Source: an uncultured Planctomycetota bacterium (lineage in GTDB: Bacteria; Planctomycetota; Planctomycetia; Isosphaerales; Isosphaeraceae). From it: a DNA stretch of 64,000 bases. The DNA lies in assembly GCA_963823665.1 (NCBI GenBank), contig CAWGMQ010000005.1, positions 768,001-832,000 of the forward strand. The letters are read 5' to 3'. A program made the position numbers and the translations under genes. Below the pieces are notes generated by a model, which was not told the origin of the DNA, made no database searches, and worked only from the letters and a program-made list of their open reading frames with translations. Of this stretch, positions 1 through 64,000 are shown one piece after another; the stretch's first letter is position 1, and each line of letters starts with the position of its first letter.

Positions 1-378
1 AAGAAAAAGGACGAGCAGCAGAATCAGGACCAGAAGGACCAGAAAGACGAGCAGCAGAAACAAGATCAGAAAGACCAGGAGAAGAAAAAAGACGAACAGA
101 AGAAACAGGGCCAGAAGGACCAGGAGAAGAAGAAGGACGAACAACAGAAGAAAGACCAGGAAAAAAAAGACCAGCGGAAGAAGGATCATGAAAAAAAGAA
201 GCAGGAAGACCAGAGCAGCTCCGGTGAAGACAAACAGGAGCGGAAGCAGGAGATGTCGCAGGATCAGATCGAGGAGGCGCTGCGCAGGGTGCGTGAGCGG
301 CAGCAAGAGAAGCGCGAGCGGGACCGGCAGATGAAGGCACGCGTGATCGGGAGAGCGCCCGTGGAGAAGGACTGGTGA
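1..378 (+). CDS. 3' end of BatC-like (VWA/TPR operon) protein with Q/K/D/E low-complexity tail; partial, starts before the window
   Basis: Frame 1 reads KKKDEQQNQDQKDQ... and ends ...RAPVEKDW*. The terminal KDW motif and the stop overlapping the next (batD-like) start are typical of bat operons. Confidence 0.7.
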   Translation, partial: KKKDEQQNQDQKDQKDEQQKQDQKDQEKKKDEQKKQGQKDQEKKKDEQQKKDQEKKDQRKKDHEKKKQEDQSSSGEDKQERKQEMSQDQIEEALRRVRERQQEKRERDRQMKARVIGRAPVEKDW

Positions 379-2306
379 TGGCAAGAGCGCGCTTGGGAAA
401 AACCGGGCTGGCGGCGATCGTTTTCTGGGTGATCGCTGTGCAGGCGATTGCCGACGATGAGCCGGAGATTGCGGTCGAGGCGGGTGCGACCGACGTCTTC
501 ATTGGCGAGAGCGTCGACTACGTCGTCGAGATTCGCAACGTGAAGAATCCGTCTCCGCCGGACCTTAGCTCGGCGCGAGGGAGCTTCGACGTCGTCGCCA
601 ACGGCGACGATTCGCGGAATTCGACGTCGATGACCATCATCGGCGGCAGGGTCAGCCGGCAGACAACGCTGACTCACTTCTATCGCTACCGGTTGACGCC
701 CAAGCGGACCGGGAAGCAGGTGATCCCGGCGCCGACGGTGACAATTGACGGGAAGACGCTGACGGGGCGTGCTCTTCCGCTCAACGTCATTGCGCCGGCG
801 GAACAAGACCTGGTCATCCCCGAGATGAAGACGGATCACGCGAAGGTTTATCCGACGCAGCCGCTGGAGGTGGCGCTCAAGGTGCTGGTGCGGCCGTTGC
901 CGGATGATCCGGAGCGCGACCCGCTCACACCGCTGCGGCACGATCCACCGCACATCAATGTCAACTGGGTCGAGCTGCCGGCAGGCTTCTCCGGCCAGGA
1001 TAAAGCGCGCTGGCTGCAGAATCTCCTCGCCGAGGATGGGGTCGGGTTCACGCTGAATGACATCACGATGCGAAGCGGCTCGTTCTTAGAAGGCCCGCGG
1101 CCGGCGGTTTTTGGGCTTTTTCAGGGGCGCGAGCGGCGGAAGGGGCGCGACGCCGAGGAGGTCAATTACTTCGTTTACGAGCTGAAGCGCAGGCTCATTC
1201 CCGAGAAGGCAGGGACGTACACGATCGGGCCGGGGGTCGTGAAAGGGTCGTTCGTCGACGGGAACGAAGGGGGCCGATACACCGGCCGCCGGCTGGTCGC
1301 GGTTGCTCCGGCCGTGACGGTGGAAGTGCGCGAGGTGCCCTCGCCGCGGCCGGCGACTTTTTGCGGCGGGATCGGGAGCTATCGCGTGACGGCGGCCGCG
1401 AGCCCAAACACGCTTCGGGTGGGCGATCCGCTGACTCTGCGGCTTGACATCGAGCGTGGGCAAGGGAGCGGCTCGCTTGACTTGATCTCGGCGCCGAACC
1501 TCGAGGCAAACGCAAAGCTTGCGGCCGACTTCGAGATCATTGACAAGAACCCCACGGGGCACACGGAAGGGGCGACCAAGCGATTCGAGTATGCGCTGCG
1601 GCCCAAGAGAGCCGGAGTCGGAGTGCCTGCACTCAATCTCACCATTTTCAATCCTGATACCGAGTTGTTTTCCGAGATCGCGACGGAGCCGATTGCTCTT
1701 TCGGTAACGGAATCTAGTCAACTGAAGCCGGGCGAGCTGGTCGGGGCGGTCGGAGGTGGAGCAAATGAGGCGATCAAGGCGGAGGCACATGGGCTTTTTC
1801 ATAACGTGACTGATCCAACCGAGCTGTTTGATCAGCGGGTGAATGTCATCGCACTTGCGGGTGGGGCGGCTTTAACGTGGTGCGTGGTGGGTTGTCTCAT
1901 GGCGTTCGTCGCTCTCCATCGGCGGAGGTCGGGGGATCTGCTGTGGCAGCGAAAGCGGAATGCGCGGCGCACGGCGAACGGCAGGATCGCGGAGGCGCGC
2001 AAGGCGCTTGCGGAGGGGCAATCGCTGGGCGCACTCCGGGCTGTTCGATCGGCGCTGTTCGGGTTAGTGGCGGACTTGCGCAACATTGTGGCGGAGGGGT
2101 TGACGGCGTCGGAAGCGGACGGGGCGCTTGCGGAGGCAGGCGTTCCGGCCGAGCTGAGGAACGGTCTGTCGGATTTGCTGGGTGCGATCGAATCAGCGGA
2201 ATATGGGTCAGGAGTCACGACCGAAACCCCGGCGATGATCGAGTCGGCTGAGAGACTCATTCAGAGTCTGGCGCGCCACCTGGGACGCAACGGGGCGCGG
2301 GTGTGA
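378..2306 (+). CDS. batD: BatD family (oxygen tolerance) protein
   Basis: Signal peptide, repeated Ig-like BatD motifs (YRLTPKRTGKQVIP; GGIGSYRV; VGDPLTL), a C-terminal TM helix and operon context. Confidence 0.75.
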   Translation: MARARLGKTGLAAIVFWVIAVQAIADDEPEIAVEAGATDVFIGESVDYVVEIRNVKNPSPPDLSSARGSFDVVANGDDSRNSTSMTIIGGRVSRQTTLTHFYRYRLTPKRTGKQVIPAPTVTIDGKTLTGRALPLNVIAPAEQDLVIPEMKTDHAKVYPTQPLEVALKVLVRPLPDDPERDPLTPLRHDPPHINVNWVELPAGFSGQDKARWLQNLLAEDGVGFTLNDITMRSGSFLEGPRPAVFGLFQGRERRKGRDAEEVNYFVYELKRRLIPEKAGTYTIGPGVVKGSFVDGNEGGRYTGRRLVAVAPAVTVEVREVPSPRPATFCGGIGSYRVTAAASPNTLRVGDPLTLRLDIERGQGSGSLDLISAPNLEANAKLAADFEIIDKNPTGHTEGATKRFEYALRPKRAGVGVPALNLTIFNPDTELFSEIATEPIALSVTESSQLKPGELVGAVGGGANEAIKAEAHGLFHNVTDPTELFDQRVNVIALAGGAALTWCVVGCLMAFVALHRRRSGDLLWQRKRNARRTANGRIAEARKALAEGQSLGALRAVRSALFGLVADLRNIVAEGLTASEADGALAEAGVPAELRNGLSDLLGAIESAEYGSGVTTETPAMIESAERLIQSLARHLGRNGARV

Positions 2307-3073
2307 TGCGCAAGGCTGGTCCTGCGGTGATCGTACTCTTGGCAATGCTTGCGGTGGAAGCTGTCGCTGCGGATAACGGGGCACGGCAGCGAACGTTTAT
2401 TCGCGCGCTCGAGATGTTCGACGCCGCCAAGACGCCGCAGGATTATCGCGAGTCGGCTGCGCTTCTGGAATCACTGCTGGCCGATGGGTTTCGCAACGGA
2501 GCGGTGTACTACAACCTCGGGAATGCGTACGTCCGCGCGGGGGAATATGGCCGGGCGATCGCGGCGTACCGCAAGGCGATTCCGTACCGCCCGCGTGATC
2601 AGTACCTTCTGGCCAACTTGCAGCAGGCCATCTCGGCCGCGCCCGGGCACTTACCCGAACCGGCTCCGCCGTTGTGGACGCACGTGCTGTTCTGGAGCGA
2701 GTGGCTGTCGTTTCCCGAGAAGGCATACAGCGCGTTCGCCGCGTATGTGGCGGCGGCTCTGTTGTCGGCCGCGGCGGTTTTTCGGCGATGGCCGCGGGTC
2801 TACTGGATCAGCGCCGGGCTCGTTGCGTGCGGAACGGTGCTGGCTGTCGACGCGGGCCTCGCGTATGCGGACATCGCGTGGTCGCGGCATGGCGTTGTGA
2901 CCGCGGAGACGATTGCCCGGAAGGGGATTGGCAAGGATTACGAGCCGGCTTTTGACCAGCCGCTCAAGGACGGCGCTGAGTTCACGATTCTGGCCGAGAA
3001 CGTGGATTGGGTGTTCGGCCACTTCGAAGGCATTGGCGACGGCTGGTTGCGTCGCGGGGATACGGTGCAGTGA
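2303..3073 (+). CDS. BatE-like TPR protein with TM segments and SH3-like C-terminus
   Basis: YYNLGNAY..GEYGRAIAAY TPR, two hydrophobic helices and a GWL terminal motif; overlaps the batD stop. Confidence 0.7.
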   Translation: MMRKAGPAVIVLLAMLAVEAVAADNGARQRTFIRALEMFDAAKTPQDYRESAALLESLLADGFRNGAVYYNLGNAYVRAGEYGRAIAAYRKAIPYRPRDQYLLANLQQAISAAPGHLPEPAPPLWTHVLFWSEWLSFPEKAYSAFAAYVAAALLSAAAVFRRWPRVYWISAGLVACGTVLAVDAGLAYADIAWSRHGVVTAETIARKGIGKDYEPAFDQPLKDGAEFTILAENVDWVFGHFEGIGDGWLRRGDTVQ

Positions 3074-3228
3074 GTGGTTGCAGTTCTTTGGGTGCTGTTT
3101 GTACCAAACGGAACTGAACATGACATATCAACACTGATTAACCATTTTTCGATCTTTGATTGATACTGGGGTGCTCGTGAGGTGGGAGTAGCGATTATTC
3201 CTGCGCCACACCTATCGAGAAGGCCGGT

Positions 3229-3390
3229 ATCGAGTTGCGTTGGATTCGTGCGCACCGATTATTCCTGCGCCACACGTAAGTCCTGGCGCCGCAAGGCTGT
3301 GGCGCATGTGGCGCAGAAATGGGGCCCTCAAAAAGAGTGTTCGCGGGTTGCGGCGGGCGATCGAGAGGGCGGCGACTGGTCGGAGCGCTT
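3229..3390 (+). repeat. Dispersed intergenic element, copy 1
   Basis: Begins ATCGAGTTGCGTTGGATTCGTGCGC, identical to the reverse complement at 26820-26844. Similarity continues for about 150 bp. Internal stem 3265-3274/3307-3316. Confidence 0.85.
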
Positions 3391-3403
3391 AGCAGGATCG
3401 CTG

Positions 3404-6400
3404 TCAGTGTTTTCCGCTGCCCTTGCTTTTCTTGGGTGGGGCGGGCAGGACGTTGATCACTGTCGAGACTGTGGTGGCGCTCAAGCCGAGTTTCTTGCTC
3501 GCGGCGCTGGGCTCGTAGACTGCGCTTATGGTCTGGAGTCCGGGGACGGTCAGCTTGAGCTTGGCCTTGGCCTCGGCGACGCCGTGGACAACCTGGACCT
3601 TCACGCGCTTGAGCACCACGCTGCCTTCCTCGAAGAGAACGGTGCCGGTGGGTTTGGCGTTGGACTTCGGCTTCTTTTGTGCCAGCGTGCGGACCTCTGG
3701 GAGTGCGGCGATCAAGGGCTGAACTTGCACGGGAGAGGACGAATTCGTGTTGAGGACGTCTGTTGTGGTGATGGTCTGGCCCGCGGTGACGACCGTGCTA
3801 TTCGTCTGCAAGCTTTGCGTGACGGGGCCAGGGGCCGTTACCTGGAAGGCGGTACTGTATGCGTCGGGCTTGCCCGGTTCGTCGATGCTCGCCGCGAAGA
3901 GGAGTGTTCCCGCCGTGGCCGCGATCGGGTGAAAGAAGTGCGCGCGGCCGCTGATGGCATTCACCGTGATGGATGGGACGACATCGCCGGTGTCGGGGTC
4001 ACTGAGGGAGCCGCCCTCGAGCGTGAGGGTGACTGGGCCGTTGTAACTAGTGTCCGGCTCACCGCTCAAGTCATTGACGTTCACCACAATGGTCTGGTTC
4101 ATTGGCTGGTTGATCACGGAGGCGACCGGCTCGAAGGCTGAGTCGAACGACAGGGTGTGGCTGGCGATGGTGATCTGTGGGCTGGGAACGGCGATGTCGT
4201 TCGAGTTGCCATCGGAGGGGATGAGCGTGTACCCCGGGTTCTCGCCGCTGGCCTTGCTGATGGACAGAGTGCTATACGTGATGATTCCGGCCGAAATGAC
4301 ACCGCTCGCGTTCTGAAGCGTCGCGCCGGCGGCGTTTTCGCCCAGAGACAGGGTGACCGGTTTGCCGGCGTTGTTGAATTGCGTGTCGAGTATCAGGTTC
4401 GGCTGGCCGCTCGAGTCGGTGCCGGCTTGCAGGTAGACACCCAACTGGATTGCCGGGGTGATCGGTTGTCCCGGGACTCCGGCCGGGTCGGGGAATTCGG
4501 TCTGAAGGAATTTGAGCGTCTCGGGGACGACCGAGAATGCGGTGCTCGAGTCGCTGGACGTGCCATCCACCATTTTGGCGACCAGCGCGTAGCCTGCGCC
4601 CAGAAGGTTGACTGTCAGGCCGCTGAAGGTTGCGACGCCTGCCTTGGCCGGTTGCGTGACCTGGCCGCCCAACGCCGGTGTCTGGCCCGAGTTCGAGAGG
4701 CCGACGATCGTCATCGTGACATTGCCGGTGAAGTCCGTGTCGACCTGGCCCGCGTTATTCTGGACGTCGACGATGATGGGCGAGCCGAACGACTCGTTCG
4801 AGCCGATGTATTTGGGCGGATCGGATTCGATGACGGGGGTGTCGCTGCCGATGATGAACTGACCGCTGGTGTCCGTAATGGTGCCGGCGGCAGGGGCACC
4901 CGGCTCCTTGGCGGTTGCGGTGAGCGAATAGCGGCCGGGCTCACTGATGATCACATTCGGGAAGAGGACGCCGCTCGTGCCCGCGGTGCCCGATACCGCG
5001 ATCGAGGGGACCGGCGCCCCGGTCGGGCCGAGCAACGTGGCGACTTTGCCGTCGGTGTTGGTCTGACCGATGATGTTGAGCGTGAGCGCGATCGAGCCGG
5101 TGTAACTGGAATCCACGTTGCCCTCGGCGTCGAGCGGGTCGACCTCGATCGGGGCATTGTCTGGGGCTGCGCCGTGCAGGGGTGCGCCGGTGACGCCGGC
5201 TTTGTTGTCGGGCGCGGGGAGGACCGGCTTGAAGAAGAGGTCGTGGGGCACGACGTTGAACGCGTTGCTGGTCACCGTGGCCGTGTCCTGATCGCTCGGG
5301 AGGCTGGCGATCAAGGTGTATCCCGTGCCGACTGTGTTGACGCTCAGCTTGGTGAAGGTCGCGATCCCGGTGCCTTTGGCAACTTGCACGACGCCGCCGG
5401 AGATCGCCGCGCCGAACGAGTTCTGCGCGAGCATGAGCGCGACACCGCCGTTGAACACTTCATCGGGCCGGCCGGTGGAATCATCCACTTCGACCTGGAC
5501 GGGCGTGGGAGTGTCGCTGGTCAAGGGGGGCGCACCGAGGGGCTCGCCGGGCACACCCGCCAGAGGGGAGGCGGGCGGCTGCGTCAGGAACTTGATGGTG
5601 TCGCCAACGCTGAATTTGCCGCTGATGTCGCGCGGGGCGGCGTCGGTCAAGAGCGTGGCTGTCAGCGAGTAGTTCTGTCCGGTCTTGCTGATCATCAAGG
5701 TTGTGAAGCTCGCCATGCCGGAGCCGCCGGTGACCTGGACGTCAGCTCCGGCGAGCGCGGCGCCGTTGCTCTGGCCGCTCGCAAGCCCACCGTTGAGCGC
5801 CAGGACGACGTCGCTGTCGTAGTTCGGGTCGGGATTGCCCTGGCTGTCGAGCACCGAGACTTGAACCGTTGGCAGCGTCTCGTTCGGTCCGCCGCCCATC
5901 GGGTTCGGGAGCGTGATCTTGACCTGGTGGACGCCCAAGGTGAACGAGCTGCTCTGGAGGCTGGGGGTACTCGAGTCGTTCGGTATCGAGGCGATCAGTG
6001 TGTACGTGCCCGGCTTGTCGATGTAGAGGATCTTGGAGAAGTCGGCGGTTCCTCCCGAGGCAGACGTCGTGAGTGTCGTTCCCAGGGAGTGACCACCGGG
6101 GTCCTCGAAATAGACAGTCGGGTCGGTAATGGCGTTGCCATTTGCGTCGGCGAGCTGGAGCTGCACGTTGCCTGTGAAAGTGTTATCGATCGAGCCTGCG
6201 CTGTCGTCGACTTCGACCTTGACCGGCATCACGTCGCCGGCGGTCGAGCTGGCGGGCGGGTCGGCGAACTTGAGCGTGTGGCCCTGGATGTTGAACGAGG
6301 GGCTGGGATTGGGAATCCCGTTGGTGAGGGAGGCGACGAGCGTGTATCCCGATCCGATCTTGTTGACGATGATGGCGCTGGCGCCGCTGAACGTGGCGAC

Positions 6401-7324
6401 GCCGTTGACGGCGGCCACGGTGACGCTGTTGATCGCGGAGCCGCTCGAGTTGATCAGGGAAGCGCCCGAGGCTCCGCCGCTCAAGGTCAGAGTGACGTTG
6501 CCTTTGAAGGCCGTATCGACCGCCCCGCCCTTTCCCAGTACGTTGACGATCACCGAGGGCGCCAGCGGAGCCCCGACTGTGCCGGTGGGCGTCGAACTGG
6601 AGAAGAAGCTCGAAGTCGAGAATGACGGCACGTCGCTTGCGACCACGAATGGCATGGCGGTGGACCAGGCGGGCAAATCGCTGTTATCGCCGGGTACCGC
6701 TTGGTACTGACCCACCACGAAGACCCAGGGGCCGGTCGCGTCGTCCAGGTTCGGGAAGTTCGATGGGACCTCCGTCACCGTTCCGGCTGGGGCGTCGCTG
6801 GCGATGGTCGCCGTGATCTGGATTGTTCCGGTGTATGGATCGCCGCTGGCGGGCTGAAGCACGTCGGCCTGCTCGTCGCCGGGGCGAATGGTCGGATCTG
6901 GTTCATCGGGGGGCGTTCCGGAGATACCAGGCGAGTACGGGAAGTAGTAAATTGGCTCGTTGCCGTCCGGGGCGTCGGGCGCGGTGCCGTTGATCTTCAC
7001 CGAGCCCTGCTGGACGTAAGACATTGCGAGGTAGGGATAGCCGAATACGGGGTCGAAACTATCATCGACGCCGGCGGAGCTGATCGTGATGCTGTAATGG
7101 ATCGTCTCGCCCGGCGTGACGCTCGTGGGAAAGCCAGTGATGACTGCATCGGGACTGAGATACTTCGCGAGATTGTTCTGGATGTTGGGCGGGAATGGGC
7201 TGAGCAGGGTGCGGTCTTCGAGGCGACCGATCTCGGGAAGAAGCCGATGCATCTCTCGTGGCGACCGCCCAAAGCGTTTGCCCACTTTCGCGAACGAAAA
7301 GACCGTGCTCATGGAGCTCCCCAT
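3404..7324 (-). CDS. Large secreted/surface protein with planctomycete extracellular leader and tandem Ig-like repeats
   Basis: LEDRTLLS leader motif, about 8 repeats of ~115 aa (V.V.D..G..D..F.G.VTL.L...G.ATFS.L.I...G..YTL.A), a C-terminal Big_3-like domain and a Lys-rich tail. Confidence 0.85.
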   Translation of the reverse strand: MGSSMSTVFSFAKVGKRFGRSPREMHRLLPEIGRLEDRTLLSPFPPNIQNNLAKYLSPDAVITGFPTSVTPGETIHYSITISSAGVDDSFDPVFGYPYLAMSYVQQGSVKINGTAPDAPDGNEPIYYFPYSPGISGTPPDEPDPTIRPGDEQADVLQPASGDPYTGTIQITATIASDAPAGTVTEVPSNFPNLDDATGPWVFVVGQYQAVPGDNSDLPAWSTAMPFVVASDVPSFSTSSFFSSSTPTGTVGAPLAPSVIVNVLGKGGAVDTAFKGNVTLTLSGGASGASLINSSGSAINSVTVAAVNGVATFSGASAIIVNKIGSGYTLVASLTNGIPNPSPSFNIQGHTLKFADPPASSTAGDVMPVKVEVDDSAGSIDNTFTGNVQLQLADANGNAITDPTVYFEDPGGHSLGTTLTTSASGGTADFSKILYIDKPGTYTLIASIPNDSSTPSLQSSSFTLGVHQVKITLPNPMGGGPNETLPTVQVSVLDSQGNPDPNYDSDVVLALNGGLASGQSNGAALAGADVQVTGGSGMASFTTLMISKTGQNYSLTATLLTDAAPRDISGKFSVGDTIKFLTQPPASPLAGVPGEPLGAPPLTSDTPTPVQVEVDDSTGRPDEVFNGGVALMLAQNSFGAAISGGVVQVAKGTGIATFTKLSVNTVGTGYTLIASLPSDQDTATVTSNAFNVVPHDLFFKPVLPAPDNKAGVTGAPLHGAAPDNAPIEVDPLDAEGNVDSSYTGSIALTLNIIGQTNTDGKVATLLGPTGAPVPSIAVSGTAGTSGVLFPNVIISEPGRYSLTATAKEPGAPAAGTITDTSGQFIIGSDTPVIESDPPKYIGSNESFGSPIIVDVQNNAGQVDTDFTGNVTMTIVGLSNSGQTPALGGQVTQPAKAGVATFSGLTVNLLGAGYALVAKMVDGTSSDSSTAFSVVPETLKFLQTEFPDPAGVPGQPITPAIQLGVYLQAGTDSSGQPNLILDTQFNNAGKPVTLSLGENAAGATLQNASGVISAGIITYSTLSISKASGENPGYTLIPSDGNSNDIAVPSPQITIASHTLSFDSAFEPVASVINQPMNQTIVVNVNDLSGEPDTSYNGPVTLTLEGGSLSDPDTGDVVPSITVNAISGRAHFFHPIAATAGTLLFAASIDEPGKPDAYSTAFQVTAPGPVTQSLQTNSTVVTAGQTITTTDVLNTNSSSPVQVQPLIAALPEVRTLAQKKPKSNAKPTGTVLFEEGSVVLKRVKVQVVHGVAEAKAKLKLTVPGLQTISAVYEPSAASKKLGLSATTVSTVINVLPAPPKKSKGSGKH

Positions 7325-7533
7325 TGATCGGTTTGTTGTCTCGCTTTATCGTCTGGAATGAACGACGGCCCGATCGACCGGTGCTTCGAAGCGGGCACAA
7401 GCGTCCCCAGAGGTATAGTCAGGCTTACGCCCGATCTGCGGCTTGTGTTTCGCAAATTCTTCGCGCAAACCCTGAGCGCACGACGCAAATCAATCGCCCA
7501 CACGGTCTTTGAAGTCGCAAAGCGATCCAACTC

Positions 7534-8585
7534 ATGAATGAACTGCCTCCCAGGATCGACGGCCCGTCTGCGTGGTACGGTCCTGACATTGCGGCACGAG
7601 CGGACTGGATCGAGACGTTGTCGCGTGAGGAACTGTCCGAGATTGAATTCGCGGGCCGACCTATGGCGGAGTCGGAAGTTGACTGGCAATCTCTGCGTCA
7701 CGACGACTTTGCGTTGCCCACCCTGAGAGAGCGCCTCGTTCGCATTCTCGAGCAAGTGCTGGAAGGCCGCGGATTTGCACTTTTGCGAGGTTTGCCGGTC
7801 GAGCGCTTTGGCCGCCGTCTATCGGCCATGGCCTTTTTAGGTCTTGGCCTGCACTGGGGAAACTTACGGTCGCAAAACCGCCATGGGCACCTTCTCGGTC
7901 ACGTGAAAGACGCCGGGCTTTCGAGCCAGGATCCAAACGTTCGCGTGTACCAAACCCGAGAACGGCAGAATTTTCACACCGATTCGTGTGACGTGGTTGG
8001 GCTACTGTGCCTGCATCCGGCCCGGTCGGGAGGGCTGTCGAGTCTGGTCAGCTCTGTCACCATCTTCAACGAGATGCGCAAGCGCCGTCCCGATCTGGCG
8101 CGGGTGTTGTTTGAGCCGATCGAGACTGACCGCCGGGGCGAAGTGCCCGCCGCCAGAAACCCTTCTTTTGCATACCGGTGTTTAACTGGTATGCGGGGTT
8201 GTTATCGACGATCTACAATCGCACGTATATTGCATCCGCGAGGCGGTTTCCAGAGGTTCCGCCACTGGCACCGGAACAGATTCAGGCCCTGGACCTGTTC
8301 GAGAACCTGGCCAACGACACGGGGCTGCATTTCGATATGGAGCTGCGAGCGGGCGACATCCAGCTTGTGCATAATCACACGCTGTTGCACGACCGCACTG
8401 CGTTCGAGGATTGGCCGGAGCCGGAGCGGAAACGCCACTTGCTGCGACTCTGGCTGGCTCCGGAAAGGGCTCGGCCGCTTCCCCCGGTCTACGCGCAACG
8501 GTACGGCTCGGTCGTTCCTGGCGAGCGCGGCGGCATCGTGCTGCCTGAGACGCGATATACGATCCCGTGGGAGGCGGAGGAATGA
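7534..8585 (+). CDS. TauD/TfdA family Fe(II)/2-oxoglutarate dioxygenase (frameshift near 8150)
   Basis: FHTD (HxD) motif in the first frame; HNHTLLHDR and RHLLRLWL in the 8178..8585 frame. Confidence 0.85.
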
Positions 8586-8595
8586 ACTTGCGACC

Positions 8596-8639
8596 ATCGC
8601 GTCGAAGAGCCTGACTGAAGTCAGGCTCTTCGACGCGAT
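8596..8639. terminator. Perfect 20-bp hairpin between convergent tauD-like gene and tRNA-Pro
   Basis: ATCGCGTCGAAGAGCCTGAC-TGAA-GTCAGGCTCTTCGACGCGAT. There is no U-tract, so the terminator role is inferred from position. Confidence 0.55.
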
Positions 8640-8662
8640 AGTGGGATCGGCGATGGAACAAA

Positions 8663-8737
8663 TCGGGGCGACAAGATTTGAACTTGCGACCTCACGGTCC
8701 CGAACCGTGCGCTCTATCCAGGCTGAGCTACGCCCCG
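8663..8737 (-). tRNA. tRNA-Pro(CGG)
   Basis: Reverse complement CGGGGCGTAGCTCAGCCTGGATAGAGCGCACGGTTCGGGACCGTGAGGTCGCAAGTTCAAATCTTGTCGCCCCGA folds as a cloverleaf with anticodon CGG. Confidence 0.95.
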
Positions 8738-8807
8738 CGAAGACATGCCTAAAAGGAACAGCGCAGCCAGGCGGGCTGGCTTACGCGCGCGATTGCATGC
8801 TGTAACG

Positions 8808-8835
8808 ATCTTAGCGAGCCTGCGGGCTCTGTCAA
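8808..8835 (-). promoter_or_regulatory. Sigma70-like promoter for tRNA-Pro
   Basis: Minus strand TTGACA-16 bp-TAAGAT, about 70 bp upstream of the tRNA. Confidence 0.6.
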
Positions 8836-8840
8836 TCGCA

Positions 8841-10358
8841 TCAGGTTTTGCGGCGTGCGCCTGAGCCTGTCGTTCTCGGTGTCGCATTCTCGGTGGGTCG
8901 ATGCTGTTCGAGGGGTGTTTTCACCGTTGCCATGAATTCTCGCCAGTCGCGCTCGAGTGCGTCCAGGTCATTGCCGAAGGCTCGCTGAAAGGCGCTCGCG
9001 ACGCGGTCGCCTCGGTTTTCGCCGCCGAGATCGGGGCCGCGGAGGAGGTCGAGGAAGGTCAGAAACTCGGGTGCGTGACGCGTTCGCAGGTAATAAACCA
9101 GGGCCCAGGCCTGTGCATAAAGGTCGCGCTGATATCCTCGCCCGAAGCCGGCATCTCGGACGAGGCGGTCCAGGCGAATCGGATCTTGAATTCGTCGCCA
9201 ATCCGGAAGCCGCAGGTCGTGAGCGCGGCTGATTCCAGACCAGCGTCCCCCGCGAATCACCTCGAACTGAGCCGCCAGCCCCTCGTGCAACCAGTAAGGA
9301 AAGGCGTCGTGACGCGGTGCGAGCCCGCTTTCGACCGCAAGTTGATGAATCATCTCGTGGGCGGCCGTGCCCAGATCAATCGAGCACCGATCGAGATCCA
9401 ACAACATCGTTTCACACGCGATTTCACCCTCGAGACGGATGATCGCGGCTCGCGCCTCCGAGCGCCCAACCGTGCGAACGGGCTCGCCGCCCAACTCGAT
9501 CCGGATCCTCGCCCGGCCGGGCGCCTCGTCCAACTGCTGGCCGAAACGTTGCAGCTCGTCTCGCCTTGCAACCAGCTTTGCCCTGGCGCTCTTTTCCTGG
9601 TCGGTGCTCCTGGCGTCGAACGCAACCACGGCGCCCCACGTGGGATGGAAATACCCTCGCGTCGTCGCGAACGCGTCGGCAGCCTCGGCGTGAAGAAAGG
9701 CCAGGAAATCCTTCTTGTCGGCGAACCAGGCGGAAACCAGGCGCCGGCGTGGCTTCGCGAGCTCGATTCCCTCGGCTGCGAAGAGCAAATGAAACCCGAC
9801 GATCACACTCTCCAGCATCTCGATGCGCTCGTTGGCCTCGGCCTGCGAGTGCTGATGCAACAAGAGCACGTGCGGACCGCGCGCCACGCTGGTCTCAATT
9901 CCAAGCGCCTTCTGAAAGGCGGCGAACTCCGCATCGGGGCATGGCTCGGCGAGCCTGTCGAGAACCGAAGCCATACGCGCTGTCGGCGTGTGTTTCGGGT
10001 CGAGGTGGTGGAGCGCACGGACTTCCTCAGTGGCTTGTTTGATCAATCCGTTTTCGAGAGCCCACCAGGCCGCGGCGAATCGAGCCTCGAAGCCGCGGGC
10101 CACCGCACCGGCACGTCGCGCGGGCCATTCGGCTTCCGGCCAGAAGCCGGGAACGATCTTGTTAACGTTTTCGCGCGAAAGCTCAATTTGACCGTCGGGC
10201 ATCGATACCAGGACGCGATTGTCTCGGGCGGTGACGGGCAACTGGGCCTCGCCCCCCTTGGTGAAGTAGATCAGATCGGCGCGGACGATCGAACTCACGC
10301 TCAACAACGCAACGATTGTGACTCCGGGAACATGCCGGATCATTCGAGCTCGAATCAT
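8841..10358 (-). CDS. DUF1570-type secreted protein (zincin HExxH motif)
   Basis: Signal peptide; AHEMIHQL, WLHEGLA and YAQAWALVYYL motifs. Confidence 0.8.
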   Translation of the reverse strand: MIRARMIRHVPGVTIVALLSVSSIVRADLIYFTKGGEAQLPVTARDNRVLVSMPDGQIELSRENVNKIVPGFWPEAEWPARRAGAVARGFEARFAAAWWALENGLIKQATEEVRALHHLDPKHTPTARMASVLDRLAEPCPDAEFAAFQKALGIETSVARGPHVLLLHQHSQAEANERIEMLESVIVGFHLLFAAEGIELAKPRRRLVSAWFADKKDFLAFLHAEAADAFATTRGYFHPTWGAVVAFDARSTDQEKSARAKLVARRDELQRFGQQLDEAPGRARIRIELGGEPVRTVGRSEARAAIIRLEGEIACETMLLDLDRCSIDLGTAAHEMIHQLAVESGLAPRHDAFPYWLHEGLAAQFEVIRGGRWSGISRAHDLRLPDWRRIQDPIRLDRLVRDAGFGRGYQRDLYAQAWALVYYLRTRHAPEFLTFLDLLRGPDLGGENRGDRVASAFQRAFGNDLDALERDWREFMATVKTPLEQHRPTENATPRTTGSGARRKT

Positions 10359-10569
10359 GAAGGTCCTTGTTATAGGAAATGGACCGAAACCACCAGGGCA
10401 ACCGGCCGGGATACCTTACCGCGCTGACTGGACGGGCAAGCCTGCGAAATAATTCTCGCGAAAGTGGAGCGCGTGAGCGCTCGAACCGTTCTAGGTTTGA
10501 CTCAGGGCCGGGGGCTCGATGATGTCACGGTGCGAAGTGTCGACGTACCGCCTGGTTTGAGGTGGTCTC

Positions 10570-12951
10570 ATGTATACAAACGGCTCGATGGTCGCGGATA
10601 CGGGTGATGGTTCCGGAATGGATGTCGGAACACGGTATCGGACATTATGGCTGCACGCGACCGGTGGACTTGGAGAGGTCTTTGGCGCCATCGATACCGA
10701 GCTGGACCGGCAGGTTGCTCTCAAGCGGTTGCAGCATGCGCAGGCGCAGAATCCCTCGAGTCGCGAGCGATTCGTGGCCGAAGCTGGGATCACTGGAAAC
10801 CTGGAACATCCGGGAATTGTCCCGGTCTACGGTCTGGGAACCGGGTCTGACGGGCGCCCGTACTACGCGATGCGGTTCGTGAAGGGTGAGACGTTGTCGT
10901 CGGCCATTCACCGCTTTCATTCGGGGCTAGATGGCGACTTCACCGGACGGGAGTTTCGGTGGCTGTTGCGGAGATTCATGGACGCGTGCAACCCGGTCGC
11001 GTATGCACATAGCCGAGGGATACTGCACCGTGACTTGAAGCCGAGCAACATCATGCTCGGCCCATTCGGCGAAACGATGGTGATGGATTGGGGCGTCGCG
11101 AAGGTGATCGCCGGCGTAGAGCCGCGAGACACAATCACCGACGAATCGCGGGCGGCGCTGGAGCGACACCGGTGCCGCAGCTTGGGGAACGGCGTGGTGA
11201 CCCTGGACGGCCATACGGTTGGCACCCCGGCCTTCATGAGCCCGGAGCAAGCGGCAGGGCGGCTGGACTCGCTCGGTCCGGCCAGCGACGTCTACAGCTT
11301 GGGCGCGACGTTGTACGTCCTGCTCACTGATCAGCGGCCTTTTGCCGGCCTAACCGAGCAAATTCTTGCGGACGTAAAGCAGGGTCGGTACCTGCTCCCG
11401 CGCACCGTCAAACCGGCGCTTCCGCCCGCGCTCGAAGCCATCTGCCTTCGGGCGATGGCGCTGGATCCACGCAAGCGTTACGAAACGGCACTGCAGCTCG
11501 CCGAGGACATTGAACGATGGCTAGCCGACGAAGCCGTTACGGCGTGGGATGACCCTTGGCTCGACCGCTGCGGTCGCTGGGTCCGGCGGCATAAACCGAT
11601 CATGGCGGGCGCGGCCGCCGCGGCGGGGATGGCACTGATGGCTCTGGGTTTGGCCGTGCCGGTGCTCTCGCTCGCCTGGGGCAACGAATCGGCTGCGCGG
11701 CGCAACGAACAGAAGTTGAGAATTCTGGCCATGCAAAAAGCCGAGGAAGCCTACGAGCTGCAAAAAGTGTCGGACCGTAGTTTGGAAACGGCTCGCCGCG
11801 AGCAAGCTGCCGCGGTTGCCAGCGAGACACATGCCAAAGAAGAACAAGCTCGCGCCAGGAAGACCCTCGAGTTTCTGGTCGCGGCGTTCCGCAAGCCCGA
11901 CCCCGCCCTGGACGGCCGTTCGCTCAAGGTCGTTGACTTGCTCGATCGCGCTGTTCGGGAGCTGAACGAATCATTTCGCGATCAACCTCTGATGGAAGCG
12001 ACGATCTTGAGTGCGATCGGCCAGACGTTCGGCGGGCTCGGGATGCCCGAGAAATCGCTTCCAGTACTCGAGCGGGCCGTAGCCCTTCGCGGTGGTACGC
12101 TGGGCGAGGATGATCCGGAAACGATGCGGGCAACCCATAACCTCGCGATGGCCTTTCAGGATGCGGGCCGATATCAAGAGGCGATCATTCTGCTCGAGCG
12201 AACATTGGCTCGCCGCAAGGGTCGGCAAAACTCGGATCCGACGGAGTTGATCGAGTCGCTGAACGACCTGGCGGTGGCTTACTGGGAGTCGGGCCAACCT
12301 GCCCGTGCCGTACCGCTCTACGAGGCGGCGCTCGAGAGGGTACGCGCCCGGCTCGGGGACGCGCACCCCGACACGCTCACGATCGTCGACAATCTTGCCG
12401 TGGCTTATGTCGCCAGTGGAGAGGCCGGGCGGGCCATCCCACTTCACGAGTCCGTGCTTCAGAAACTGCGGGACACGCTGGGTGAGGATCACCTCACCAC
12501 GTTGGTGACGATGAACAACCTGGCGCGGGCCTACGAAGCTGGCCTCCGGCACACAAAATCGATCGAGCTTTACGAAAGGGCCGTTCCGAGATTGCGAGTG
12601 AAACTCAGCGACGATCATCCCACCGTATTGACGGCGATGTGCGGGATGGCGCGTGCATACCAGTCGATCGGTAGGCTTTCCCAGGCCATCAGCGTGCTCG
12701 AAGTCGTCCTGGTGAAGCGCCGGGTGAAACTTGGCGATGATCACCCGGAGACTCTGATGACTCTGTTCGAGCTTGCAAGTGCCTACTCGGCGAATGGCCA
12801 GCACGAGAAAGGCTTGACTCTTGTGCGCGAATTCCGCGATCGGACCCAGAAGGCCGCCGATACCCTGCCGGTCAAAGTTCGCGAAACCATTCCACACGCG
12901 CGGAAATTGTTCGAGTCGCTCTCGGAAAGAGTCAAGTTCCTGTCGCCGTGA
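10570..12951 (+). CDS. Ser/Thr protein kinase with TM helix and TPR repeats
   Basis: GGLGEV, VALK, HRDLKPSN, DWG and GTPAFMSPEQ motifs; C-terminal LG.DHP.TL..NNLA repeats. Confidence 0.93.
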   Translation: MYTNGSMVADTGDGSGMDVGTRYRTLWLHATGGLGEVFGAIDTELDRQVALKRLQHAQAQNPSSRERFVAEAGITGNLEHPGIVPVYGLGTGSDGRPYYAMRFVKGETLSSAIHRFHSGLDGDFTGREFRWLLRRFMDACNPVAYAHSRGILHRDLKPSNIMLGPFGETMVMDWGVAKVIAGVEPRDTITDESRAALERHRCRSLGNGVVTLDGHTVGTPAFMSPEQAAGRLDSLGPASDVYSLGATLYVLLTDQRPFAGLTEQILADVKQGRYLLPRTVKPALPPALEAICLRAMALDPRKRYETALQLAEDIERWLADEAVTAWDDPWLDRCGRWVRRHKPIMAGAAAAAGMALMALGLAVPVLSLAWGNESAARRNEQKLRILAMQKAEEAYELQKVSDRSLETARREQAAAVASETHAKEEQARARKTLEFLVAAFRKPDPALDGRSLKVVDLLDRAVRELNESFRDQPLMEATILSAIGQTFGGLGMPEKSLPVLERAVALRGGTLGEDDPETMRATHNLAMAFQDAGRYQEAIILLERTLARRKGRQNSDPTELIESLNDLAVAYWESGQPARAVPLYEAALERVRARLGDAHPDTLTIVDNLAVAYVASGEAGRAIPLHESVLQKLRDTLGEDHLTTLVTMNNLARAYEAGLRHTKSIELYERAVPRLRVKLSDDHPTVLTAMCGMARAYQSIGRLSQAISVLEVVLVKRRVKLGDDHPETLMTLFELASAYSANGQHEKGLTLVREFRDRTQKAADTLPVKVRETIPHARKLFESLSERVKFLSP

Positions 12952-13027
12952 GGCGAGAGCCTACGAAAGTATAGTGGTTGACAAAGACACGAGGATGTCA
13001 CGCGAGCCGGACCGCCAGGAGGCTGGG

Positions 13028-13237
13028 ATGCTGGTATTGACCCGCAAGCAATCGCAACAAATCGTAATCGGGCGCGATATTCGGATCACCATCGTGAAGC
13101 TCGACCGCAACCAGGTTCGTCTCGGGATCGACGCTCCACCCGGAATGACCATCCTTCGCGAGGAATTGACCAGACGGAGCGACCCCGCGACGGCCTGCGA
13201 CGACAAGAATGAATGGCACCGCAGTCGCGCGAATTGA
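13028..13237 (+). CDS. csrA: Carbon storage regulator CsrA family
   Basis: MLVLTRK...IVIG..I.I.....QVRLGIDAP....ILREEL. Confidence 0.9.
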   Translation: MLVLTRKQSQQIVIGRDIRITIVKLDRNQVRLGIDAPPGMTILREELTRRSDPATACDDKNEWHRSRAN

Positions 13238-13272
13238 CGGCACCCGAGCCGGATGGCGATTTCAGCCGCGCG

Positions 13273-14028
13273 TCAAATCGGCGGCGGTTGACCTGCAGGT
13301 GTGACCATCTCGCCGCCAGCGTCGACGTCCAGGGACGTCGCCCCTTCGAAAAATCGGTCGGCGAGCTTGCTTACCGCGAGGCTTTCCAGACAGAGGCCGA
13401 TCTTGGGACTGATGAAGTTCTTCTGGTCCTTGGGGAATTCGAAGATCAGGGCCACTTCGTGAACACCGCTCGACTCGGAGTAGACGTAAACCTCCAGATC
13501 CTTGGTCGAAAGATCTTTCGTCACGGCCTTGAAGTTGTTTACGCGGTTTCCATGACTCTTTGACGCGTTTTTGAGCTCTCCAGCGGCGAGCTCGATGCTA
13601 TAAGCTGACTTGACCAGTTCGACGACGTCATCGAGAAACTTGCCGCGCACAACCGTCTCGACGGGCGCCGCCGCCTTCTTGCCGCTCGGCGGGGCCTTCG
13701 GCTTCTTCACTCGAGCAACGACGTGGAGACTCGCCCCCTTTTTCTGATCGATGAAACTGTTCTCGATGTCAAACCTCCCGGCCTCAACGCCGGTCAGGCC
13801 AAAAGCCTGCGTTGGCCCCTCGAGCCCGAGCGGAGGACGGACGAAAATCGAATCACCCTGGAGCATTCCCTTCGTCGGCGCCGCCTCAAGGTTTTCGTTC
13901 AGACGCTTTTCATACTTCCTTTCTTCCAACGTTTTCTCGAGCCGAATGTCATAGTCCTTGCATCCAATCGCCACGATAAAGGACGCGCTGGCCAAGACCG
14001 CGAGAGCACGTTTCATCATTAACCTCAT
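13273..14028 (-). CDS. Hypothetical lipoprotein
   Basis: Signal peptide ending AIGC; 251-aa ORF with protein-like composition. Confidence 0.7.
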   Translation of the reverse strand: MRLMMKRALAVLASASFIVAIGCKDYDIRLEKTLEERKYEKRLNENLEAAPTKGMLQGDSIFVRPPLGLEGPTQAFGLTGVEAGRFDIENSFIDQKKGASLHVVARVKKPKAPPSGKKAAAPVETVVRGKFLDDVVELVKSAYSIELAAGELKNASKSHGNRVNNFKAVTKDLSTKDLEVYVYSESSGVHEVALIFEFPKDQKNFISPKIGLCLESLAVSKLADRFFEGATSLDVDAGGEMVTPAGQPPPI

Positions 14029-14202
14029 GCATGGCGAAGACGTTGGCTGTTGCTCGTTTACAGATAATAATTAACTGTCGGCAGGATCGAGCGGGATGTC
14101 AAGCCTCGGGTGGCGCCAGAGGCGATATCACGCCCCGATCAATGACTTGGGGCGCATCGGGCTGCCCCGCACGCCTTGGCTCTCGAGTCGGAAGCCGCTC
14201 TC

Positions 14203-14589
14203 ATGACCGAACCGGATGATCGAGTGGCCAATGCTTCGCCGCACGGTGCTCAAGAGGGCTTGGTTCATCGTGCCCGTGTCGTTCAGATCATCGCCATGGT
14301 CAAGCCGTTTCGGGCGCAGGCCGTGCTGGCGGCGCTTGAGTCGGTTGACGTGCTGGCCGGCACGGTTCGTGAAGCGATGGGCTACGGCAGACAGAAGGAC
14401 CGCCTGCACCAATACCTCGGAAGCGAATACAATTCGTCATTCGTTCCCAAGGTCGAGCTGTCCGTGCTGGTGCGCGAAGAAGATGCGCCCGCCGCGGTCA
14501 AGGCGATCGTGGGCCAAGCTCGTACCGGCCGAATCGGCGATGGCAAGGTCTTGGTGTTCCCGTGCTACGAAGAGTATCTGAGCTGGTAG
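14203..14589 (+). CDS. P-II family nitrogen regulator (start uncertain)
   Basis: KPF, GYGRQK, GSEY, PKV and TGRIGDGKV motifs. Confidence 0.88.
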   Translation: MTEPDDRVANASPHGAQEGLVHRARVVQIIAMVKPFRAQAVLAALESVDVLAGTVREAMGYGRQKDRLHQYLGSEYNSSFVPKVELSVLVREEDAPAAVKAIVGQARTGRIGDGKVLVFPCYEEYLSW

Positions 14590-14638
14590 ATTTGCGGCGT
14601 TCTTCAAGACGGGAGCAGAGAAAACGATACACAGCCGG

Positions 14639-15493
14639 TCAATGCGGCGTGTTGACCCAGAGAACACGGCGAAAGCGCTTATGCGCGTTGTCCTCGAGGT
14701 CGACGAGCACCTGTTGAGGCACGGTACGCGGATTCTGGGCACGAAGCAACGCATAGCGACCGCATTGCTCGAACCAACGCACAACCGGTTGATTGTCCAG
14801 CCAGGCCACTACGAGCTTCCCGTCGAGCTGCTGCACATCCTCCTCTTCCTTGGCATAAGCGACTGACGCGCCATCGGCGATGATTGGGGCCATCGCGTCT
14901 CCGCTCACGCAAACGCAACGGTTCTCACGCTGCGCCGCCAGCCATTCTCGGCGAGAATCGGCGACCCGAGCGCTTTCGTCGATCTGGGACACAGTTGTGC
15001 CTTCTGCGCTCGTTGCGGCTGTGAGCTCGCGAAAGGCCCGATGGTCTAAATTTGGGGCCGAAAGATCGGCCTCGCCGGAAAGCCGGTTGACTGCAATCGA
15101 AACGTCAGGGATGCCTTCACCGGATGGTGGCCGGACGCGCTCGTTTTTTTCTTCCAGGAGCTGAAGGGCCGTTCGGAGCAGAGCACCGATGGTCACGGAC
15201 GGGGTCCCGCCGGCTCGGCAGCGCTCGGGACGCGCACTACGGAATTTTGGCCCTTCGCCGTGCAACAGCCACACCGCCTCGACCGATGTAAGCTCGATGA
15301 TCTTCAAAATCACTTCGGCCGGAACGGTCACGCCGCCTTCATAGTTGTACCAGGTACGGACGGGTATACCCAGGCGTCGCGCCATCTCGGGCCCCCCTCG
15401 GTCCCCGTACAGCTCGGACCGCAACTGCGCTAGTCGTTCAGCCAAGGCGAGCTTGGCCCGAACCGATTCTGGGAGAGTCTTCCGACGTGCCAT
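14639..15493 (-). CDS. HTH transcriptional regulator with S24/LexA-like C-terminal domain
   Basis: XRE-like HTH (EMARRLGIPVRTWYNYE...WLLHGEG) and a C-terminal V.GDAM.P.I.DG segment. Confidence 0.75.
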   Translation of the reverse strand: MARRKTLPESVRAKLALAERLAQLRSELYGDRGGPEMARRLGIPVRTWYNYEGGVTVPAEVILKIIELTSVEAVWLLHGEGPKFRSARPERCRAGGTPSVTIGALLRTALQLLEEKNERVRPPSGEGIPDVSIAVNRLSGEADLSAPNLDHRAFRELTAATSAEGTTVSQIDESARVADSRREWLAAQRENRCVCVSGDAMAPIIADGASVAYAKEEEDVQQLDGKLVVAWLDNQPVVRWFEQCGRYALLRAQNPRTVPQQVLVDLEDNAHKRFRRVLWVNTPH

Positions 15494-16055
15494 TAGCGAT
15501 TTCCTACAAGCAATCTTGTGCCAATGAGTTCAGCTTCAGGTGCCAAGCAGATCGGCACACGCGATCGAGCACCTAGAGCTATTTAAAGCGTTTTGCGGGA
15601 GAAATCAATACGATTGTCGACAAAGCTGCCAAAGTTCAACAAAAGTTGACGGCGGTTTGACAAAGTCGGCGCAGCTTCAGGCCAGTTTCTTGCATGAATG
15701 GCGGCTTGGAGGACAGGATTCGGCTTCGCAGCCAGGCGAGTACGCCATCGACCGTGCTCGCTACCGCATACTATTACGACATCTTTCCAGAAATGCGACT
15801 ACTTGTGCGCAAAAATCACCATAAATCGCACCGTCCGGCAGCAGGCGATAGCCGAGATCGCCTTGCATAAAGGCTATCCAGCAAAGACATAACGTGCCGC
15901 GGCAATCAGACCGCTGCGAAGTCGAAAGTTTTCGATCCAAGGGTGCTTGACCGCGGGGATTGCTCAAACAAAGCAAGATCATCTGTTGTGCGAGTCATCC
16001 CCACACCTTTAGCGGATGCAGGATCGCATGATCCGGAGGCTGGTTGGGGGATCGT

Positions 16056-16686
16056 TCACTCATCATCATCCAGGTCGAGCTCGAGGAGAAAGTCGGCGAC
16101 CGCGTCGTCTTTGCCGGATTTCGCCGTCTTCTTGGCCCCTTCCAACGTGACGGTGGGGTCGCTCGACGACGTGTTCTTGGACGCGGCCAGAGGTCGAGTC
16201 GGTTCCGCAGGCACGTCATCATCGGCCAGAGGAATGCCCTCGATCTCCGGTACGGGTTCACCGTCGTCGAACTCCATTTCGAATTCTTCGTCGTCAGAGT
16301 CAGCGGAATCGTCGACGATTGCCTCGACCACCGCGGTGTCGCCGGCCTTGGGCTGCGACTCGGGGCTAGCCGGAAGCGGAGATGTCGGTTTGCCGATCTT
16401 CGCCACGCGCAGCGTGACCGCTCCGACCGTGAGTTCGTCTCCGTGTTTCAACGACTGTTCGCCCGTGACGCGCTTGCCGTTGACGTACGTCCCGTTGGAG
16501 CTGCCCAGATCACGGAGCATGAGTTGGCCGCCGACCTCGTACAGTTCGCAATGACGCCGGCTCACCTGTGCCGACTTGATGCGGATAACACAGTCGTCGT
16601 GGCGCTCCGAGGCTCGTCACGTTGTCGGTCAGCTTGAGTGTCGTCGTTGCGCTTCGGCCCCGCACGACCTGGAGTACATAGTTCAT
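16056..16686 (-). CDS. FHA domain protein with acidic tail (frameshift near 16605)
   Basis: SRRHC and DLGSSNGTYVNG FHA motifs; the N-terminus MNYVLQVVRG is in an adjacent frame. Confidence 0.85.
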
Positions 16687-16839
16687 CGTAGATGGCCCGT
16701 TAGTTTTTGCGACGTTGCAGGCGAGATGATTGGACTGATGGAAAGCCATCGAATGTAAAACTATCCGATCGCGCGTCTGGACGCAAATAGAAAGCGAGGA
16801 AGGCGCAAAGCGGCGAGGGTCCCTTTTGCGACTCGTGGC

Positions 16840-16867
16840 TTGAATTCCCGGGTGACCGCGCTATACT
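16840..16867 (+). promoter_or_regulatory. Sigma70-like promoter of tRNA-Gly/tig
   Basis: TTGAAT-16 bp-TATACT. Confidence 0.5.
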
Positions 16868-16945
16868 GATTCTGGTTTCGGATGGAGTTGAGATTGCGAA
16901 ACGCCCGGTTGACCTCGGGCGCAACTTCTCATCTCGCCAGGGCAT

Positions 16946-17017
16946 GCGGGAGTAGCTCAGGGGTAGAGCACCACGTTGCCAACGTGGCTGTCGAGGGTTC
17001 AAATCCCTTCTCCCGCT
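16946..17017 (+). tRNA. tRNA-Gly(GCC)
   Basis: GCGGGAGTAGCTCAGGGGTAGAGCACCACGTTGCCAACGTGGCTGTCGAGGGTTCAAATCCCTTCTCCCGCT cloverleaf. Confidence 0.95.
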
Positions 17018-17127
17018 CTCGATCGATACCATCCCGGGTCGGCGGCTTTCGCTCAAGCGCGTCCTGTGCGTGATGGCGGACCAAGCCATTCCGGCCGGAC
17101 GCGAAATGAGGAAAGGAAATGCAAGCG

Positions 17128-18601
17128 ATGAGCACCGATGAGAGCGAACCCGAGGTGTCGACTGCGGTGGCCGAAGGGGCCGATGGAGGCGAAGCCAAGC
17201 GAAAGCTTGAGCTCGAAGTTTCGATTACCGACGCTGGACCGTGCAAGAAACACTTGAAGATTCTCGATTCCGAGATCGGAGATCGACCTTCAGTACGAGC
17301 AATCGCTCGAGTCGTTGCGGAAGGATGCCGCCGTTCCTGGATTTCGGCCGGGCCGTGCACCGCGGCAGCTTATCGTCAAGCGGTTTCGGAAGCAGGTCTC
17401 GCAGCAGGTCAAGTCCAACTTGCTGATGTCGTCGCTCGATCAGATCGACAAGGAATACAAGCTCGAGCCCATCGTTCAGCCCCGGCTTGATATCGACGCG
17501 ATCGAAATTCCCGAAACCGGGCCGATGAGCTTCGAGATGGACATCGAGGTGCGGCCGCAGTTCGACCTGCCCACCTACAAGGGGCTCAAGGTCAAGCGAC
17601 CGGTCGCGGAGCTCACCGATAAAGATATCGACGATCAGTTGAATCGATTCCTGGAAGGCCGGGGAACGATCGTTCCCAAGCTCGAAGACAATGCGGAGAT
17701 CGGCGATTACATCACCGCCGATTTGACCTTCCTCGGCCCCGGCGGCCAGGTGCTCGATGAGCTCAAAGAAGCTCAGTTCCGGCTTCAGTCCGAGCTTCGC
17801 TTTCAGAATGGTACGATCAGGGGTGCCGGCCGCCGCCCTCGCGGGAGCCGCGCGCGGCGAAACGCGCGAAGTCCAAGCCACGCTCGGCTCGGCCGTCGAA
17901 GACCCAGAGCTGCGAGGCGCCACGATCGGCGTCAAGGTCTTGGTCAACGACCTGAAACGGTTGCGTCTTCCTGATTTGAACGACGAGTTCTTTGATTCGA
18001 TGGGCTTCGACGATCTGGCAGAATTGCGCGGCGCGATTGCCGAGATGCTGAAGCGCAAGATCCATTCGGAACAACGACAGGCCATGCACCGGCAGATCGT
18101 CGACCAGTTGCTCAGGCAGACGCCGTTCGATCTGCCGACCGATCTGGTGGCAGCGCGAAGAGAGGTCCACAATCCAGCGGCTGGTCGCGCAGTTCAGAGG
18201 GCGAAGGCAAGTCCGACAGGGAGATCAGAGCCAACGAAGCCCAGATCCGCGCCAACGCACACGAAAGGACCCTCCGCTCGCTCAAGGAATTGTTACTGCT
18301 CAGCCGGATCGCCGACGCCGAGAAGATCGAAGTGAGCGAGCAAGACGCCGCTCTCGAAATCGAAGCGATCGCCGCCCGAACCGACGAGAGCGTTCGACGG
18401 GTGCGGGCTCGAGTCGAAAAGGAGGGAGGCCCCGACTCTCTCATGACGCAGATCCTCGAGCGCAAAGTCATCGATCGCATTCTCGAAGAGACGATAGTCG
18501 AGGACGTCCAGACCACGATCGAGCCGGAAGAGGACGTCGAAACCATCGACTACGTTCTCAAGGCTCCGGCCGCCGCCGCGGACACCGGCAGCGAAACTTG
18601 A
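17128..18601 (+). CDS. tig: Trigger factor (several apparent frameshifts)
   Basis: VPGFRPGRAP ribosome-binding motif and EVRPQFDLPTYKGL; lies upstream of clpP; pieces are spread over several frames. Confidence 0.9.
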
Positions 18602-18618
18602 TTTTCAAGGAACGTTCC

Positions 18619-19257
18619 ATGGCCCCTGAAGCTCCTCTGGCCGACCCATTTCTTCAGCGCTACCGCGACTACACGCGGCAGCGTCAGATGACCTTGGGCG
18701 ACATGCTCCTCGAGAACCGGATCGTCTTTCTCGAAGGTGTTATCAACGACGCAGTCGCCAACTTGGCGGTCATGAAGTTCCTCTTCCTTCAGTACGAAAA
18801 TCGAACTCAGGGAATCAGTTTCTACATCAACAGCCCCGGCGGGAGCGTTTCGAGCACGCTGGCGATCTACGACACGATGCAGTTCATCGAGTGCCCGATC
18901 GCAACCTACTGCATCGGGTTGGCCGCCTCCGGCGCGGCCGTTCTCCTGGCCGGCGGGTCAAAGGGCCGCCGGTACGCCCTTCCACATGCGAAGATCATGA
19001 TCCATCAGCCCTATGGCCAGGTCGGCGGACAGGTCTCCGACATCGAGATCCAGGCCGAAGAGATCGTCAGGAGCAAGCACATCATCAACGAAATCCTGGC
19101 GAGACACACAGGCCAGCCCATCGAGCGCGTCTCGAGGGACACGGAACGTGATCGGTATCTGACCGCCGCTCAGGCCAAGGAGTACGGCCTGGTCGATGAG
19201 GTCGTCGGGCGCATCGCCGGCCTGGAAAAGGGCGCGCCTGCTTCACCCGCCTCTTGA
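18619..19257 (+). CDS. clpP: ClpP protease subunit
   Basis: YINSPGG, AAS, IMIHQP and DTERDRY motifs. Confidence 0.93.
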   Translation: MAPEAPLADPFLQRYRDYTRQRQMTLGDMLLENRIVFLEGVINDAVANLAVMKFLFLQYENRTQGISFYINSPGGSVSSTLAIYDTMQFIECPIATYCIGLAASGAAVLLAGGSKGRRYALPHAKIMIHQPYGQVGGQVSDIEIQAEEIVRSKHIINEILARHTGQPIERVSRDTERDRYLTAAQAKEYGLVDEVVGRIAGLEKGAPASPAS

Positions 19258-19281
19258 TCTCTTCGAGAAGGTTTCAGAATC

Positions 19282-19911
19282 ATGCCACTGGTCCCCATCG
19301 TGATCGAACGCAGCGGTCGTGAAGAGCGGGCGATGGATATCTATTCCCGCCTGCTTCAAGATCGAATCATTATCCTCGGCTCAACCATCGACGACACGGT
19401 TGCGAACCTGGTCGTCGCGCAGATGCTCGTCCTGGCCCATCAGGACGCCAAGGCCGACATCCATCTCTACGTCAACAGCCCCGGCGGCAGCGTGACGGCG
19501 GGCCTGGCGATCTACGACACCATGCAATGGGTCCCGTGCGACGTCGCCACGTACTGCATCGGCCAGTGCGCCAGTATGGGCTCGCTGCTCCTTGCCGCCG
19601 GCGCCCGAGGTAAGCGAAACGCCCTGCCCCACAGCCGCATCATGATCCATCAGCCGCTGGCGGGCATGGAAGGAACCGCGACCGACATATTGATCCACGC
19701 CGAGGAATTCATCCGGATGAAAAAGCAGCTCAACCAGATCTATCAGAAACACTCCGGCCAAACCCTCGAACGCTTGCAGGACGACACCGATCGCGACCGC
19801 TTCATGTCGCCGGAGGAAGCCAAGGAATACGGCTTGATCGATCAGGTCGTCGACCGCGAGCCAGCAATCCCGCTCAACCCCAACCCCGTTCCCTCATCGG
19901 GACGAGATTGA
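19282..19911 (+). CDS. clpP: ClpP protease subunit (second paralog)
   Basis: [26 protein letters not shown] and MIHQP motifs. Confidence 0.95.
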
Positions 19912-19916
19912 TCCGC

Positions 19917-20354
19917 TCATTGCCAGCCTGCCGCTTCCCGCATCAGTTCCTCGACGACGGCCTCATTCGCCTCGGGAAATCGAAGCGCACCAAGCTCTCG
20001 CACGGGCACCCAGCAGAAGCCGGTCTGGTCGGCTGGCTCCGCGAATGGCTCCGCGGGTGTGCAATCGTGAAAATGGAGTTCCACCAGCCCGTGCGGATAG
20101 CGATGCACGGTCTTGAACCGGCATCTCCCCACCACGACGAAGAGGCCGGTTTCCTCCAGGCATTCTCGCTCCACCGCCTCGACCGGCTGCTCACCGGGCT
20201 CGCACTTCCCGCCGGGAAACTCCCAGTACCCGGCGTAGATCGTCTGTTCCGGGCGCTTTCGCACCAGGAAACAGCCGTCTCGGCGGATCAAGCCGATCCC
20301 CACAACGGTCGGCCTCTCGTGATCCTCGGCACGGGAACGATCAAAGGGCGGCAT
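19917..20354 (-). CDS. NUDIX hydrolase, MutT-like
   Basis: WEFPGGKCEPGE...RECLEETG Nudix box. Confidence 0.88.
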   Translation of the reverse strand: MPPFDRSRAEDHERPTVVGIGLIRRDGCFLVRKRPEQTIYAGYWEFPGGKCEPGEQPVEAVERECLEETGLFVVVGRCRFKTVHRYPHGLVELHFHDCTPAEPFAEPADQTGFCWVPVRELGALRFPEANEAVVEELMREAAGWQ

Positions 20355-20365
20355 GGCAAAGAGCC

Positions 20366-21193
20366 TCAGGTCTTGCCCGCGGTGCCTTTCATCGCCTGCC
20401 TGGCGGCCTCGATCGCACGGCCGGGCGAGCCCATGATGCTGTAGCCGCAGTCGACGTGCATGATCTCGCCGGTGATGCCGCTGGCCAGGTCGGAAAGCAG
20501 GAACATCCCGGCTGAGCCAACTTCCTCACGTGTGATATTGCGCTCGAGCGGAGCGACGGCGACATACAGACCAGCCAGATCCTCGAAATCCCCGACCGCC
20601 GAAGCCGCCAGGGTTTTCACCGGCCCGGCCGAGAGCCCATTGACGCGAATCTTCTTGGGCCCGAGATCATAAGCCAGGTACTTGACGGCCGCGTCGAGTG
20701 CGGCCTTGCACACCCCCATCAGGTTATACCCGGGAATGACCCTCTCACCGCCCAGATACGTCAGCGTGAGGATCGACCCTCCTTCCGCAAGGACGCGAGC
20801 CGCGTGCCTGGCCACGATCGCCAGCGAGTACACGCTGATGTCCATCGCGGTCTTGAAGCCCTGGCGGCTCGATTGGACGAAGGGAACTTTCAAGTCTTCG
20901 ATCGGCGCAAACGCGATCGAGTGCAGCACAAAATCGAGGCTGCCGTAAGTCTCTTTGGCCAGGTCGAATACCCGGGCGACGTCGTCGTCATTCTGCACGT
21001 CGCAGGGGGTGATCACCTTCGCGCCGATCGGGTCAGCCAGCTTGCGAACCCGGCGCTCCATCTTGTCGCCTGGCAGGTGAGTGAAGCCGATTTCAGCGCC
21101 CTCGGCCAGGAGCTTCTGCGTGATGGCCCAGGCGATGCTGAAATCGTTCGCAACGCCCAGCACCATTCCCTTTTTTCCCGAAAAGAGTCCCAT
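20366..21193 (-). CDS. fabI: Enoyl-ACP reductase
   Basis: [27 protein letters not shown] and SAGPVKTLA motifs. Confidence 0.93.
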
Positions 21194-21421
21194 TCCGCCA
21201 TCCCTTTCACTTCGTGCAATGCACGTCGCCCGCTTCAACTGCGCTGTAGTAGAATATCGCCACTCTCAAGCCCGCTCAACAACGACCTCCGCCTCCTTGG
21301 CGCCGATCCTGGACTTCGCTTTTCCGCTCGCCGGCACCGACGCACCAGTCTAGCGAATGATCGCGTTCGGGTCACCGCGGTTCCGGCAAGCCGAGCTTTG
21401 AATCCGTTCCTCAGCTCCACC

Positions 21422-22897
21422 ATGACTCATCCGCCGTCTCAAGACCCTCTGGCGGCGAACTTCGCAGACCTGCAGGCAAAAGGCTCGCCGGCCCGCGCAT
21501 TCGATGCTTGGACGTGCGCGGCGATCGCACTCGTCGCGGCCGGACTGCGTTTCTATCGCCTCGGACAACACAGCTTCTGGTATGACGAGGTCGTTACGAT
21601 GCGGCTTGCCCGCTCGGCAAGTGTCGGCGAGCTCATCAACCGTCTGTTCGAGATCGATGCGACGCGTGCGCCTTTGCATCCCGTCTTGCTCCAGATCTGG
21701 CTCCGGCTCATCGGCACGTCGGAGTTCGCTGCTCGGTCGTTCTCCGTCCTGTGCGGAGTCGCCACCGTGGTGCTGATCTATCAGATTGGCCGCGCCGCCT
21801 ACGACTCGCGGGCCGGACTCTGGGCCGCCTGGCTCGCGGCCTTGAGCCCACTACTCATCGTCTATTCTCGTGAAGCTCGCATGTACGCCTGGCTTGTGCT
21901 CGTGACCTGTCTCTGCTGGCAACTGCTGCTGGCCTTGCGCCACTCGTTCACCACGGCCAAAGCGGCGGCGTACGTCTGCTGCCTGGCCACCCTGGTCTAT
22001 TCGCACCCACTCGGTCTCTTGATGCTGGCCGCGATCGCTTTCGCCGGGCTGGTGGACGCGAGAACAAGCCTGCGTGGCCTCATGCGCTTCGTTGCTCTCC
22101 ACCTCTTAGTGCTGATGCTGATCCTTCCGTGGCTCGGCAACTACTTCGATCATCCCCCCGAGTTCATGAGCGAGCGCCTGCCCCTTCGGTTCCTGCTGGG
22201 AACGCCCATCGCCTTCATCGGCGGCAACGGGCTGCTCCTGCTCGGGCTCACGGTATTGATCGCGCTTGGGATCATCAGCCGGGCCAGAGACTCCAGGGCG
22301 TCGAACAGCCAGGCCGCGCACATCTCGGCGATCTTGCTCTGCTGGCTGATTCTCCCGCCAGCGGCACTCTATCTCTACTCCTGGCAGTTTCACCCGGTAT
22401 TCGGCCCTGCCCGGTACACTGTGTTCGTTGCACCGGCGTATCTTGTGCTCGTGGCGTCGGGATTGAGCCGGCTGCCCGCATGGGCCCGTTATGCCGTCGC
22501 GGCCGGGCTCGCAGTTGCATCGATTCTTGCCATTCCTCCTACCGTTTATGACCCGGAGCTCAAGGCGGACTGGCGTGGTTTCTCGCTCGCGCTTGCCGAG
22601 CAGCGCTCTCGCGATCCAGCCGGCAAGCTCCTTGTCATCGTCGCGTCGAATGTGCCGGAGCGGAACGTGGAAGTCGAGACCGCCCGCTATTATCTGCCGG
22701 CCGGTTGCGACGTCATCGGGTCTCGGGAAGCCGGGGCCGCAAGCGAGAGTACCCGTCTGGCCACCGCGAATGTCGTGTATTATGCAACGAGCTCGCGAAG
22801 TTCGATGAAGCAAAACGTGCCGGATCCGATCGGTCCGATCCGATTCCACGAGTGCCAGCATTATCCCGGCTTGAACGTGTACCAGGGCACTCGCTGA
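21422..22897 (+). CDS. GT-C fold (ArnT/PMT-like) membrane glycosyltransferase
   Basis: SFWYDE, PL(H)P, SEFAARSFS and YSREARMY motifs; many TM segments. Confidence 0.85.
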   Translation: MTHPPSQDPLAANFADLQAKGSPARAFDAWTCAAIALVAAGLRFYRLGQHSFWYDEVVTMRLARSASVGELINRLFEIDATRAPLHPVLLQIWLRLIGTSEFAARSFSVLCGVATVVLIYQIGRAAYDSRAGLWAAWLAALSPLLIVYSREARMYAWLVLVTCLCWQLLLALRHSFTTAKAAAYVCCLATLVYSHPLGLLMLAAIAFAGLVDARTSLRGLMRFVALHLLVLMLILPWLGNYFDHPPEFMSERLPLRFLLGTPIAFIGGNGLLLLGLTVLIALGIISRARDSRASNSQAAHISAILLCWLILPPAALYLYSWQFHPVFGPARYTVFVAPAYLVLVASGLSRLPAWARYAVAAGLAVASILAIPPTVYDPELKADWRGFSLALAEQRSRDPAGKLLVIVASNVPERNVEVETARYYLPAGCDVIGSREAGAASESTRLATANVVYYATSSRSSMKQNVPDPIGPIRFHECQHYPGLNVYQGTR

Positions 22898-22900
22898 ATG

Positions 22901-24120
22901 TCACCGCGGTGCGGCGGCGGCTTTGACGGGCTCGAGCACCGGAAGCGCCAGCGCTTGAAGATCGTCGTTGAATGCAGACCGAGCCATCCCCAGCGCTCTC
23001 TCGGTTGCCGCACCGATCCGCAGGCTGCGGGTTTTCAATTCGTCCGGTATCGCCCCGAGCCCCAGACTCTCCACCACCTTGAAAGCCCCCTGAATCTGGG
23101 GATCGGTTTCAAGGCCCTTGCCGGCCTCCGCTCCCAGATCCTCGGGCCGGACCGTGGCGGCTCGCGATCCGAACGGCATCCATCGCTCCCCGGCTCGCAC
23201 CCAGAGTGTTGATTCGACCGTCACGTTGCTCATGTCGGGCGCGATCTGAAGCTTGGTGACGACCGCACCGGCCCTGCCTCTAGCGGCGATGGCCTTGAGC
23301 TTTGCGAGCAGAGGATCGGCCTGCTCGCCTTGATCGGGATCAAGCAGCCGCTTGATCTCGGACATCGCCGTCGAGAGCCCCGCACCGCCCGCCAGCCCTC
23401 CCGTGCCAGTGTCTGGCAGGACCGTGTCCTGAAAACGCAGGAACCGCAGGTCCGGGTCGACCGCAAGCTCGCTGGCCGCGCGCCTGGCCAGCCAGAGCTG
23501 CTCGGGCTCGGGCGACGGCGGCAAGAGCTGTTCGAGGGCAACCGCCTCTGATCGCCCGTTTGCGTCCAGCGAGTAGCCGCGCGCCTCGAGGGCATCCCTC
23601 AGTTCGTCCTGGGGCATGGTTTCTGGGTCCGGCAGCTTGCACAACCAGGCGAGCTGCAGCATCCTCTCGATTCCGGCCGGGTGCCGGTCCAGTCCCCGTA
23701 CCTCGCTGCGTGGCAGTCGTACGCTCAAGAGCACCGACTTCGGCGGAGCCCCACCGGATGTTCGCGCCAGCTCGCCATCGATCCACTTCAAGATACGATC
23801 GCTCGCCTCCACATGCGATGCTCGATCAAGCCGCCATGCCTGCAGCCTTTTCCGCCGCTGCTCCACTGCCTGTCGCACATTCGCTGCCGTCGAACGGTCC
23901 CAGCTCTGCGCGCGGACTTGAGGGCCTTCTCGGCCCACTCGCGGCGCACCAGAAATTCCACCGCTCCGCGTGGCCCTGGCGTCGTCGCGTTCACGACACC
24001 CAGCACGACCGACCCATCGCGCAACGTGATCCGATCTGCGGCTGACGACGGCGGGGAATCGCCGCACGACCATTCCAGACCAACCATCAACAAACCCAGC
24101 GCGAGCACGTTATTGTTCAT
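22901..24120 (-). CDS. Secreted hypothetical protein (frameshift near 23915)
   Basis: Signal-peptide N-terminus MNNNVLALGLL..DRITLRDGS joins the 22901..24073 frame. Confidence 0.6.
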
Positions 24121-24181
24121 CGCTCGTATCCCTCGCCGTTGCCGACGGTTAGACTGGAAACTGGCCAGCCCCAGCTCCGCC

Positions 24182-24210
24182 GTAGCAGGCACACTCCGTG
24201 TGCCGTCCGC
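24182..24210 (+). repeat. GTAG-type REP-like palindrome, copy 1
   Basis: GTAG-CA-GGCACAC-TCC-GTGTGCC-GTCCGC; a near-identical copy is at 41779-41807. Confidence 0.75.
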
Positions 24211-24324
24211 AGTAAACGACCGGTGGTTGCCACAGGTTTGGCCGGTATTGCATCGCCGATGGTACCACCGCCCCGAAATCGCGAAGAGTCATCAATATCA
24301 ATCATAGCGACTGACAGCTCTCTG

Positions 24325-24983
24325 ATGGAACCTACTCTGGTCGAGCCCCTCGGTGACTACGCGTTTCTGGCACATTTCGCCGGCGAGGCTCAGGCGCGTG
24401 CCTGGGCGGCCGCCGTTCGCGCGGTCCCGTGCCAGGGCATCCGCGACATCGTGCTCGCGTATCGATCGGTCGCCGTGTTCGCCAAGCCGGACGAGGCGGA
24501 TCTCCCTGCGCTGGAATCGCGGATCATGTCTCTCGACGTGCCCGCCGAGACCCTCTTCGCGGGACGCCGGCTGGTGATTCCCGTGTCTACGATGGAGCCG
24601 ACCTCGAGGTGGTCGCTGCCCGTCTCGGGCTCACCGGCGCCCAGGTCGTCGCGATTCACTCCTCGGTCGACTACGACGTCTTCGCGGTCGGATTCCGGCC
24701 TGGGTTTCCCTACTCAGGCTACCTCCCACCGGCTCTCTGCGGACTGCCTCGCCGCGATTCGCCGCGGCTTCGCGTGCCGGCCGGCTCCGTCGCCATCACC
24801 GGCCGCCAGACCGCGATCTACCCGGAATGTTCGCCCGGCGGATGGCACTTGCTCGGCACGACGCCACTTTGCATCGCCGACGTCGAAACCGGTTACTTCC
24901 CGATCCAGGCTGGTGACCGCATCCGGTTCCAACCGATCTCCGCCGCCGAATTCGAGGCCAGACGCCATGAGCGCCTCCAATGA
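24325..24983 (+). CDS. pxpB: 5-oxoprolinase subunit B (frameshift near 24587)
   Basis: PLGD, YDGADL, GFRPGFPY, VPAGSVAI and SPGGW motifs. Confidence 0.88.
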
Positions 24984-25714
24984 ACCACGACCGCAAGGCC
25001 CCCGCTCAATCGACATGAACGCCGACCTTGGTGAAGGCTTCTCGAACGACCGGGCATTGCTCGAGCTCGTCACGTCCGCGAGTATCTGCTGCGGCGCCCA
25101 TGCCGGCACTCCGCTCGCGATCCGGCAGACGCTTCGCGATGCGGCGGCCTGCGGTGTTTTGATCGGCGCACATCCCGGATATCCGGACCGGGACGGCTTC
25201 GGCCGCCGCGACCAGAAACTCAGTACAAACGAATTGATCACGCTCATCAGCGCCCAGATTGCGGATCTGATCACCCTCGCTGCCGAGCAAGACGCGACGG
25301 TCGCGTACTTGAAGCCGCACGGTGCCCTCTACAACCAGGCCCAGCGCGAGCCGCACGTCGCCCACGCCGTGGTCGAGGCCGTACGTGCACGTGGTTGGCC
25401 GCTCCTGGGCCAGCCTGGAAGCGTGCTCGAGACCATTGCTCGCGAACAGGGCGTCGTCTACATCGCGGAGGGTTTCCCCGACCGGCGTTACCGCGGCGAC
25501 GGCTCGCTCGTGCCCCGTAGCGAAGCAAACGGCGCTCCTGCATGAATCGCACGAGATCGAGGAGCAGGTCGTACGTTTGATCGAGGAAGGCCGAGTCGCG
25601 ACGCTTTGCGTTCACGGAGACGAGCCCGGCGCCGTCGCGACCGCTGCCCTCGTCCGTCATGTGTTGGCCGCTCACGGAATCACCGTGCGCTCATTCGGGA
25701 ACGGTTCGGGCTGA
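24967..25714 (+). CDS. pxpA: 5-oxoprolinase subunit A, LamB/YcsF family (frameshift near 25530)
   Basis: DMNADLGEG, GAHPGYPD, KPHGALYN and CVHGD motifs. Confidence 0.9.
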
Positions 25715-26652
25715 TGGGCTTGGTCGTCGTGAATCCGGGCGTGTGCACCACCGTTCAAGACCACGGGCGCCCGGGCTATGCCGCGTGGGGGGTCTCCGCC
25801 GGAGGCGCATTCGATCGCGTCTCGGCCGAGCTGGCCAATGCCCTGCTCGCGAATTCTCCCGATTGTGCCGTCCTGGAAATGACGCTCGTCGGCGGAACCT
25901 ACGAAGCAAAAGCCGAGCTGGCGTTGGCCCTGGCCGGTGCTCCGGTCCAGGCGAGAATTGTCCAGACAAACCAGGAGGCGCATCCGCTTCGCATTCCGGC
26001 GAGCTTCTCGCTTGCACATGGTGAACGGCTCGTCCTGGGTCATACGATCTCGGGCGCTCGAACGTACCTCGCCGTGAAGGCGGGCTGGTGCACACCTCCG
26101 ATTCTCGGCAGCCGCTCGTCCGAAGTGCCGACGCGAGCGGGCGAGCATCTGCCGGCCGCGGCCGCAAGCGTTCTTTCTCGTCACCTGGATGATGCGCCGT
26201 GGCAAGCTCCTGCCGATCGACCATTCCGGATCGTCGCAGGTCCAGACGCGCGCTCAAATCCCGACTTGAACAGCGCATTCTGGGCAAGCCGGCAATTTCG
26301 CGTCGGCCCAAGCCACGACCGAACCGGCCTGCGTCTCGAGGGCGAGCCGATCACCATCTTCTCCGATCCCGAGCGACTCTCAGCCCCTGTCTTGCCAGGT
26401 GCGCTCCAGGTCGCCGGCGGTCAACTGATTGTGCTGGGCATCGCATGCGGGACCATGGGCGGCTACCCACACGTCGCCCAGATCATCTCCGCCGATCGGG
26501 ACCGCCTCGGCCAGCTCAAATCGGGCGATATGATCCAGTTCGAGTGCGTGACCATCGAAACCGCTCGAAGCCTGTACCGAGCAGCGCGAGACGCCCACCG
26601 CTCGCTTATCCTCCGCGTGGCAACGATGGCAGAGGATGGTTCGAAACGTTGA
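25714..26652 (+). CDS. pxpC: 5-oxoprolinase subunit C
   Basis: TTVQDHGRPG, GARTYLAV, DRTGLRL and TMGGYP motifs. Confidence 0.88.
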   Translation: MGLVVVNPGVCTTVQDHGRPGYAAWGVSAGGAFDRVSAELANALLANSPDCAVLEMTLVGGTYEAKAELALALAGAPVQARIVQTNQEAHPLRIPASFSLAHGERLVLGHTISGARTYLAVKAGWCTPPILGSRSSEVPTRAGEHLPAAAASVLSRHLDDAPWQAPADRPFRIVAGPDARSNPDLNSAFWASRQFRVGPSHDRTGLRLEGEPITIFSDPERLSAPVLPGALQVAGGQLIVLGIACGTMGGYPHVAQIISADRDRLGQLKSGDMIQFECVTIETARSLYRAARDAHRSLILRVATMAEDGSKR

Positions 26653-26679
26653 TTGGTCACTCGACGAACATCCCGTGAA

Positions 26680-26844
26680 TCGTTTCGAGCACTCGCCTCA
26701 CGCCCAATCGCCGCCGGCAGCGGGCGTGTAGAAAAACTTTTGCGAGACCCCATTTTCTGCGTCACGTGCGACACAGCCTTGCTACGCTTGGACTTACGTG
26801 TGACGCAGCCGAAATCAGGGCGCACGAATCCAACGCAACTCGAT
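26680..26844 (-). repeat. Dispersed intergenic element, copy 2
   Basis: Reverse complement aligns with 3229-3390; internal stem 26757-26765/26800-26808. Confidence 0.85.
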
Positions 26845-27274
26845 GGTGGCCCTCCCGTTACGTGTGACGTATAAACGAGCGCTGTTTCCACCGCGCAAGC
26901 CTCGAAGAATCACTCAAAGATCACAAAACGCTTAATTGGTGATGAATCGTGCATGTTGCGACCGGAAGAACCGAGCGCAGGCGAGTGATCCATCGTCGTT
27001 CACGGCCAGCAACAGGATAGCCGCACGTTGCACAACGATGGATGACTACACCACTTTCTTTACCAGGCTCGAACACGGGCAACATCATAAGGCCTCCGGC
27101 GCGAGCCGCAGGACTTCCGAGGCCCTTGAGGCGTGTCACAAAATGTTGCTGGATGTCACAGATTCAAATTGCTTGCCGTGTTGAACCTCGTCCGATGGCT
27201 GGCCAGCACGCCGCGCACCCGTCCGGACGGCCTACACCGATAGCGCGTCTACGCACAGGAGTCTTGGCCGATGG

Positions 27275-28359
27275 TCAGCGTTGTTTTCTCCGGAAGCTTC
27301 GAGCGATCGCCTTGAATTCAGGCATGAAGTCGTCGCGAAGCTCCGCCCCGACGTGCCCCTGCATGAGGATATACGACTCGTCATCGAACAGCACCACCTG
27401 GTAGAGGACGAGAGGCGTTCCTGACAAGGCTTCGTCCGCCTCGGCAAGCGACTCGAAACCATCGAGGCCATCAACGGTAATCGCGTCGCTTGACTTGACT
27501 TTGACTTGTTTCGTGTGCACGGTCCCGATTACACGCTGCTCGGCAAACTTCCGCCGGTCTCCGACGATCACTTCACCAAGCGAGGAAGTCGCAATGAACA
27601 AGGGATCTCCCGGCGACTTGATCATGAAGACTCCGTCTTTGGTATAAGCGAGTGTCCTGTTGATTCCCGGAGAGAGCTTGAGCTTCGGCGTCGCGGCCAG
27701 GGTGAATGGTAGATACGCCCCGGGGTCAGGAGGAGGGGCTCGGTCCGGTCGAAGGCTGAGCACGGCGGATTTCAACTTTGCAGACAGCTCCCGCTCCTGC
27801 GCCTTCGGAAAGGCTGCCGTCACCATCGTCGTTTTCTCGCCGTCGCCGAAAACGAACGACCATTTGAGGAACAACTCCTCTCCCGCGGGTTGCTCGAAGT
27901 GGACGAGGATTCCCGCCAGACCGTTGACCTTCACATCATCTCGGCTTTGCAGCACCCAGCCTCTCGTCTTCATTTGCTCTTTCGTAAAGCCGGCGGTGAC
28001 CTGTGAATACGGCGCTGGAAGACTGATCGCCATGATCGACGACTGTGTTTCCGGCTCTCCAAAGCCGTCGAAGTTGTCAGCCTTTTCAAAGCCTTCGGGT
28101 TGCCGGATCTCGATCCCACAGGCCGGGAAACTGACATAATTGCCAAGGCCGCTCTTTTCTCCGCCGGCGTCGGAAGACCGCACGTCGGCCGGCCGGCGGG
28201 CGGCAGTGGCTATGGCGGGCGGTGCAGCGGCCGTGGAATCGGCTGGCGGCGGAGCGACCGCGGCTTTGGCTGGCGGTGATGCAACCGGTTGGTCAGGAGC
28301 CTTGCTCTCCCCGCCACAACCGCAGAGCGAGTTCGCGATCACGAACATGAGAATGACAT
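27275..28359 (-). CDS. Hypothetical lipoprotein (start uncertain)
   Basis: Hydrophobic leader with LCGC, Ala/Pro linker and two similar globular halves. Confidence 0.65.
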
Positions 28360-28534
28360 GACGTTTCACCCGCGCGCTCCTTTGTCTCGATAGGCCGCAG
28401 AACGAATCGGCGGCACGTGCGGATCCAAGCAAGCCTATCCCAGCAGAGATGGCGTGGCGTGTCTAGAAGCCTCCGACGCGACGACTTCCGCAAGCCGTCG
28501 CGGAGGCGGCCCGAGGCTCACCCTCGCTCGGGCT

Positions 28535-28651
28535 CACTGCGGGTCGAGCCCCGAGCTGGACAACACCCGCGACCCGGTCCGGCTCGACTGGCTGCCGGTG
28601 ACGAAGGTTGAACACTACAAGGTCAAGCCGAGTGCCGTACGCGGCGCCTGG
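28535..28651 (+). pseudogene. Remnant C-terminal tip of the SNF2 helicase/DUF3883 gene of a DUF499-DUF1156 system
   Basis: HCGSSPELDNTRDPVRLDWLPVTKVEHYKV resembles, from memory, the C..P.L...DP.RL.W..V.KVEHY terminus of these helicases. Supported by context. Confidence 0.6.
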
Positions 28652-28877
28652 ACCGCCTCGACAGTGTTCTCACCTGAGAGCCGTGCTTCCCGTTATAATG
28701 AGGACCGAGGAAAACCACCCGACGGCGCTCATCACGGCCGAGGTTCCCCAGCAGACGGCGCTTCCATTCGCGAGCTCGGATGATCGGTTTCGGAAGTCGC
28801 CCGATGGTCCGCCCCAGCGGCGAGATCGGCGCCTTCGACATTGTCCAAGCGCCCCGTCTCAAGGTTAAGGTCCCTAA

Positions 28878-30188
28878 ATGCTCAAGCGCATCGAGATCAA
28901 AGGGTACAAATCGCTTGTTGATGTCAAGGTCGACCTCGAGCCTCTCGTCGTGCTCTTCGGTCCCAACGGTGCGGGTAAAAGCAATTTCCTGGATGCACTC
29001 CAGCTCTTGTCGCGTTTGGCGACCAGCTCAACCTTGGTGGCGGCGTTTGAACCGCCGTATCGCGGCAAAGCCTTGGAATCATTCTCCTTCAATCAGGAGG
29101 GTATCCCGGGCCTGCTAAAACGAGAATCAGCGCGATTCTCGATTCAAGCGGACATCCAGCTTTCACCGGCCATCGTCAAGGTGGTCCAACATCAGATCGG
29201 TGAGATGAAGCGTCCCGCCGAGGAAAAGACGGCCGAGAGCGCGGCACCCAACGGCCACTCGTATATCCGAGAGACATTTTTGCGTTACCGCGTCGAAATC
29301 GAAATCCTTCCCGGATCCGGCATTCTGCGAGTGACTGACGAATATGTTGCCGCGCTCACTGATGCAGGGTTTCCAAATGCCAAGAGGCGGCCTTTCCTGG
29401 AGCGAATGAAAAACCGTCTCCACCTTCGAATGGAAGGCCAGGCGCACCCAATCTACTACGACCGCTATCTCGACCACACTGTCCTCTCGCGCCCTCTTTA
29501 CACGCCCCATTATCCCCACCTGGTTGCGTTGCGCCACGAACTGGCGAGCTGGCTTTCATTCTACTTCGAGCCGCGCGAGCGGATGCGCACACCGAATCCC
29601 GTCAAGGAGGTGCGCCACATTGGCGCGATGGGCGAGGAGCTCGCCGCGTTTCTGAACACCCTCCGCGCCCGCGACGAGCCCCGGTTCCGGGCCGTCGAGC
29701 ACGCCCTGCACATGCTCATCCCGTCAATCACCGGCATCCAGGTCGACGTGAACACCCTCGGCGAAGTCGAGCTCCGGCTGCGCGAAGACAAAACGCTGAT
29801 CCCCGCGCGAGTCGTCTCGGAAGGAACCTTGCGCATGCTCGGACTGCTCGCGCTCGCTGGGGCAAAGGAACCGCCGGCACTGGTCGGATTTGAAGAGCCT
29901 GAAAACGGCATTCACCCACGGCGTCTTCAGCTCATCGCCGAGCTGCTGCACACGAGGGCGGCGGTCGAGGACACGCAGATGATCGTCACCACGCTTTCGC
30001 CGCTGCTCGTTGACCTTATCCCCAACGAGTTCTTGTACGTCTGCCGCAGGAGCGACGGACAAACAACGATCGCTCCGTTCACATCTGTGCCGCTCTGGCG
30101 TGACGGGGAGATCTCGCGCGGCCTCAATGACGACGACGAGCCGATGACCGTCTCCGAAGGAATCCTCCGCGGGGATCTCGATGCATAG
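28878..30188 (+). CDS. ABC/AAA_21-type ATPase of defence-associated two-gene modules
   Basis: GPNGAGKSN Walker A, SEGTLR signature and FEEPENGIHP Walker B/D-loop. The H-loop reads TTLSP. Confidence 0.88.
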   Translation: MLKRIEIKGYKSLVDVKVDLEPLVVLFGPNGAGKSNFLDALQLLSRLATSSTLVAAFEPPYRGKALESFSFNQEGIPGLLKRESARFSIQADIQLSPAIVKVVQHQIGEMKRPAEEKTAESAAPNGHSYIRETFLRYRVEIEILPGSGILRVTDEYVAALTDAGFPNAKRRPFLERMKNRLHLRMEGQAHPIYYDRYLDHTVLSRPLYTPHYPHLVALRHELASWLSFYFEPRERMRTPNPVKEVRHIGAMGEELAAFLNTLRARDEPRFRAVEHALHMLIPSITGIQVDVNTLGEVELRLREDKTLIPARVVSEGTLRMLGLLALAGAKEPPALVGFEEPENGIHPRRLQLIAELLHTRAAVEDTQMIVTTLSPLLVDLIPNEFLYVCRRSDGQTTIAPFTSVPLWRDGEISRGLNDDDEPMTVSEGILRGDLDA

Positions 30189-30576
30189 AATTGCGCTCTT
30201 CGCCGAGGATGTCGCGCATGACGCATTCCTCACGGCCGTCGTCCGGCGTTACGCCGCCGAGCGCAAGATCGAGGCCGAGGTTCGACTCTATAGCGTGCGT
30301 GGTGGCTGCACGAGAGCGGTGAAAGAGCTGAAGCAGTTCGTTCGGGACCTCGAGCATGGTAGAATTGCGCTCCCTGACCTGCTGGCCGTCGGTCGTGATG
30401 CGAATCGTCCGCTTCCCGAAGCCGTGCGTGACGCCGGTGCAACGCCTCTTTCCGGCGGCATTGAGCACGCCGAAGCGCTGGTAAGCGCCATGTATAAGGT
30501 GAAGCCGAGCGCGGTATTGCGAGCGCGACGAAATGATCGGACGTTGACGTCAGGGAACTTAAGCGCGCCAAAGTAG
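30181..30576 (+). pseudogene. DUF4276/TOPRIM-like ATPase partner, apparently internally deleted and fused to a helicase tip
   Basis: LFAED N-terminus, RGG, DAN and GGIEHAE motifs. Short at 131 aa; ends in YKVKPSAV, shared with 28616-28639. Confidence 0.55.
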
Positions 30577-30592
30577 TGACACGGGTGTCTCG

Positions 30593-32017
30593 ATGGGAAA
30601 ACATATCCATGAAATCAGAGATCCGATCCACGTCTTCATCCGGCTCGAGTCGCTGGAGCGAGAGGTCTTGAATTCGAGGCCGGTCCAGCGGCTACGGCAC
30701 ATTCATCAATTGGCCCTTACTCACTTGTTGTATCCCGGTGCAACTCACCGCAGATTCGAGCACTCGCTCGGCGTGATGGAATTGGCCGGTCGCGTTTACG
30801 ACATCGTTACCAATCCCGACAACATCCGGGCCGCGGACGTGCGCGACATCGTTCCTCATCAAACGACGATGGAGTACGGTTACTGGCGCCGCGTCGTCCG
30901 CATGGCCGCGCTTTGCCACGACATCGGTCATCTGCCGTTCTCTCACGCAGCCGAACGGGAGTTGCTTCCCGAGGGATGGGACCACGAGCGCCTGAGCGCC
31001 GAACTAATTCTCGACGGCGAACTCAAGCAGAAATGGACGGCGCTGAAAATCAACCCGGATCACGTTGCAAAGATCGCAGTCGGACCAAAGCATTTTGGGG
31101 GAGAACCGTTCACGGACTGGGAATCGATCCTGTCTGAGATTATCACGGGCAACGCCTTCGGCGTTGATCGCATGGATTACCTCCTGCGCGACTCCCTTCA
31201 TTCTGGGGTCGCATACGGACGGTTCGATCACTTCCGCCTCATTGACACGCTTCGAATTCTCCCGTGCCGCGTGGCGGATCGGGAAGAGAGCCCGCAGACT
31301 GCCAGTCAAGCCGCGGACAACGCCTCGCACGACGCCCAGAGCCGTCGAGTACTGCGCGAGGATGCCCAAGAACTCAGCGACCCCTCCACGGAACGCGTTG
31401 TGCCGGTGCTGGGCATCGAGGAAGGCGGTCTCCATTCCGCAGAGGCCCTCCTGCTCGCCCGGTACTTCATGTACACCCAGCTTTATTTCCATCCCGTCCG
31501 GCGCATCTACGACATCCATTTGAAGACCTTCCTCAAGCAATGGCTCGGGGAAGGCCGCTTCTCGACAAGTCTGTCCGATCATCTGAATTTGACCGACAAC
31601 GAAGTGATGGCCGCAGTTTTGGATGCCGCCCGAAATGAGTCCCTTCCCGGGCACGACCCCGCCCGGCGAATTGTGCATCGTGAGCATTTCCGCACGCTCT
31701 ATCAGCGTAACCCGGCCGATGTTGCCGAGAACCCGGACGCGGCTAAGGCGATCTACGAAGCCGCCGCTTGCAAATTTCCTCAGGGAAGTGTACACTTGGA
31801 TAGTTATAAAGAGAGAAACCGCGCTCTCGATTTCCCCGTCCTGATGCGCGACGAAAGGATCGTCTCTTGCTTGGAACTCTCGGACACGCTAAAAAACGTT
31901 CCAATTGTCGCCGTCGATTATGTTTACATTGCGCCACATCTCCGCTCGCAGGCTGAGACTTGGCTGCAATCCAACCGAACGGCGATTATCGCCCCTAAAA
32001 CCGAGGTCCGGCCATGA
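30593..32017 (+). CDS. HD-domain phosphohydrolase, SAMHD1/YwfO-like dNTPase family
   Basis: RDPIH, QRLRHIHQL, RFEHSLG, HDIGHLPFSH, DRMDYLLRD and YFH motifs. Confidence 0.9.
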   Translation: MGKHIHEIRDPIHVFIRLESLEREVLNSRPVQRLRHIHQLALTHLLYPGATHRRFEHSLGVMELAGRVYDIVTNPDNIRAADVRDIVPHQTTMEYGYWRRVVRMAALCHDIGHLPFSHAAERELLPEGWDHERLSAELILDGELKQKWTALKINPDHVAKIAVGPKHFGGEPFTDWESILSEIITGNAFGVDRMDYLLRDSLHSGVAYGRFDHFRLIDTLRILPCRVADREESPQTASQAADNASHDAQSRRVLREDAQELSDPSTERVVPVLGIEEGGLHSAEALLLARYFMYTQLYFHPVRRIYDIHLKTFLKQWLGEGRFSTSLSDHLNLTDNEVMAAVLDAARNESLPGHDPARRIVHREHFRTLYQRNPADVAENPDAAKAIYEAAACKFPQGSVHLDSYKERNRALDFPVLMRDERIVSCLELSDTLKNVPIVAVDYVYIAPHLRSQAETWLQSNRTAIIAPKTEVRP

Positions 32018-32559
32018 ACCGCTTACAACGCGCCGCCGTGCTCTTGACGCTGCTCGACGCGCTGAAGAATCGCGGAAGCTGGTGCGGCGAAACCCATCTT
32101 CAGAAAGCAGTCTATTTCCTCGAAGAGATGTGCGGCGTCCCCCTTGGTTTCTCTTACATCCTGTACCGTCACGGTCCTTATTCATTTGAGTTCAGCGACG
32201 AGATCACTGCACTTCGAGCCGATCTTCTTCTTGATTTGCAGCTCAGGCCGCCGTACGGCCCCACCATCGTACTTGGCCAGAACGCGCAACAACTCCTCGC
32301 GAATTACCCGACGACGATCCGGTTCTATGAGCCACAGATTACGTTCGTCGCGGAACGCCTTGGAAGGAGCATAGTCATCGATCTGGAGCGATTGGCGACG
32401 GCGCTTTACGTCACACGGGAATCATCGCCCCCGGCCGATGATGAACGGAGAGCCGCGAGACTGCACGAGGTCAAGCCCCACATCTCGATCGCAGACGCAA
32501 AGCTGGCGATTCGCCAAATTGACGCGATGTTGTCCGCGGCTCCCGTAGCGATCTCATGA
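32014..32559 (+). CDS. YwgA-like winged-helix protein coupled to the HD gene
   Basis: [22 protein letters not shown] and LERLAT motifs; ATGA overlap with the HD gene. Confidence 0.7.
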
Positions 32560-32894
32560 ACACTCCGTCTCCGAAGCGGCTAATCGAAGTCGATCTCCCC
32601 ATCGCCCGTATCTCGGCCCACGCCCGCCGCGAGAAGTCGATCCGGCACGGGCATATCTCGACGCTTCACATCTGGTGGGCCCGGCGTCCGCTGGCGGCGT
32701 GCCGCGCGGTCATTTGCGCCGCCCTCTGGCCCGACCCGGCAGACCCGCTCTGTCCGGAATCTTTCCGCGAAACGGCGCGAGGGCTGATGCGATCGTGGGC
32801 GGCCGATCACGGCAAGCTCCAGGGGTCCGAGAGCTTTCAGCGGCTCCGCCAGGCCAAACAGTTTTCGATGCTGATGGACGACAACCACCGTTAG
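32556..32894 (+). pseudogene. DUF1156 adenine methyltransferase, N-terminal fragment
   Basis: [10 protein letters not shown]...[27 protein letters not shown]. Family-like sequence ends at about 32845. Confidence 0.88.
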
Positions 32895-33004
32895 TCCCCA
32901 GGGAACATGGGAGATCCCTGCTTGCGAACAAGGGTCTATGGGGTGATACTCGCCCATGGTAGGGCGATGACAGCGTGCTTCAGGCGGCCGGGGTTTGTAG
33001 TGGG

Positions 33005-33090
33005 GCGGTGACCGAAGCCAATATCCATGACGATGGCACGGTTGTTACCGCGTTTGAGCGCGTGATAGACTGTCCCGTCAACGCTGACCA
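33005..33090 (-). pseudogene. Relic of a REP-associated tyrosine transposase (RAYT) N-terminus
   Basis: Minus frame reads VDGTVYHALKRGNNRAIV, matching the RAYT-type YH...RGNNR motif; abuts a GTAG element. Confidence 0.55.
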
Positions 33091-33091
33091 G

Positions 33092-33147
33092 GTAGGGCGC
33101 GGTCGGCGCGGGTCTCCAACCCCCCGTCGGCCAGACCGCAGGTCTCC
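33092..33147 (+). repeat. GTAG-initiated REP-like element
   Basis: GTAGGGCGCGGTCGGCGCGGGTCTCC...AGACCGCAGGTCTCC, containing a repeated GGTCTCC and an AGACC/GGTCT stem. Confidence 0.45.
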
Positions 33148-33238
33148 CGCCGGGGCGGTTTTGCTTCCGCGCGTTCCGGCTCGTGAGTCCGGGCCCGTTC
33201 CGTGCATCCTACGAATATTCTTGTACAGTTCGATTCGA

Positions 33239-34048
33239 ATGAAGAACTTCCAAGACAAAGTCGCATTCATCTGGTCGGTGGCTGACCTCCTTCGCGGCGA
33301 TTACAAGCAGTCCGAGTACGGAAAGGTCATTCTGCCCCTCACCGTCCTCAGGCGGCTGGACTGCGTTCTCGAGCCCACAAAGCCGAAGGTCCTGGATCGA
33401 GCCAAAGCGCGCCCGACCAGGGCCGACGAGACGATGAAGGACCTGATGCTCTGCCAGGCGGCCGGTCCGGGCATGACCTTCTACAACACCAGCCGCTTCG
33501 TCCTCCCGCCCACTGAGGCGGCCAAGGGAAAAACCTACGTCTCGCTCCTCTCGGACCAGGAACAGATCGCCGCCAATCTGACAAACTGCATCGCCGGGTT
33601 CTCCCACAACGCTCGCGAGATCTTCCTTGACAAGTTCAAGCTCGGCGAGCAAATCAACCGGCTCGATGAAGCCAACCTTCTCTACCTTGTGCTCAGCAAG
33701 TTCACCGAGATCGACCTTCACCCCGACGTCGTCGGCAACATCGAGATGGGCTACATCTTTGAGGAGCTGATCCGACGGTTCTCGGAAGCCTCAAACGAGA
33801 CGGCAGGCGAACACTTCACCCCGCGTGAGGTCATCCGCCTCATGGTCAACCTGCTCTTCTTCGACGACTGCGAAGCGCTGACAAAGAGGGGCGTCATCCG
33901 CACGCTTTATGACCCCGCCGCCGGCACCGGTGGCATGCTCTCAGTGGCCGAAAACCACCTCCGTGGGTTCAACCGGAACGCCACGCTGAAGGTCTTCGGC
34001 CAGGAGCTCAATCCCGAGTCCTACGCGATCTGCAAGAGCGACATGCTC
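33239..34048 (+). pseudogene. hsdM: Type I R-M methyltransferase HsdM, truncated before the NPPF catalytic motif
   Basis: FIWSVADLLRG, GEHFTPREVI, YDPAAGTGGML and GQELN motifs. Similarity stops after ICKSDML; the ORF reads through to 34201. Confidence 0.88.
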
Positions 34049-34297
34049 ACCGTACGGCACGGTAATAATCCGGTTCGTGGTAGTTCTGCGCGATGGTTCC
34101 GGCGCCTTTTCTGCTATCCTACATTGATCGCACCGGGGGCCGGCTCTCAACACTCTAACCATGCAGTGCTTGGCCGATTACACTTAGGCTTAGCCCTTTG
34201 ATTTTATTAATGCGTTCGGCTCAGGTTCGACGATTGATCTCTCGATCCGCGACGGATTCAGACAACGCCTAACCCGACCGAATCTCGGGGTGCAGGT

Positions 34298-34669
34298 ATG
34301 CCTCTGTCCTCTTCCGATTCCATGCTCGCAGCGCTTCGACAGAAGATTTCTGGTGGCAACGCCGTTGCGTTCGTCGGAGCGGGGGTTTCAATCGCGACAA
34401 CAACCAACGCCGCAACGGCCTCGTGGGTCGGTCTAATCAAGAACGGCGTGCAAAGATGTATGGATGTGGTAAGACCGAGTCTCGGGCTCGACTGGGCTCA
34501 GCTTCTCAATCAGGAGATCGATTCTGGGGACCTCGACAACCTCCTTTCAGCTGCCGAGAAGGTCACCAGCAAGCTAAACGGCCAAAGCGCAGGAGAATAC
34601 GCTCGATGGCTACGCGAGACTATTGGCCAGTTGCACGTCGTGGATTCAAGTCTCATCGAAACTCTCCAA
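34298..34669 (+). pseudogene. SIR2-like (SIR2_2) protein N-terminus, cut by the IS
   Basis: FVGAGVS...SW.GLI motif; the reading frame runs into the IS left end at 34670. Confidence 0.75.
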
Positions 34670-37306
34670 CTGACGTTCCGCACATCTGCCCCTGATTATC
34701 TCCGAATTACCGCCGCCCAAGTCAGTCGACGAGGGCTGGGCAGCGCCGATTACACCGAGGCTGGCCCAGGGACGCGATGTGACTCGCGGCCGCACGGCCA
34801 TTGCCTCGCGCACGCGTCCGGTGTGATCGCCGCGGTTCGCGCACCGCTCGCCGGTAGGCCACTACGCCAAGACTCCCTGCCTGACATCGACATCTTCTCG
34901 TCAAGTCAAGCCTAACCGCAGTGTCCAATTCCACGAGCCAGAAATTTCTGTAATTCTTCAGTTGGCCGATCTTCGACGTAAGTCTCGCCGAGTGTGACAA
35001 CCCAAGTAGCCAGTCGAGAACATCTTTGTCCTTCCCCCAGAGAAAGAGCTGTTTTTCTCGGGAAAAAGCGCTTCTCGAAATCACCAAGCGCGATTTGACC
35101 AACCGTTTGTCGAAATCGAGTCCCGACGTAGGTCCAATTCGACGCGACTTACGTCAAATTACAACATCATACTTAAGGTGGCGGAATCCGTGGATGCCTT
35201 GAAGATTTCTCCTCCAGGACAATCATGTCCGCAGGAATCTCGGCGAGACAGTCGCTCTGCTTCATGTGTCCAGAGCGGCCCCAGCGTATCTTGTCTATGC
35301 CGACCACACGAGTTCCTAAGGAGCAACACGGATGCAGAAGCCCAAGAAACGACACGTTCCTTCTTCGACTACTCCCCCACGTCCCGGTGAGATCGCTCGC
35401 GCCAAGGGGCAGGCTCTTAGCTCGTACCGCATCGACGCCCTCCCAATCGTCAATCAACTCCTCGCACGCATGCGCCTCGACGAATTTCTCCGATCGTATC
35501 TCCCACGCGCCGACCGCCGCTGCCGAATCGCTCCTACGCTGGGAATCTCGCTCCTGCTCAAAAATGTTCTCCTCTCCCGCGAGCCTTTGTACGGCATCGG
35601 AGAATGGGCGGCGAGGTTTGCTCCTGAGGCACTCGGCTTCAACGACAGCCAACTGCCTTCTCTCAACGACGACCGGATAGGACGCTGTCTCGATCGCTTG
35701 TTCCAAAGCGATATCACCTCATTGGTCCTGGCGCTGGTGGCCCATGTGATCAAAGAATTCGACGTGGACCTCGACGAGCTCCACAACGACTCCACCACCA
35801 TCACCTTCCATGGTGCATACGCTGACGCGGCCAAGGAAGAAATGCGGGGCAAACGGACCAGGATGGCGATCACCTGGGGTTACAACAAGGATCATCGCCC
35901 AGACCTTAAGCAACTACTTTACATCCTCACAGTGGCCAAGGACGGTGCCGTTCCGTTGTACTTCCAGGTTGCCAGCGGCAACGTGGCGGACGATCAAACC
36001 CACCGCGCTACCTGGGATCTTCTCTGTCGCCTGACGGGAAGGCGAGATTTCCTCTACGTCGCGGACTGCAAGCTGGCCAGCGCCGAGAACATGGCCCATA
36101 TCCATCAACGCCAAGGCCGGTTTTTAACCGTGCTGCCGCGGACTCGGTCAGAGGACGGCATCTTCCGAGACTCACTCGGCAGTGGCCAGATCCAGTGGCG
36201 GCACATCCATGACAAGCGAAATGACGACGGCAAGATTGTGGATAAGTACTCGATCTCCGAGCCGGGTTCGCTGAGCGTCGAAGGATACCGACTGGTTTGG
36301 TACCACAGTACGCGCAAAGCCGAGCAGGATTCCCATGCGCGTCATCAACAGGTCGAAAGAGCCTTGATCGAATTGTCGGAGCTGCGTTTGAAGCTCTCAT
36401 CTCCGCGGACGCGGTTTCGACAAGAGGCGAAGGTTGTGGATGCCGTTCAGGAAATCCTCCGGGCGCAGGGCGCTGAGAATTGGATCGTCACGGAGATCAA
36501 AGAGCGAACCGAGGAGAGGTTCCGCCAGGACCGGCGAGGTCGACCGAATGATCAAACGCGATACGTCAGGAAGACGAGCACTCGCTTCGAGCTGGCGTAT
36601 CACATCGATCACGAGAGACTCGTCGCGGAAACGGCGGGTGACGGAGTCTTCCCTTTGATCACGAACGACCATTCACTGTCGGGCTTGGAAATGTTGCTGG
36701 CCTACAAGGGCCAGCCGGCGCTGGAGAAACGGTTTTCGCACTTGAAGACGGACTTCGAAGTCGCCCCGGTTTATCTTAAGGAGGCCAGCCGGATTCAGGC
36801 GTTGCTCTGTGTCTATTTTCTGGTGCTCCTGGCTGAATCGCTACTCGAACGCGAGCTGCGTCGTGCCATGGACCGCGAGGCGATTGAAAGCCTGCCTCTG
36901 TATCCAGAAAGTCGGAAGTGTCGCCATCCCACAGCTCGTCGGCTGATCGACCTGTTTGAGGATGTGCAACGGCACTCGCTGCAAGTCGGACGGCGACCGT
37001 CAGTGGTTTTCACAACTCAATTGAGCCGGCTGCAACGGCGAGTGCTGCGTCTGCTTGGTATGTCGAAAGTCTACGATGGCTGATTTGGTCAGCCAGCGTG
37101 CGACTGTTCTCGACGGCGCTGAACCGCAAGACATAAGCGTGAGCGGATAACAACTCTTGCGATAGTCAAGCAGTCGAGCCCTCAAATCGACCATGGGTTG
37201 CGAGCGGTAATCGACTGCTGACTTGCGTGAGAGACCCCCAGCGCCTGCCCGATTTACCGCCGGGCGATATTCCGGGATAATCAAGGGCAGATGTGCGGAA
37301 CGTCAG
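34670..37306 (+). mobile_element. IS1634-family insertion sequence
   Basis: 22-bp perfect terminal inverted repeat CTGACGTTCCGCACATCTGCCC at 34670-34691, with its reverse complement ending at 37306. Imperfect similarity extends further inward. No target duplication seen. Confidence 0.88.
35332..37083 (+). CDS. IS1634 family DDE transposase
   Basis: LNDDRIGRCLD, HNDSTT, GYNKDHRPDLKQ, VADCKL and Y....LEKRF..LK motifs. Confidence 0.9.
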   Translation: MQKPKKRHVPSSTTPPRPGEIARAKGQALSSYRIDALPIVNQLLARMRLDEFLRSYLPRADRRCRIAPTLGISLLLKNVLLSREPLYGIGEWAARFAPEALGFNDSQLPSLNDDRIGRCLDRLFQSDITSLVLALVAHVIKEFDVDLDELHNDSTTITFHGAYADAAKEEMRGKRTRMAITWGYNKDHRPDLKQLLYILTVAKDGAVPLYFQVASGNVADDQTHRATWDLLCRLTGRRDFLYVADCKLASAENMAHIHQRQGRFLTVLPRTRSEDGIFRDSLGSGQIQWRHIHDKRNDDGKIVDKYSISEPGSLSVEGYRLVWYHSTRKAEQDSHARHQQVERALIELSELRLKLSSPRTRFRQEAKVVDAVQEILRAQGAENWIVTEIKERTEERFRQDRRGRPNDQTRYVRKTSTRFELAYHIDHERLVAETAGDGVFPLITNDHSLSGLEMLLAYKGQPALEKRFSHLKTDFEVAPVYLKEASRIQALLCVYFLVLLAESLLERELRRAMDREAIESLPLYPESRKCRHPTARRLIDLFEDVQRHSLQVGRRPSVVFTTQLSRLQRRVLRLLGMSKVYDG

Positions 37307-38527
37307 CATGAATTGAGCAGTTCCGAAAAAGACATTGAGTTTTACGAACGAGAGTTGACACGATCATTCGCGGAAGGACGACGTGTCCTGCGACCAAACG
37401 GCGTCGGAACGATCGTCTTCGCGAGCAAGACGACGGCGAGCTGGGAGGCAATACTGAAAGCCGTCGTGGATGCCGGTTGGATCATCACCGCTTCATGGCC
37501 GATCGACACGGAACGCGAAGCGCGTGTCTCGGCACAAGGCCAGGCTCGCCTGGGTTCTTCCATTCACCTCGTATGTCGCCCACGCGAGAATCCCGACGGC
37601 TCGCTCCTTGAAGCCGAAATCGGCGATTGGCGCGACGTTCTCGCCGAACTCCCACGCCGGATTCACGACTGGATGCCGCGCCTCGCCGAGGAAGGGGTCG
37701 TCGGCGCGGACGCTATCTTTGCGTGCCTCGGTCCGGCCCTGGAAGTCTTCAGCCGCCATAGCCGAGTCGAGAAATCCAGCGGAGATGTTGTATCGCTCCG
37801 CGAATACCTGGAGCACGTCTGGGCCGCCGTTTCGAACGAAGCACTCTCGATGATCTTTAGGGACGCCGACGCCGCAGGGCTTGAGCCCGATGCGCGCCTT
37901 ACGGCCATGTGGCTCTGGACCCTTGGCACCGCGTCGCCGGAGGGCGGCAACGAGAGCGTCTCTGCCGAGGAAGGCGCGGGAGACGACGCCGACGCGGTAG
38001 ATGAAGAGACAGATAGGCCGTCGAAGATCAGCGGCTTCGTGCTGGAATTCGATGCTGCCCGAAAAATTGCCCAGGGGCTCGGGATCAACCTGGACAAGAG
38101 CCAGAGCGTCGTTGAGGTCAAGGGCGATAAGGCCCGTCTCCTTCCCGTAGCCGAGCGCACGAAATACCTCTTCGGCAAAGACGCCGACGACGCACCGACC
38201 ACGAAAAAGAAGCCCAAGAAAAAGGACACCCAGCTCTCGCTGTTCGAGGCGCTCAAGGAGGCCGACCCCGACGTACCGGCCGAAACCTCCGAATTGAAGG
38301 CCCCCCAGGCCGGCTTGACCGTCCTCGACCGGGTTCACCAGGCCATGATCCTGTTCGCCGCCGGCCGCGGCGAGGCCGTCAAACAGTTCCTCGTCGAGGA
38401 GGGAATCGGCAAGGACGCCCGGTTCTGGAAGCTCGCCCAGTCGCTCTCGGCCCTCTATCCGCCCGGCATCGACGAAAAACGCTGGGTCGACGGCGTGCTC
38501 GCCCGGAAGAAGAGCCTGGGGTTATAA
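37307..38527 (+). pseudogene. DUF1156 methyltransferase, C-terminal fragment
   Basis: EGRRVLRP.G.GTIVFASKTTASWEA, SWPIDTE, GADAIFACLGPALE, T.LDRVHQAM.LF and EKRWVDG motifs; starts at the IS right end. Confidence 0.85.
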
Positions 38528-38546
38528 TCAGAGACGGAGGTGGCCA

Positions 38547-38834
38547 ATGAAGACAATCACCATTGAATTCCCCGACGACACGACGCTGCCGTTCACAGAT
38601 TCCGATGAGCAATTTGCCCGAGAGCTCCGGCTCGCCGCCGCGACCTTTTGGTACGACCGCGGCATGCTCTCCCAAGGCATGGGCGCCGAGATCGCGGGTT
38701 TGAGCCGGGGAGAGTTCCTCGACGCTTTGTTCCATGCGAAAGTGCCTGCATGCCAGGTCACCATCGAAGAGCTGGAGGAGGAGCTCGACTCGTGGCAACG
38801 CCGCGCCGAAGAAAGGTTAATGCCTCGCCCTTGA
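38547..38834 (+). CDS. UPF0175 family putative antitoxin
   Basis: RELRLAAA..WY..G.LSQG.GAEIAGLSR.EF motif. Confidence 0.85.
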   Translation: MKTITIEFPDDTTLPFTDSDEQFARELRLAAATFWYDRGMLSQGMGAEIAGLSRGEFLDALFHAKVPACQVTIEELEEELDSWQRRAEERLMPRP

Positions 38835-38849
38835 TCTTCCTGGCCAAAT
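38792..38849 (+). pseudogene. DUF3368 (PIN-like) N-terminal stub
   Basis: VNASPLIFLAK, followed by unrelated sequence; parallels IVDASPLILLSK at 44792. Confidence 0.65.
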
Positions 38850-39221
38850 CGGAATCGTGGAGTCACTGCCTCCACAATTCAAATCGATCGTCACCATCCC
38901 ACGAAAATCGGCACGCTCGGGGCGAGAACGCGGCGGCCCGTCGACTCGCGAGTCGGCGACTCCACCCAACGCGACAGAGCCGCAACTAAGAAAGTTCCTT
39001 CCCTAACGAATACCGGTGACGCATCTGCACCTTCGTTTCCTTCGTTAGCTTCTGTTCAAGGCTCGATAATCAAAAACTCGCACAGCATCATGAGCGCGTC
39101 GCGAAGCCGCCGATCCGAGTCGCAAACAGGCGCGACCCACCGAAGCAGTCCATCACCAGGCCGACCTTACCTGCGTGAAGCGGCCGGCCTAAGTGGACCC
39201 GTGGAAACGATTGTGCATTGA

Positions 39222-39243
39222 GTAGGTTAGGCTTAAGCCTGAC
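39222..39243 (+). repeat. GTAG-type REP-like palindrome
   Basis: GTAG-GTTAGGCT-TA-AGCCTGAC. Confidence 0.5.
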
Positions 39244-39313
39244 TCCTCCGCTGCAGCACCGCCCTTCTCGCGCACTTTTTTCTGCGGCCGCACCTAGATC
39301 GACCCAGGATCGT

Positions 39314-40565
39314 TCACTCCGCAGCAAGCTCAACCGCGTCGATCCCGAACCAGACGTTGCCGGAGGCCGGGTCCTTGCCAACCGAGGTGAGCCGCAGCGC
39401 GTGGCGCCCGGCGGGAAGGTCGATGGGCCCCAAGTCGATCGCGCCAGACGGAGAAATGCGGCCGCTATAGAGGTTGATATCGTGACCCAGGCGCTTGCCG
39501 TCGATCGCGACCCGCACCACGCCGAAGTCCGGCGCCGCGGTCGCGAGCACGCGGAGCCGGCACCGTCCGCCTCGCCGGTTCGCCAGCTCGAGCGTCACCG
39601 AACCGCCCGGCTCGGCTCGGCAGAAGAGCTGGCGGCCGCCGCTCCACATCGGCGCTCCCCACTCCGCCATCTCCTGAACGCTTGACTCGCAACGGTGCCT
39701 CGAGACCACGGCCATCGACTCGGCCTCGAACCGCTCGAGCGGCGCTTCGGGACGCCCCGGCTCGTACTTGAGCCAGAGTGCATCGTTCGAATAAGCATGT
39801 ACGTACGCGTATGACATCCGGCCATAACCGTTCTTTCCCCACCCTGGGCCAGCGCTGTTCCGGAAGACAAACATTCCGCCGCCATTCTGCGCCGGGTTGT
39901 CGGCGTACCCGACCAGCACGATGCTATGACCATCGAAAACATCCCGCGGCGAGGGGACTTCGCGCAAGACGTCGCCCTCAAGTGCCTTCGGCCAGCGGAG
40001 CCCGCACGCCACCGGGTGCCCCGATGCCAGCGCGTGCTTGATCCCCTTCAACTCCGAGTCGTCGAGCGGCCGAGCGACGTTCCACCGCCTCAACCAGTGG
40101 ACCCGCCAGTGGCCGGCGAGCTCCTTCGCGTTTGCCAGGGCCCTCGGCGTGGGTTCGCGCCGGGCGTCCGCCGTAGGCAAGTAAGGCATCAGGCCGGCCC
40201 GGCAGATTCCCAGCGTTTCGAGGCCGTGCACCGCCTCGTAGAACATGGCCTGATCACCGGAGCGACCGGTCGCCTTGTTCGCCGCCCAGATCAGGAACTC
40301 CTCGGACAGACGGCCGCCGGGCTTCGTCCGGTGACGGCCGCTCTCAAATTCGGCCAGTGCGGTGATCGCGAACAGCGAGCAGACGTCACGCTCACCCTGG
40401 GCAAGTGTCGTGAGACCGAGCTTCTCGAACTCGGGCACCAGGTCGACCGCAGCCGGTAACGCCGCGCCCGGGGCACGCTGGGACCGTGCCGCCACCCGCG
40501 AGCCCGAGCAGAATGATCAGAATCACGCCGCCAACACGCCGAGAGAACCTTTTTGATCTGTGCAT
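39314..40565 (-). CDS. Papain-like C1 peptidase with C-terminal jelly-roll/CBM-like domain (signal peptide joined via frameshift near 40495)
   Basis: QGERDVCSLFA (Gln/Cys), GHSIVLVGY (His) and FRNS (Asn). Confidence 0.8.
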
Positions 40566-40769
40566 TTCAGTCAACTAATTGACAGCCACGGACTGCAAAC
40601 TGGGCTTGTTTGCGAATTTCGGCCACCACTCGAAAGTCGAATACGAATGGATCATCGTGGTGATCCCTTCGTTTTCGTTTCGTGTCTTTCGTGTGTATCG
40701 TGGTTCACTCTGATGGTCCACATCAGATTTCCGCGATAACAGATGCAGGCCGTCGCCGTGGGCTTTCCT

Positions 40770-41666
40770 TCACCCCGCTGCGATCACCTCTCGTGCGCTC
40801 GTCCACTGCATATTCGGGTAGCGATCGTTGTCGAGCGGTTCGAGTTTCGCGAGGCCGCTGAACATGCTGTGCATATATTGCATGCCTTGCCACTTCGGGA
40901 AGAGCTCCTTCTCGCCCTCAGGATCCGCGGCGCGGACGCGCCGGATGAGCGCGGCGAGGTCGTCAACACTGCCCAGGCGCACAAGCTCGAACTTCGCGTT
41001 CTTCAACTCGCCAGCGACGGTTGCCAGCTCTCGGGCGCTCTTCTCGTCGCCGGCAATTCGCAAGATCTTCGGGGCAGACGGGTCGAGAGCCGCGGCCGCG
41101 GTGAACGCCGCCGTGTTGTCCATGGTCGTGAAGTCCATGCGCTGATCGGCGTCATCCCCCCAATAACTCACGCGCCTCGCGTCGAGATCGAGAAGCGGCA
41201 TGCGAGACGTCAGCAGCTCGGCAAACGCACCGTTCAGGATTGACGTTGCCGCGATCGGAGCTTGGTCGAGACGCCCGTGAAACTCTCTCCGCAAATCGAG
41301 GTTACGATTCTCTCCCTCGGGAAGCTTCGTAAAATCGATCGAAAAGTCCGATGGGATAAAGCGCGGCACGCCGGCCGCGACCGCCGCATCGAGCAATACC
41401 GACTGCGCGTCGACTATCACATCGCGCAAGCCTTGCAAAGCCGAGACGACGCAGGATACTCCTGCGCACGCCCGGCCGAGTTCGGCAACTTCCCACTTGC
41501 CCACCCGAGCGACTCTCACGCCACGCCCCTCGAGCTTTGCGAGCTTGTCGTGACCGGCGGCGGCGCGAACGACCGCACAAACGTGGGCACCGCGCTCGAG
41601 AAGCGCATTCACTATCCGGCCGCCGAGATCGCCCGTCGCACCCGCCACTGCAATCGTCGTTTCCAT
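40770..41666 (-). CDS. NmrA-like NAD(P)-binding protein
   Basis: VAGATGDLGG and AGVPRFIPSDF motifs. Confidence 0.88.
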   Translation of the reverse strand: METTIAVAGATGDLGGRIVNALLERGAHVCAVVRAAAGHDKLAKLEGRGVRVARVGKWEVAELGRACAGVSCVVSALQGLRDVIVDAQSVLLDAAVAAGVPRFIPSDFSIDFTKLPEGENRNLDLRREFHGRLDQAPIAATSILNGAFAELLTSRMPLLDLDARRVSYWGDDADQRMDFTTMDNTAAFTAAAALDPSAPKILRIAGDEKSARELATVAGELKNAKFELVRLGSVDDLAALIRRVRAADPEGEKELFPKWQGMQYMHSMFSGLAKLEPLDNDRYPNMQWTSAREVIAAG

Positions 41667-41778
41667 CAATCACATCCGATTGTCCCGTGCCGCTCACACG
41701 TGGCCTCCGCCTCCGGCGCCCAACCTAGCCAAATCGTTACGCCTTGTCCATCATCGCTCGCACGGCCAACGATCGTTT

Positions 41779-41807
41779 GTAGCAGACACACTCCGTTTGC
41801 CGTCCGC
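41779..41807 (+). repeat. GTAG-type REP-like palindrome, copy 2 (degenerate)
   Basis: GTAGCAGACACACTCCGTTTGCCGTCCGC; two differences from 24182-24210. Confidence 0.75.
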
Positions 41808-41849
41808 CGGATCAGCGCGCGCGTGCTGAAGTTATTTTGACGAACCGGT

Positions 41850-44192
41850 TTATGGGCCGTCGGTATGGACCAGGAGATATCGTCCGTCGGGCGAGAATGT
41901 AAATGGGCCGTAAGGGAACGCCGCGAAACCACCGAGTTCCTCGTCCGGCCCCTTGGCCGCCACCGGCTTCGCGCGACGCGACTCCTTCAGCTCGACCGAA
42001 TAGAGCGTTCGCTTGTTGTCGTCGACGCCGCTGAAATAGCAGCGACGCTCTTCAGCAAAGTAAACCGGCCAGCCCGGTGCGACGTCGAGCTCGCGGTCGC
42101 GCCGCCAGAGAACCTCGACGATCTTTGCCTCGCCCGCGTCGCTCACGTCGAGGATGGCAACGGTGTCCGCCTCGTCCTTGCCGGCCGTGGCGAGCGCCGC
42201 CACCAGTCTGCCCGGGCCTGCCCAGCTCGGCCACGAGAAAACACGGTATCCCTGCAGCGAGAGCGGCGCCTCGGTCATTTTCTCGACGTTCATCATGGTG
42301 GACGCAGGAAAATCTTCGAAGCCGTTCACCAGCAACTGGCGCCCGTCGGGTGACCAGGACGGGTTCCCAAATTCCCCCGCACGGCGTCGTTGCGAGCCGT
42401 CGGCCTCCATCACCCACATGCCTGCCTCCACCCCTTCTGCCGTTCCGGGATTAATCATGAACGCGATCTTCTTGTCGTCCGACGAGAAGGTTGGGCAATT
42501 GCCCGGGCCGAGGTCCGTGAACACAGGGCGCCCGTCGCGAATATCCACAGACAAGACATGCGCGTTGCGCCAGTTGGTTCCCGGCGACGCATCGAACACA
42601 ATCCGTGTGCCGTCGTGCGACCAATCAGGTGATCCACACCACGTCAGCCCCGGCAGGGGTTCATCCGCAACCAAGGTCTTCCCGCCTGCGACCAGATCCA
42701 CCATATACAACTGATTTCGGTCCCCGAGCGCTGGACCCCGCCGGGGCTGCTGACGCTTGAGCACATCAGCGAGCCGGTTGACAGCCAGGCCTCGTTGCTC
42801 CTTGAGCGCCAAGGCGGACTGGGTGGCTGCGTCCGGTCCCGTCGCCGAAACCGCCCGCGGGGCGGCTCTGAGCGCCTTGAGCTCATCCCGTATGTTCGCG
42901 ACCTTCCTCTGCACGGGCTGATAGGCCGGCCACGCGTAGATGCGTGCGACTGTGCGCACGATTTCCTGCGCCAGCACCCCACCCTGGTCGCCGTTGGCCA
43001 TCACCACAGCGCCGTTACCCCCGCGACCAAACGCGACGAACCTGCACTTGAAGCCCTGGTTGCTCCCGCCGTGCGCGAACGTGAGTGAGTCGCCCGAGCC
43101 CTGGATTTCAAACCCCAGTCCATATCCATCAGCCACCGGGGTGATCATGACTCGCACCGACTCGGCCGAGAGGACACGGTTTGGCTCCCCTCGCAGCGCG
43201 TTTTGCAGCTCGATCGCGAAACGGGCCAGGTCTGACGGCGTCGTCCAGAGCCCGGCCGCGGCCATCTCCGGGTAGGTGTGCCACCGGCCGGGGATCGGAT
43301 TGCCGTCGGATCCGTGGCCAGTAGCCGCCAGCTTTCGTCGGCCCTCCGGAAGCGGCTGTTCATAACTGCTCGCGTTCATCCCGATCTTGGCCAGCACGAG
43401 GTCGCGCATCGCGGCCGGGAACTCGCGGCCGGTCACGTCCTGGACAAGCTGCTGCAGCACCGTGTAACCGCCGCCCGAATAGCGATGGACGCTGCCCGGG
43501 AGGATGTCCACCCGGATCGGGGCCGAGTTCGCCGGCTTTTCTCCGTTGAGGATCTGGATCAACGTCGGCCTCGGCTCCCCGGCCGCGTATCCGCGGAAAC
43601 CGTGGACGGTCACGCCGGCGGTGTGCGAAAGCAGACGGCGCACCGTCACGCGAGACTCCGCCGTGAACTCGTTGTCGGGAACTTTCCAGGAACGGAGCTT
43701 GACGTTTGCTTCCTCGTCGAGAAAGAACTTGCCGGCCTCGGCCAGTGCCATGACGCCCACGGCGCAGACCGGCTTGCTGATCGAGGCGGCCTGAAACAAC
43801 GTCTCGGGCGTCACCGGATCGGGGCACCCCGCCTCACGCAATCCGTACCCCTTGGCCCACGCGATTCGTCCCTTGTCGATCACCGCGACGCTCACACCAG
43901 GCACCTTGAGCTCGGCCATGCGCTCCTTCAGTGTCTTCGCGTCGATCGGCTCTCCTTCAAACACCATGGGCGGAATGAGTCCCGCTTCGAAGGCCCGGAT
44001 CTTTCCCGAGACATCGTCGCTTGACGCGGGCGCCGCGGGCGATGCCTCCCGACGCGCTGCCGGCAGCGTTCCCGCCGCCGCGGCCGATTCCTGCGCTTCG
44101 GGCAGCGCGGTCGAGGGCGGTGCGGTCTGGGCCTGTGCACGCCACCCGGAAGCGGCCAGGCAAACGAGAATCGTGCAAGTCATGGATCTCAT
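41850..44192 (-). CDS. Serine hydrolase (class C beta-lactamase fold) fused to a TolB/WD40-like propeller
   Basis: SISK (SxxK), LLSHTAG, YSG and HGG motifs; C-terminal P.WS.DG repeats. Confidence 0.85.
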   Translation of the reverse strand: MRSMTCTILVCLAASGWRAQAQTAPPSTALPEAQESAAAAGTLPAARREASPAAPASSDDVSGKIRAFEAGLIPPMVFEGEPIDAKTLKERMAELKVPGVSVAVIDKGRIAWAKGYGLREAGCPDPVTPETLFQAASISKPVCAVGVMALAEAGKFFLDEEANVKLRSWKVPDNEFTAESRVTVRRLLSHTAGVTVHGFRGYAAGEPRPTLIQILNGEKPANSAPIRVDILPGSVHRYSGGGYTVLQQLVQDVTGREFPAAMRDLVLAKIGMNASSYEQPLPEGRRKLAATGHGSDGNPIPGRWHTYPEMAAAGLWTTPSDLARFAIELQNALRGEPNRVLSAESVRVMITPVADGYGLGFEIQGSGDSLTFAHGGSNQGFKCRFVAFGRGGNGAVVMANGDQGGVLAQEIVRTVARIYAWPAYQPVQRKVANIRDELKALRAAPRAVSATGPDAATQSALALKEQRGLAVNRLADVLKRQQPRRGPALGDRNQLYMVDLVAGGKTLVADEPLPGLTWCGSPDWSHDGTRIVFDASPGTNWRNAHVLSVDIRDGRPVFTDLGPGNCPTFSSDDKKIAFMINPGTAEGVEAGMWVMEADGSQRRRAGEFGNPSWSPDGRQLLVNGFEDFPASTMMNVEKMTEAPLSLQGYRVFSWPSWAGPGRLVAALATAGKDEADTVAILDVSDAGEAKIVEVLWRRDRELDVAPGWPVYFAEERRCYFSGVDDNKRTLYSVELKESRRAKPVAAKGPDEELGGFAAFPYGPFTFSPDGRYLLVHTDGP

Positions 44193-44267
44193 CGCCGCAA
44201 TCCGGTCCTTTCGGATAAGTGTTCACTGGTTGAAGCCCCGGGAAAACCAGGGTTTCCGTTGATCACC

Positions 44268-44301
44268 GACGTTTGTAACAGACATGTCTTACAAATGTCA
44301 A
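44268..44301 (-). promoter_or_regulatory. Promoter with overlapping dyad operator upstream of the serine hydrolase
   Basis: Minus strand TTGACA-18 bp-TACAAA; inverted repeat GACGTTTGTAA/TTACAAATGTC around the central palindrome AGACATGTCT. Confidence 0.55.
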
Positions 44302-44440
44302 TGGCACTGCTGCGCTCGTACTGCCGAGTTCCGATCTGTGAACGCGTGAGCGCTCGGCTATCACTGGCGCGACAACGTTGCTGCTCGGGTGCAAGAACGG
44401 AACGGAACGGCATTACATTCACGGCTCGAACCCGCCGCTG

Positions 44441-44528
44441 GTCGCTCGCGGCGCTTTATCCGTCGGGCGTTGACGAAAAACGCTGGGGCGACGGCGTGCT
44501 CGCACGAAAGAAGAGCCTTGGGTAATAA
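44441..44528 (+). pseudogene. Second, diverged copy of the DUF1156 3' tip
   Basis: SLAALYPSGVDEKRWGDGVLARKKSLG* versus SLSALYPPGIDEKRWVDGVLARKKSLGL* at 38440-38527. Confidence 0.9.
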
Positions 44529-44547
44529 TTAAAGTCGGAGGTGACCC

Positions 44548-44814
44548 ATGAAAGCGATCACGATTGAAGTTCCGGATAACCTGAGCGTCGCCGTCGCCGA
44601 GTCGGATGATGACTTGCCTCGTGCGATTCGCCTCGCCGCGGCGATCCAGTGGTACAGCCAAGGGCTCATTTCCCAGGGCAAAGGCGCCGAGCTCGCCGGA
44701 CTGACACGCGCCGGCTTTCTGGAAGCACTGTTTCATGGGAAGGTGCCAGCCTGCCAGGTGACGCCAGAGGAGCTCGCGGAGGAGCTGCGCCTTGCCTCGA
44801 AAGCGGATCGTTGA
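44548..44814 (+). CDS. UPF0175 family putative antitoxin (second allele)
   Basis: IRLAAAIQWYSQGLISQGKGAELAGLTR; shares ALFH.KVPACQVT with 38547..38834. Confidence 0.85.
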   Translation: MKAITIEVPDNLSVAVAESDDDLPRAIRLAAAIQWYSQGLISQGKGAELAGLTRAGFLEALFHGKVPACQVTPEELAEELRLASKADR

Positions 44815-45275
44815 CGCCTCACCCCTGATACTTTTGAGCAAACTGAACCTCCTGGACCTTCTCCAAGTTGAGGCCCATGAGGCGATCGTTCCCGATCGCG
44901 TGATCAGTGAGATTCGAGCCTATGGCGCGACCGACTTGACAGTTCAGGCGATTGAGAAGGCGGTGTGGCTTCGCATCGTCCCCACGCCGAGAATGCCCGC
45001 AGCGATCACATCTTGGGATCTCGGTGACGGGGAATCGTCAGTGTTGGCTCGCCCTTGCAGAATCGGGTGTTGAGGTCGTGCTCGATGATCTGCCGGACCG
45101 TCGCCGGGCGGCGGAATTGGGCCTCACGATTCGAGGCACCATCGGGATCGTCGTGCTAGCCCGGCAGAAGAACGTAATTCCCGCAGCACGACCCGTGTTC
45201 GACGAACTTCGCCGATGCGGCATGTACCTCAGAGAGGAATTCGCGAAACGGATGCCGGCTCAAGTCGGAGAATAA
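44792..45275 (+). CDS. DUF3368 PIN-like protein (frameshift near 45050)
   Basis: VDASPLI, LGDGE, LDD and GTIGIV motifs. Confidence 0.8.
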
Positions 45276-45280
45276 CGCCC

Positions 45281-45445
45281 GCGCCCAAACTACGCCTCTC
45301 GTACCAGGTCGTCACGCCGCGGGAAGGCCTCCGTGAAAACCGTCCGCTCGACGCTTCCGAGTTCGCGGTCAACCGCGCCCAAAGCGCCAGCAACGGGGCG
45401 ATCGTCGCGAAAGACGATCTCGAGCCCGCCCGTTTCTTCGAGTCA
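45281..45445 (+). pseudogene. DUF499 AAA+ ATPase N-terminal remnant
   Basis: KLRLSYQVVTPREGLRENRPLDASEFAV...EPARFFE resembles, from memory, the KLKPW..VV.PREDL.....LDASEFAV N-terminus of DUF499 proteins. Confidence 0.7.
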
Positions 45446-45711
45446 GATGCACGCGATCAAGACAACTGATTGCAGCAGCTCCAGCCAACGGCGATATGCT
45501 GTGACACACACCCCTTCCGATTGCCGGCGGGATGTGATAAGCGCTTTGATATTCGACGTGATGATTTACCTTTCCGTCTCCCTTCGGGTATTGGTAGCTC
45601 AAGACTCGCCGCGAATAACGGCTTCTCCCAGGTGGCGGAGTCGCCGCCGCAGACCGCGATGGCGATGTCATTCGCCAGCGCCTGACCGAACACACCCGGA
45701 GCTCACCCCCA

Positions 45712-47261
45712 ATGCGCGTCGCGCTCGTCAACGCCCCCCTCGAGTCCGCCGTCTGCGACTACGGTGTGGGCCACCAGATGCCCCTGGGCTTGTTGATGAT
45801 CGGCGGCGCCCTGCGAAGTCGCTGTGACGTCACACTCATCGACGCCGCGCGAAATCATCTCTCCGACGCAGAGATCGCCCGCCGCGTGAAAGACTCGGAC
45901 GCCCAGATCGCGATGATCGCCCACGTCGGCTCAACCCAGGCCCATCCTTGCTGCGTGCGCACGCTCGCCGCGCTCAAGGCGACGAGACCCGACCTCATCA
46001 CGGTCTACGGCGGCGTCTATCCGACTTACCACGCCAAGGCGATCCTTGCCCAGCACCCCGAGGTCGATGTGATCGTTCTGGGCGAAGGGGAAGCCACCGC
46101 AGCCGAACTGGCCGATGCGCTCGTCCGGCAGGCATCGCCATCAGATGGCACAACGACGGCATCGGACCTCTCGGGCGTGCGCCGGCATCGCATGGCGGCG
46201 GCACGGCGAAATCATGGTCAACCCTCACCGCGCCGATTGCCGACCTCGATGCCCACCCGATCGCCTGGGAGCTGATCGAAGACTGGGATAGCTATCGCGC
46301 CTTCGGTCTGGGTCGCGCCGCGGTCGTGCAGTTCTCGCGCGGCTGCCCGCACACCTGCACTTATTGCGGCCAGTGGATGTTCTGGAAGAAGTGGCGCCAC
46401 CGCGACGTCACGAAGTTCGTCGACGAGATCGAATGGCTCAGGCGCGAGCACGATGTCCGCTTCTTCTGGATCGCCGACGAAAACCCGACAACTCTCAAGG
46501 ACGTCTGGCGCGATGTCCTCGCGGAAATCGCCCGCCGTAACCTCGGTATCGCCATGTGCGCCTCGATCCGCGCGCAGGATATTGTCCGCGATGAAGATAT
46601 CCTGCCCGTGTACCGGCAGGCGGGCTTTCTCTACGTGTTGATGGGGGTGGAATCGGTCACCGACGACACCCTCGTGAAGATCCGCAAGGGCTCAAGTGTC
46701 GATGATGCCTACCATGCCGTTCGTCTCTTGCGCCAGAACGGTATTCTCTCCATCGTCGACTATATCTTCGGTCTCGAGGAGGAGACGCCGCGCACGATCT
46801 GGCGGGGATTACGCGGGCTGCTGCACTACGACGGTGACTTCGTCAACGCACTGTACGTGACCCCGCACTCCTGGACGCCGCTGGGCCGCGAGATGAAGGA
46901 CTTCGCGATCGTCGAGCCCGACCTCTGGCGCTGGGACTACCGCCATCAGGTCGTCGCTGTGAAGCAGCTCACACCCGCGCAGCTTCTGCTGGGCGTGAAA
47001 CTCGTCGAGCTGATCTATCATCTGCACCCTCGACGCATCTGGCAGATCATCGCAGCGCCCGATCGCCGCGTTCGGCGGCAGTTGCGACACTGCGCCGGCC
47101 ACGTCGCGGCGGTCTACTGGTACGAGATCTACGAGGCCCTCTCGCGCCGCCTTCAAAGCGCCCTCCGCCGTCGTAAGACACTGCATTCAGCGCTCGGTGG
47201 AACACAGACGCTTCACCCGGCCCCGCCGAGCCGGTATGCTGAATCGGCCCCGGGAGCGTGA
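45712..47261 (+). CDS. B12-binding radical SAM enzyme, BchE-like (frameshifts near 46190-46230)
   Basis: PLGL, GGVYPT and GEGE B12 domain motifs; SRGCPHTCTYC; ADENPT. Confidence 0.85.
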
Positions 47262-47288
47262 CGCTGGACCTTGCCAAGGAAACTTCCC

Positions 47289-48924
47289 ATGTCGAGACCT
47301 CGTCGATCGGTTGCCGTACTGACTCTGGCTGTTCTGTTTGGATGGGGCTCGATCGCGCTCGCCTGCACGAGCATCGTGGTGAGCCGCGGAGCGTCCAAGG
47401 ACGGCTCCGTGATGATCAGCTATTCGGCGGATGCCCCGTTCATGCCGAGGCTGCTCTACGTGCCCGGCGGAAAACACCAGGCCGGCGAGCTGATTCAGGT
47501 CCGAGCGTGGGAGAACGATCGGCTCTGCGGACCGGTGAAACAGGTGGCCCAGACGTATTCGGTCGTCGGGCTGATGAATGAGCATCAGCTTTCCCTCGGC
47601 GAGACGACGACGGGCGGTCGCCGCGAGCTGCGTGATCCCAAGGGGATGCTCGACTACGATGCTCTCATGCTGCTCACGCTCCAGCGCGCCAGAACCGCGC
47701 GAGGCGATCAAGATGGTCGACGAGCTCGCCCGCGAGTACGGTTATCAATCGTCGGGCGAGACATTCTCGATCGCCGACCCGAACGAAGCCTGGATCATGG
47801 AGTTAATCGGCAAGGGGCCTGGCCAGAAAGGAATCGTCTGGGTCGCCGCTCGCGTGCCCGATGGGATGATCACCGCCCATGCGAATCTGAGCCGGATCAC
47901 CACGTTCCCGCTCAACGATTCCGAGAACTGGCTCTATTCCCCCGATGTCATCTCTTTCGCGATCGAGAAGAAATTCTACTCCACGGATTCCCAGAAGCCG
48001 TTCAGTTACCGCGATGCCTATCATCCCGGCATCGGCGCTTCGCAGAAGCGCTCGTGTGCCGGCCGCGTCTGGAGCATCTACCGCCGTTCCGCTCAATCGC
48101 AGCAGTTTTCCGACGCGTTCTTCCGTGGCAAAGAAGGGGTGGAAGACTACCCGCTCTTCATCAAGCCCGATGCGCCCCTCGGTGCTGCCGATGTGATGGC
48201 CTTGATGCGTGATCACTTTGAAGGCACGCCCTACGACATGACCAAGGGGCTCGACGCCGGACCGTTCGGCACCCCGTACCGCTACCGCGACCTTTCTTTC
48301 AAGGTGGATGGCGCGAGCTTTATGTGGGAGCGGCCGATTTCGACACAGCAAGCCGGTTTCGTCACCGTGAGCCAGAGCCGCAAGGGAATGCCCGACGCCG
48401 TCGGAGGCGTCACCTGGTTCACCCCAGACGACGCTTCCACCTCGTGCTTCACCCCATTCTACTGCGGAATCACCGCCTTGCCGGGCCCGTACGTGAAGGG
48501 CGACTACAACAAATTCGAGTGGGACTCGGCGTGGTGGGTGTGGAACCTTGTCTCGAACCTCTGCTACGACCGCTGGTCGCGGATCGCTCCCGATATGCAA
48601 GCCGCCCAGTCCCGGCGCGAGGCTGACCTGTTCAAGATGCAGCCCGTGATCGAGGAAGCCGCCGTGAAGCTGGGATCAACCGATCCGGACCTGATGCGCG
48701 AGTTCCTGACGAATTATTCGGTATCAACCGGCGAAGCCGTCTTCCGCAACTGGCAGGGGCTGGCCGGTTCAATCCTGGTCAAGCATGTGGACGGCTATGT
48801 GAAAGGCCCGCAGGGAGGACGAGCCAGGGCAGTCGGCTATGCTCCCGAATGGCTCAAACGAGTCGTCGCCGACCGGCCTGAACAATTCAAGGTCGAGATC
48901 GAGGCGATCCGGAACGACCACTGA
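47289..48924 (+). CDS. C69 family dipeptidase (Ntn hydrolase; frameshift near 47700)
   Basis: Signal peptide followed by CTSIVV (N-terminal Cys); [25 protein letters not shown] and ERPIS motifs. Confidence 0.88.
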
Positions 48925-48958
48925 GAAATCATCGCGTATCCGTTACCCAGTGGTTCCG

Positions 48959-49678
48959 ATGCCCTACGTGAACGCCAATGTGTACCCGTGGCCGTTTCGC
49001 GGCGATCTTCGTCCCTTGAACACTGCGCTCATTGTGGTCGACATGCAGACCGACTTCTGCGGATATGGCGGATACGTCGACCGCATGGGCTACGACGTGG
49101 AAATGATGCGGAGGCCGATCGAGCCGATCGCGGCTCTGCTCGAGTCGATGCGGGCGAACGGCTACCACATCCTCTACACGCGCGAGGGACACCGGCCTGA
49201 CCTGTCCGATCTCCCCGACAACAAACGCTGGCGATCCCAGCGAATCGGCGCTGGCATCGGTGATGCTGGGCCGTGCGGTCGCATCCTCGTACGCGGAGAG
49301 CCGGGCTGGGAAATCATCCCCGAGCTAGCCCCCCTTCCGTCTGAGGCGATTATCGATAAGCCCGGCAAGGGGGGCTTCTATTCCACCGACCTCGAGCTCA
49401 TCCTTCGTCATCGGGGAATTGAGAATCTGATCGTGTGCGGCATCACGACCGATGTGTGCGTGCACACGACGCTGCGAGAGGCAAACGATCGGGGATTCGA
49501 GTGCCTGCTTCTCGATGATTGTTGCGCGGCGACCGATGAGGGCAACCACCTTGCGGCGCTGAAGATGGTCACGATGCAGGGCGGGGTCTTCGGCGCCGTC
49601 TCGTCCTCCGGCGCGCTCATTGAAGCGCTCGGTAGCGTCCCACGTAACTCCAATATTCCCAATGACTTGACGCCGTAA
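48959..49678 (+). CDS. biuH: Cysteine hydrolase, biuret amidohydrolase-like
   Basis: [28 protein letters not shown] and TTDVCVHTT motifs. Confidence 0.75.
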
Positions 49679-49990
49679 CGAATGCGCGTCGAGGCTCGTT
49701 CCGACCTGCGCCAAAGCGGGTTTGCAGCCGGAGGAACCGGCAAACGTCGCCCTTCTCAGTGTCGACCTTCCTCGTTGGCCCCGGCTCTCCGATCTGCTCT
49801 TGCCGGATTTGTGTCGATCCGTTAAATCCTCACGACATCCAACTCTCAGTTCCGTATCCATCGATCCCGCGAACGCGCCGGGGTTCCGATAGTCGCCTTT
49901 CGCTCCGCGAAAGTGCACCTCATCGATCCCGCGGGCGCGGGGGTTCCTACGAGCGCGGAAGCACCTCACGCTCGAGTCAGGGGTCGTCCG

Positions 49991-51193
49991 ATGCCGAGCG
50001 ATCGCCAGCGGTGGCGAGCCGTTCTTCTCACGACAGGGATTGTCTGCGCGACGACTTCCGCGGGCTGCTTCACATTCCCGTTCGCCCGGCGTACCGCTGA
50101 CCCGGCTCCGGAGCCCTCGACTTCCTCGAGCACGAATGCAGACCACCTGAGTGTTGCACCAAACACAACGCTTCCAGGCCGGCTCGATTCCTCCGTCCGC
50201 AGTGCTTCTGTTCACGCCGCCGATATTCCGGCGTCGGCCTCGGTGGCGACGCCATTCCTGACCGCGCCCGGGGGCTCTTCGCCCACGCCGGCCGCCGAGT
50301 TTCCGCTCGAGTTACAGGCAGTTCCCGCCGGCTCAACCAGACAAGAAAAAGGTGCCCTCGGCGTGCCCGCGACGAGCGCTCCTCCTTCAAAAGCCGAACC
50401 GGCTCGCCCGCCCGCCACACCGCTACTTGATGCAGCCATCCAGCGAGTGGCCGATATCACCCGAGAGCAGCGCGACGCGATCGCGTCCGCTCCCGTCCCG
50501 GAACCGGTCGAGGACACGAAACGCCTGCAAGCGATAGCCTCGATACCCGAGCGACGAGTATCCGCCCAGAACACGAAAAAGCCCGATCAGCACCCCAGGA
50601 ATGACGATGTCATTCCGCTTCCGGAGCGAATTTCCCGAAGCCCTGAAGACGATCTTCCGCCCGCACAACCGCCGATGGGTGTGCCAAAACACCCCGCATC
50701 GCCTGCGGGACCGCCCAAGCCCGCCGAGACCAGGCCCGCCGAGACCAGGCCGGCCGAGACCAAGCCGGCCGAGGCGATCCCCAAGGTGCATGCCACGGAG
50801 CTTTCGATCGGTGATTTGCGATTTTGCCGCAACGTGCTTGGTTTCGGTTCGTTCGAGCCACTCGCGACCGATCGCGTCACGGCCGGCCAGCACTTGCTCG
50901 TCTACTGCGAGCTGGCCGGCGTTCAATACGAAGAGCGGGGCGATGACTACGTTTCGCGAATTTCATCGCGCGTCGAGATCAAGCCAGCGGACGGCGGGCC
51001 GGTGCTCTGGTCACGCGAGCTCGGAGATGCCCAGGATGTGTGCCGCCGGCGTCGACGCGACTATTACGTGAATTACCGCGTCGAGGTTCCGAAAACGCTC
51101 GCCCCCGGCTCGTACCGCCTGCGGCTGCTCCAGACCGACCTGGTCGCCGGCAGCGCGACATCGGGCGAGATCCCGTTCGAAATCACCCGTTGA
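49991..51193 (+). CDS. Pro/Ala-rich hypothetical lipoprotein
   Basis: Leader ending SAGC, low-complexity middle and C-terminal globular domain (FCRNVLGFG). Confidence 0.65.
   Translation: MPSDRQRWRAVLLTTGIVCATTSAGCFTFPFARRTADPAPEPSTSSSTNADHLSVAPNTTLPGRLDSSVRSASVHAADIPASASVATPFLTAPGGSSPTPAAEFPLELQAVPAGSTRQEKGALGVPATSAPPSKAEPARPPATPLLDAAIQRVADITREQRDAIASAPVPEPVEDTKRLQAIASIPERRVSAQNTKKPDQHPRNDDVIPLPERISRSPEDDLPPAQPPMGVPKHPASPAGPPKPAETRPAETRPAETKPAEAIPKVHATELSIGDLRFCRNVLGFGSFEPLATDRVTAGQHLLVYCELAGVQYEERGDDYVSRISSRVEIKPADGGPVLWSRELGDAQDVCRRRRRDYYVNYRVEVPKTLAPGSYRLRLLQTDLVAGSATSGEIPFEITR
50720..50773 (+). repeat. 15-bp coding tandem repeat (PAET[RK])
   Basis: About 3.5 copies of CC[CG]GCCGAGACCA[GA]G. 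Confidence 0.75.
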
Positions 51194-51445
51194 AAAGCAG
51201 GCCGCGGATCGTCCCCCGAACCACAACTGTCGCATTTCCCGCCCGCATACGTATAGGTTTCACAGAGTAAAAAGCCCTCGCGTTATCCGCGACGCGTTGC
51301 CAACCGCCTGGCAGAACCAGAAACCGGGCAAATGTTTGGATTTCATCCGGGTTTCTCCCCCGGCGCGTCTTGTCAAAGCAGGCAAGCTGCGAAACAATGG
51401 GCTAATCCGATCTCATCGATGCGAAATGAAGGCGAGGGTGAAATC

Positions 51446-53044
51446 ATGTCCACCAAGCTCCATTTCCCCCGTCTGGCCAGATTCGTCTTGCTCGGCGCGG
51501 CGGGTCTTGCTTCGGCCAGTTTCTCATTGTGGACCCCTTCGCCTTGGGCCGCGCCGTGTGCGGCTTCGACGCAAGACCCCTATGGCGGCGGCGGGCAGGA
51601 CGAGGGCGCGGTCATCCAGGTGCCCGGTGAAGATGAAATGCCCCTCCCCGCCAACCGGCGGCGACTGAAATCCGTCCGCAAAAAAGGGAGCGCCGCTGAT
51701 AAGACGAAGAAGGCCGATCCTGCGGCGAAAGGCAAGACTGCGTCCAAGAAGGGCGGAGCAGACGCATCGGGAAAACTGAAGTTCTCGCTGGACATCGCCC
51801 CGATTCTGGTCGCGAACTGCACAGGTTGCCACAGCGGCGAAGGCAATGGCGTGAAGCGGGGCAAGCTCGATCTTTCGACGTTCGCGAAGCTGCAGACGGG
51901 AACTCCCGACCACAAAGTCATCGAGCCCGGAAAACCCGAGGAGAGCACGCTCATCGGGCGCATCAAGGGCGAGATCGAGCCGCGCATGCCTCAAGGCGGG
52001 AACAACAACAAGCTCTCCGCCGCCGCGATCGCCAAGATCGAGCGCTGGGTCAAGGAAGGCGCCACGATCGACTCCGGCAGCGACCCCAAGAAGCCGATGG
52101 CCTCATATGCAGCCAGTGCCGACCAGGTCCGCCGCGCCGAGCTCGCCAATCTGCCGGCCGGTGAGGTTGACAAGAAGACGGAAGAGGTCGGATTGAGCCG
52201 TTTCAAGCAAGCGAACGCGAGCCTCAAGCCGGAGATCGTACGGTCCGAGCATTTCATGATGTTCAGCGACATGCCCAAGGAACGGGCCACGAACACGCTT
52301 CGATCGCTCGAAACACAGTTCAACCACTTGAAAAGGATCCTCGGTAACGCGGTCGGAGATTCGCCCGAGAAAATCAGCATCTACTCGTTTTCGAGCCGCA
52401 AGGACTACGTCGAATTCGTCCGCACGGTCGAGGCCCGCCCCGACGTCGAGGCCGAAGAAGCAACCACTGCTCGACTTTCCGTTCCTCAACCGTATGTGGC
52501 GGCCGTCGATCCCCAAGGGGGTAGGAAGGATGAACAGGGCGCGGCTGCACCCAAACGGAAGGCACGCAGCCGCCGCGCTGAGGAAAAGGGATCGGAGGGC
52601 GCCGCCGAACGCAATCTGCTGGGGCGGCTCACCGAGGCGCTGGGCTCCTCGGTGGTGATCTCCGCGGGCAATCCGCCCAAATGGCTCGCCTACGGAATCG
52701 GCACCTATCTGGCCTCGCAAGTCGAGCCGAACAGCATTTACTATCGCCAGCTTCGGCAAACAACCCTCGCCAACTTCCAGCAAGGCTGGCCAACCAGGGC
52801 GAATGAAGCCCTGGGTGGTTCTGACCAGCTCACTCCCGACGGGCTTCACTCGATCGCCTTCGGCCTGGTTGAATACTTGATGACGCCGGACTTGAAGCAG
52901 GCATTCCCCTCGTTCGTCAAAGGGATGCTTGGCGGCACGGAAAAGCTGGATGACACGCTGCAAAGCGTCTATCGCGTCAGCCGCGAAGAGTTCATCAATT
53001 ACACCGGCGAGTGGGTCGGCCAGCGCTATGGGAACCTGCAATGA
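51446..53044 (+). CDS. Planctomycete-type cytochrome c domain protein
   Basis: IAPILVANCTGCH...LDLST...PG.PEES.L...RMP...IERWVKEGA. Confidence 0.8.
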   Translation: MSTKLHFPRLARFVLLGAAGLASASFSLWTPSPWAAPCAASTQDPYGGGGQDEGAVIQVPGEDEMPLPANRRRLKSVRKKGSAADKTKKADPAAKGKTASKKGGADASGKLKFSLDIAPILVANCTGCHSGEGNGVKRGKLDLSTFAKLQTGTPDHKVIEPGKPEESTLIGRIKGEIEPRMPQGGNNNKLSAAAIAKIERWVKEGATIDSGSDPKKPMASYAASADQVRRAELANLPAGEVDKKTEEVGLSRFKQANASLKPEIVRSEHFMMFSDMPKERATNTLRSLETQFNHLKRILGNAVGDSPEKISIYSFSSRKDYVEFVRTVEARPDVEAEEATTARLSVPQPYVAAVDPQGGRKDEQGAAAPKRKARSRRAEEKGSEGAAERNLLGRLTEALGSSVVISAGNPPKWLAYGIGTYLASQVEPNSIYYRQLRQTTLANFQQGWPTRANEALGGSDQLTPDGLHSIAFGLVEYLMTPDLKQAFPSFVKGMLGGTEKLDDTLQSVYRVSREEFINYTGEWVGQRYGNLQ

Positions 53045-53415
53045 CGGGCGATGGGCCGGCGTGTGAGAAGACTGGCCCTGGCGCCGGCGACTCCTACTTC
53101 CTGCCGGCGGGCTCCGGTTCGAAGCACGTGATCTTCCCGGGCGTCGAAATTCTGACGACCGCCGGCAAGAACATGATGCTCTCGGTCGTTCGCCTCGAGC
53201 CGAGATCGGTTGTGGAGGAACACTCGCATCCCCACGAGCAGATCGGCATCCTTCTCGAAGGCCGCCTCGAGTTCACGATCGGCGGAATCACCCGCCTGCT
53301 CGCCCCCGGCGACATCTGGCGCATCCCCGGCGGGGTGCTCCACAGCGTCCGCGCCCTGGACGCCCCCGCGCTCGCGCTCGACGTATTCCACCCGATCCGG
53401 GAAGATTACCTGTAG
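53041..53415 (+). CDS. Cupin domain protein
   Basis: HSHPHEQ, IPGGVLH and DVFHPIREDY motifs. Confidence 0.88.
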   Translation: MTGDGPACEKTGPGAGDSYFLPAGSGSKHVIFPGVEILTTAGKNMMLSVVRLEPRSVVEEHSHPHEQIGILLEGRLEFTIGGITRLLAPGDIWRIPGGVLHSVRALDAPALALDVFHPIREDYL

Positions 53416-54372
53416 ATGCCAAGAATCCTGGTCGTCGGCTCCAGCAACACCGACATGACCGTACATCTACCGCGGCTGCCCGCCCCAGGGCAAACGGTCC
53501 TCGGCGGCGGTTATGCAACCACCCCCGGTGGCAAGGGCGCAAATCAGGCCGTGGCCGCGGCACGCGCCGGCGGCGACGTCGTCTTCATCACGGCCGTCGG
53601 CGACGACGTCCTTGGCAAGAACGCCGTCGACACGCTTCGCCGGGAAGGCATCGACGTCAGCCACGTCCACGTTTGCGCCGGCGCTTCCTCGGGCGTGGCA
53701 CTCATCTTCGTCGGCGAAGACGGGGAGAACATGATCGGTGTCGCGTCCGGCGCCAATCACATGCTCAGCCCGAAAGAGATCGACCGCCTGCCCGATTCCC
53801 TTTTCCGCGAGGGCGACGTGCTGCTCACAGGCCTCGAAATCCCCTCCGAAACGGCGGCACGCGCCATCGGCCGTGCCTCGGGCGCGGGAATGCGCGTGAT
53901 CCTCAACCCGGCCCCGGCTCCAGCATCGCCAGATGCCATCGCACCGGGCCTCTTTGCACTCGTCGACGTCCTCACGCCCAACCGTCTCGAAGCACTTGCG
54001 CTCGCGCGCATGAGCCCGATTGCCGGAGTCGAACCGGACTGGAACGAGTGCGCCGACCGTCTGCTTCAAGCCGGCGTCAACGCCGTGGTGATCACGCTGG
54101 GAGCCTCCGGCTGCCTGGTCGCGACGACCGCAAGCAAGCTGCAAGTGCCCGCGCCCAAGGTCGACGCAATCGATACCGTCGGCGCCGGTGACGCATTCAA
54201 CGGCGCATTCGCCGTCGCGCTATCCGAGAACCGATCCATCGAGGACGCCGCCGCCTGGGCCACCGCCGCAGCCGCGCTGGCCGTAACCCACCCCGGCGCC
54301 CGGTCCGCCCTCCCCTTCCGCGCAGACATCGACACCCTGGCCGCCCAGACGCAAGAACGGACCCACCCATGA
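53416..54372 (+). CDS. rbsK: Ribokinase
   Basis: GSSNTD, GGKGANQAVAAAR, NPAP and DTVGAGDAF motifs. Confidence 0.9.
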   Translation: MPRILVVGSSNTDMTVHLPRLPAPGQTVLGGGYATTPGGKGANQAVAAARAGGDVVFITAVGDDVLGKNAVDTLRREGIDVSHVHVCAGASSGVALIFVGEDGENMIGVASGANHMLSPKEIDRLPDSLFREGDVLLTGLEIPSETAARAIGRASGAGMRVILNPAPAPASPDAIAPGLFALVDVLTPNRLEALALARMSPIAGVEPDWNECADRLLQAGVNAVVITLGASGCLVATTASKLQVPAPKVDAIDTVGAGDAFNGAFAVALSENRSIEDAAAWATAAAALAVTHPGARSALPFRADIDTLAAQTQERTHP

Positions 54373-56096
54373 ATCCCCGTTGCGAACTACTGCCGTGTCT
54401 ATTCACGATCTTCGCGGCATCTCTGGTGTACTGCGGCGTCATTGGCCAGAAATCCGCCTTCGCCCACGATCGCCCATCCGGCCCGATTCACAAGACGCGA
54501 TCGGCCGTGATCGCCCGCCATGGAATGGCCGCCACCAGCCAGCCGCTCGCGACGGCGACCGCGATCCGAATCTTGCAGCAGGGGGGCAACGCCGTCGACG
54601 CCGCCATCGCGGCCAATGCCGTGCTGGGCGTGGTCGAGCCCATGTCGTGCGGCCTGGGCGGCGATCTCTTCGCGATCGTGTGGGATGCGAAATCCAAAAA
54701 ACTTGTCGGCTTGAACGCCAGCGGCCGCTCGCCTGCATCCGCCACGATCGATCTCTTCAAGTCGAAGGGCCTCAGCGCGATCCCCACGTTCGGGCCGTTG
54801 AGCTGGTCCGTGCCCGGTTGCGTCGACGGCTGGGATCAGCTTCGCAAGCGGTTTGGCACCAGGCCTCTCGCCGAGCTGCTCGCACCGGCGATCGACTACG
54901 CCGAAAACGGCTTCCCGGTGAGCGAGATCATCGCCGGTGATTGGCACGAAGCCGAGGCGAGCCTCAAAGAGATACCCAGCTCGGCGAAGTGCTTCCTGCC
55001 GGATGGATCTGCTCCGGCCACGGGCTCGGTCTTTCGTAACCCCGACCTCGCTCGGTCGCTGCGAGCCATCGCGACCGGCGGTCGTGACGCGTTCTACCAG
55101 GGGCCGATCGCCGAGGCGATCGTCCGGTATTCACGCTCGGTGGGCGGGCTCTTTTTGCCCGCAGATTTCAGCCAGCACACGAGCGCGTTCGTCGATCCTG
55201 TTTCAACGAACTATCGGGGCTACGACGTCTGGGAGCTCCCTCCCAACGGTCAGGGCATCGCGGCCTTGCAAATGCTCAACCTGCTTGAGGCTTATGACCT
55301 CAAGGCGCTCGGTCCCCAATCGGCCGAGGCGCTCCACTTGATGATCGAGGCCAAGAAACTGGCGTATGAAGACCGCGCCAAATACTATGCCGATCCCGAC
55401 TTCGGCCCCCTGCCCGTCTCAACCCTGATCTCCAAGCCCTACGCAGCCCGGCGTCGCGGCGAGATCAATCCCGACCAGGCAAACCTGCATCCGAAGCCCG
55501 GCGACCCGGCCCAGGCCGCCACAATTTATTTGACTGTCGTCGACCGCGACTTCAACTGCGTCAGCTTGATCCAGAGCAATTTCCACGGTTTCGGGTCGCA
55601 CCACGTGCCGGCCGGCGTCGGTTTTGTTCTGCAAAATCGCGGCTGTCTCTTTGCCCTGGATAGTGCCCACCTCAACCGCCTCGAGCCAAGAAAGCGTCCG
55701 TTCCACACGATCATTCCCGGTTTCGTCACCAAGGACGGCAAGCCCTGGCTGAGCTTCGGCTTGATGGGCGGCGATATGCAGGCCCAGGGGCATGCGCAGG
55801 TCATCTGCAACATGATCGACTTCGGCATGGATGTACAGGAAGCCGGCGATGCGCCAAGGTTCCGCCACTTCGGGTCCTCGGAGCCCACCGGCCAGCCCGC
55901 CAAGGGCGGCGGCTCGGTCGCTCTCGAATCCGGCATTACCGAGGAAGTCAGGCGCAAGCTGGCAGCCAAAGGCCACCAGCTCGCAAAAGCCCCAGGCTCC
56001 TTCGGCGGCTATCAGGCGATTCGGATCGACCTCGAAAGAGGCGTTCTGATCGGCGGATCCGATCCGCGCAAGGATGGGTGTGCGATGGGTTACTGA
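54369..56096 (+). CDS. ggt: Gamma-glutamyltransferase
   Basis: GGNAVDAAIA, GLGGD, TIYLTVVD nucleophile, RPFHTIIP and DPRKDG motifs. Confidence 0.93.
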   Translation: MNPRCELLPCLFTIFAASLVYCGVIGQKSAFAHDRPSGPIHKTRSAVIARHGMAATSQPLATATAIRILQQGGNAVDAAIAANAVLGVVEPMSCGLGGDLFAIVWDAKSKKLVGLNASGRSPASATIDLFKSKGLSAIPTFGPLSWSVPGCVDGWDQLRKRFGTRPLAELLAPAIDYAENGFPVSEIIAGDWHEAEASLKEIPSSAKCFLPDGSAPATGSVFRNPDLARSLRAIATGGRDAFYQGPIAEAIVRYSRSVGGLFLPADFSQHTSAFVDPVSTNYRGYDVWELPPNGQGIAALQMLNLLEAYDLKALGPQSAEALHLMIEAKKLAYEDRAKYYADPDFGPLPVSTLISKPYAARRRGEINPDQANLHPKPGDPAQAATIYLTVVDRDFNCVSLIQSNFHGFGSHHVPAGVGFVLQNRGCLFALDSAHLNRLEPRKRPFHTIIPGFVTKDGKPWLSFGLMGGDMQAQGHAQVICNMIDFGMDVQEAGDAPRFRHFGSSEPTGQPAKGGGSVALESGITEEVRRKLAAKGHQLAKAPGSFGGYQAIRIDLERGVLIGGSDPRKDGCAMGY

Positions 56097-56281
56097 ATAT
56101 GCGGCCTGTATCGATCGTGCGCGACTCGGGATCTGTTTCGTATTAGCCCCATGTTTCGATCTGGTAGCTTTCGCAGCGCTCCGCAAGCTAGACTGGTAGG
56201 CTAACCGCTTCTCAAAACGGAACCCGCACGCGATCACCACCAGTCGACCGTCGCGGTTCTCTCCGCGATCATTGAGCCCCC

Positions 56282-58022
56282 ATGCGTTCTACACCGCGGA
56301 GATCATACCGGCGACGGCCGGGGCCGGAGTCGCTCGAGCCGCGCTGCGTGCTTTCCGGCAACGTGCCGCCCGGTATGGACCTGGCTCAGGCCAACTGGTT
56401 TTACCAGAACACGTTCGCCGCACCGGCCAGCGTCGCCCCCGAGTGGAATGGAAACGTCGCATCCGGCGACGCCGGTTCCTTGGGCGCCAATTACCTCGCC
56501 GCGATCATCGCCCGGGTGAACGACTATCGCTGGATGGCCGGCCTCCCCGGCGGCGTCACGCTCGACCCGACCGAGAACGCCGCGGACCAGCAGGCCGCCC
56601 TGATGGTCGCCGCCAATGACGAGCTCAGCCATTCGCCGCCACCAACCTGGCTCGACTACTCTGCCGCCGGTGCCGATGCCGCGGCGCATTCCGACCTGAC
56701 ACTCGGGGCTTCCGGCGTCACCGCGATCGATCTCTATATGACCGACCCCGGAGCCAGCAACACATTCGTCGGCCACCGGCGCTGGATCCTCGACCCAACC
56801 ACCCGCACGATGGGCGTCGGTGACATCCCCGCCGATTCAAACGCACTCTACGTCGTCCAACCTCAGGTGCCGCCCGCGCCCGACGTCACCGCCGTCGCCT
56901 GGCCGCCCGCCGGCTTCGTGCCGGCTCCGCTCATGCCCGAGCGATGGTCGCTCCAATATGACGTCGAGTGCAGATTTCTCACAGGCGACGGTGGCCATCA
57001 CCGAAAACGGCACGCCTCAAACTGTTCAGATCCTCAGCAACGACGACAACGGATATGGCGGCAATGCCATCGTGTGGGACATGCCTTTCGCCCCGTCGCC
57101 CGAGCCTGGACAGCAAACGGTTTACACCGTCAACGTCGCCAACGTGATGATCAATGGCACGCCGCAGTCATTCTCCTACACCACGACGTCGTTCGACCCG
57201 AGCACAACAACCGCGCTGTCAACCGGTGCCCGCCTCGGTCGAGTTCCTTCAGCCGGCTGTACAAGTCTCTGCGAATGCCGGCTCGATCGTGATCGAAGTC
57301 GCTCGCAGCATGAACGCGGACCAGCCAGTAACAGTCGAGTATTTCACCTCGAACGGCAGTGCGATCTCGGGTACGAATTATCTTGCGACGAGCGGAACGC
57401 TCACGTTCGCCCCCGGGCAATTCTACAGTCAGATCGTCGTGCCGATCCTCGCGGGCAACTCCGTGAATGCCGGCACGACGTTTTCGATCGTGCTCGACTC
57501 GCTTGGGCAAGCCAGCATCGGGCCCGTCAGTTCGACGCTGGTCACGATCACCGGTGCCTCTGGCAACAGCACTGCGCCATCGGGTGGGGGAGGAAGTCCG
57601 GTCATTGAGCCAATCGTCCCGAATCCGCCGGTTGTCCTGGGCGTGCTGGATCTATTTCAGCCGACCGTCGCGGGCCACTCCCGTCAGAGTCGCCGTGACG
57701 AGACCCGGCTCGTGGGCTTCCAGTTGATCTTCAATGAGCAGGTCGATCCTGCATCCGCCACGGCGATTGGCAATTACTCGCTCATTCAATACCAGCCTCA
57801 CGACCGCAGCCTGGTCGCCCAATCGGTGCGGTTTCATGTCAGCTATGACCCGGCCGCGGATATGGTCAGCCTGGAGCTGATTGGCAAGCATCCGTTCCCG
57901 CGGGGCGGCCGATTGACCCTCGCGCATCGGGCACGAACGGAATCAGCAATGCGTCCGGCGCGCTCCTCGCCGGCAACTCCAGCTTCGCCATCTCGCCCGG
58001 GGCGAAGAGCATCGTGCCCTGA
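56282..58022 (+). CDS. Secreted CAP-domain plus Calx-beta protein with planctomycete leader (several frameshifts)
   Basis: LEPRCVLS leader; VNDYRWMAG, LSH.PP and GHRRWIL (CAP); GTLTFAPGQ (Calx-beta). Confidence 0.75.
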
Positions 58023-58029
58023 ACTCGCT

Positions 58030-58913
58030 TCATTTCAGCAGCGGCCGGATCTCGATCTTGCGAAAGAGAATCTCGGCACCCTCCGACTGAATAATGATCT
58101 TTCCCTTCGTCAGGCTGGACCTGGTCGCTGCGTTCACCAGATAGCCGTTCACGATGTTCGTGATCGAGTCGCCATCGCAGATCACGTGCATGCGGTTCCA
58201 TTCGCCGGTGGGCTTCTCAACGTCGCGAGCGCCCGGAAACCCAGAACGTCTTTCCAGGCCGGGTCGCGGCCCCACCAGTTGAAGCGACCCGAGTCGCGGG
58301 TTTCGGATTTTCCACCTTTTTCGAAATACAACTGTCCGTCGGGTCCGCGCCGTGTTTCACACGTCAGGCTCGATTTGTTTCCGTTGGCGCCCACCATGAT
58401 GAAATCGCCGCAGCCCCCTTCGATGATCTGGCATTCCTGCGACTCCATCCAGTTGCCGCCGGCCGCACCGTCGGGCCCAACACAATGGAGCAAGAGCCCC
58501 GAGTCGCGAGCGCTCCGCTTTCGCGACCCGAACGTGCGCTCCCCCCACTTCCACTCGACGTAGAGCACATAGTCGCGAAACTCCTCGCGGGTCGTCAGAC
58601 CGCCGAACTCCTCGCCCGAAATATCGAGCACCCCGTCCCTGACCGTGAAAACTTTCTTGGGATCGTCGTACTTGCTGTGGTGCAAATAGGAGTAAAAGCC
58701 CGTCAGATCCTTGCCATTGAACTGGAGAACCGGCTCTCCCGTGCGCGCGCTGGGCGGCACCTCGCGTGCGTAGGACGGCACGTCCTGGGCGAGTGCGGCG
58801 AGCTCTCGCCCTGGCGCGACCCACGCGCACCCGAGAGCGAGCCACAGCGCGACCACACGAGCGGCGCGGTGGGAGCGATTGTTCCGGAATGTCGGCGCTC
58901 GGCGACAGCTCAT
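58030..58913 (-). CDS. DUF1080 (3-keto-disaccharide hydrolase) family (frameshift near 58230)
   Basis: FNGKDLTG, DSG, ECQI, GEWN and IQSEGAEI.FR motifs. Confidence 0.88.
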
Positions 58914-58949
58914 GGCAACAATCCTGGCACGAGATACGGCAACAGGCCC

Positions 58950-59354
58950 TCAGGCACGCTGCCGGTGAATTCGGCCCCCTTGCCCCCGGCAGATCGCCTC
59001 GACCTTCTTGATCATCGATTGGTCGGGGCACGCGATCGAGAGAAGCATCCCCTGCCCTCCCTCGATCTGTTCCGGCGGAGTGACACCCATCCGGTCGTTG
59101 GGAATGCCGATTTGTGTCACTAGCTGAATCACCAGGTTTCCCAGCGCCGAATTCGGAAAGAACACCACGACGCGAGGCATACCCTCGGCTGTTGACACCA
59201 ACCCGGGCCGAATTTGCGGCGTTTGCATGAAGAATCCAATCTCTACTTCTGTCCCCAAGACGAACGGGGACGGGAGGGAGGTCGCATTTCCGCAGTCAAG
59301 AGCACAAGTTTGACGCAACACCTCGGCGATCGCAAGCCGCTTCTGTCTCGCCAC
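58950..59354 (-). CDS. Small hypothetical protein (start uncertain)
   Basis: ORF sits directly upstream of the DUF1080 gene on the same strand; its C-terminal ~75 aa look globular. Confidence 0.45.
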   Translation of the reverse strand: MARQKRLAIAEVLRQTCALDCGNATSLPSPFVLGTEVEIGFFMQTPQIRPGLVSTAEGMPRVVVFFPNSALGNLVIQLVTQIGIPNDRMGVTPPEQIEGGQGMLLSIACPDQSMIKKVEAICRGQGGRIHRQRA

Positions 59355-59444
59355 GTCCGCGGGGCGGCCTCAATCGAGCGATTCCTTCATTTGTTATGAT
59401 GGCCGCCGGCATTTCGCCATGGTAACCCAGGAATCACGCCATCC

Positions 59445-60284
59445 ATGCGCCAGCTCCTTCTCCTTATCCTGCTCTCGGCTGCCGCGGCGGATGATCCATC
59501 CCCGCTCGAGCCGCTCGGCCGGCTCGACGTCAAGCTCATTCCGGAAGCCTCGGGAATCGTCAAGAGTCGCCGTCATCCTGGCGTCTTCTGGGTACACAAC
59601 GACTCCGGCAATCCTCCGTCGATCTTCGCGATCCGTGCCGACGGCCGCATCATCCGCGAGTTTCGCCTCGAGATCCCCAACATCGACTGGGAAGACATCG
59701 CAATCGACGACCAGGGGCATCTCTATATCGGCGACATCGGCAACAACCTGGGTGCCCTTCCGGCCCGCGCAATCTATCGCATCGACGAGCCAGACCCGGT
59801 CCATCCCGCGGCTCAGCCGATCAAGGCCATCGCAGTCTCGCGTTACGCCTTGCCACGCGGTAACCGCTTCGACGCAGAAAGCCTCGACTACGATCACGGC
59901 ACTGCGATCGTGATCGCAAAATACCGTGACGGCCGCGAAGCCGAGGTCTTTGCCGTCGGGTTCGACACACCCACCCCCGTACTCACGCGCGTCGAGCCGC
60001 GACCGCTCGGCCATCTGGCCGGCTTCACTGAGCCCGCGACAGGCTCAGACCTCGACTCCGATCGCACGCACCTGGCGGTGTGCTCCTCGAACGTCACCAG
60101 GATCTATCGTCGCGGGGATGTGAAAAAGCACGACTGGAAGCTAGAACGCGAAGTACGCTATCCCGCAGCGCAGCTTGAAGGGATCTGCTGGGACGGACGT
60201 GACCTCATCCTCGTCGCTGAAGGAGGCGGAATCTTCCGGATCAAGGAGAAAACCTGGCGAGCCTCACCGCCGAGACATTCGTGA
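59445..60284 (+). CDS. Secreted beta-propeller-like hypothetical protein
   Basis: Signal peptide; EASG, HNDSG, DWEDI, IGDIGNN and DAES motifs. Confidence 0.75.
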   Translation: MRQLLLLILLSAAAADDPSPLEPLGRLDVKLIPEASGIVKSRRHPGVFWVHNDSGNPPSIFAIRADGRIIREFRLEIPNIDWEDIAIDDQGHLYIGDIGNNLGALPARAIYRIDEPDPVHPAAQPIKAIAVSRYALPRGNRFDAESLDYDHGTAIVIAKYRDGREAEVFAVGFDTPTPVLTRVEPRPLGHLAGFTEPATGSDLDSDRTHLAVCSSNVTRIYRRGDVKKHDWKLEREVRYPAAQLEGICWDGRDLILVAEGGGIFRIKEKTWRASPPRHS

Positions 60285-60325
60285 CGGCTGCACCCGCCGG
60301 CCAGATCGACCTCAACCCAGCCTCA

Positions 60326-61006
60326 TTACTCGGCCGGGCGCTGGCTGGTCGTAGCGACGAGCACCTTACCGGCCGCGGCCACGCCGAGGGCAACGTTGCG
60401 GCGACCGATCCGGCACACGATCGCGCCGGCCTCGGGCCGGTTCTCGAGAATCTCGCCCATCGCGTTCAATTCGAGGCCGCTTTCGCTCAGGTAGCGCAGA
60501 AACGCCGGATCCTGGTCCATGACGCGGACCACCCGAAAATGCTGGCCTGGCCCGCAGCGAGCCAGCGCGATTCCCGCGATCTCCTCGAATGAGCCATCCG
60601 CGCGGGGGATCGGGTCGCCGTGAGGGTCGACCGCGGGGTAGCCGAGGTAGGCGTCGATCCGGTCGATCAGCCGCTCGGAGGCGGCGTGCTCCATGTGCTC
60701 GGCCTCCTCGTGCACCTCATCCCAGGTCATGGTTAGCGTTTCGGCGAGGAACCGTTCGAGCAGGCGATGGCGGCGAATCACTTTCATCGCCAGCCGCTGC
60801 CCCGAGTCGGTGAGCCGTGCGCCCTCGTACGGAGTGTAGGTGGCGAGGTTTGCTTCAGACAGCGTCTTGAGCATGCCCGTGACGGTGCCGGGCGAGACGT
60901 TCAGCGCCTGCGCCAGTTCACCGGTCGCAACAGCATTGCCGGAAGGATCGCGGGCGGCAATGAGCGCGATCGTTTTGACGTAGTTTTCGACGGTCAGGCT
61001 GGGCAC
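60326..61006 (-). CDS. mntR: DtxR/MntR family metal-dependent repressor with FeoA-like domain
   Basis: ENYVK, RRHRLLE, HEEAEHMEH and DPHGDPIP motifs. Confidence 0.9.
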   Translation of the reverse strand: MPSLTVENYVKTIALIAARDPSGNAVATGELAQALNVSPGTVTGMLKTLSEANLATYTPYEGARLTDSGQRLAMKVIRRHRLLERFLAETLTMTWDEVHEEAEHMEHAASERLIDRIDAYLGYPAVDPHGDPIPRADGSFEEIAGIALARCGPGQHFRVVRVMDQDPAFLRYLSESGLELNAMGEILENRPEAGAIVCRIGRRNVALGVAAAGKVLVATTSQRPAE

Positions 61007-61163
61007 GACGCGTTTCGGGCTCCCCTGCGCGGCACGACTCGACGGCGGAGACGCCGTGTATCATAACGTAATAGCCGCGATCGAAGGAAGGAGCCGGCCT
61101 CGGCGTGGTCAACTGCCGGCTGCGCGCACTCGATCGATTGGCACATCCGGGGATCGCCGAAAA

Positions 61164-61234
61164 AGACGCCGGTGGGAGTCGAACCCACTTGAACCGGGTT
61201 GCAGCCGGTCGCCTGGCCGTCTGGCTCCAGCGTC
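61164..61234 (-). tRNA. tRNA-Cys(GCA), non-canonical core
   Basis: GACGCTG-GA-GCCAGACGGCCAGGC-G-ACCGG-CTGCAAC-CCGGT-TCAA-GTGGG-TTCGACT-CCCAC-CGGCGTC-T. Confidence 0.85.
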
Positions 61235-61254
61235 AAGCGAGCGATCAATCATGA

Positions 61255-61327
61255 TGTCCCCGCCAGGAATCGAACCTGGTCCTCGACCTTCGCAAAGTCG
61301 TGTGCTGGTCCGGCACACCCCGAGGAC
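61255..61327 (-). tRNA. tRNA-Arg(GCG), non-canonical core
   Basis: GTCCTCG-GG-GTGT-GCCGGACCA-GCAC-A-CGACT-TTGCGAA-GGTCG-AGGA-CCAGG-TTCGATT-CCTGG-CGGGGAC-A. Confidence 0.82.
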
Positions 61328-61340
61328 GATTGTTTCCGTA

Positions 61341-61411
61341 TCCCCCGCCCGGGAATCGAACCCGGCCCTGCGGCTTCGAAGACCGCCGTGCGCCCGACAC
61401 ACTCGCGAGAA
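61341..61411 (-). tRNA. tRNA-Arg(TCG), non-canonical core, weak acceptor stem
   Basis: TTCTCGC-GA-GTGT-GTCGGGC-GCAC-G-GCGGT-CTTCGAA-GCCGC-AGGG-CCGGG-TTCGATT-CCCGG-GCGGGGG-A. Confidence 0.72.
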
Positions 61412-61428
61412 TCGATCCTCCCTCCACA

Positions 61429-61501
61429 TGCCCTCGCCAGGAATCGAACCTGGTCTTCAACCTTCGGAAAGTTGCGTGCTCATCCGGCACACCCCAAGGG
61501 C
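61429..61501 (-). tRNA. tRNA-Arg(CCG), non-canonical core
   Basis: GCCCTTG-GG-GTGT-GCCGGATGA-GCAC-G-CAACT-TTCCGAA-GGTTG-AAGA-CCAGG-TTCGATT-CCTGG-CGAGGGC-A. Confidence 0.82.
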
Positions 61502-61953
61502 TTTCCAAGCAGTGCACCCAGAGCGCGCTGAGTTTGAACTGCGAAGATCAGACGCTCGTCGGGTCCAGAATGTTCGCGCGAATCGCGCACGAACCTCCGG
61601 CCGGCGATCATCCTGCCACCAGGCCGAAGCTTGGCTGGCTCAGTTGATGGCCTCCGAGCGCCCGACGCACCCGCAAGGACCACAATGAGATGGCCCGGCG
61701 GCACCCACGCGTCATTTAATCATCTTTTTTCTGGAGAGCTGCCAAAAGATCGTACATAATCGAGGGTCGAGTATCTGTCGGGCTATGTGGCTGTCAGAGG
61801 GGCGGCTCGGACTGGGAAACGCTCGAGCTTCGCGAGCTTTGGCACGCTGCGCCGGGAATCCTGGCGAAGCTGTGCGGCGAAAGCGGGGGCTCCATCCTCT
61901 CCGGCCGGCGAAGCGGATAGACACGACGCGAAAGCACGCGGGGCCTGCGCACC

Positions 61954-64000
61954 ATGAAACGCGATCGAATCGAGAAGCTGATCTATAGCGGCCGTAGCGC
62001 TCAGCGCTTCACCCAGGACACGCCGATCCTACCCGATGTCTGGATCGAATATGCTGTCCACCCCGGCGCCGCCAAGCGCTTGCTGCTGACTCCGTGGCAG
62101 GGGCCCGGGCTCTTCCATACCACACCTGGGCTGCTCAGCGTCGTGGTGCGGCAGCGACTGGAGGCCGAGCGCTGCCCAGCGGCGGTCCGGCCAAACGAAA
62201 ACGATCGAAGTCAGCCTCCGAGCCGATTTCTGGCCCTCCCCCCGTGCAAGTCGCCTACAATAATTCGACCGTTCTCGTCGAAATGAGCTTTACCGAGCTC
62301 ATCCGTGTGGTGCTGCCGCTCTCCGATTGGTGGCGCGTGCGGATCGCCGAACCGGGCTACGACCGCCTCTTGAAGAAGCTTCGCCTGGCGCAAGACGATG
62401 AGAAGTTCCTCGCCAGCCTGGACGAACCCGGCGTCTTGGGATCACGGCCCAAGAGTTCACAGCATGCGCCGAAGAAGTCCGGCGAAACCACGAGCGACCC
62501 GGATCAGATCGACATCTATCAACTCCCCCCCGCCTTGCTCTGGATGATCCGAATCATCGGCTCGATCGCTCTGGCTGACCGTGCCGCGAGGAGCAACAAA
62601 ACGCTGCCGGAGGACTGGCCGCCGCAGCGCGAGAATGGCACCGAGCCGACGGAGCCGTTGCGAAAACAGATTCGCAATCACCTTCGCAAAGTGATCGGCG
62701 CCGTCGCCGACCTCCTCGAGAATATCGATACTCAGCCAGCAAGCGTCCCCGCCGACAAGGACGACCCGACCGAATCACCGCCGGTCGTTCGAGTCTATTC
62801 GGTGAGCCTCAACCGGAAGGCTGCGACAACGTTGCACGATTCGCGAATGGCGGTCAAGGCCGATGCCGCTGTTCAGTTATTCAGCATCTCATGTAAGGAG
62901 CTCTCCTGGGCCGTCGTCGACAGCGGCATCGACGCCCGTCACCCCGCGTTCCGCATTCGCGCAAACGATAAGCCCGCGCCCGCACCGTTCGCCGGGGGAA
63001 AGAACTGGACTCGCATCACCGCGACCTACGATTTCACTGTGATTCAGTACCTCTTGAGCGCCGACGCGGCGGCCGATGAGACTCTCAGCAAGGACCTCCG
63101 CAGCCGCCTCGACCTGATTCAGCGGCGAGTCGCTGCGGGCCGGGGTCCGAAGAAAAGCAAGGCTGATGAAATCTTCGTCGAGCAGTACGACAGGCTGCAA
63201 CGGAGCTTGCTCAAGGGACGGGCAATCGACTGGGCACTGCTGCTGCCATTCATCACCGTCCCGCAAGTCGATATCGACACCTATCGACCACCTACGAACG
63301 AACACGGGACGCACGTTGCGGGAATCATCGGGGCCGACTGGCGGGCTGACGACCCTGAGGCGCCACCGGATGGCGACGTGGTTGGTATCGCGCGCGATAT
63401 CAATCTTTACGACATCCGCGTGCTGGACGACCAAGGCCATGGCGATGAGTTCAATGTGATCGCCGCGCTTCAGTTTCTTCGCTATCTGAAGTCACAGAAG
63501 GACTTCATGGCCTTCCACGGCGTGAATATCAGCCTCTCGATCCGCCACGATGTCGCCAACTACGCCTGCGGCTGCACGCCGGTGTGTGACGAGTGTGGGC
63601 GGCTGGTCGGCAACGGCATCGTGGTGGTCGCGGCCGCCGGCAACGACGGCTACAAACAAATCCTTCTCGCCAAGGGAGGCACCCTCGATAGTTTCCACAG
63701 CATCAGCATCACCGATCCGGGCAATGCCGAAAGCGTGATCACCGTCGGGTCGACTCACAGGCAAATGCCGCACACCTATGGCGTGAGCTATTTCTCCAGC
63801 AGGGGGCCCACCGGCGACGGGCGCGCAAAACCCGACCTCGTCGCTCCTGGCGAAAAGATCACGGCCACGGCGCCCGACGGCGCCGTTCTGACCTTGGACG
63901 GCACGAGCATGGCAGCCCCTCACGTCAGCGGCGCAGCGGCGCTTTTGATCGCCCGCCACCGTGAGCTGTCCGGGCAGCCGGCCCGGATCAAGAGTGTGCT
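61954..64000 (+). CDS. S8 subtilisin-like peptidase with long N-terminal region (frameshift near 62200-62240; runs off the window)
   Basis: Read directly from the sequence: VVDSGID (~62913), HGTHVAGII (~63303), AAGN and GTSMAAPHVSG (~63900). N-terminus RFTQDTPILPDVW. Confidence 0.88.

Follow-up and report, generated by a model that had tools for sequence, protein, structure and literature searches.

The window analysed here, a stretch of 64,000 nucleotides from an uncultured planctomycete of the family Isosphaeraceae, carries near its 3' end a block of four tRNA genes, preceded by a short leader, a promoter-like motif and, farther upstream on the other strand, a subtilase gene (Table 1). All four tRNA genes fold into the canonical cloverleaf, with stems of 7, 4, 5 and 5 pairs, a 7-nt anticodon loop, the T-loop UUCRA and GG in the D-loop, in agreement with the intact stems and T-loops described in the initial annotation. 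Scored against Rfam RF00005 they reach 44.7 (Arg-CCG), 26.5 (Arg-UCG), 25.2 (Arg-GCG) and 45.6 bits (Cys-GCA), such that two of the four, Arg-UCG and Arg-GCG, lie under the gathering score of 29.

Table 1. Features of the tRNA block and its surroundings, given as positions within the window.
Feature	Position	Strand	Evidence and remarks
tRNA-Cys(GCA)	61164..61234	-	ARAGORN and RF00005; G8 (61227), G14 (61221), A15/A48, U73
tRNA-Arg(GCG)	61255..61327	-	ARAGORN and RF00005; G8 (61320), G14 (61314), A20, C15/A48
tRNA-Arg(UCG)	61341..61411	-	ARAGORN and RF00005; G8 (61404), G14 (61398), U15/G48
tRNA-Arg(CCG)	61429..61501	-	ARAGORN and RF00005; G8 (61494), G14 (61488), A20, C15/A48, A73
48-nt leader, weak hairpin (z -1.18)	61502..61549	-	Between motif and Arg-CCG
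ECF-sigma-like promoter motif GCGAAC-N16-GCGTCT	61550..61577	-	48 nt upstream of Arg-CCG; function putative
Subtilase gene	62094..64000 (61954-64000 including apparent frameshift near start)	+	Pfam Peptidase_S8, PADLOC subtilase

The special feature of these genes is their core. The pair U8-A14 is a nearly universal structural element of tRNA; when the anticodon, the T-loop and the acceptor stem are used to fix the numbering, all four genes have G at both positions, as had been claimed from the sequence, and the four atypical 15/48 combinations reported at the same time were reproduced exactly, without a single Levitt pair. Position 21 is A in Arg-CCG and Arg-GCG (two of four) and C in Arg-UCG and Cys-GCA. 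None of the four genes has the U8-A14-A21 triple or the R15-Y48 Levitt pair of canonical tRNA. The tRNA-Pro and tRNA-Gly of the window both have the normal U8/A14, as stated earlier, and so do 43 of 44 numbered tRNAs outside the array in this genome, the exception being a degraded Leu copy; this sample comes from 40 genome stretches that hold most, not all, of the 96 RF00005 matches, and its U8/A14 set includes housekeeping Arg-ACG, -UCG, -CCG, -UCU and -CCU as well as Cys-GCA. Several decayed tRNA-Leu duplicates occur in the genome stretches L041 and L064, and a tadA-like deaminase gene adjoins tRNA-Ser(CGA). The anticodons of the array genes are redundant with those of housekeeping genes except for Arg-GCG, the sole gene with a GCG anticodon among the tRNAs of the genome examined. 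Arginine identity is set by A20, C35, G36 and A/G73, cysteine identity by the GCA anticodon and U73. These synthetase identity elements are present in three of the four genes; the window copy of Arg-UCG has G20 in place of A20 and, in addition, three G-U acceptor pairs, and is therefore the weakest of the four.

A register error had been named early on as the finding that would undo the G8/G14 assignment. ARAGORN places the D-stems of the three Arg genes slipped by two (U11-G26 ... G14-C23), and it is conceivable that these genes adopt this different cloverleaf, in which G14 pairs with C23 and G8 is carried along as a passenger. The slip retains G at position 8 and puts C, U and C at position '14' of the three Arg genes, so that U8/A14 is not restored; indeed no register gives it back. 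Besides being the one that ARAGORN draws, the slipped register pairs throughout in 207 of 248 related Arg/Thr genes without U8, whereas the standard register does so in all 248, among them A8/A14, A8/U14 and C13-G22 variants, which are incompatible with the slip. The D-stem of the Cys gene is unable to slip, the stems of G8/G14 genes for Cys, Asn and His in general cannot do so either, and a slipped D-stem leaves the coupling of G8 to G14 unexplained. The alternative cloverleaf is very improbable.

The double substitution is conserved, being held in 69 of 76 orthologues at loci chosen by similarity (Arg-CCG 13/14, Arg-UCG 17/19, Arg-GCG 22/23, Cys 17/20), and the second potential objection, that homologues might fail to keep G8/G14, was answered by the same count. 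Furthermore, the two positions change together. In tRNA-Arg genes of viral contigs, with both sites left free, 85 distinct genes comprise 67 U/A, 16 G/G and 2 A/A, with no mixed combination (the pattern gave 110 matches, of which 5 with fewer than 6 acceptor pairs were dropped, leaving 86 U/A, 17 G/G and 2 A/A before deduplication). With G14 fixed in a GTDB scan, G8 accompanied it in 153 of 155 genes among the matches listed (5 of 160 dropped, again for fewer than 6 acceptor pairs). When all tRNAs in the viral loci are considered, G/G is the second commonest combination, with 29 genes of several isotypes against 533 U/A, 15 of the 29 being the Arg genes that were the target of the search. The acceptor, anticodon and T stems of 248 distinct G8/G14 Arg and Cys genes are 98.5-100% paired, by several pair types; these figures apply to genes that ARAGORN detects and depend, in the case of Arg, to some extent on the search pattern, and related genes are not independent. 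A20 is found in 170 of 200 Arg orthologues (24/29, 58/69 and 88/102 by gene) and U73 in 48 of 48 Cys orthologues; A/G73 and purine 37 are retained in the array tRNAs, too. The remaining core follows, as seen from 1000 register-clean genes out of 1464: A21 occurs in 62 of 273 genes of the G/G class vs 414 of 576 of the U/A class, the Levitt pair in 3 of 273 vs 432 of 576, and a purine at position 48 in 255 of 273 vs 87 of 576. In a tree computed from the stems alone (140 sampled rows of 55 columns, rooted at the midpoint, no clade test), G8/G14 genes fall into separate groups for Arg/Thr, Cys, Asn and His, which is suggestive only. An obligatory fifth D-stem pair G14-C21 was considered and rejected: C21 is enriched (149/275), yet A14 variants also carry C21, so there is no covariation between 14 and 21. 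With positions 8 and 14 changing together, stems covarying and identity elements kept, the view that the core is a coordinated alternative and no product of random decay has held up, and, judged by their conservation, the four genes are genuine and maintained by selection.

The block is not free-standing. In intact relatives it closes a syntenic array of 22-37 genes that begins with Phe-GAA and Glu-UUC and ends with His, Trp, Arg-CCG, Arg-UCG, Arg-GCG and Cys, with Trp adjoining Arg-CCG. In this genome 33 array genes follow the same order in five collinear pieces on one contig, the inserts between them measuring ~4-74 kb, and Cys-GCA is the final gene. The genes of the four-gene array in the initial annotation are thus genuine, as the tail of something larger, and the suspected membership in an accessory array is supported by their position at the 3' end of the long syntenic one. 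The array shares the hallmarks of the known L-arrays in being long, same-strand, non-periodic and composed of mostly redundant tRNAs, and its isoacceptor set is near-complete and conserved in order. Within it, 19 of 33 genes have U8/A14 and 14 depart, the departures beside G8/G14 being A8/A14, A8/U14, C8/A14 and C8/C14; several are fixed by isotype across genomes (Ser-GCU A/A 39/39, Thr-GGU A/U 14/14, Tyr C/A 15/18), and the calls for the array Trp, Met and three Ser genes have imperfect D-stem registers. The idea of a distinct G8/G14 class accordingly survives in part: G8/G14 is isotype-fixed, but the array as a whole mixes U8/A14 genes with alternatives other than G/G. The three array tRNA-Ser genes (L026 8208-8292; L027 8342-8426; L028 9116-9200) have an unusual body common to all three and a long variable region that is unstructured; the array tRNA-Leu genes have short variable loops, and the array Trp and Met tRNAs short D-arms.

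Matches to the block were obtained by DNA search in 37 of 61 genomes, and in a sample of the phylum the Arg pattern occurred in 16 of 28 genomes of the same class and in none of 272 from other classes. Named records with this pattern are almost all Planctomycetota among the 80 titles listed of at least 117 stretches, and cultured carriers include Blastopirellula marina DSM 3645 and Stieleria magnilauensis TBK1r; similar blocks lie on one viral contig and in one record titled Gammaproteobacteria. A plasmid collection gave no match, and a phage collection a single match of 51 nt only.

The subtilase gene and the next gene, of the MBL fold (Avs1a/LmuA-like; L026 6150-7307), form a defence-like insert that parts the block from tRNA-Trp and the remaining array beyond the window. 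At the corresponding Trp/Arg-CCG junction of a sister genome two SIR2-like genes are located, which suggests a hotspot for defence genes. Just past the window, an HNH endonuclease gene of 200 amino acids lies between tRNA-His and tRNA-Trp (contig ~833.5-834.1 kb; L026 7474-8076); HNH was found in five of six His-Trp ORFs scanned, including that of this genome, in keeping with L-arrays. Integrase, RepA-like and PIN-domain genes flank array fragments (L027, L028; contig 866-886 kb and 941-961 kb), as could arise from the insertion of mobile elements at tRNA genes of the array. A gene for a DtxR/MntR-family regulator follows the block (60326-61006, reverse strand), and a similar gene stands there in at least one other relative. 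An association with RtcB or TROVE genes, which the initial annotation had put forward, did not materialize: both gene types reside on other contigs, at loci devoid of tRNA, with no site of the promoter motif at rtcB and only one with two mismatches near TROVE. Both rtcB and cysS are split into two frames each (contig C4, ~1.598 Mb and 3.011 Mb), probably by assembly indels.

The promoter motif was found by comparing 19 upstream regions. Its two elements, GAAC and CGTCT, are spaced by 16-17 nt, and this bipartite AAC/CGT-type shape fits the consensus of ECF promoters. The site upstream of Arg-CCG is the sole match within the window at up to one mismatch. Exact matches number six in the 16.5-Mb genome (one for the reversed control), three of which directly precede array fragments; the remaining two fragments have copies with one and two mismatches, such that all five pieces are covered. 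In a scan with a matrix built from 32 sites, all in other genomes, the window site ranks first of 127,906 positions with 33.7 bits vs 8.3 for the next, while the score is below zero at 42 of 44 upstream regions of non-array tRNAs. A further 20 sites elsewhere were chosen by eye, from the matches listed, for having GAAC followed by an A; at 12 of them a tRNA on the same strand is no more than 500 nt away, and of these 12 sites two lie on contigs already known to carry the block. A sigma factor gene was absent from 14 ORFs scanned near motif sites, and scanning for sigma-70 promoters turned up two weak sites (9/12), with no terminator. In one relative (L396, G034:C597) an exact motif precedes cysS, which is present there as a single gene, by 59 nt, and a lone imperfect tRNA-Ile(GAU) has a one-mismatch motif 96 nt upstream (L060, G000:C8:1564702).

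These findings bear on the proposal of Kim et al. 2016, derived from low Cove scores and laid out in S2 Text of PMC4807772, that planctomycete clusters of this kind are degenerate. Applied here, the genes would be dispensable relics of a horizontally acquired cluster, and G8/G14 an inherited accident. The low covariance-model scores, the patchy presence within the class and the fragmentation of the array by insertions can all be accommodated by such a history. The G8/G14 genes are, however, conserved at least as well as the U8/A14 genes of the array (identity to relatives' copies 0.86-0.92 for the four genes vs a mean of 0.84), amid spacers that vary freely and are unalignable; Cys-GCA, with a mean identity of 0.92, is the most conserved of 32 array genes compared, and identical Cys genes are found amid unlike flanks. 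Compensatory stem changes and the promoter-like motif kept at every fragment also run counter to decay. As far as conservation can tell, the relic reading is largely refuted, and we regard it as extremely improbable.

Downstream of the motif, intact arrays have a longer leader than the window block, with an ORF of ~33 codons; the leader of the window block contains no leader ORF, no terminator and no match to the attenuator model. In this genome two strong matches to that model precede Asp and Lys-CUU. The first tRNA is 150 nt or more away at 36 motif sites; a terminator-like hairpin is present at 33 of these, and 29 leaders were left once 4 off-family hairpins had been dropped. All 29 contain a stop codon (27 TGA, 2 TAA) 27-39 nt before the hairpin, and in 26 an in-frame ATG lies 22-41 codons before the stop, compared with 3 and 1 for the other frames; leaders found later have the ATG at 33 codons in seven of seven. 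An ORF before a terminator is thus present in relatives and in two other fragments of this genome, and absent at the window block. In nascent folds of 28 of the 29 leaders, the segment that starts at the stop codon pairs with the 5' arm of the terminator (antiterminator of at least 5 bp), and in the folds the terminator forms when this segment is masked. At full length, 17 of the 29 leaders adopt the terminator fold, so that antitermination would need kinetic trapping there. The antiterminator is 86.4% paired, with a covariation score reached by 2 of 500 shuffles, the terminator 92.4% paired, with a score reached by none of 500; these fractions are not probabilities, because the structure was derived from the same sequences and the kin are related. 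A mutually exclusive antiterminator inside the footprint of a terminating ribosome is what prediction and covariation point to. The strict leader pattern was found in 2 of 201 genomes only, and a covariance model, used instead, matched in 36 of 61. Its best match was fetched for 30 genomes. In 27 of them the match has E < 1e-6 and lies no more than 150 nt upstream of a tRNA on the same strand, and 12 of these 27 have handles absent from the training alignment; the three weakest matches are not so placed. No Rfam family matches the leader.

With functional tRNAs, the leader could still be an ordinary small-protein gene followed by a leaky terminator instead of a regulated attenuator. The C-terminus of the peptide is conserved at the protein level (Arg at -2 in 25 of 36, via five synonymous codons), and the segment that begins at the stop codon looks like a copy of the 3' arm of the terminator and shows weaker covariation than the latter, all of which is compatible with this view. 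Yet that segment begins exactly on the stop codon and follows changes in the 5' arm of the terminator, and the peptide is mostly unconserved in sequence while conserved in length; we deem the small-protein reading unlikely. The peptides end loosely on Y/H/F-P-x-R-x-stop (e.g. L027 9774-9869), an ending that may slow the ribosome at the stop.

With regard to modification, ThiI scored over the cut-off neither in this genome nor in 36 genomes of the same family, and in 4 of 61 overall; the one weak match of this genome is MnmA. With no ThiI detected in the family, thiolation of U8 is improbable in this genome, and escape from 4-thiouridine, the motive behind the earlier suggestion of modification-independence, is an unlikely one and finds no support. 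It may instead be that the absence of ThiI relaxed U8, family and ThiI status being confounded. ArgRS and CysRS are each encoded at one locus per genome in five of five genomes, which speaks against a dedicated synthetase for the array tRNAs in these five. An argument from sole decoding was tried and fails, as a canonical Arg-ACG gene exists in five of five genomes checked; no genome dependent on a G8/G14 tRNA was therefore found. Contigs with the Cys gene were seen in four metatranscriptome runs from four studies, with full-length identity in three; these contigs extend past the gene at either end and could stem from DNA or from a precursor, and no CCA end was seen. In all, 24 metatranscriptome runs hold small shares of matches, and the contigs of four were examined.

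An induced but mainly non-decoding function has to be weighed at this point: the RNAs may bind tRNA-cleaving toxins and phage-defence nucleases in the manner of decoys or sponges, or may donate amino acids, with the altered core changing recognition by nucleases, EF-Tu or the ribosome. The redundancy of every anticodon but that of Arg-GCG and the defence-like genes inserted within the array are in line with this, and a sponge has been discussed for the Anabaena array (PMC8421152). A near-complete isoacceptor set in conserved order and the retention of A20, A/G73, U73 and purine 37 are, on the other hand, more readily expected of decoding tRNAs, and the same source describes the Anabaena array tRNAs as charged and present on polysomes. 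Overall such a role appears improbable, and the retained identity elements favour charged tRNAs.

The four genes are probably real accessory tRNAs at the 3' end of a Planctomycetia array that is inducible and built on an alternative G·G core; the geometry of this core, charging, promoter activity and attenuation are what we infer from the comparisons. A G·G pair is able to take the tWH geometry. In these tRNAs G8 and G14 would substitute such a pair (trans Watson-Crick/Hoogsteen) for U8-A14, and the wider purine-purine pair would find room through loss of the A21 triple and of R15-Y48, position 48 being a purine. The canonical U8-A14-A21 interaction is described as a tWH/cWS triple (PMC3287178). 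Against this scheme, among nine 8-14 substitutions scored in yeast SUP4oc, a set that may not have included G8-G14, A8-G14 alone worked (PMC4117946). The rebuilt core may set the stability of the tRNA or evade enzymes that act on housekeeping tRNAs, and the single housekeeping ArgRS and CysRS would charge it. Transcription of the array would be started by an alternative sigma factor. A ribosome at the leader stop would mask the segment at the stop codon, such that the terminator forms; with lagging translation the antiterminator would form first, the tRNAs would be made and the pool refilled under translational stress. The window block, having the motif without an attenuator, would respond to the sigma factor alone. 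Whether the array as a whole is an emergency kit of about 35 tRNA genes, with an alternative-sigma promoter, a leader-peptide attenuator that senses translation failure and several tRNAs whose core is rebuilt on G8·G14 with purine 48 and lacks both the A21 triple and the Levitt pair, is in our judgement evenly balanced. If true, loci dismissed as degraded would become a conserved stress system, the leader would provide direct feedback from ribosome performance to tRNA supply, as a second solution beside the Anabaena repressor, and the function of long tRNA arrays would become testable in cultured planctomycetes. The hundreds of natural variants allow one to ask how far a universal-seeming tRNA core can be rebuilt, with a bearing on tRNA engineering and on the annotation of tRNA genes near or under cut-offs.

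Comparison with known systems starts with the 'degenerate tRNA gene clusters' of Planctomycetes (PMC4807772, S2 Text), which are very probably these loci: large, of low covariance scores and, in some cases, with Ile-UAU. In its accessible text they are called partly degraded and possibly dispensable, whereas the departures reported here are isotype-fixed and compensated, and the 8/14 positions, promoter and leader go unmentioned there. A further close counterpart is the trn operon of Anabaena PCC 7120, likewise a long, non-periodic, same-strand set of mostly redundant tRNAs with an HNH gene and a dedicated upstream control region; it is induced by translational stress, and 23 of its 26 tRNAs are charged (PMC8421152). 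Unlike the planctomycete array it has no G8/G14 among the genes called, and its charging data therefore do not transfer directly. In that array (Nostoc PCC 7120 plasmid delta, L290 15000-16900), His-GUG and Glu-UUC apparently have A8/A14, the register of Glu being uncertain. Control differs as well, with direct repeats at a sigma-70-type promoter in Anabaena as opposed to the GAAC/CGTCT motif and leader-ORF attenuator in planctomycetes, and L-arrays are otherwise sporadic, while the planctomycete one is syntenic across families of one class (PMC8421152 for Anabaena). In predicted architecture the leader resembles the whiB7/wblC attenuator of Actinomycetota, with a variable uORF whose efficient translation leads to a terminator and whose impaired translation leads to an antiterminator; that attenuator (PMC10274678) controls a transcription factor, whereas the planctomycete leader precedes tRNA genes. 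A literature search, with most subscription journals lying outside and part of the texts accessible, returned nothing on G8/G14 in planctomycete arrays, no leader-ORF attenuator before a tRNA array or operon and no natural family with a G8/G14 core. The base pair as such has precedent, while the tRNA family and its control region are apparently without one. Sterner, Jansen and Hou reportedly engineered a G8:G14 E. coli tRNA-Ala suppressor in 1995, which is said to be the best-tolerated replacement of U8:A14. For the tRNA-Thr(UGU) of Haloferax volcanii a Hoogsteen G8-G14 pair was proposed (PMC2584109). Both cases represent the same double substitution in single genes, whereas the planctomycete set comprises hundreds of natural genes of several isotypes, in which A21 and the Levitt pair are lost jointly.
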